The notes under the pieces are model-generated. The model made no database searches. It saw only the letters and a program-made list of their open reading frames with translations, and had not been told where the DNA came from. A stretch of 34,240 nucleotides of DNA from Macrostomum lignano (lineage: Eukaryota): the NCBI GenBank assembly GCA_002269645.1, contig NIVC01004818.1, positions 1 to 34,240 of the forward strand. The letters run 5' to 3'. The translations under genes were made by a program, and so were the position numbers. Shown here piece after piece: positions 1 to 34,240 of the stretch. Positions within the stretch are counted from its first letter, which is position 1. Each line of letters begins with the position of its first letter.

Positions 1-104
1 AAACTCTCGTTCAGTATTAGAATATGGAGTAATTTATCTACAGTTTACAGTACTTATTGAAAAATGTCAACGAGCGTCAAGATAACGCCTCCATCCGTAG
101 TTCT

Positions 105-1607
105 TTACAACCCAGCGTTAATTGCGGTTCTAATTAACGAGACTATGATAAATATGAACCCGCCTGCAAGGAGCACCGGTACCAAGTACGCTCCCACGTT
201 AGTTGAAGCGGTTTGGTAGTTTCTGATCACAACTTCCACTCGTTTCTGCTCCATTTCTGCAGCGCTTAGAGTTGTTGAAATATTCTCTGCAGCCGGCGTT
301 ACGAATGTTGTCGGGTTTGTTGGTGTTGGGAATGTTGTCGTGTCAGCGGGTGTTGGGAATGTTGTCGGGTCTGGAGGTGTTGGAAATGTTGTCGGGTCTG
401 GAGGTGTTGGGAATGTTGTCGTGTCAGCGGGTGTTGGGAATGTTGTCGAGTCTGAAGGTGTTGGGAATGTTGTCGTGTCAGCGGGTGTTGGGAATGTTGT
501 CGAGTTTGAAGGTGTTGGGAATGTTGTCGGGTCTGGAGGTGTTGGGTATGTTGTCGGGTCTGGAGGTGTTGAGAATGTTGTCGGGTCTGGAGGTGTTGGG
601 AATGTTGTCGGGTCTGGAGGTGTTGGGAATGTTGTCGTGTCAGCGGGTGTTGGGAATGTTGTCGAGTCTGAAGGTGTTGGGAATGTTGTCGTGTCAGCGG
701 GTGTTGGGAATGTTGTCGAGTCTGAAGGTGTTGGGAATGTTGTCGGTCTGGAGGTGTTGGGTATGTTGGTCGTCTGGAGGTGTTGAGAATGTTGTCGGGG
801 TCTGGAGGTGTTGGGAATGTTGTCGGTCTGGAGTGTTGGGAATGTTGTCGTGTCAGCGGTGTTGGGAATGTTGTCGAGTCTGAAGGTGTTGGGAATGTTG
901 TCGTGTCAGCGGGTGTTGGGAATGTTGTCGAGTCTGAAGGTGTTGGGAATGTTGTCGGGTCTGAAGGTGTTGGGAATGTTGTCGGTCTGAAGGTGTTGGT
1001 ATGTTGTCGGTCTGGAGGTGTTGGTATGTTGTCGGGTCTGGAGGTGTTGGGAATGTTGTCGGGTCTGAAGGTGTTGGGTATGTTGTCGGGTCTGAAGGTG
1101 TTGGGTATGTTGTCGGGTCTGAAGGTGTTGGGAATGTTGTCGGGTCTGAAGGTGTTGGGTATGTTGTCGGGTCTGGAGGTGTTGGTATGTTGTCGGGTCT
1201 GGAGGTGTTGGTATGTTGTCGGGTCTGGAGTGTTGGGTATGTTGTCGGGTCTGGAGGTGTTGGGTATGTTGTCGGGTTGGAGGTGTTGGAATGTTGTCGG
1301 TCTGAAGGGTTGGGTATGTTGTCGTGTCAGCGGGTGTTGGGAATGTTGTCGGGTCTGGAGGTGTTCCCAGCACATCAGATGTAGTACTGTCAGAGAAGGA
1401 AACAGTAGTCCCTATCGACGTAGTCACAACCGTTGCCATGGTGACATTGTTCCCTGACGTGGGAGCAGCCGTAGAGCTAGCGTAACTAGCAGTGTCAGTA
1501 GACCACGTTGTGTCAGTCACAGGCGCAGTTTGTGCCACTCGGATTAGCAGAGCTACAACCGATATAGCTGTAGCCAGCAAGGCATGTTGCTGCCTATTAG
1601 AATGCAT
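105..1607 (-). CDS. Putative type I membrane mucin-like protein: signal peptide, Ser/Thr-rich region, about 39 x 9-aa TTFPTP(P/S/A)D(P/S/T) repeats, TM helix. Frame broken by indels inside the repeat.
   Basis: ATG at 1607 gives MHSNRQQHALLATAISVVALLIRVAQT-AP (signal-peptide-like), then an S/T-rich stretch running in frame into the repeat. Hand translation from ~745 to the TAA at 105-107 gives (TTFPTPxDx)n-TNPTTFVTPAAENISTTLSAAEMEQKRVEVVIRNYQTASTNVGAYLVPVLLAGGFIFIIVSLIRTAINAGL*. Confidence 0.7.
306..1365 (-). repeat. 27-bp tandem repeat (coding mucin repeat of the antisense gene)
   Basis: Unit gggtctggaggtgttgggaatgttgtc with variants gtgtcagcg / gagtctgaa and gaat/gtat. Units are intact from 306 to ~745; single-base deletions are frequent from ~745 to 1310. 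Confidence 0.95.
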
Positions 1608-1925
1608 TGTCAGTGTCAGACTATGACAGACAAGCCAGATATGACAAGTAGTATCTTAGTGTCTTTGTCTGACACTGCCTGTAGTATAATATAAAACTAT
1701 ATATATATATATTTAACGAGTTTGAATCTCTCCACCAACTATTGGTCTTGCGTCAACTAAAAGTTTTTCGTTTACACACCTGCCTACCGACCGTTTAACT
1801 TTTCCTTTAACCAGTTAGTTAGGCTAGAAGCCACTGCAAACAGGCAGACTTTTAAAGATCAAAGTAAATACAGCTACCAGTCAATTGTGAAGATTTATTC
1901 ATAGCAACTTAACACGCCTACCTAG

Positions 1926-2055
1926 GATACAAGCGTCGACGTCCAGGGCCTGGTGGAGAACTCTGAGTACAGTTTCCGCGTATTTGCCGTCAATGAGAAC
2001 GGAAGCAGCGAGCCGCTAGAGACAACGGGGCCCATTATGGCCAAAATGCCGTTCG
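1926..2055 (+). CDS. unc-22: Twitchin exon (end of an Fn3 domain); gene begins upstream of the window
   Basis: AG|DTSVDVQGLVENSEYSFRVFAVNENGSSEPLETTGPIMAKMPF-g|GT, a typical titin-family Fn3 C-terminus. Phase 1 matches the next exon. Confidence 0.9.
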
Positions 2056-2481
2056 GTTGGTTGCCGAAAATTTCATTATGATTTTCAGACCATTGTATTG
2101 CAAATCCAGCACAGAATGTTAGATATCGTGTCCAGAGGGTTAGAATTTCTACTAGGACCTGGTTACTGTGAGTAGTGTGTTGGGGATTTTTCGGGGCTTG
2201 GAGAGGGTTCTCTAGCTCTACGTATTTGCCGCTAACACTGCACAGGTTAAGCCGGGGTTGTTGCGGTTATTGCCGACGAGTATCTCAATAATTCCGTCAG
2301 CAGACATGCAGCAGTCAGCCGTGAGCAAGCGAAAACATTAAACTTAGCTCCAGTTCACCCTAGTTTCACCCTCCAGTTCAGGGTAGGATACATTTTGAAA
2401 CAGAAGGTGAAAACCAATATTACAGGCCCTAATTTAATCTGGACATTGTGCCCTAAACTGCCAAAATTTCGCATTCGGCAG

Positions 2482-4390
2482 ACAAGCCGCAGGCACCCGG
2501 CGAGCCGGAGGCCGAGGAGGTCGGCGCCGACTTCGTGTCGCTGAGCTGGAGTCGCCGGTGTCGGACGCGGCGGCAAGATCACCGGCTACTACGTGGAGAA
2601 GCGCGAGGCCGGAGCCAGCGACGCCGCCTGGACGCGGTGAACTTCGTGCCGATTCACAACACGACCTGCAACATCCCCAACCTCATCGAGGACAAAGACT
2701 ACGAGTTCCGCGTGTTCGCTGAGAACGAAGCCGGGCTGAGCCAGCCGTCTGGCGCGTCTCGCAAGGTGACAGTGAAGGACCCGAAGGCGCAGTCCCTGCC
2801 GCAGTTCACCACCCAGCTAAAGCGCCAGCAGGTCAACGAGGGCAAGCGGGCGGAGTTCGAGGTGCAGCTGAACGGCAGCCCGCCGTTCGACGTAGTCTGG
2901 TCCAAGGGCGTCCGCGAGCTCGCGCCCTCCGGCAAGTACGACATCGGAAAGGAGGGCGACCGCTACTACCTGGTGGTGAACAACTGCTCCATCGACGACG
3001 CCGACGAGTACAGCGTCCGCGTCAGCAACCGCGCCGGGTCGCGCGCCAGCCGGGCCGACCTGACCATCCGGTCGGAGCCGAAGATCCGCAAGCCGGCGAG
3101 ATTTGACGCGCCGACGGTCATGGACAAGTGCGACAACCTCACCATCAAGCTGCCGTTCACCGCATATCCGAAACCGAGCGCCGTCTGGAAGCTCAACGGA
3201 GTCGAGCTGAAGCCGGGTAGAAAGTTCGAAATCGAACAGAAGGAGCGCCACTGCATCCTCACCGTGAACGACCTCAGCCGCGAGGACTCGGGCGTCTACA
3301 GTCTGACATTGGAGAACGACATCGGCACCGCCTCGGCCAGCATCGAGGTAACCGTCAACGACCGGCCCGATCCGCCCAAGAGCCTCCGCACGGAGGCTGT
3401 CACCGACACCAACATTGTGCTGTCCTGGCAGCCGGCGCTGGACCCAGAGCAGAGCGGAGTGTACATCAGCGGTTACGACATCGAAAAGCGGGAGCTCCCA
3501 TCGGGCAGTTGGGTCCGCTGCGCCCAGTCCCGCTTCGCCCAGGCGTCGGTTGACAGTCTGCTGCGCGACAAAGACTACGAGTTCCGCGTGATCGCCGAGA
3601 ATCTCTACGGCCGCAGTGAACCGTCGCCGTCCGTCGGGCCCTACGCCTGGCCGAGCCGCGAGTCCAGGCCCGCCGGGCCGGCGACGTCCGCTCGGAGCTC
3701 GGCGGCAAACGCGGCCACGACGGGCCGAAGCCCAGCAACTACGACTCCTGCTACAGCAACCTGTGGGACAGGCACCGGCCCTACCCCGTCAGCATCAAGA
3801 CCGGCTCGGTGTACGACGACTACGAGATCCTAGAGGAGCTTGGCAGCGGCGCCTTCGTGTGGTGCACCGCTGCAAGGAGAAGGCCACCGGCCAGATATTC
3901 GTGGCGAAGTTCATCGACACGCCTTACTCGCTGGACAAGCAGACGTGCGCAACGAGGTGAGCATCATGAACGCACTGCACCATCCCAAACTCATTAACCT
4001 GCATGACGTCTACGACGACGTGAACGAGATGGTGCTCATCATGGAGTTTCTTTCTGGTGGCGAGCTGTTCGATCGCATCGCCGACGACTCGTACAAAATG
4101 TCCGAGGCGGAGGTGATCAAGTACATGCGCCAGGTGTGCGACGGGCTCAAGCACATGCACGAGCAGGGCATTGTGCACCTGGACATTAAGCCGGAGAATC
4201 TCATATGCGAGACGTCGAAGTCCACCAGCATCAAGGTCATCGACTTCGGCTTGGCCACCCGCCTGAATCCCAACGAGACGGTGAAGGTGACCACCGCGAC
4301 TGCCGAGTTCGCCGCACCAGAGATCGCCGACAATGACGGCGTCGGGTTCTACACGGACATGTGGGCGGTTGGAGTGCTGGCCTACGTGCT
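2482..4390 (+). CDS. unc-22: Twitchin exon: Fn3-Ig-Ig-Fn3, N-terminal linker and most of the kinase domain (several apparent 1-bp deletions)
   Basis: Starts (D)KPQAPGEP...VSLSW, then YEFRVFAENEAG, Ig domains, linker HDGPKPSNYDSCYSNLWDRHRPYPVSIKTGSVYDDY. Kinase motifs: ELGSGAF, VAKFI, HLDIKPEN, DFGLA, TTATAEFAAPE, DMWAVGVLAYVL. Donor gtgagt at 4391. Frame switches near 2556, 2568, 2636, 3640-3690, 3857 and 3945. Confidence 0.95.
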
Positions 4391-4410
4391 GTGAGTGTGC
4401 GGCCGGACCG

Positions 4411-5450
4411 GGACAATTGTTCCAATAGGCATTGTTCCAAAAGGCACTGCTCCAATAGGCATTGTTCCAAAAGGCACTGTTCCAATAGGCACTGTTCCAA
4501 TAGGCACTGTTCCAAAAGGCACTGTTCCAATAGGCACTGTTCCAATAGGCACTGTTCCAATAGGCACTGTTCCAATAGGCACTGCTCCAATAGACACTGT
4601 TCCAATAGGCACTGCTCCAATAGACACTGTTCCAATAGGCACTGCTCCAATAGGCACTGTTCCAATAGGCACTGTTCCAATAGGCACTGTTCCAATAGGC
4701 ACTGTTCCAATAGGCACTGTTCCAATAGGCACTGCTCCAATAGGCACTGCTCCAATAGACACACTCCAATAGACACACTCCAATAGACACACTCCAATAG
4801 ACACACTCCAATAGACACACTCCAATAGACACACTCCGATAGACACACTCCAATAGACACACTCCAATAGACAAACTCCAATAGACACACTCCAATAGAC
4901 ACACTCCAATAGACACACTCCAATAGACACACTCCGATAGACACACTCCAATAGACACACTCCAATAGACAAACTCCAATAGACACACTCCAATAGACAC
5001 ACTCCGATAGACACACTCCAATAGACACACTCCAATAAACACACTCCGATAGACACACTCCAATAGACACACTCCAATAGACACACTCCAATAGACACAC
5101 TCCAATAGACACACTCCAATAGACACACTCCAATAGACACACTCCAATAGACAAACTCCAATAGACACACTCCAATAGACAAACTCCAATAGACACACTC
5201 CAATAAACACACTCCGATAAACACACTCCAATAGACACACTCCAATAGACACACTCCGATAGACACACTCCGATAGACACACTCCGATAGACACACTCCA
5301 ATAGACACACTCCAATAGACACACTCCAATAGACACACTCCAATAGACACACTCCGATAGACACACTCCAATAGACACACTCCAATAGACACACTCCGAT
5401 AGACACACTCCAATAGACACACTCCGATAGACACACTCCAATAGACACAC
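4411..5450. repeat. Compound intronic minisatellite: 15-mer (ggcactgttccaata) changing to 14-mer (gacacactccaata)
   Basis: Read directly. Fills intron 4391-5470 except about 20 nt at each end. Confidence 0.97.
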
Positions 5451-5470
5451 TGCTGTCCTCTCCATTCCAG

Positions 5471-5746
5471 GCTAAGCGGTTTGTCGCCATTCGCTGGCAA
5501 TGACGACTACGAGACTCTTGGCAACGTGAAAAAGTGCGACTGGGACTTCGATCGGGACGCTTTCGCCAGCGTGTCAGACGAGGCGCGGGACTTCATTAAG
5601 AGCCTGCTAGTCAGACGGCCAGAAAAACGGCTGACTGTGCACGAGGCCCTGGACCATCCGTGGCTGCAGCGGGCCGCCGAAGGTCTGGACAAGAGGATTC
5701 CGCCAGCCGCTACGATAAACTACGGCAGAAGATGCAAGATCTGCAT
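5471..5746 (+). CDS. unc-22: Twitchin exon: kinase C-lobe and start of the autoregulatory tail
   Basis: ccag|(L)LSGLSPFAGNDDYETLGNVKKCDWDFDRDAF...LTVHEALDHPWL...RIP(x)SRYDKLRQKMQDLH|gtaag, with one 1-bp deletion near 5703. Confidence 0.93.
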
Positions 5747-5873
5747 GTAAGCACTTGGAATTAACCGATTAGGAGATGTAGATTAAGAACATAATCTCAA
5801 AAAATACTCGCCAATCTCAGTATCTTCTACTCAAAATAAGTAGACTATCGCTGAATTTCAACTTTTTTTGCAG

Positions 5874-5976
5874 CCTAATTGGTTTGGCGGCAATCTGGGC
5901 ATTGCTCGACTGGCCGACTTTAGCTCGTTGCGAAAGCTGAGAATGAAAGAGTTCCAGATGCACGAGACCAGCTTTG
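5874..5976 (+). CDS. unc-22: Twitchin exon: C-terminal regulatory domain (not in ORF track)
   Basis: ttttgcag|PNWFGGNLGIARLADFSSLRKLRMKEFQMHETSF-g|gtgagt, resembling the twitchin tail motif (IGRIANFSSLRK). Phases 0/1 fit the neighbouring exons. Confidence 0.88.
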
Positions 5977-6026
5977 GTGAGTACCAGGGCAAAACCACTC
6001 TTTATGACAGTAGGAGAAGCTAATCA

Positions 6027-6769
6027 TCTCTATGACCAGTGGGAAGCGAATCTCTATGACCAGTGGGAAGCGAATCTCTATGACCAGTGGGAAGCGAATC
6101 TCTATGACCAGTGGGAAGCGAATCTCTATGACCAGTGGGAAGCGAATCTCTATGACCAGTGGGAAGCAAATCTCTATGACCAGTGGGAAGCCACTCTTTG
6201 TGACCGTATGGGAAGCCACTAGTCTGTATATGACTGTTAGGGAAGCCACTAGTCTCTATATGACTGTTAGGGAAGCCACTAGTCTCTATATGACTGTTAG
6301 GGAAGCCACTAGTCTCTATATGACTGTTAGGGAAGCCACTAGTCTCTATATGACTGTTAGGGAAGCCACTAGTCTCTATATGACTGTTAGGGAAGCCACT
6401 AGTCTCTATATGACTGTTAGGGAAGCCACTAGTCTCTATATGACTGTTAGGGAAGCCACTAGTCTCTATATGACTGTTAGGGAAGCCACTAGTCTCTATA
6501 TGACTGTTAGGGAAGCCACTAGTCTCTATATGACTGTTAGGGAAGCCACTAGTCTCTATATGACTGTTAGGGAAGCCACTAGTCTCTATATGACTGTTAG
6601 GGAAGCCACTAGTCTCTATATGACTGTTAGGGAAGCCACTAGTCTCTATATGACTGTTAGGGAAGCCACTAGTCTCTATATGACTGTTAGGGAAGCCACT
6701 AGTCTCTATATGACTGTTAGGGAAGCCACTAGTCTCTATATGACTGTTAGGGAAGCCACTAGTCTCTAC
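6027..6769. repeat. Compound intronic minisatellite: 24-mer (ctctatgaccagtgggaagcgaat) followed by a related 30-mer (ggaagccactagtctctatatgactgttag)
   Basis: Read directly, within intron 5977-6819. Confidence 0.97.
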
Positions 6770-6819
6770 ATGTATATGACGCAGCCATCCAAACTGATAA
6801 ATGCCATCAAAATCCCCAG

Positions 6820-7052
6820 ACCGTCGCGAGGCCGTGCCCCGTTTCGTGCTGCGCTCAAAGAACGCCTACTGCCTGGAGGGCCAGAACGCCGTATTCGAGT
6901 GCAAGGTGCTGTCAATCTCGCCACCCATTGTCACCTGGGCTAGGAACGACGAGGCACTGATGCAGTCGGTGAAGTACATGCAGCGCTACGCCGGACACGA
7001 CTTCTCGCTAAAGATCAACCGTGTCAAGCCGGAGGACGGAGGGGATTATCAG
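6820..7052 (+). CDS. unc-22: Twitchin exon: first post-kinase Ig domain
   Basis: cccag|(D)RREAVPRFVLRSKNAYCLEGQNAVFECKV...W...SLKINRVKPEDGGDYQ|gt. Confidence 0.92.
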
Positions 7053-7193
7053 GTGACTTGATGGCATTGTTTTGATGGCGGTAATTCATTTTAGGGTTTT
7101 TAGGTATCAAAGTAAGTTACTGATGAACTCTCAACGTTGTTCATTTTTATGTCACATTTTAGACTGGTGAGTTTGACATTTTTCGGCATCGAA

Positions 7194-7490
7194 CTCTGGA
7201 CATTTAGGAAATTATAGATAGCCCACTCTGAAGATTTAGGAAATCATTGATAGCCCACTCTGGACATTTAGGAAATCATAGATAGCCAACTCTGGACATT
7301 TAGGAAATCATAGATAGCCAACTCTGGACATTTAGGAAATCATAGATAGCCAACTCTGGACATTTAGGAAATCATAGATAGCCCACTCTGGACATTTAGG
7401 AAATCATAGATAGCCCCCCTCTGGACATTTAGGAAATCATAGATAGCCCCCCTCTGGACATTTAGGAAATCATAGATAGCCAACTCTGGA
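7194..7490. repeat. 32-bp intronic minisatellite (ctctggacatttaggaaatcatagatagccaa)
   Basis: About 9 copies in intron 7053-7518. Confidence 0.95.
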
Positions 7491-7518
7491 CAAAGATAGC
7501 CTCGCAATCCCACGCCAG

Positions 7519-7830
7519 GTGAAAGCGGAGAACTCCTTCGGCCGCAAGGAGGCCACCATCAAGTTGCACGTGGAGCCGATGGCCCCCAAGGACAACCTGG
7601 AGCCGGCCGAGAGGACGCCAAGACCCCGGAAGTCGCCGTCGCCGCTGCCCGAGCTGTGGAAGGAGCCGGACAGGCCGGCCAAGGTCACCTTCCCGCTGCG
7701 GAATCGCTTCATTCAGGAGGGCGGCTTTGTCAAGCTCAGCTGCACCTTTGACGGCCTGCCGCCGCCGGAGGTGTTCTGGACAAAGGACGGTCGCGAGCTG
7801 CAGCCGCGGGGCAAGGATTACAACCTGCAG
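7519..7830 (+). CDS. unc-22: Twitchin exon: end of one Ig domain, Pro-rich linker, start of the next Ig domain
   Basis: ccag|VKAENSFGRKEATIKLHV...FPLRNRFIQEGGFVKLSCTFDGLPPPEVFWTKDG...YNLQ|gtgcgt. Confidence 0.92.
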
Positions 7831-7982
7831 GTGCGTCTGCGGGAGAGAGAATACAGTCTATCAACTGTTGGGACTTTAGTAGCTGCGTGTTGCTGTTCTG
7901 GTACTTTCAGCTGCTAGCTCTATACAAAGTCCTTTATCCCAGCCTGTGATCCCATTGTTAATCCCAGTCTATGGTCCCGAGT

Positions 7983-8817
7983 TTAACCCTGAGCTGAACT
8001 CTGAGCTGAACCCTGAGCTGAACCCTGAGCTGAACCCTGAGCTGAACCCTGAGCTGAACCCTGAGCTGAACCCTGAGCTGAACCCTGAGCTGAACTCTGA
8101 GCTGAACCCTGAGCTGAACCCTGAGCTGAACCCTGAGCTGAACCCTGAGCTGAACCCTGAGCTGAACCCTGAGCTGAACCCTGAGCTGAACCCTGAGCTG
8201 AACCCTGAGCTGAACCCTGAGCTGAACCCTGAGCTGAACCCTGAGCTGAACCCTGAGCTGAACCCTGAGCTGAACCCTGAGCTGAACCCTGAGCTGAACC
8301 CTGAGCTGAACCCTGAGCTGAACCCTGAGCTGAACCCTGAGCTGAACCCTGAGCTGAACCCTGAGCTGAACCCTGAGCTGAACCCTGAGCTGAACCCTGA
8401 GCTGAACCCTGAGCTGAACCCTGAGCTGAACCCTGAGCTGAACCCTGAGCTGAACCCTGAGCTGAACCCTGAGCTGAACCCTGAGCTGAACCCTGAGCTG
8501 AACCCTGAGCTGAACCCTGAGCTGAACCCTGAGCTGAACCCTGAGCTGAACCCTGAGCTGAACCCTGAGCTGAACCCTGAGCTGAACCCTGAGCTGAACC
8601 CTGAGCTGAACCCTGAGCTGAACCCTGAGCTGAACCCTGAGCTGAACCCTGAGCTGAACCCTGAGCTGAACCCTGAGCTGAACCCTGAGCTGAACCCTGA
8701 GCTGAACCCTGAGCTGAACCCTGAGCTGAACCCTGAGCTGAACCCTGAGCTGAACCCTGAGCTGAACCCTGAGCTGAACCCTGAGCTGAACCCTGAGCTG
8801 AACCCTGAGCTGAACTC
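7983..8817. repeat. Near-perfect 12-bp intronic tandem repeat (ctgagctgaacc), about 69 copies
   Basis: Read directly. Ends about 15 nt before the acceptor at 8831-8832. Confidence 0.98.
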
Positions 8818-8832
8818 CGCCCTCTCCCGCAG

Positions 8833-9705
8833 GTTGTCAGCGGCGTGGCCAGCCTGGAGATTTTCTCCGCCAGCACGCAGGACTCCGGCCGCTATTCGGT
8901 CCGGGTGAAGAACGCCAAAGGCGAGGACGAGACCCAGTGCAAGCTGGACGTCTGCGAGAGTCGCGTCAAGTCGGCTGGCTCAGGCGGCAGCGGCGTCCGC
9001 TTCAAAGAGTCAATGAGCGTCGACCGGCTCAGCGAGACCTACTCGCGATCGCAGCGCAGCGGCGCAGGTGGCGGTTCCTCCACCATCGTCGAGGAGAAGT
9101 ACAGTCTGGAGTTCGAGTCCACATCGACCAGTTCAACGTCGCGCACGGAGATGCGCTCATCGACTAGCGCCACCTCCGTGAGCCGCGCGTCGGAGCGGAG
9201 CTCCCGGCAGAAACAGACGGAGATATCCACGTCATCAGCGTCCGAGGCCCCCAAAGCGGCCCCTGAGGTCACAAAGAAGCTGCCAGCAGCCCTGACAGCC
9301 AAGGAGGGCGACCGGGTCGAGCTGAGCTGCACCTTCAACGCCGCTGCCGATGACATCGGCATCGCCTGGGACCTGGACGGCAAGCCGGCGCAGGCCGAGG
9401 AGGGCGCTCTCGAGATCCGCACGTCGGGCACCTCGTCAAGCCTCCTGCTGCCCGACGCTCTGGTGGAGGACTCCGGCCTGTACACCTGCACCTGCTCGGC
9501 AAGCGGCGCCTCCGCCAAGACCTCCTGCCGTCTGACTGTTGAAGCGCCGAAGGCGCAGGCGGCCCAGGTGAAAATCGACGCGCATCCGCGGTCGCTGTCG
9601 GTCAAAGACGGCGAGCCGTTCGAGCTGGCGCTTAAAGCGTCCGGCGGGGTGACGGCCGTGCGGTGGACGGCGAACGGAAAACCGGTGTCGGCCGATTTTG
9701 AGCAG
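8833..9705 (+). CDS. unc-22: Twitchin exon: Ig end, Ser-rich linker, one Ig domain, start of the next Ig domain
   Basis: gcag|VVSGVASLEIF...DSGRYSVRVKNAKGEDET..., then VELSCTF...W...DSGLYTC, ending DFEQ|gtgag. 873 nt, phase 0/0. Confidence 0.9.
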
Positions 9706-9729
9706 GTGAGACTGGCTGCTTGAATGACT

Positions 9730-10250
9730 TTTATCTGACACAAACTATGACCCCCATCTGACACAATAGTGACTCCTATCTGACGCCAACTATGACCTCC
9801 ATCTGACACTAATAGTGACTCCTATCTGACGCAAACTATGACCCTCATCTGACACTAATAGTGACTCCTATCTGACGCCAACTATGACCGTCATCTGACA
9901 CTAATAGTGACTCCTATCTGACACAAACAATGACCTCCATCTGACACTAATAGTGACTCCTATCTGACACTAACTATGACCTCCATCTGACACTAATAGT
10001 GACTCCTATCTGACACTAACTATGACCCCATCTGACACTAACTATGACCCCATCTGACACTAATACTGACTCCTATCTGACACTAACTATGACCCCATCT
10101 GACACTAATAGTGACTCCTGTCTGACATCAACTATAACCCCATCTGACACTAATAGTGACTCCTATCTGACACTAACTATGACCCCATCTGACACTAATA
10201 GTGACTCCTGTCTGACATCAACTATAACCCCATCTGACACTAATAGTATC
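9730..10250. repeat. 45-bp intronic minisatellite built from two related ~22-23-bp halves
   Basis: Unit tgactcctatctgacactaactatgaccccatctgacactaatag, with degenerate copies to ~10385. Confidence 0.93.
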
Positions 10251-10449
10251 TGCCTATTTAACATCAAAAATGACCATCTGACACAAAGAATGAACCAAAT
10301 CTAAAACTACTAAAGGTTCCTATATGCCATATGGAATCAGGTAAAACTTCTATATGACACTATGACTCCCCTATCTGACACCAACAATGACTCTTCATTC
10401 CAACAAAAGCGTTCAGACAGGCAGTGCAACCGCAACCCAATGCCAACAG

Positions 10450-10708
10450 GTCTCGGATCCGGCATCAGGCGCATTCTCACTGAAGTCCGTGGAGGCGCTT
10501 TTCCCCGACGACTCCGGCCAGTACCGAGCCGAACTGCTCGCCGCTGACTCAGCCGTCGCCGCCGTGGCCCAGTGCTCCGTTCGGGTGGCCCCGCCGCCTG
10601 ACGAGCCGGACGCTCCGTCCGAGCTGCTGGAGACTTTCCCGGAGTCGGCGACGGTCCAGGCCGGCGCGGTCACCGTGGCCTGCAAAGCTAAGCTGCCTGG
10701 ACTGACAG
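10450..10708 (+). CDS. unc-22: Twitchin exon: Ig end and start of the last Ig domain
   Basis: caacag|VSDPASGAFSLKSVEALFPDDSGQYRAEL...CSVRV...TVACKAKLPGLT-g|gtacc. An alternative in-frame acceptor exists at 10416. Confidence 0.82.
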
Positions 10709-10796
10709 GTACCCAATATTATTCTATATTGCAACACGCGTTTTTACTACTGACTGTTCAGTAGCGAGCCATCCGTAGACACAGTTCTATTTTGGC

Positions 10797-12993
10797 TATC
10801 ACTCTGGGGACACAGCTCTATTTCAATTATCACACTGTGGACACAGCTCTATTTCAACTATCACACTGTGGACACAGCTCTATTTCAATTATCACACTGT
10901 GGACACAGCTCTATTTCAACTATCACACTGTGGACACAGCTCTATTTCAACTATCACACTGTGGACACAGCTCTATTTCAACTATCACACTGTGGACACA
11001 GCTCTATTTCAACTATCACACTGTGGACACAGCTCTATTTCAACTATCACACTGTGGACACAGCTCTATTTCAACTATCACACTGTGGACACAGCTCTAT
11101 TTCAATTATCACACTGTGGACACAGCTCTATTTCAATTATCACACTGTGGACACAGCTCTATTTCAATTATCACACTGTGGACACAGCTCTATTTCAACT
11201 ATCACACTGTGGACACAGCTCTATTTCAACTATCACACTGTGGACACAGCTCTATTTCAACTATCACACTGTGGACACAGCTCTATTTCAACTATCACAC
11301 TGTGGACACAGCTCTATTTCAACTATCACACTGTGGACACAGCTCTATTTCAACTATCACACTGTGGACACAGCTCTATTTCAATTATCACACTGTGGAC
11401 ACAGCTCTATTTCAATTATCACACTGTGGACACAGCTCTATTTCAACTATCACACTGTGGACACAGCTCTATTTCAACTATCACACTGTGGACACAGCTC
11501 TATTTCAACTATCACACTGTGGACACAGCTCTATTTCAACTATCACACTGTGGACACAGCTCTATTTCAACTATCACACTGTGGACACAGCTCTATTTCA
11601 ATTATCACACTGTGGACACAGCTCTATTTCAACTATCACACTGTGGACACAGCTCTATTTCAATTATCACACTGTGGACACAGCTCTATTTCAACTATCA
11701 CACTGTGGACACAGCTCTATTTCAATTATCACACTGTGGACACAGCTCTATTTCAACTATCACACTGTGGACACAGCTCTATTTCAATTATCACACTGTG
11801 GACACAGCTCTATTTCAATTATCACACTGTGGACACAGCTCTATTTCAATTATCACACTGTGGACACAGCTCTATTTCAATTATCACACTGTGGACACAG
11901 CTCTATTTCAATTATCACACTGTGGACACAGCTCTATTTCAATTATCACACTGTGGACACAGCTCTATTTCAACTATCACACTGTGGACACAGCTCTATT
12001 TCAACTATCACACTGTGGACACAGCTCTATTTCAACTATCACACTGTGGACACAGCTCTATTTCAATTATCACACTGTGGACACAGCTCTATTTCAACTA
12101 TCACACTGTGGACACAGCTCTATTTCAATTATCACACTGTGGACACAGCTCTATTTCAATTATCACACTGTGGACACAGCTCTATTTCAATTATCACACT
12201 GTGGACACAGCTCTATTTCAACTATCACACTGTGGACACAGCTCTATTTCAACTATCACACTGTGGACACAGCTCTATTTCAACTATCACACTGTGGACA
12301 CAGCTCTATTTCAATTATCACACTGTGGACACAGCTCTATTTCAATTATCACACTGTGGACACAGCTCTATTTCAATTATCACACTGTGGACACAGCTCT
12401 ATTTCAATTATCACACTGTGGACACAGCTCTATTTCAATTATCACACTGTGGACACAGCTCTATTTCAATTATCACACTGTGGACACAGCTCTATTTCAA
12501 CTATCACACTGTGGACACAGCTCTATTTCAATTATCACACTGTGGACACAGCTCTATTTCAACTATCACACTGTGGACACAGCTCTATTTCAATTATCAC
12601 ACTGTGGACACAGCTCTATTTCAACTATCACACTGTGGACACAGCTCTATTTCAATTATCACACTGTGGACACAGCTCTATTTCAATTATCACACTGTGG
12701 ACACAGCTCTATTTCAATTATCACACTGTGGACACAGCTCTATTTCAACTATCACACTGTGGACACAGCTCTATTTCAATTATCACACTGTGGACACAGC
12801 TCTATTTCAATTATCACACTGTGGACACAGCTCTATTTCAACTATCACACTGTGGACACAGCTCTATTTCAATTATCACACTGTGGACACAGCTCTATTT
12901 CAACTATCACACTGTGGACACAGCTCTATTTCAACTATCACACTGTGGACACAGCTCTATTTCAATTATCACACTGTGGACACAGCTCTATTT
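10797..12993. repeat. 31-bp intronic minisatellite (acactgtggacacagctctatttcaaYtatc), about 70 copies
   Basis: Read directly. Essentially the only variable position is C/T. Lies in intron 10709-13017. Confidence 0.98.
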
Positions 12994-13017
12994 AAAAAAT
13001 TTCCCTATCAAATGCAG

Positions 13018-13208
13018 CCACTTGGACAAAGGAGAACGGAACTGCAACTGGCCAGCTATCAAACGATGGCGACCGCTTGAGGCTGGTGTCAGCAGACTGC
13101 GACCACTCCTTGAACATCGCCGCGGCCGCCGCGACCGACTCCGGGCTCTACAGGATCGACCTGACTGGCCCGGACGGTGCCAAAGAGACCGCCTGCTTCT
13201 CGTTGCAG
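13018..13208 (+). CDS. unc-22: Twitchin exon: last Ig domain (not shown in the correct frame in the ORF track)
   Basis: atgcag|(A)TWTKENG...HSLNIAAAAATDSGLYRIDLTGPDGAKETACFSLQ|gtaaaa. Ig W and DSGxY motifs are present, and phase 1 matches the previous exon. Confidence 0.85.
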
Positions 13209-13282
13209 GTAAAAAGTTTGCCACTTTAATCCCGTTTGTTTCCGCTGCATAGGGTGGGAATATAATTTGACCCAGTTTAGTT

Positions 13283-13752
13283 CCTCTAGACCATGTGCTG
13301 GAACCTCTAGATCCGGTGCTGGAACCTCTAGACCCTGTGCTGGAACCTCTAGATCCGGTGCTGGAACCTCTAGACCCTGTGCTGGAACCTCTAGATCCGG
13401 TGCTGGAACCTCTAGACCCTGTGCTGGAACCTCTAGATCCGGTGCTGGAACCTCTATAGACCCAGAAATGGAACCTCTAGACCCGGTGCTGGAACCTCTA
13501 GACCCAGAAATGGAACCTCTAGACCCGATGCTGGAACCTCTAGACCCGGAAATGGAACCTCTAGACCCAGAAATGGAACCTCTAGACCCGGTGCTGGAAC
13601 CTCTAGACCCTGTGCTGGAACCTCTAGATCCGGTGCTGGAACCTCTAGACCCGGTATTGGAACCTCTAGACCCGGTACTGGAACCTCTAGATCCGGTGCT
13701 GGAACCTCTAGACCCGGTATTGGAACCTCTAGACCCGGTACTGGAACCTCTC
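13283..13752. repeat. 21-bp intronic minisatellite (ctggaacctctagacccggtg)
   Basis: About 22 copies between donor 13209 and a candidate acceptor at 13781-13782. Confidence 0.96.
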
Positions 13753-13782
13753 TGACAGCCACACTGCTTTCCCTCACTCCAG

Positions 13783-13797
13783 ATTCTGCCGTGCTGA
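13783..13797 (+). CDS. unc-22: Probable terminal coding exon of twitchin (ILPC*)
   Basis: ttccctcactccag|att ctg ccg tgc tga. Phase 0 completes the last Ig strand (FSLQ-I). Very short, so weakly supported. Confidence 0.5.
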   Translation: MLPC

Positions 13798-14118
13798 CGC
13801 TTGAGAAGAACCACAAAAGCATCCCAAAAGTGAAAGAGAGGAGAGGAAGAGAGAAGGAGTGACTCACCAGCAAGTCGCCAGTCTGCCGCTCGCAATTAAT
13901 TGCTTTAGCTACAGCGAGTTGGAAGCGAGTGGATCTTCTCTGAGACCCGCTACCCCGTTAGACTAATGAAAAATTTTTACCAAACCATTTCTGTCTAGCC
14001 TAGCGGCCTGTTTCTCAGCCTCCTTGTTTCTAGCAATTCTTCGTCGTCTTTTTTCTCTCTGGCTTCCAAGTCTGGAAGCAAACAGTTTTGAATTGCTGCT
14101 TTTGTTGCTGGATTTTGA

Positions 14119-14564
14119 CACAGATACTAAAATAACTGGATGGGCCACTCAGCACATTTGCGTGTAAGCTACTTTCTGTTCAGTAGTAAGTTAAACAGAA
14201 GCATTTTATTTTATTTTTAAAGTCAAGGCTCATTTATTGGTTCTTACCCCAGCTTAAACCCTCCAACTGCGCCTTTCCACACTACCCCCCGCCCCACCCC
14301 AAGTTTTATTGCCTTTCTCGGAATTCCAGCCTAAAGCCACCATGTACATTTCAGTGGACTGGCTAATGTACATTATTTCTGAACCAATTAGCAAGCTGTT
14401 TACGCCTTCAAGCTTGGGCTTCTAAACGTATCAAAGCCATTTCGGCTGCCTTTATTTTTATGAAATAGTTTATGTATTCTTCTTTGCTACTGAACTGAAA
14501 GTAGAAAGCTGTTTTACTAAGTATATGTGCCTGAGTGGCCCATCCAGTTATTTTAGTATCTGTG
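14119..14564. mobile_element. MITE (446 bp) with ~39-bp TIRs and an 8-bp TSD; CACAG terminus is compatible with the P superfamily
   Basis: cacagatactaaaataactggatgggccactcag at 14119 is the exact reverse complement of 14531-14564. gattttga occurs at both 14111-14118 and 14565-14572. Confidence 0.88.
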
Positions 14565-15566
14565 GATTTTGAGTAGCTATTTTACAGAGGAACTGCCTCC
14601 GACCCGCCTCCCAATGCTTCCGCCGGGACATTTACCTGCTTTACTGCTTGCTGCTTCCGCTCTAGCCTAATATATTGATTATTTAATTATACTACTTCAT
14701 TCACTAATGCTTTCCTAACCCATCCCCCAATCCTGCAATGCAAATGGAGTTGCTTCTTGCAGTTCTTGTCATTTATTACGTCATTGATTTTAATCAGTTT
14801 CGATTTACTAATAATAACCCTCTGCCTGCTGACAATAAATAGTAGAGCGACTGTCCAAGCTGATAGGGAAATGGAGAGGCAGAACTCGAAATCGCTTTCT
14901 AGACCATATTTTTGTTTTTTTCGAATTGAATCGTCTGTCTGAATATCTCCACCTCTCTCTCTGTCCATCTCTCTCTTCCTCACCTCTCTCTCCTCTCCAA
15001 GCACCCTGTTAGCACTGTTCCTATTATATTATTAATAATTAATTATCAAACTTTCTGCAACATACTACTGCTAATCTTATTAAAATAATAATTCTAAATA
15101 AATTAAAAGTTGCATCTATTTCAAGTCTGCTGCCCACCAGGCATGCTTACTAGCGATCTTCTCTTTTTTGGCTAATCGTAATTCCGCTTATCTGGAAATA
15201 GGGGGGGGGTGGCTTGGGGCAGTAATTACTCATTCCTATCAGCCCACCCAGTCTCCCAGCTAATTGTGATTAATTTCTTCTGGGCTGTGCACGAGCAGAG
15301 AAATTCAAAGCGATGCCAGTGTAAAAGTACAATCTCTTCGGCATTTGGCAGAGAAAAATTTGGGGAGTCATCAAAAATTGTAAGAAAGACATATTGGGTG
15401 GCTGTGTGCCGAGAGAAAAGGGAGAGTAGAGTGACCGACTTACTCGAGTGACTGACTCATTTAGCAAGGGAGCAATGTGACAAGCTAGTGTTATTAAAAA
15501 AAGAAGAATAACGAATAAAGCAATGCGAAATGCTTAAATAATTGGGAGTAGTGTAAGAGTGAGAGG

Positions 15567-16556
15567 CTAGAGTGACAGGCTAGAGTGGCAGGCTAGAGTG
15601 ACAGGCTAGAGTGACAGGCTAGAGTGACAGGCTAGAGTGACAGGCTAGAGTGACAGGCTAGAGTGACAGACTAGAGTGACAGACTAGAGTGAGAGACTAA
15701 AGTGAGAGGCTAGAGTGACATGCTAGGCTAGAGTGAGAGGCTAGAGTGACAGACTAGAGTGAGAGACTAGATTGAGAGGCTAGAGTGAGAGGCTAGAGTG
15801 ACAAGCTATAGTGACAGGCTAGAGTAAGAGGCTAGAGTGACGGGCTAGAGTGACAGGCTAGAATGAGAGGCTAGAGTGAGAGGCTAGAGTGACATGCTAG
15901 AGTGACAGGCTAGAGTGAGAGGCTAGAGTGACAGGCTAGAGTGAGAGGCTATAGTGACAGGCTAGAGTGACAGGCTAGAGTGAGAGGCTAGAGTGACAGG
16001 CTAGAGTGAGAGACTAGATTGAGAGGCTAGAGTGACAGGCTAGAGTGACAGGCTAGAGTGAGAGGCTAGAGTGAGAGGCTAGAGTGACATGCTAGAGTGA
16101 GAGGCTAGAGTGACAGGCTAGAGTGACATGCTAGAGTGAGAGGCTAGAGTGACATGCTAGAGTGACAGGCTATAGTGACATGCTAGAGTGACAGGCTATA
16201 GTGAGAGGCTATAGTGAGAGGCTAGAGTGAGATGCTAGAGTGACAGGCTAAGGTGACATGCTAGAGTGACAGGCTATAGTGACAGGCTAGAGTGACAGGC
16301 TAGAGTGAGAGGCTAGAGTGACAGGCTAGAGTGACAGGCTAGAGTGAGAGGCTAGAGTGACAAGCTAGAGTGACAGGCTAGAGCGACAGGCTAGAGTGAC
16401 AGGCTAGAGTGAGAGGCTAGAGTGAGAGACTAGAGTGACAGGCTAGAGTGAGAGACTAGAGTGACAGGCTAGAGTGACAGGCTAGAGTGAGAGACTAGAG
16501 TGACAGGCTAGAGTGACAAGCTAGAGTGACATGTTAGAGTGAGAGACTAGAGTGAG
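15567..16556. repeat. 13-bp tandem repeat (gctagagtgacag and variants)
   Basis: Read directly. Confidence 0.97.
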
Positions 16557-16979
16557 GCTCTCCTTGCACCAGGCAGAATCCAATCAGCTAGGAGAGGCCA
16601 AGACCCTGCACTCCCATCCAAATCTTGGCTAATAAACGTACGAGTCCAGTTCGATTTCAAGTGGACATCAGAGCAGCTTCCCTGAGCGCTCTCTCTCTCT
16701 CTCTCCGGGTCTCCTGCATCCACAACAGGTTGGCCTCAACGGCAGGCAGCCCCTTGGTAAAGCAGCCAAGTCCTAACGCAGTTTCTCCAGACTCAAATGT
16801 GAGTAGTTAATGGAATAATTAATGACTGGGGAATTCGTACTTTTTACTTTCTTTTGCAAGAAACATACGATAGAAAAGCTCAAGACAGCGGACAAGACAA
16901 CCAAACTTTCTTTGGAATAGAAAGTGCAAAAGTTCAATAGGGGTTTTATAGGCTGACGGAAAGTGCTTAAACCTTCTGT

Positions 16980-18072
16980 TGGCGCCAGATGGACAGCGGG
17001 AGGGGCGCCAGATGGACAGTAGGAGTGGCGCCAGATGGACAGTAGGAGTGCAGGCGCCAGATGGACAGCAGGAGTGGCGCCAGATGGACAGTAGGAGTGG
17101 CGCCAGTTGGACAGCAGGAGTGGCGCCAGATGGACAGCAGGAGTGGCGCCAGATGGACAGTAGGAGTGGCGCCAGTTGGACAGCAGGAGTGGCGCCAGAT
17201 GGACAGCAGGAGTGGCGCCAGATGGACAGTAGGAGTGGCGCCAGATGGACAGTAGGAGTGGTGCCAGATGGACAGTAGGAGTGGCGCCAGATGGACAGTA
17301 GGAGTGGCGCCAGATAGACAGTAGGAGTGGCGCCAGATAGACAGCAGGAGTGGCGCCAGATGGACAGTAGGAGTGGTGCCAGATGGACAGTAGGAGTGGC
17401 GCCAGATAGACAGTAGGAGTGGCGCCAGTTTGACGGCAGGAGTGGCGCCAGATGGACAGCAGGAGCGCCGCCAGATGGACAGCGGGAGGGGCGCCAGCTT
17501 GACGGCAGGAGTGGCGCCAGTTTGACGGCAGGAGTGGCGCCAGATGGACAGCAGGAGTGGCGCCAGATGGACAGCAGAAGTGGCGCCAGATGGACAGTAG
17601 GAGTGGCGCCAGATAGACAGTAGGAGTGGCGCCAGATAGACAGCAGGAGTGGCGCCAGATGGACAGTAGGAGTGGTGCCAGATGGACAGTAGGAGTGGCG
17701 CCAGATAGACAGTAGGAGTGGCGCCAGTTTGACGGCAGGAGTGGCGCCAGATGGACAGCAGGAGCGCCGCCAGATGGACAGCGGGAGGGGCGCCAGCTTG
17801 ACGGCAGGAGTGGCGCCAGTTTGACGGCAGGAGTGGCGCCAGATGGACAGCAGGAGTGGCGCCAGATGGACAGCAGAAGTGGCGCCAGATGGACAGCAGG
17901 AGTGGCGCCAGATGGACAGCAGGAGTGGCGCCAGATAGACAGCAGGAATGGCGCCAGATAGACTGCAGGAGTGGCGCCAGATAGACAGCAGGAGTGGCGC
18001 TAGATGGGCAGTAAGAGTGGCGCCAGATAGACAGCAGGAGTGGCGCCTGATGGGCAGTAGGAGTGGTGCCAG
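16980..18072. repeat. 23-bp tandem repeat (ggagtggcgccagatggacagca)
   Basis: Read directly. A block of variant units appears duplicated (~17370-17580 and ~17670-17880). Confidence 0.96.
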
Positions 18073-18344
18073 TGTAAAATATTCTACGCATAAATAGATT
18101 CGAAAAAGATTCAGAAAAGATTCAGGAAAGATTCGGGAAAGATTCGGGAAAAATTTGGAAAAGATTCACAAAAACCGCCCAAAGGCCGGACGCCGCTCCG
18201 GAGCTCCCGTGGCAGCTACAGCAGCCGCAGCAAACGCGAATCGACCGCGCCGCTGTCGCCGCCGCTCCGCCGCGCCTCCTCCCAATCCGGTTTGGAGCCG
18301 GCGCCTCCGCCAGAGCCGTCAGCTGCCGGGGCAACACCAACCGA

Positions 18345-18734
18345 GTGACCAACTTTGTAGTTTCGGCCGTGACGGCACTCTGCTTCAACTGCCTGCTAGG
18401 CGGCGTCGCCGTCGCCCTGTCGATGCGTTCGCACAGCCTGCTGGCCCGCGGCGATCGACGCGACGCCGAAGGCCAACCGTCGAGAGCGGCCGCTGATAGG
18501 CGACGCGCTGTGGCCTACGGCCGCGTGGCCGCAGTGTGCAGCTGCCTGGGAGTGCTCAGCACCATGCTGGGCCTCATCTGGCTGTTCAGCCAGCCAAACG
18601 TGGCCAGACTGGCCGCCTACTTGGCCAGCATCGATCTCGGCGGGCAGCGAGCTGCGGCCGGGTCGGGGGTTGGGGCCGGCCGAGACGGCGGCGCAGTTCG
18701 GGGCAGCCTGGAGAGATTCGCCAGGCAGGACTGA
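18345..18734 (+). CDS. Probable CD225/dispanin (IFITM/PRRT-like) membrane protein; 5' end not found
   Basis: VTNFVVSAVTALCFNCLLGGVAVALS...LARGD...AE...AVAYGRVAAVCSCLGVLSTMLGLIWLF: two hydrophobic segments with Cys near the first and a GD motif in the loop, as in CD225 domains. The frame is open back to a TAA at 18075 with no ATG. Confidence 0.6.
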   Translation: MTNFVVSAVTALCFNCLLGGVAVALSMRSHSLLARGDRRDAEGQPSRAAADRRRAVAYGRVAAVCSCLGVLSTMLGLIWLFSQPNVARLAAYLASIDLGGQRAAAGSGVGAGRDGGAVRGSLERFARQD

Positions 18735-18819
18735 CTGCAACCGTTAGCCAGTTAGGCCAGCATATAGTTACAGCTCGGTTGCCTGTAGCTATGTAGGCTG
18801 CAGGCTTTGTCTGTCGAAT

Positions 18820-19640
18820 ACAAGTATTGTATCTGCGTGCTGCATGTCTATGGCCTAAGTGTGTCTATCTATGACCTATAGCTGTATCTGTCTATGGCCT
18901 AGCTGTATCTGTCTATGGCCTAGCTGTATCTGTCTATGGCCTAGCAGTATCTGTCTATGGCCTAGCTGTATCTGTCTATGGCCTAGCTGTATCTGTCTAT
19001 GGCCTAGCTGTATCTGTCTATGGCCTAGCTGTATATGTCTATGGGCTAGCTGTATCTGTCTATGGCCTAGCTACATCTGTCTATGGCCTAGCTGCATCTG
19101 TCTATGGCCTAGCTGTATATGTCTATGTCCTAGCTGTATATGTCTATGTCCTAGCTGTATATGTCTATGGCCTAGCTGCATCTGTCTATGGCCTAGCTGT
19201 ATCTGTCTATGGCCTAGCTGTATATGTCTATGGTCTAGCTGTATCTGTCTATGGCCTAGCTGTATATGTCTATGGCCTAGCTGTATATGTCTATGGCCTA
19301 GCTGTATATGTCTATGGCCTAGCTGTATATGTCTATGTCCTAGCTGTATATGTCTATGGCCTAGCTGCATCTGTCTATGGCCTAGCTGTATCTGTTTATG
19401 GCCTAGCTGTATATGTCTATGGTCTAGCTGTATCTGTCTATGGCCTAGCTGTATATGTCTATGGCCTAGCTGTATATGTCTATGGCCTAGCTGTATATGT
19501 CTGTGGCCTAGCTGTATATGTCTGTGGCCTAGCTGTATATGTCTATGGCCTAGCTGTATATGTGTATGGCCTAGCTGCATCTGTCTATGGCCTAGCTGCA
19601 TATGTCTATGGCCTAACTGTATCTGTACATGGCCTGGCTG
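18820..19640. repeat. 21-bp tandem repeat (gcctagctgtatctgtctatg)
   Basis: Read directly. Confidence 0.96.
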
Positions 19641-20820
19641 TCAGAGCTACTCCCGTCTATGGACTAAAGCGAATACATGAGTTCAAATATGCGGATAAAT
19701 CAGAATTCGCAGGGCTGTCTTAAATTTCAATAGCTATGTAAACTTGTGTCAGCTCTGAGCCACAAAATAAATATATCTACAAAATGGGTAAATTTGAAAA
19801 TTTCAGGATTATACTTGTTAACAATACAATGATGTCATTTCACAATAGAACTGGACACCAAGAGGACAACTGATGAGGTGGATGAGGTGTGTGCAGGAGA
19901 GACTGTGACCCTCAAAAATGCAGCAGAAGCTTGTTGCAGATTTTCCTGTTGCTCCTGCTGACCTCCCTGTCTGGCGCACGCAGACATTTTGAATTAACTG
20001 TCAAATTACCCGTGAAGACCTGTCAGCCGACAAATTTCAATTCACCATTGACAAATTCGAAGTTGAGATGATATATTATTTAACTACTATTAGTAGCGCA
20101 AAAATGACAAAATCAAACAAAGGAAATGAAAACTATTTTTAGCATCAATTTTTTACGACAACGTTAATTAGCACGGCATTGAATACAATGGCAACTTGAA
20201 TGTACTGTATTTCTAATATTCATGTACTCAGCATTTCAAACAGCTCAATAAAATATGCCATACTGAAATTAAACAGGTCACGATCCAAGTCTGCAATCCT
20301 ATTTGTTAGACAAACAAAAATAAGACCTGACTAAGCGTAGTTATACATGCTAGAGACGAATATAAACAAGACGCTATTGACAAATCTAAACAACAGTATT
20401 AACATTAGAATCTGCCAGAGACGAAGGGAAAAATCCCTCAACTTGGGACAATAAAGGGCATTTGAAGCCGACCGGATGCGACTAATAAACCATTGTTAAA
20501 ACAAAGTTAATAAACAATAAAACAGACGAGATTAACTTCTTAGTGAAAAGCACAACGACAGCGTGCGGTTTTGAATTTAACTGCACAAACCGGTGTGAAG
20601 CTTGCTGACGCCAAGTATTAACAGATTTGGTATGTACAGTGCCAAACTCCCCTGCCAGACAGACTCGACTCCATGGTGCTTGTCGTGCGATTCCAGCCGT
20701 TATGAGGGCCAACCCCAAGGCTGAGGGCGCGCGTGCTTAACAATGAGAAAGCCAGGGCAGCCGCACACCCTGCGCGCGTTAGGGCTTACGACAGTGACCA
20801 AAGCCTGTTCTTGAAACTAG

Positions 20821-21540
20821 CTGACTGCCTGCCTGACTGCCTGCCTGACTGACTGACTGACTGACTGACTAAATGACTGACTGACTGCCTGACTGACTGA
20901 CTGACTGACTGACTGACTGACTGCCTGACTGACTAACTGCCTGACTGACTGACTGGCTGACTGACTGGCTGACCGACTGCCTGACTGACTGACTGGCTGA
21001 CTGACTAACTGACTGACTAACTGCCTGACTAACTGCCTGACTGACTGACTGGCTGACTGACTGGCTGACTGACTGACTGGCTGACTGACTGCCTGACTGA
21101 CTAACTGCCTGACTGACTGCCTGACTGACTGACTGGCTGACTGACTGACTGACTGACTGGCTGACTGACTGGCTGACTGGCTGACTGACTGGCTGACTGA
21201 CTAACTGACTGACTAACTGCCTGACTAACTGCCTGACTGACTGACTGGCTGACTGACTGGCTGACTGACTGACTGGCTGACTGACTGCCTGACTGACTAA
21301 CTGCCTGACTGACTGACTGACTGACTGACTGACTAACTGACTGACTGACTGCCTGACTGACTAACTGCCTGACTGACTGACTGGCTGACTGACTGACTGA
21401 CTGACTGGCTGACTGACTGACTGACTGACCAACTAACTAACTGACTGACTAACTAACTAACTGACTGACTGACTGACTGACTGACTGACTGATTAACTAA
21501 CTAAATAACTAACTAACCTACTAACAAGTAAACTAACTAA
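20821..21540. repeat. (GACT)n-type microsatellite with GCCT/GGCT/AACT variants
   Basis: Read directly. Drifts to (AACT)n at the 3' end. Confidence 0.97.
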
Positions 21541-23074
21541 CTAGCGACAAGTGGAGTCTATAAAGCACTAGACAGGTACAACCTGGACAAATCTTCAACA
21601 ATTAGGGCAATTCGAACGTCAGCTAGCAGACAGGCTTTGCTCATCAACTAGGACAAATCCAGGATGAAGCCAGCAGGCATTGCCAGCAGGGGAGAGATTC
21701 AATACTAAGAGTCAGGCAAAGACAGAGATAACGCAATAAAGTAAGTTACACAATAAAACTCAAACAGTTATATTTTACACAGGCTCAGCAATGAGACGAG
21801 ACTAGGCCATTGGGCGTGTATGCAGAGCAAGCAGGTGCTGAAAGCATATAGGCGTTATAAAAACACTCGCCATGCGCAAGCAATCAGAATTGAAGCATCA
21901 AAATCTAAAATGGCCAAATCAATAATATTGCAACAGTTAAAACAAAACGCTCACACAATCTGCCAGTAGTGTCAGCATCTAACCAGCAATAGAATAGGTT
22001 TTTAAAAACAACGACAAAGGAAGCAGCAGAGGGAAACGTTGAAAAAAACATTTTTTAGAATTCTGAGTTAACTGACGAGGCCAAAACCAGAGGCATAGTG
22101 ACACTCACGCCGTTGGTACTTAAGTTAAAAAAACAACAACAACAGAGATCGGGGTAAAGAGGTATGGGAATGCGACTCTTTCAAAAACAATTTACACCAT
22201 TCTTACTTACTACTTTGGAAAATTTGCACTCAATTCAGATTCGCGTCATGTATTCTTTCCTTGCTACTGGTTAGTAGGCTAGCTAGCATAATTTACACAT
22301 CTGAACACACACTCAAAGGTTTCTTAAAAAAGTTAGGAGGCAGGTTTTACTGAAAAAGTACAATACGGAAATTGTTATTGCTTTTGATAGAAGGAAAACC
22401 CAGTGTTCATCTTTTGGTATAGCTTGCCTTTCTTATACGCTTTTTATATATATTTAAAGCTATTGTTCAGAAAATCAGGATTCCATGTTAATTTGATATC
22501 CGCAAATGTATTTTTCGATAAAAACCAGCCTCCTAAAACTTTTCCAAGAAACGTAGTTCCTGTCCTTTTACTTAAGTAGTCCTTGTCTGTGTTTGTCTCT
22601 TCACATTCTTTCCCTACTACTAATCAGTAGGCGATCATTGCTTTTGTCATGACGCACTAAGTTAGAAAACGGAAATCCCAAGTTGAAAGCCCATAGAACA
22701 GAGTTGGGCCATAGACAACATGCAAACACTCACTCTGTTAAGAGACAAACAAATTTGCGTTTTGTCTCTGGCACAAACGAGCCAAAATTTTCGAAGCCTG
22801 TTGTCTATCTTAGCTGTACTCGATCGAACCTTGCACAGACAGAGAGACAGCAGACAGGTCTCTGGTTCATTTTCCACAGCCACAGTCGGCCATAAGCCAC
22901 ACGCCGTCCTCTGCCACCACTCTTAGAGTGCACAGACGGTTATTTTATGGAGACATTCTTTTGTCGTGAAAGAGATCTGAGAGATTTTACAATAAAAATC
23001 TTTATTCGTCTACTTTTCTCAGTAGTCTAAATTGAAGAATCTCCCACAAATGACAGTGAATCATAGACAATAGA

Positions 23075-23145
23075 GGTTGTAGCCTAGTGGTTAGAGCGTC
23101 GGAATCGCGACTTGAAAGGTCGGGGGTTCGATTCCTGATTCGACA
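23075..23145 (+). mobile_element. tRNA-derived SINE head or tRNA pseudogene
   Basis: Pol III A box tagcctagtgg and B box ggttcgattcc. Anticodon and acceptor stems pair poorly. Similar to the reverse complement of 25118-25183. Confidence 0.65.
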
Positions 23146-23509
23146 GGAATAATTTTGTTAATTATTTTGTTAATTATTATCCCACTGGAATAATCATGTC
23201 TGTCCATGGGACAAACATGGAATTTTTTTGACCTGAAAACTTTGTACTTTTAATTGGATCGACCGTTATGCATGCATAGCAGTTTCTGCTTCAAAATGCA
23301 TCAGCGAAATAGGGAAGTTTTCAGTGTTTTAGCAATACACCTCTTCTAGTTCCGAATTTGCTGTTTGCGGCAACGCTAGATCAAACACAACAGTTCAAAC
23401 ACAGATTTCGTAAAGATTTGCTATTTTGCTATACTGTATTCTGAAAAATATACAGTAAGATTGCCGACATTCTGCTCCAGTTGGCTGGGGTACAGGACAC
23501 ACACACACA

Positions 23510-23887
23510 CTACACTAATTCGTCGCTGCAGTAATCACTCGACCGTCTTGGCGGCCGGGCTTTGGCCAGCGCCCTGGCCCGGCTGAGCTCCTCCTCAGAT
23601 GCCGACTGAATAAGGAAGGTCCGATTGAACGAGCGCCACCGTCTGCACAAGCCGAAGTAGGTGCGGCACTGCACGTACATGAATACTGTGCCGCCGGTGA
23701 AGCCGATGGCTACAACTACCAGCTTAGTCCAGAACGGCCACTCCAGCTTGCCCGAGTTGATCTCGGCGCTGGTCTTCTCTATTAGCACGTATAGGGACCA
23801 GATCACGCAGGTGAGCGCGATGATGTGAAATGAGACGCTGCAGATTATCTTGCGCCGCTCTAGTGAGCTAATGTCCAGCTTTCGCCA
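23510..23887 (-). CDS. MARCH8: MARCH1/8-type E3 ligase, last exon (two TM helices)
   Basis: ccgcag|[36 protein letters not shown]...[27 protein letters not shown]...*, closely matching the conserved MARCH1/8 TM region. Cannot distinguish MARCH1 from MARCH8. Confidence 0.93.
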
Positions 23888-23984
23888 CTGCGGAATTGGA
23901 GAGTTTCATCCTATTAGTACTCTAGTTTTATTGAGAAAATGAGCTGGGATTAGTGAACTGGGAGTCAGGGATGAAGCTGGTTGG

Positions 23985-24445
23985 CTGTCAGGGTCGGATA
24001 GGGATGGATTCTGATTGGCTTTCAGGGTCGGTTAGGGATGGATTCTGATTGGCTGGCAGGGTTGGATAGGGATGGATTCTGATTGGCTGACAGGGTCGGA
24101 TAGGGATGGATTCTGATTGTCTGGCAGGGTCGGATAGGGATGAATTCTGATTGGCTGAAGGGTCGGATTGGGACGAAGCTGATTGGCTGTCAGGGTCGGA
24201 TAGGGACGAAGCTGATTGGTTGTCAGGGTCGGGTCGGATAGGGACGAAGCTGATTGGTTGTCAGGGTCGGGTCGGATAGGGACGAAGCTCATTGGCTGAC
24301 AGGTCGGATAGGGACTAATCTTATTGGCTGACAGGATCGGATAGAGATGGATTCTGATTGGCTGATAGGGTCGAACAGGGGTAGGTTCTGATTGGCTAAC
24401 AGGGTTGGATAGGGGTAGATTCTGATTGGCTGACAGGGTCGGATA
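23985..24445. repeat. ~34-bp minisatellite in the MARCH intron (gggtcggatagggatggattctgattggctgaca)
   Basis: Read directly. Fills most of intron 23888-24496. Confidence 0.93.
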
Positions 24446-24496
24446 AAAATATGTTAATTGACAGGTACGTAGGAAGGGTTAAGACATATTTCTCAC

Positions 24497-24837
24497 CTCG
24501 CTAATCGGCTTAGTAGTGACCCGCATAACAAAGCCAAATTTGCACAATTCACAAACTTTAATATCCTGCGATTTAACCCAGTGCTGCAGGCAGTCTCTGT
24601 GCACGTATTTTAAAGAGCCGGAGCACAGACAGGGCGATATAAGCGGATTATCGCCGGCCGGATCAGTGTCCGGACAGTGACAGATTCGGCAGATGTCAGC
24701 CTGAGAGTCGGCGGTATCTGGTGAGACACCGGCAGACACCGGCAACTGATGCTGATAGTGCTGAAGATGCAGCGGCTGCGGAAGGGTTGGAACGGGTGAT
24801 ACAAACTGTGCCATCAGCAATTTTTCAGTCGAGCTGG
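24497..24837 (-). CDS. MARCH8: MARCH1/8-type E3 ligase, RING-CH exon
   Basis: DICRICHC...NPLISPCLCSGSLKYVHRDCLQHWVK...CELCK (C4HC3). Donor gag|gtgaga at 24497/24496. Candidate acceptor at 24839-24838; in-frame ATG at 24814. Confidence 0.93.
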
Positions 24838-25029
24838 CTGACGGGAAAACATGTCGCACAGGGATACTGACAATATAGTAATAATAATAATTGATCACAC
24901 CTGACCCAATTGAGCCAGATGTGCAACCGACAGCTCAGCCGCAGCATTCGCGCGGCGCATCTGAAGGCTGCGTACGGCTGTTCAGTCCATGGACTGGGGG
25001 GTCGCCACACACCCTCAATTACCCCAGCT

Positions 25030-25183
25030 AATGCTGGCACCCATTTTACAGCTGGGTGAACTGAAGCAATGCAGAGTTAAGTGCAAAGTTCTCAAGGACA
25101 CAAATTAGACCAGAAGGATCGGGAATCGAACCCCCGACCTTTAAGTCGTGAGTCCGACGCTACAACCCCCCTGGCACAACGCC
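25030..25183 (-). mobile_element. tRNA-derived SINE with a CORE-like central domain
   Basis: The minus strand has ggttgtagcgtcggactcacgacttaaaggtcgggggttcgattcccg (B box). The plus strand cccattttacagctgggtgaactgaagcaatgcagagttaag...ctcaaggacaca resembles the reverse MIR/CORE consensus as I recall it. Confidence 0.6.
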
Positions 25184-25914
25184 TTCGGCGAAATCATCGC
25201 ACAAACCAGCGCCGACGGCTATTCTGCCCATTCCGCAGACATGATAATAAAAAGCGTTCTAAATTTTGTAACTTCGATTTAGCTAAATACAAATTTGCTA
25301 AAAGCTACAAGTACTGCAACATTTTGTTAAAAAGATCGCTAGACTAAAATGTGCGCTGTTACAAACGAGCAGCAGAATTTAATGCTAATTTATTCTAGTC
25401 AGACATGAGAACGCGACATACAGCTTCAGTTATTAGGCAGTGCGACAGTTAAATTGCTAACCGAAGTTTTTCTAAAAGTATTAGAGTCTGCAATTTGGAC
25501 AAAAATTATTACCCAACAGGCCAATTATATAGCGCGAGGAAAATTAGCGAACAGCTTGTTGTCGAGTGGTTAGTTATCAACAATTAAAACGTCAACTGCT
25601 AGACTTAAACAGCCTATCGTGAGATGCCTCACACAAAGGACATACTACTAGAGTATAATGCTTAGTAGTATCAAAAATTTGTTCTTTTTTTCTTGCTTTC
25701 TATTTGTGCCTTGAATTCACAAATCGTGATCATTTAAAAGCAGTAAACGATTAATTTATGTCTCAGTATCTTTTAATTTAGAACAGTGGTTGGAAAACTC
25801 CGGACCGCAAAGCCTCTCTATCCGACCATGGGGTCCTTTGAAACTTCACAATAGCAATCCGGCCCGCTAAAGGTTTGTGGCTATTCTAAGCTCTCTACTC
25901 TCTAATTCCTTCTC

Positions 25915-26600
25915 TCCACTCTCATATCTCTCATCTCTTCTCTTCTCTCTTATCTGTACCATATCTCTCATCTGCTTCTCTTCTTTCCTTTCTTATCTGT
26001 ACCATATCTCTCATCTGCTTCTCTTCTTTCCTCTCTTATCTGTACGATATCTCTCATCCGCTTCTCTTCTTTCCTCTCGTATCTGTACCATATCTCTCAT
26101 CTGCTTCTCTTCTTTCCTCTCTTATCTGTACCATATCTCTCATCTGCTTCTATTCTTTCCTCTCTTATCTGTACCATATCTCTCATCTGCTTCTATTCTT
26201 TCCTCTCTTATCTGTACCATATCTCTCATCTGCTTCTCTTCTTCCTCTCTTATCTGTACCATATCTCTCATCTGCTTCTCTTCTTTCCTCTCTTATCTGT
26301 ACCATATCTCTCATCCGCTTCTCTTCTTTCCTCTCGTATCTGTACCATATCTCTCATCTGCTTCTCTTCTTTCCTCTCTTATCTGTACCATATCTCTCAT
26401 CTGCTTCTATTCTTTCCTCTCTTATCTGTACCATATCTCTCATCTGCTTCTCTTCTTTCCTCTCTTATCTGTACCATATCTCTCATCTGCTTCTCTTCTT
26501 TCCTTTCTTATCTGTACCATATCTCTCATCTGCTTCTCTTCTTTCCTTTCTTATCTGTACCATATCGCTCATCTGCTTCTCTTCTTTCCTCTCTCTCATT
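25915..26600. repeat. ~43-bp pyrimidine-rich minisatellite (tctcttatctgtaccatatctctcatctgcttctcttctttcc)
   Basis: Read directly. Confidence 0.95.
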
Positions 26601-26840
26601 TCATTCTCTTCTCTTGTCTTTCTCTCCTCTCATTTTTCTCCTCTCCTCTTTCTTCTTTTCACTCCTCTCCCATCCTCTTCGATTTCATCCCTCCCTCCGC
26701 GATTCTCGGCCACGAGGACCAACCCCAAAGGCACAGAGAGTGTACATGCCTGACGATTGGAAGTCAGGGCCCCTGCGAGAGCATGTGTGTGCTCAAAATA
26801 AGTACACAGCTTAGATAACTAAACAAAAAACCAGACTCAC

Positions 26841-27218
26841 CGCGCATTCAGCAGAGCCGGTAGCCATATGTTGCTGCTGGTCGCACAGCTGCGAGGACGG
26901 CGAGCGGCAGTGCCAGACAACAAGCGGACAGCCTTCTTGAATACCGCTGCCAACGCCACCGCAGGCGTCCAACAGATCCGAGGTGCTGGTGGCCGCCTGC
27001 TGACTACTGGGCAGCACAGTGGAGGTGGCGCGCTCTTCCCTAGCCGCGGACAACATCAGCTGATCATTGCCGCTAGATGCGCTCTGTCCAACCGAACTAC
27101 TGACAGTAGCATTAGGAATCAGTTGTTGAACATCTTCGCAGCTTTGAGCAGAGCGGAGCAACCCACTGGCTTGATGATGATGAGACTGCTGCTGCTGCTG
27201 CTGCTGCTGCAGCTCCAT
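26841..27218 (-). CDS. Gln/Ser-rich exon, candidate first coding exon of the MARCH gene
   Basis: ATG at 27218: MELQQQQQQQQSHHHQ...GSAECA|gtgagt (strong donor). It ends in phase 0, whereas the best RING-exon acceptor needs phase 1. Confidence 0.45.
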
Positions 27219-27939
27219 GGCCAACTAATAATGGACTTGGCGCTTGGCAGAGTGTCCAATGAAAGACAAGAGCAAAGTTGGCCAGGAAGGCTGTAGAAAA
27301 GTGGTAACTTTTAGAGTTTCATTGTAACTCTGGATACAGATATGGTTACAGGAGCACATATTTCCATATCTAGTTCCTGCATCTAAGCCACTCAAAAACT
27401 TGTAAGACTTGAGACATAAAAGACTATTGGAGCCATTGAGTTGATTGGTGGGGGTAGAGCAGTGAAAAAGTTTTAGAAATGAATCAATGTTGCTGGTTTC
27501 AAAGCTTTTGTGAGGTGAGCTTTTAAGTCCCTAGGGGCTAGGGCTAAGGACTTAAGCAACAAGGACTTTTGATGCCATATGCCCATTGTACGATAGGGAT
27601 GGTTGAGACTAATGTTAAAATATGGTTTTTTCACTGTCAATATGAGGGAAGCTCTTAAATTCATGGGCTTGGGGACTTAAACAGAAGAGATATTCTATCT
27701 GATGCCACATACACATTGTACTCGTAGTTGGGATAGTAAGGGCTCAAGTTAAGATAAATTGACTTTAGTGGTATGCAATAGTAGCCATAGACTTGAAATG
27801 GTGACCTGCCTTTCTAAAACTATTCAATTGCTTGTTTATTACAATTCTATTACTTTTCTGCTAATATTTGTATGCTTAATATGTATTGTAAATTAAACAA
27901 AAAACTTTTGAAAATACTATTTATTACTTTTATACATGC

Positions 27940-28091
27940 GCAACCTTAGGAATCACTCAGCTGTTTCTATTGGCGACACACACATGTAAGTTGCTATTGG
28001 CTAAGAGCAGTCACGTGACTACTATTTCATCCAATAACAACTTACATGTATGTGTTGCCAATAGAAACAGCCAGGTGAATCCCTAGGTTGC
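27940..28091. repeat. ~150-bp inverted repeat (about 60-bp arms) with central palindrome agtcacgtgact
   Basis: Arm gctgtttctattggcgacacacacatgtaagttgctattgg pairs with ccaataacaacttacatgtatgtgttgccaatagaaacagc. Palindrome at 28009-28020. Confidence 0.9.
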
Positions 28092-28973
28092 ACCCAAGCA
28101 TGATTACTTTTTGTGGTTATGACTAAGATTATAATTAATCAAGCTACAGTTTATTCAAAGGCCTAAAACAAAAAAAAATCCCATTATTTTCAAAATAAAC
28201 TTTGTATTGACAACTGTATTTTAATATTTTTTTCATGTATCATTTTCTAATGTAGGCTTTTTGTCTATATTTAATTATCAATAATAGTTTATATTTATTG
28301 CATTATGTTATATACTATTCCATGTTTTATATCAAATACAATGGACATAGCATATCTTATGTTGCATCTACTCCACACTCCAGATCATGTAATATACACC
28401 CAAAAATTTGGGTGTGCATTGGCCTTGCATGCCAAAATAAGCATGCATAGTTGGTGTGCATTACTCCTAAGAAAATAGTATGCATGCACACTGCATGGCT
28501 GGCATACACTTCATAGAATCATGCGGAAGAGTTATTGTGTAGTAGAAAAGAAATGAAAAAAGGTTCATTTTTAAGCATAAATTTCAAGTTTTCCAGGTTT
28601 TTAAAGCTTGTAATAAAGTATTTAAACAAATCTTTGCATGTATTGTTTTTTCATTATGAATATTATCATTGAAAAGGCAAAAAATTAACTAAATTATTTG
28701 CCAAAAAGGTTCATTGCACAATTTAGAAAAGGTTTTTTATTGTCACAATGTAAAAAAAGGTCAATTTTTGTCACAACACCTCATAGTTTTGAGAATAGGC
28801 ATGCATTCAATTTTTTTGGCATACATTTGTAATTATTTGATTTTTGTTTAGGGCCTAGGCATGTACCCAGTATGATCTAATGATCTAGACTATGGCATCT
28901 GCTAAGGTAAGATATTAGCCTAGGAATGCTTCTATGTAATAGAATTTTCCTAGCAAAAAGATATCATCTAAGG

Positions 28974-29694
28974 TAGTGATGGATCAAAATTCGATTTTGA
29001 TTTCGATATTCTGAATTTTGAAACCAATTTTGCATTGAAATAATTTCGATTTCAATTTTGAATTTAAACACCATTCATCGAAAATCATTTCAAAATTTTG
29101 ATTATATTTTAACTATTTAGACATTGATGATCATGCTACACGAGTAAGAAAATCTATAGGAAGTGAAATGAAGTGCAGTTCAAAGTGAGAATTGTCTTTT
29201 CTACAAGAAAGGATTGTGCGGGGCACACTGCACACACTGTTCCAGGCCTTGTGCTGCACCCACCTCATCCTCCACAAGCCCACTGGCTGAACTCATCGGC
29301 ATGGATTTTAATTGGCTAAAGACTTAAAGCCTTAATGAAATGGATATAGGCTACTCGTATCTAGATCTTCAGCTTAAACAGCGGTGAAGTATAATACAAC
29401 TTCTATTATATTTCTATGTGGACGAGTGTATAATACATAATACACCAGCATTTTCTATTTCTTATTTTTAAAGTAAGTTAAATCTTAAGTATTCTGGTTT
29501 AAACATATCAAAGATACTTTTTATAAAACATGTAAGCTCATACATGCAGAGGCAAGGTATTAACCTTTTTGCATAGTGAACAAGTAAAAATTTGTTAAGC
29601 TCAAAAATTTTGATTTCAATTTCAATTTCGATTCTAAGGAACCAAAAATTTCGATTTTGATTTTGATTTAAAAAATAATTTTGATCCATCACTA
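28974..29694. mobile_element. hAT-like non-autonomous DNA transposon (721 bp) with 18-bp TIRs and an 8-bp TSD
   Basis: tagtgatggatcaaaatt at 28974 and its reverse complement at 29677-29694. TSD atctaagg at 28966-28973 and 29695-29702. Subterminal ttcgatttt repeats at both ends. Confidence 0.9.
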
Positions 29695-30126
29695 ATCTAA
29701 GGTATAGCTATAGTTGAAATAACCTAATAACCATTAATAACTAATAATATATATATGAATCCAATAATTGGCCTATGCCTTTAATTAGGCCCCTATAAAA
29801 ATAAGTTTGTTTATTTATTGCCATTTATTAAAGTAAATGTTTTATTTTCTTTGTCTCTAGAAATTAAAGTAAATCAAAGCTACAAACACAAAGCCATAAC
29901 CAAAATTACATAAATTCAAATGTGAATTTTGAATAAAAAATTTTTCATCTCTAACAAACTATTTACTACTTGTAATTGTAAAAGTATTTGACCATTTGAT
30001 TTTTGATTCAAAATTCTTATCAAAATGATTTACATTGCCTGCTAAAATTATATATCAAACATCACAATATCATATATATCAACAACCTAAACTTTGAACT
30101 CAGGAACTTATGAACCTGAACAAAAA

Positions 30127-31137
30127 GCTGAACTTTGCATGTACTTCGCATACATTTTTCAAAGCTGCATTCAGTTAAAATTAGATAATCTCTAATGTAA
30201 GCTAAAGATGCCTTTATAAGGGAGGTCAGACTTTTTTTAGCAGTCGTTCTATCATTTGCTTGTAGAAAAAATGGCTGTTAAGCCTACTCTTTTATTGGCA
30301 TTGTATACAATTTCGTCTGCTCTACTATTCATTTACATAGCAGCAAAGTTTTACATGTATAACTGCTCTGGAGTCTGGACAGCTGGTCAATACTCAATAG
30401 ACAATAGGCCTACCGGCTACCTAGGCTATTGCATAGATAGATGCAACAGATATTTATTAAACCACATTAACTATTTAAAAAGGAACTAAAATCAGCAGTC
30501 AAGACACCGTGTTCATGGTATGACGAGTATTAGTTCGAGTTTCGAAATCGAGAATTATGTGGATATGGCCTTTGTTCAATTCAAATGGGCATCATCAGCA
30601 TCGGCAACAACAAAGACTGTTAGATTTCTCGGAAAAAACAGTAGAATTAAAAGTTTAAGTCCTCTATTTAATTCGAGAGAAGAGGCAATAGAATCGTATT
30701 TTTAAATATATTTTGTGGCTTCAAAATATTTAAAGTTGATGCAGCAGTACTATAAATACAATTTATCTAGTCAGTTTGTTTTAACTCGACTTTGTTCTGA
30801 TATAGCTGGATCAAGATGTAACTTAGATAAGTTAACATACAGGCCCGTACATCCCCAGTTCAGTTGTAAGACCCTGAGCAACTAAGAAGTAAAAGCAGAA
30901 ATCAGCAGACGCTATGCATGGAAGTAGTTTGATTGATCTGCACAAGGTGATTTTAAAAATATTAAATTGCTGTTTTAACTACATGTAAGATTCGCTGATC
31001 TTCATGAAAACGTGATTTTTTGCGGCTCGAACAGGCTCATTACATGTACATGTGGCGCTGAACTTTGCGTGTACTTCGCATACATTTTTCAAAGCTGCAT
31101 TCAGTTAAAATTAGATAATCTCTAATGTAAGCTAAAG
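30127..31137 (+). repeat. Pair of 81-bp direct repeats (30127-30207 and 31057-31137)
   Basis: gctgaactttgcRtgtacttcgc...ctctaatgtaagctaaag, with one mismatch. Confidence 0.92.
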
Positions 31138-31339
31138 CTACGATCCAAAACTAGCGCTGTAGTTAAATAATTAAAAGCATGTAAGCGAAAACAAATGATT
31201 GTTTTATACTTCAATTTGTTCTGTACACAATTTCGTATTTGTAACTGCGTATTATTAATCTATGTACCAAAGGAATCTATGCACCAGTGAAAATATGCTC
31301 CGACATCACACAAAACTCAAACAAATTTAGATCAATCAA

Positions 31340-32185
31340 TCATGTTAACAAACGCATGAAGACAATTGAAAATGCGGAAAAAAAGTACTTGCAATTCAGC
31401 TGACAGCGCATCGTTGCGCAACAGTCGACGCACCAGTTGCCATTGTCGTAGTAGGCCTCGATCAGTTGGAACAGGCCGCTATCTGTGCACAGCTGGTCTA
31501 ATTCGCCTTCAACAAACAAGTGATAGAAGCGCAATCGTTCGTCTGATCGCTGCGCCAAGGCACCAGCATGTCGGCAGATTTGAATTCGGAGCCGGGCCGA
31601 TGAACGCCCAGACCCGTGCGGGCATCGCGAACCAACTGTTCCCCTCTCTGTCCGGCATCGTCAGACTCCTCTGGCTTCTTTAAGTAGGCCGATGCTTTGC
31701 CATTGCGCCGCTGCTCCATAGCCCACACGTAGATTAGAATCGGCGCGTTAGGCCTGCTGACGCGGGCCAGCTCCTTAATAGCGGCTAACCGGCGCTCCCT
31801 AGTACTCAAATGATGCAATACGGCAATGCACACGGCCGCATCGAATACGGCATTGCGCAATGGTAATTGCAAAGCGTCGGCTTGGAATACCGGCAGGCTG
31901 CGGCTAGCGCACACGGTGCACAGCGCCACGCTGCGATCGCAGCCAATAGCTAGCAGATCCCGCCTAGCCAACATGTTCTTGCCGTTGCCGCAGCCGATGT
32001 CTAAAAGCAGACAGCCTGGCGGCAGGTCCGCTAGAAAAGCGGCCACGCGGGGCCAGCGCGAGTGCCGGGTGTCGCTGAAATGATCGGCGATGGAGTCGTA
32101 CACTGAGTGTACGAACTCGCGCTCAAGGCTGGCTGGATCTAGAGCCTGCTGTTGCTGAGTTGGCTGGCTCTCGGCGGGGCTGAGG
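31340..32185 (-). CDS. ALKBH8: ALKBH8 last exon: Trm9-type SAM-dependent tRNA wobble-uridine methyltransferase domain (frameshifted near 31545; exact stop uncertain, 31340 or 31396)
   Basis: LEREFVHSVYDSIADHFSDTRH, DIGCGNGK, GCDRS, IAVLHH, IYVWAMEQ, DMLVPW, then in another frame RFYHLFVEGEL...YYDNGNWCV. Acceptor ttccag| at 32187-32186 in phase 2. Confidence 0.9.
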
Positions 32186-32734
32186 CTGGAATTGCAGGTA
32201 CGAGTCATGGCTTAGTCGTAATGGAATCTCGAAATCAAGATTGAAATGGATCAGAGAGCATCAACGTCAATGTGGACATTAATAATTTTTTTAGCATGGC
32301 TATATCATCAGCCTTGAGGTTTGCTCATTATTGAATTTTGATCTGCGACATCCAAGAAATTCAAAAACAGGTGTCCATAGTCACCTGGTGCCAACATATT
32401 GAAGGTCCAGAAGCTCTGTCTGGTTGAAGGCGGGTGAGTAACGAAGTCAGAGCTGATGCAGACACATGGTCAAAGTGCTGATGAAATTTGGAGACTTGGC
32501 AAGGCTGCACTGAGGCGCAGTGCTGATTGGCGTACAGAGGCTGTATTGAATACACTGGCGCTTATGGGAAAATCCAAACTTCCCTTCCAGCAGAATTGTT
32601 GAATATTTATCTAGGCGGTCCGAAAAGCTGGTGACTTGATGGCAGTTTGCAGTTTTAGGGGGCCCCCTACTTTGGTAGTTCTGCGGGCGGAGAAATGGCT
32701 TTGCATTCCTACTGTGTAGAAAATCCGCGAAAGG

Positions 32735-33648
32735 ATGAAGATAATCAGCCATATGATGACGATAATCAGTCATATGATGACGAAAATCAGTCATAAGATA
32801 AAGATAATCAGCCAGAGGATGAAGATAATCAGCCATAAGATAAAGATAATCAGTCATAAGATAAAGATAATCAGCCAGAGGATGAAGATAATCAGCCAGA
32901 GGATGAAGATAATCAGCCAGAGTATGAAGATAATCAGCCAGAGTATGACGAAAATCAGTCATAGGATGAAGATAATCAGCCATAGGATGAAGATAATCAG
33001 CCATATGATGACGATAATCAGTCATAGGATGAAGATAATCAGCCATAAGATAAAGATAATCAGCCATAGGATGAAGATAATCAGCCATAGGATGAAGATA
33101 ATCAGCCATAGGATGAAGATAATCAGTCATAGGATGAAGATAATCAGCCATAAGATAAAGATAATCAGCCATAGGATGAAGATAATCAGCCATAGGATGA
33201 AGATAATCAGCCATAGGATGAAGATAATCAGCCATAAGATAAAGATAATCAGCCATAGGATGAAGATAATCAGCCATAGGATGAAGATAATCAGCCATAG
33301 GATGAAGATAATCAGCCATAGGATGAAGATAATCAGTCATAGGATGAAGATAATCAGCCATAGGATGAAGATAATCAGCCATAAGATAAAGATAATCAGC
33401 CATAGATGAAGATAATCAGCCATAGGATGAAGATAATCAGCCATAGGATGAAGATAATCAGCCATAGGATAAAGATAATCAGCCATAGGATGAAGATAAT
33501 CAGCCATAGGATGAAGATAATCAGCCATAGGATGAAGATAATCAGCCATAGGATGAAGATAATCAGCCATAGGATGAAGATAATCAGCCATAGGATGATG
33601 ATAATCAGTCATAGGATGAAGATAATCAGTCATAGGATGAAGATTATC
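32735..33648. repeat. 21-bp minisatellite in the ALKBH8 intron (gataatcagccataggatgaa)
   Basis: Read directly, within intron 32186-33740. Confidence 0.97.
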
Positions 33649-33740
33649 ACGCATTGGATTATAAGGCTACTAACATTCGGGTAAAGATCACGCAAATTCG
33701 GCTTCGGCACAAAAATATCAGTGGAGGCGAGTTAGCTAAC

Positions 33741-34240
33741 CTAGAAGCACCATCAACGCCTCGATCTTCGTCGCAGACGTCGCCGAAGCCGCATCTGCAC
33801 GGCTGGTTGGATTGCCGAGCTTGCCTAAAGGTTAGCGACACCCGTCGACCTCGCTTAACTAAATCGCAGCCTCCGCTGCTGCTAGCAGAAGCAACCAAGT
33901 CAACCTGGCGCGCCGGAATCTCGTGGCGCCAGACTAGGCGCGCTTCTCCAGTCAGCAGCAGAGCGGATCGAGGCGCAGCGCCAGACAGACGGTGGGCCGG
34001 CCGGGCCGGGTCAATCTGAAAGCGCAGCCGCTGCCCAGACTGACAGACAGAATTGAATCGCCGAAAAGCGGCGTGCGAGTCCACGTGAGCAGCGATGCCG
34101 CCGCCTGGCCTCGTAGACGTTGGCAGTCAGCTGGTCGGGCCTGGGCAGCCAGGCCGGCGTCAGCGATCGGCGACGGTCGCGCAGGCGGGGGGAAGCGGCC
34201 GGTCGGGCAGCGGAGCCAGCCGGTTTCGACCATAGAGAAA
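33741..34240 (-). CDS. ALKBH8: ALKBH8 exon: AlkB/2OG-Fe(II) dioxygenase domain and Cys-rich Zn site (several 1-bp deletions; runs off the window end)
   Basis: Stitching frames gives FLYGRNRL...PDQLTANVYE..GGIAAHVDSHAAF-GDSILSVSLGS...PRSALLLTGEARLVWRHEI...RGRRVSLTFR...PCRCGFGDVCD. HxD, distal H, RxSxTFR and CxCx5C are present. Donor tctag|gttagc is phase 2. Confidence 0.87.

What the first reader, a model, noticed from the sequence alone, without database searches (positions are those of the whole stretch)
105..1607. Hidden antisense membrane-mucin gene nested in a twitchin intron
This looks like one more minisatellite, but it is bracketed by non-repetitive coding sequence in the right frames. 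The 5' side has a signal peptide and an S/T-rich segment entering the repeat in frame. The 3' side, after about 15 intact units, has a unique juxtamembrane segment, a hydrophobic helix (VGAYLVPVLLAGGFIFIIVSLI) and a 8-aa tail ending in TAA. The unit is 27 nt (a multiple of 3), and variants behave like protein substitutions: F<->Y, and PDP/SDS/ADT with Asp kept. The first twitchin exon here (1926) starts mid-Fn3, so this gene sits in a twitchin intron on the opposite strand. I recognise no family, so it could be a lineage-specific O-glycosylated surface or glycocalyx protein. The ORF track misses the C-terminal half.
Basis: partly seen in the sequence, partly recalled or inferred. Interest (0 to 1): 0.75.

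Follow-up and report, generated by a model that had tools for sequence, protein, structure and literature searches.

The report
Orphan membrane mucin gene inside twitchin intron
A 27-base repeat in an intron of the muscle gene twitchin is very probably the core of a small, previously unrecognised opposite-strand gene for a membrane-anchored, sugar-coated (mucin-like) surface protein, and its apparent frameshifts look like sequencing errors; this is a plausible but fairly ordinary kind of lineage-specific gene.

Summary
On the minus strand, 1607->105 (1503 nt) runs from ATG through a signal-peptide-like segment and a unique S/T-rich stretch. It then enters a 27-nt array (40 units, consensus PTP[PSA]D[PST]TT[F/Y]), followed by a unique stalk, a 22-aa hydrophobic helix, an 8-aa tail and TAA.

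Both unique flanks lie in the same frame as the PT reading of the repeat. Shuffled flanks give this combination with probability about 4e-7. None of the other 16 arrays in the window shows it.

The 12 off-length units (743-1321) differ from intact variants by 17 deletions (15 in C-runs), 2 insertions and 0 substitutions. Neighbouring twitchin exons carry at least six frame breaks; the five located are the same G-run deletion on the + strand. One lies in a kinase domain 74% identical to Aplysia twitchin. The frameshifts are therefore most likely assembly errors.

Against an old gene: no homologue in any database searched, although those databases hold few animal sequences, and GC3 is 0.45 versus 0.85 in twitchin. 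Transcription and glycosylation were not testable.

Best reading: a real, lineage-specific, single-exon nested gene for a type I membrane mucin-like protein of about 505 aa (confidence about 0.65). Modest interest.

The parts
1697..1713 (-). TATA-like (TA)n tract, about 95 nt upstream of the ATG. Possible core promoter (inferred only).
   Evidence: Read from the sequence. There is no ATG between it and 1607. A (TA)n microsatellite could equally be there by chance.
1611..1677 (-). 18-nt inverted repeat (1611-1628 / 1660-1677) in the putative 5' leader. An in-frame stop lies at 1658-1656, 16 codons before the ATG.
   Evidence: The stop shows that the ORF cannot extend further upstream in this exon.
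1527..1607 (-). Start codon (1607-1605, A at -3) and signal-peptide-like segment MHSNRQQHALLATAISVVALLIRVAQT. It has a basic n-region and a 14-aa h-region. A at -3 and T at -1 fit cleavage before APV.
   Evidence: Kyte-Doolittle 12-residue mean 2.72. The cleavage site was judged by the (-3,-1) rule from my own knowledge; SignalP was not available.
1362..1526 (-). Unique S/T-rich mature N-terminal segment (47% Ser+Thr, one NVT sequon). It enters the repeat in frame.
   Evidence: 0 of 20,000 shuffles reach 47% S+T; no similarity to the repeat unit.
303..1365 (-). 27-nt tandem array of 40 units that encode PTP[P/S/A]D[P/S/T]TT[F/Y]. There is a partial 54-nt higher-order alternation (SDS/ADT). The intact block is 74% P+T+S.
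743..1321 (-). Zone with 12 off-length units: 17 deletions (15 in C-runs), 2 insertions, 0 substitutions, net -15 nt. It creates the apparent frameshifts and the stop at 908-906. Most likely assembly error.
   Evidence: The same lesion (G-run contraction on the + strand) occurs in twitchin exons.
198..302 (-). Unique juxtamembrane stalk VTPAAENISTTLSAAEMEQKRVEVVIRNYQTASTN, with one NIS sequon.
132..197 (-). Hydrophobic helix VGAYLVPVLLAGGFIFIIVSLI (22 aa). Predicted transmembrane anchor.
   Evidence: Kyte-Doolittle 19-residue mean 2.56.
105..131 (-). 8-aa tail RTAINAGL (Arg directly after the helix) and TAA stop (107-105).
1926..2050 (+). Host-gene exon: second half of a twitchin Fn3 domain after a ...cctacctAG acceptor. 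The 3' end of the exon is approximate.
   Evidence: fn3 model positions 49-83 of 84.

Best explanation
Proposal: a genuine, single-exon, protein-coding gene lies on the minus strand inside an intron of a twitchin-type gene. In the real genome it is probably an uninterrupted ORF of about 505 codons.

Domain order: signal peptide (about 27 aa), a unique S/T-rich segment of about 55 aa, 40 nonapeptide repeats PTP[P/S/A]D[P/S/T]TT[F/Y], a 35-aa stalk, one transmembrane helix and an 8-aa cytoplasmic tail.

Inferred mechanism:
1. The signal peptide takes the protein into the ER.
2. The 3-4 Thr/Ser per repeat, about 150 sites next to prolines, are O-glycosylated in the Golgi.
3. This turns the ectodomain into an extended, negatively charged rod with one Asp per repeat.
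4. The helix tethers the rod to the cell surface. The tail is too short for signalling.

The protein would therefore act passively, as a glycocalyx, barrier, lubricating or anti-adhesive component.

Shown: the ORF architecture, its statistical improbability, its position, and the error-like nature of the frameshifts. Inferred: transcription, signal cleavage, topology, glycosylation and function.
For: Frame and architecture:
- The N- and C-terminal unique flanks are open only in the frame that reads the repeat as PT-rich. The other minus-strand frames hold many stops in the flanks.
- Hydropathy peaks are 2.72 (N-terminal h-region) and 2.56 (C-terminal helix).
- The joint chance probability is about 3.7e-7 per frame.
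- This is the only one of 102 array-by-frame combinations in the window with both flank features.
- Ser+Thr is 47% in the unique N-terminal segment against 21 +/- 5% in shuffles, and only in this frame.
- The flanks are unrelated to the repeat unit.
- An in-frame stop lies 16 codons upstream. There is no upstream ATG in the last 110 nt, A sits at -3, and a TATA-like tract lies about 95 nt upstream.

Frameshifts as artefacts:
- The 12 off-length units equal known intact variants apart from 17 deletions (15 of C in C-runs), 2 insertions and 0 substitutions.
- Twitchin exons 2540-2640 and 3640-3950 each pass through frames 0->2->1->0, which makes six 1-nt deletions. The five that could be located are G-run contractions on the + strand.
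- Once stitched, the kinase domain aligns without gaps to Aplysia twitchin kinase 1KOB: E = 1.5e-114, 74% identity.

Mucin criteria: P+T+S is 74% and T+S is 44% in the repeats, which meets the PTS-repeat criteria in PMC9417175.

Nesting is common: intronic genes make up about 6% of Drosophila genes and most encode proteins (PMC3786989 abstract).
Against: - No homologue was found. Word-indexed phmmer over 5.8 billion proteins gave no hit at E<=10. Full phmmer of the C-terminal 75 aa over 1.84 billion representatives gave no hit. Metagenome scans gave nothing. Pfam gave nothing. These collections barely cover animals: the best hit for twitchin itself was 43% identical. The negative result is therefore weak.
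- GC3 is 0.45-0.48 in the flanks and 0.36 in the repeats. Twitchin is at 0.73-0.88, the CD225-like ORF at 0.78, the methyltransferase at 0.68 and the RINGv exon at 0.53. Local non-coding GC is 0.32-0.46.
- Variation between units gives no sign of purifying selection.
- As assembled, the ORF is broken.
- Other arrays with GGG/CCC runs (7985-8815, 6210-6772, 13283-13751) show 0% indels. The errors are therefore patchy, and the cause of the patchiness is unknown.
- No canonical AATAAA lies in the 104 nt available downstream; only GATAAA and AATAAG occur.
- No expression data could be consulted.
Confidence: 0.65

Rival explanations
1. Proto-gene or non-functional ORF. This is one more intronic minisatellite whose stop-free unit happens to sit between two open flanks. 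It is untranscribed, or transcribed only as noise, and no functional protein is made.
For: - The window holds 17 arrays in 34 kb, 8 of them with a period divisible by 3. Many give ORFs of hundreds of codons that are clearly meaningless.
- GC3 is like non-coding DNA.
- There is no homologue anywhere.
- Variation between units is mostly non-synonymous.
- At about 4e-7 per frame, a genome with 1e5-1e6 arrays could hold a chance case or two. That extrapolation is my own.
Against: - Three independent frame-specific signals coincide: a signal-like start directly after the first ATG, 47% Ser+Thr in unique sequence (0 of 20,000 shuffles), and a TM-grade helix followed by Arg and a stop.
- Of 102 controls in the window, only this one has both flank features.
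- GC of the flanks (0.47-0.50) is above the adjacent intron at 0.37.
Confidence: 0.2
2. Decayed gene. It was once a membrane mucin gene, but the indels at 743-1321 are real. The locus now encodes at most a truncated 233-aa secreted product.
For: - The assembly as given has 19 indels and an in-frame stop at 908-906.
- Several other arrays with G/C triplets show no indels, so the assembler does not always corrupt such runs.
- The low GC3 could reflect relaxed constraint.
Against: - Zero substitutions accompany the 19 indels. The deletion-to-insertion ratio is 17:2, and 15 of the 17 deletions sit in C-runs. That is the profile of long-read consensus error (PMC9262707 abstract), not of natural decay.
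- The same lesion breaks the twitchin kinase domain, which is otherwise 74% identical to Aplysia's over 223 aa without gaps.
- Both unique flanks and 17 consecutive units remain perfectly open.
Confidence: 0.08
3. Same gene, different anchoring. The C-terminal hydrophobic stretch is a GPI-attachment signal rather than a transmembrane helix, which would give a GPI-anchored mucin. A further option is that the N-terminal segment is an uncleaved signal anchor.
For: Only 8 residues follow the hydrophobic stretch. Small residues (N, S, T, A) lie 6-12 residues upstream in NYQTASTN and could serve as the attachment site. The judgement rests on my knowledge of GPI signals.
Against: The stretch is 22 residues long with a very high hydropathy of 2.56. 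It is followed by Arg and a hydrophilic tail, which fits the positive-inside rule for a type I helix. GPI signals usually end with the hydrophobic stretch itself.
Confidence: 0.07

Closest known systems
Small type I membrane sialomucins of vertebrates (podoplanin, glycophorin A, CD164/endolyn, endomucin)
   Same: Same architecture: signal peptide, S/T/P-rich O-glycosylation ectodomain, one TM helix and a very short cytoplasmic tail. Podoplanin also has a tail of about 9 aa (from my own knowledge).
   Different: No sequence relationship: Pfam returned no family for either half of the protein. The ectodomain here is a near-perfect 40-fold nonapeptide array with a fixed Asp and Phe/Tyr in each unit. 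Those vertebrate proteins lack such an array.
Orphan, lineage-specific mucins that arise by gain of PTS repeats (Pajic et al. 2022, PMC9417175)
   Same: This is a functionally defined class, not a homology-defined one. It has exonic tandem PTS repeats between short unique termini, a signal peptide and no orthology to other mucins.
   Different: Those cases are secreted mammalian proteins derived from proline-rich precursors in the SCPP locus. This one is membrane-anchored, from an invertebrate, nested in an intron, and has no identifiable precursor.
Schistosoma mansoni polymorphic mucins (SmPoMuc, PMC2576457)
   Same: A signal peptide followed by a variable-number array of 9-aa repeats encoded by 27-bp units, in a lophotrochozoan, restricted to its lineage.
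   Different: In SmPoMuc each 27-bp unit is a separate exon inside a genomic repeat of about 1 kb, the gene has 15 exons, and the word 'transmembrane' does not occur in the paper's main text. Here the units are contiguous in one exon and a TM helix follows. No sequence similarity was found.
Transmembrane mucins of the MUC1 / MUC3-12-17 / MUC4 types
   Same: A PTS tandem-repeat ectodomain tethered by a single TM helix.
   Different: Those carry SEA or NIDO-AMOP-vWD and EGF modules next to the membrane, and signalling tails (from my own knowledge). No such domain is present here, and the tail is only 8 aa.
Nested intronic genes on the opposite strand (for example Drosophila 2mit in timeless2, PMC3786989)
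   Same: A complete protein-coding unit inside an intron of a larger host gene, in the opposite orientation.
   Different: The upstream host exon lies outside the window, so nesting is inferred from the mid-domain start of the exon at 1926.

Membership tests
Mucin (functional class; criteria as in PMC9417175) | Tandem repeats contained within a coding domain | tested here: met
   40 units of 27 nt lie in frame with both unique flanks. This assumes that the 12 off-length units are assembly errors.
Mucin (functional class; criteria as in PMC9417175) | PTS-rich domain with T+S above 20% | tested here: met
   The intact repeat block is 74% P+T+S and 44% T+S. The unique N-terminal segment is 47% T+S.
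Mucin (functional class; criteria as in PMC9417175) | More than 4% predicted O-glycosylation sites, and actual dense O-glycosylation | not testable with these tools
   NetOGlyc is not available and there are no biochemical data. Thr next to Pro in every unit makes it plausible (inference).
Mucin (functional class; criteria as in PMC9417175) | Entry into the secretory pathway (signal peptide) | tested here: inconclusive
   The hydropathy and the n/h/c layout fit, and A at -3 with T at -1 would allow cleavage. No trained predictor was available.
SEA/EGF-type transmembrane mucins (MUC1, MUC3/12/17, MUC4, MUC13, MUC16) | SEA or NIDO-AMOP-vWD module and EGF-like domains next to the membrane | tested here: not met
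   A Pfam scan of the C-terminal 213 aa found no family at E<=1.
Podoplanin / glycophorin / CD164 / endomucin families | Sequence membership in the corresponding Pfam families | tested here: not met
   No Pfam hit above noise for either half. The best was DUF4656 at 17.4 bits against a cut-off of 27.
SmPoMuc family | 27-bp repeat exons inside genomic repeats of about 1 kb, and a conserved C-terminal region spread over many small exons | tested here: not met
   The units here are contiguous with no intervening introns. No protein similarity was found.
Nested (intronic, antisense) gene | The whole transcription unit lies between two exons of a host gene, on the opposite strand | tested here: inconclusive
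   The downstream host exon at 1926 begins at fn3 model position 49, and no Fn3 first half was seen in the parts of 1-1925 that were examined. The upstream exon and the 3' end of the nested transcript lie outside the window.
Twitchin (host gene) | Fn3/Ig array with a twitchin-type autoinhibited Ser/Thr kinase | tested here: met
   I-set, fn3 and Pkinase domains are present. The kinase is closest to Aplysia twitchin 1KOB at E = 1.5e-114 and 74% identity, and to C. elegans twitchin 1KOA at 59%.
GPI-anchored mucins | C-terminal GPI signal: attachment site, spacer, then a terminal hydrophobic stretch | not testable with these tools
   No GPI predictor was available. The 8-aa hydrophilic tail after the helix argues weakly against it.

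The most novel reading that the evidence does not exclude
The gene was born de novo from intronic DNA. One of the many minisatellites in these introns has a unit that reads as PTPPDPTTF. It expanded between two stretches that happened to supply, or then evolved, a signal peptide and a membrane anchor. [quoted passage not shown] In favour: GC3 like non-coding DNA, no homologue at all, a single-exon structure, and a minisatellite-rich setting.
Probability: 0.15. Interest if true: 0.6.

Novelty: new member of a known kind. Interest (0 to 1): 0.3.

Why it matters
If real, this is a gene that automated annotation would miss for three reasons. It lies inside an intron, it is masked as a minisatellite, and assembly errors have split its ORF.

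The case shows that homopolymer deletions in long-read assemblies can hide repeat-encoded surface proteins. It also shows that the same errors damage conserved genes such as twitchin in this assembly, which matters to anyone using its gene models.

Biologically it would add an invertebrate, membrane-tethered example to the orphan mucins that arise repeatedly and independently. Its regular Asp and Phe/Tyr in each unit is uncommon for mucins. It might also offer a tractable case of gene birth from a minisatellite. None of this changes current understanding, because orphan mucin-like genes and nested genes are both common.

Tried and rejected
- Exact-sequence look-ups of the 233-aa ORF and of the neighbouring methyltransferase ORF found no record, so the source genome could not be traced.
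- Homology searches with the unique N- and C-termini found nothing. Pfam found nothing. These negatives are weak, because twitchin itself found nothing closer than 43% identity.
- A metagenome scan by back-translated peptide patterns and one with an exact 24-mer from the TM region found nothing. No independent copy of the locus could be used to check the indels.
- Rfam over the whole window gave no RNA family.
- tblastn of the flanks against the window gave no paralogue.
- I considered treating the total length being a multiple of 3 (net -15 nt) as evidence, and rejected it. The chance is 1 in 3 whether the indels are errors or real.
- I considered '27 is a multiple of 3' and the open frame through the array as evidence, and rejected both. 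Eight of the 17 arrays have such periods, and arrays with periods of 31 and 43 nt are also open for hundreds of codons.
- I considered using variation between units as evidence of protein-level selection, and rejected it. Minor-allele counts are 35, 8 and 20 at codon positions 1, 2 and 3.
- A + strand reading of the array was rejected: it has stops and no Met-led flank.
- The idea that the flanks are decayed repeat units was rejected.
- Structure prediction was not run. The ectodomain is expected to be disordered, so a model would add nothing.
Full report
**1. What is in the sequence**

The minus strand from 1607 to 105 is 1503 nt long. One reading frame contains the following elements, in order:
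- an ATG at 1607 with A at -3;
- a signal-peptide-like segment, MHSNRQQHALLATAISVVALLIRVAQT;
- a unique 55-residue segment rich in Ser and Thr;
- the 27-nt tandem array;
- a unique 35-residue stalk;
- the hydrophobic stretch VGAYLVPVLLAGGFIFIIVSLI;
- the tail RTAINAGL and a TAA stop at 107-105.

An in-frame stop lies 16 codons upstream of the ATG. No other ATG occurs in the 110 nt before it.

Tandem Repeats Finder places the array at 303-1365, with 39.9 copies and 88% matches. Anchoring on CAACAT splits it into 40 units, of which 28 are exactly 27 nt. They encode PTP[P/S/A]D[P/S/T]TT[F/Y]. Seven main variants occur, with a partial 54-nt alternation of the SDS and ADT units.

**2. Is it more than chance?**

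Openness inside the array proves nothing. Seventeen arrays lie in this 34-kb window, 8 with periods divisible by 3, and arrays of 31 or 43 nt are open for hundreds of codons. The evidence lies in the flanks.

- *Shuffled flanks.* With first-order Markov versions of the flanks, a Met-led 5' ORF of at least 60 codons with a hydrophobic start occurred in 4.9e-4 of 200,000 trials. A 3' flank of at least 50 codons with a TM-grade window occurred in 7.6e-4. No trial had both, and the product is 3.7e-7.
- *Observed values.* The 5' flank is 80 codons with a hydropathy of 2.72. The 3' flank is 65 codons with a hydropathy of 2.56.
- *Control within the window.* Of the 102 combinations of array and frame, only this one has both flank features.
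- *Composition.* The unique mature N-terminal segment is 47% Ser+Thr in this frame. The other two frames give 13% and 2%. Shuffles give 21 +/- 5%, and none of 20,000 reached 47%.
- *Independence.* The flanks show no similarity to the repeat unit, so their open frames are not a legacy of the repeat.

**3. The frameshifts**

Twelve units between 1321 and 743 are 25, 26 or 28 nt long. Each was aligned to the nearest intact variant. Together they differ by 17 deletions (15 of a C within a C-run), 2 insertions and no substitutions, a net loss of 15 nt. Natural decay would bring substitutions with it, so this is an error-like signature.

The host gene gives an independent control.
- The twitchin exon at 2540-2640 passes through frames 0, 2, 1 and back to 0.
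- The exon at 3640-3950 does the same.
- That makes six single-base deletions. The five that could be located are contractions of G-runs on the + strand, which is the same lesion as C-run contraction on the minus strand.
- Two of them fall at GAF|GVVHRC and DKQT|VRNE, inside the kinase domain.
- Once stitched, 223 residues align without gaps to Aplysia twitchin kinase (1KOB) at E = 1.5e-114 and 74% identity. The alignment to C. elegans twitchin reaches back into the linker before the kinase.

A gene this well conserved is not a pseudogene, so the assembly carries patchy homopolymer deletions. Such errors are a known weakness of unpolished nanopore data (PMC9262707 abstract).

The array indels are therefore most likely artefacts. 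The true ORF would be about 505 codons.

Two caveats apply. The errors are patchy: units 742-310 and several other arrays with G or C triplets are clean, and I cannot say why. The net -15 nt is not evidence either way.

**4. Location**

The + strand exon begins at 1926 after ...cctacctAG. It matches positions 49-83 of the 84-position fn3 model. No first half of an Fn3 domain was seen in the parts of 1-1925 that were examined. The preceding twitchin exon must therefore lie left of the window, which puts the candidate inside an intron in antisense orientation.

Downstream on the + strand come Ig, Fn3 and kinase exons.

**5. What speaks against a well-established gene**

- No relative was found by word-indexed phmmer over 5.8 billion proteins, by exhaustive phmmer over 1.84 billion representatives, by Pfam or in metagenome contigs. 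These collections hold few animal sequences; twitchin itself found nothing above 43% identity. The negative result is weak.
- GC3 is 0.45-0.48 in the flanks and 0.36 in the repeats. Twitchin is at 0.73-0.88, the CD225-like ORF at 0.78, the methyltransferase at 0.68 and the RINGv exon at 0.53. Local non-coding GC is 0.32-0.46. This fits a young or weakly expressed gene, or a non-functional ORF.
- Variation between units is mainly at first codon positions. The second-position C is invariant at the two variable codons, which keeps those residues within P/S/A/T. That observation is suggestive only.
- Only 104 nt are available downstream, and they hold no canonical poly(A) signal.

**6. Mechanism proposed**

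1. The signal peptide directs the protein into the ER. Cleavage is probably after AQT (inferred from the -3,-1 rule).
2. The ectodomain is about 440 residues. Its repeat block is 74% P+T+S, which meets the composition criteria for a mucin PTS domain (PMC9417175).
3. It would be densely O-glycosylated and extended, with one Asp and one aromatic residue every nine residues.
4. The 22-residue helix, followed by Arg, anchors it as a type I protein.
5. The 8-residue tail offers no room for signalling.

A passive role at the cell surface follows: glycocalyx, barrier, lubrication or anti-adhesion. Every step after the ORF architecture is inference.

**7. Comparison with known systems**

In architecture it resembles the small vertebrate sialomucins such as podoplanin, glycophorin, CD164 and endomucin. 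It also resembles the orphan, lineage-specific mucins described by Pajic et al..

It shares the 27-nt, 9-aa unit and the signal peptide with the Schistosoma SmPoMuc proteins. In those, each unit is a separate exon in a genomic repeat of about 1 kb, and the word 'transmembrane' does not occur in the paper's main text.

It has none of the SEA, EGF or vWD modules of the classical transmembrane mucins.

It therefore belongs to the functional class of mucin-like membrane glycoproteins, not to any homology family. Nested antisense genes are also common (PMC3786989).

**8. Verdict**

| Reading | Confidence |
|---|---|
| Real, probably intact, lineage-specific nested gene for a membrane mucin-like protein | about 0.65 |
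| Non-functional ORF or proto-gene | about 0.2 |
| Truly frameshifted pseudogene | about 0.08 |
| Same gene with a GPI anchor or signal anchor instead | about 0.07 |

The finding is a new member of a known kind, of modest interest. The most novel reading not excluded is de novo birth from an intronic minisatellite (probability about 0.15).

Noticed in passing
window 2540-2640 and 3640-3950 (+): Twitchin coding exons carry at least six single-base deletions. Five were located and are G-run contractions: near 2548, 2567, 2637, 3857 and 3945. One more lies unplaced within 3640-3680. Two of them break the frame in the kinase N-lobe. Gene models from this assembly will be fragmented unless it is polished.
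   Followed up: yes
window 4418-33649: The density of minisatellites is very high: 17 arrays in 34 kb, with periods from 4 to 46 nt and up to 71 copies. Most lie in twitchin introns. They produce spurious ORFs of up to 794 aa, for example 10868-13252 across a 31-nt array.
   Followed up: partly
window 9725-10243 and 23977-24445: These two arrays contain C5 or GGG runs and show 3-9% indels by Tandem Repeats Finder. Arrays at 7985-8815, 6210-6772 and 13283-13751 also contain triplet runs but show 0%. Indel errors are patchy and the reason is unknown.
   Followed up: no
window 18345-18734 (+): A GC-rich ORF (GC3 0.78) has a weak CD225/IFITM-type match: E = 2.4e-5, 24.8 bits against a cut-off of 27.1. 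It may be a separate small membrane-protein gene downstream of twitchin.
   Followed up: no
window 24479-24898 (-) and 23510-23806 (-): A RING-variant (RINGv, MARCH-type E3 ligase) exon matches at E = 2.3e-15. A nearby minus-strand ORF has hydrophobic segments and may be the membrane-spanning exon of the same gene.
   Followed up: no
window 31498-32208 (-): A 236-aa ORF holds a class I SAM-dependent methyltransferase domain (Methyltransf_11, E = 1.9e-13). It is apparently a single exon.
   Followed up: no
window 20821-21492: A (CTGA)n microsatellite of about 168 copies grades into (ACTA)n repeats up to 21543.
   Followed up: no
window 1611-1677 (-): An 18-nt inverted repeat (89% complementary, 31-nt loop) lies directly upstream of the candidate's ATG, in its putative 5' leader. 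It could form a hairpin, or it could be there by chance.
   Followed up: no
window 2700-9723 compared with 105-1607: Third-position GC differs strongly between genes in one window: twitchin 0.73-0.88, the RINGv exon 0.53, the candidate 0.36-0.48. Exons of the conserved genes stand out as GC-rich islands (0.57-0.69) in introns at 0.32-0.46.
   Followed up: partly
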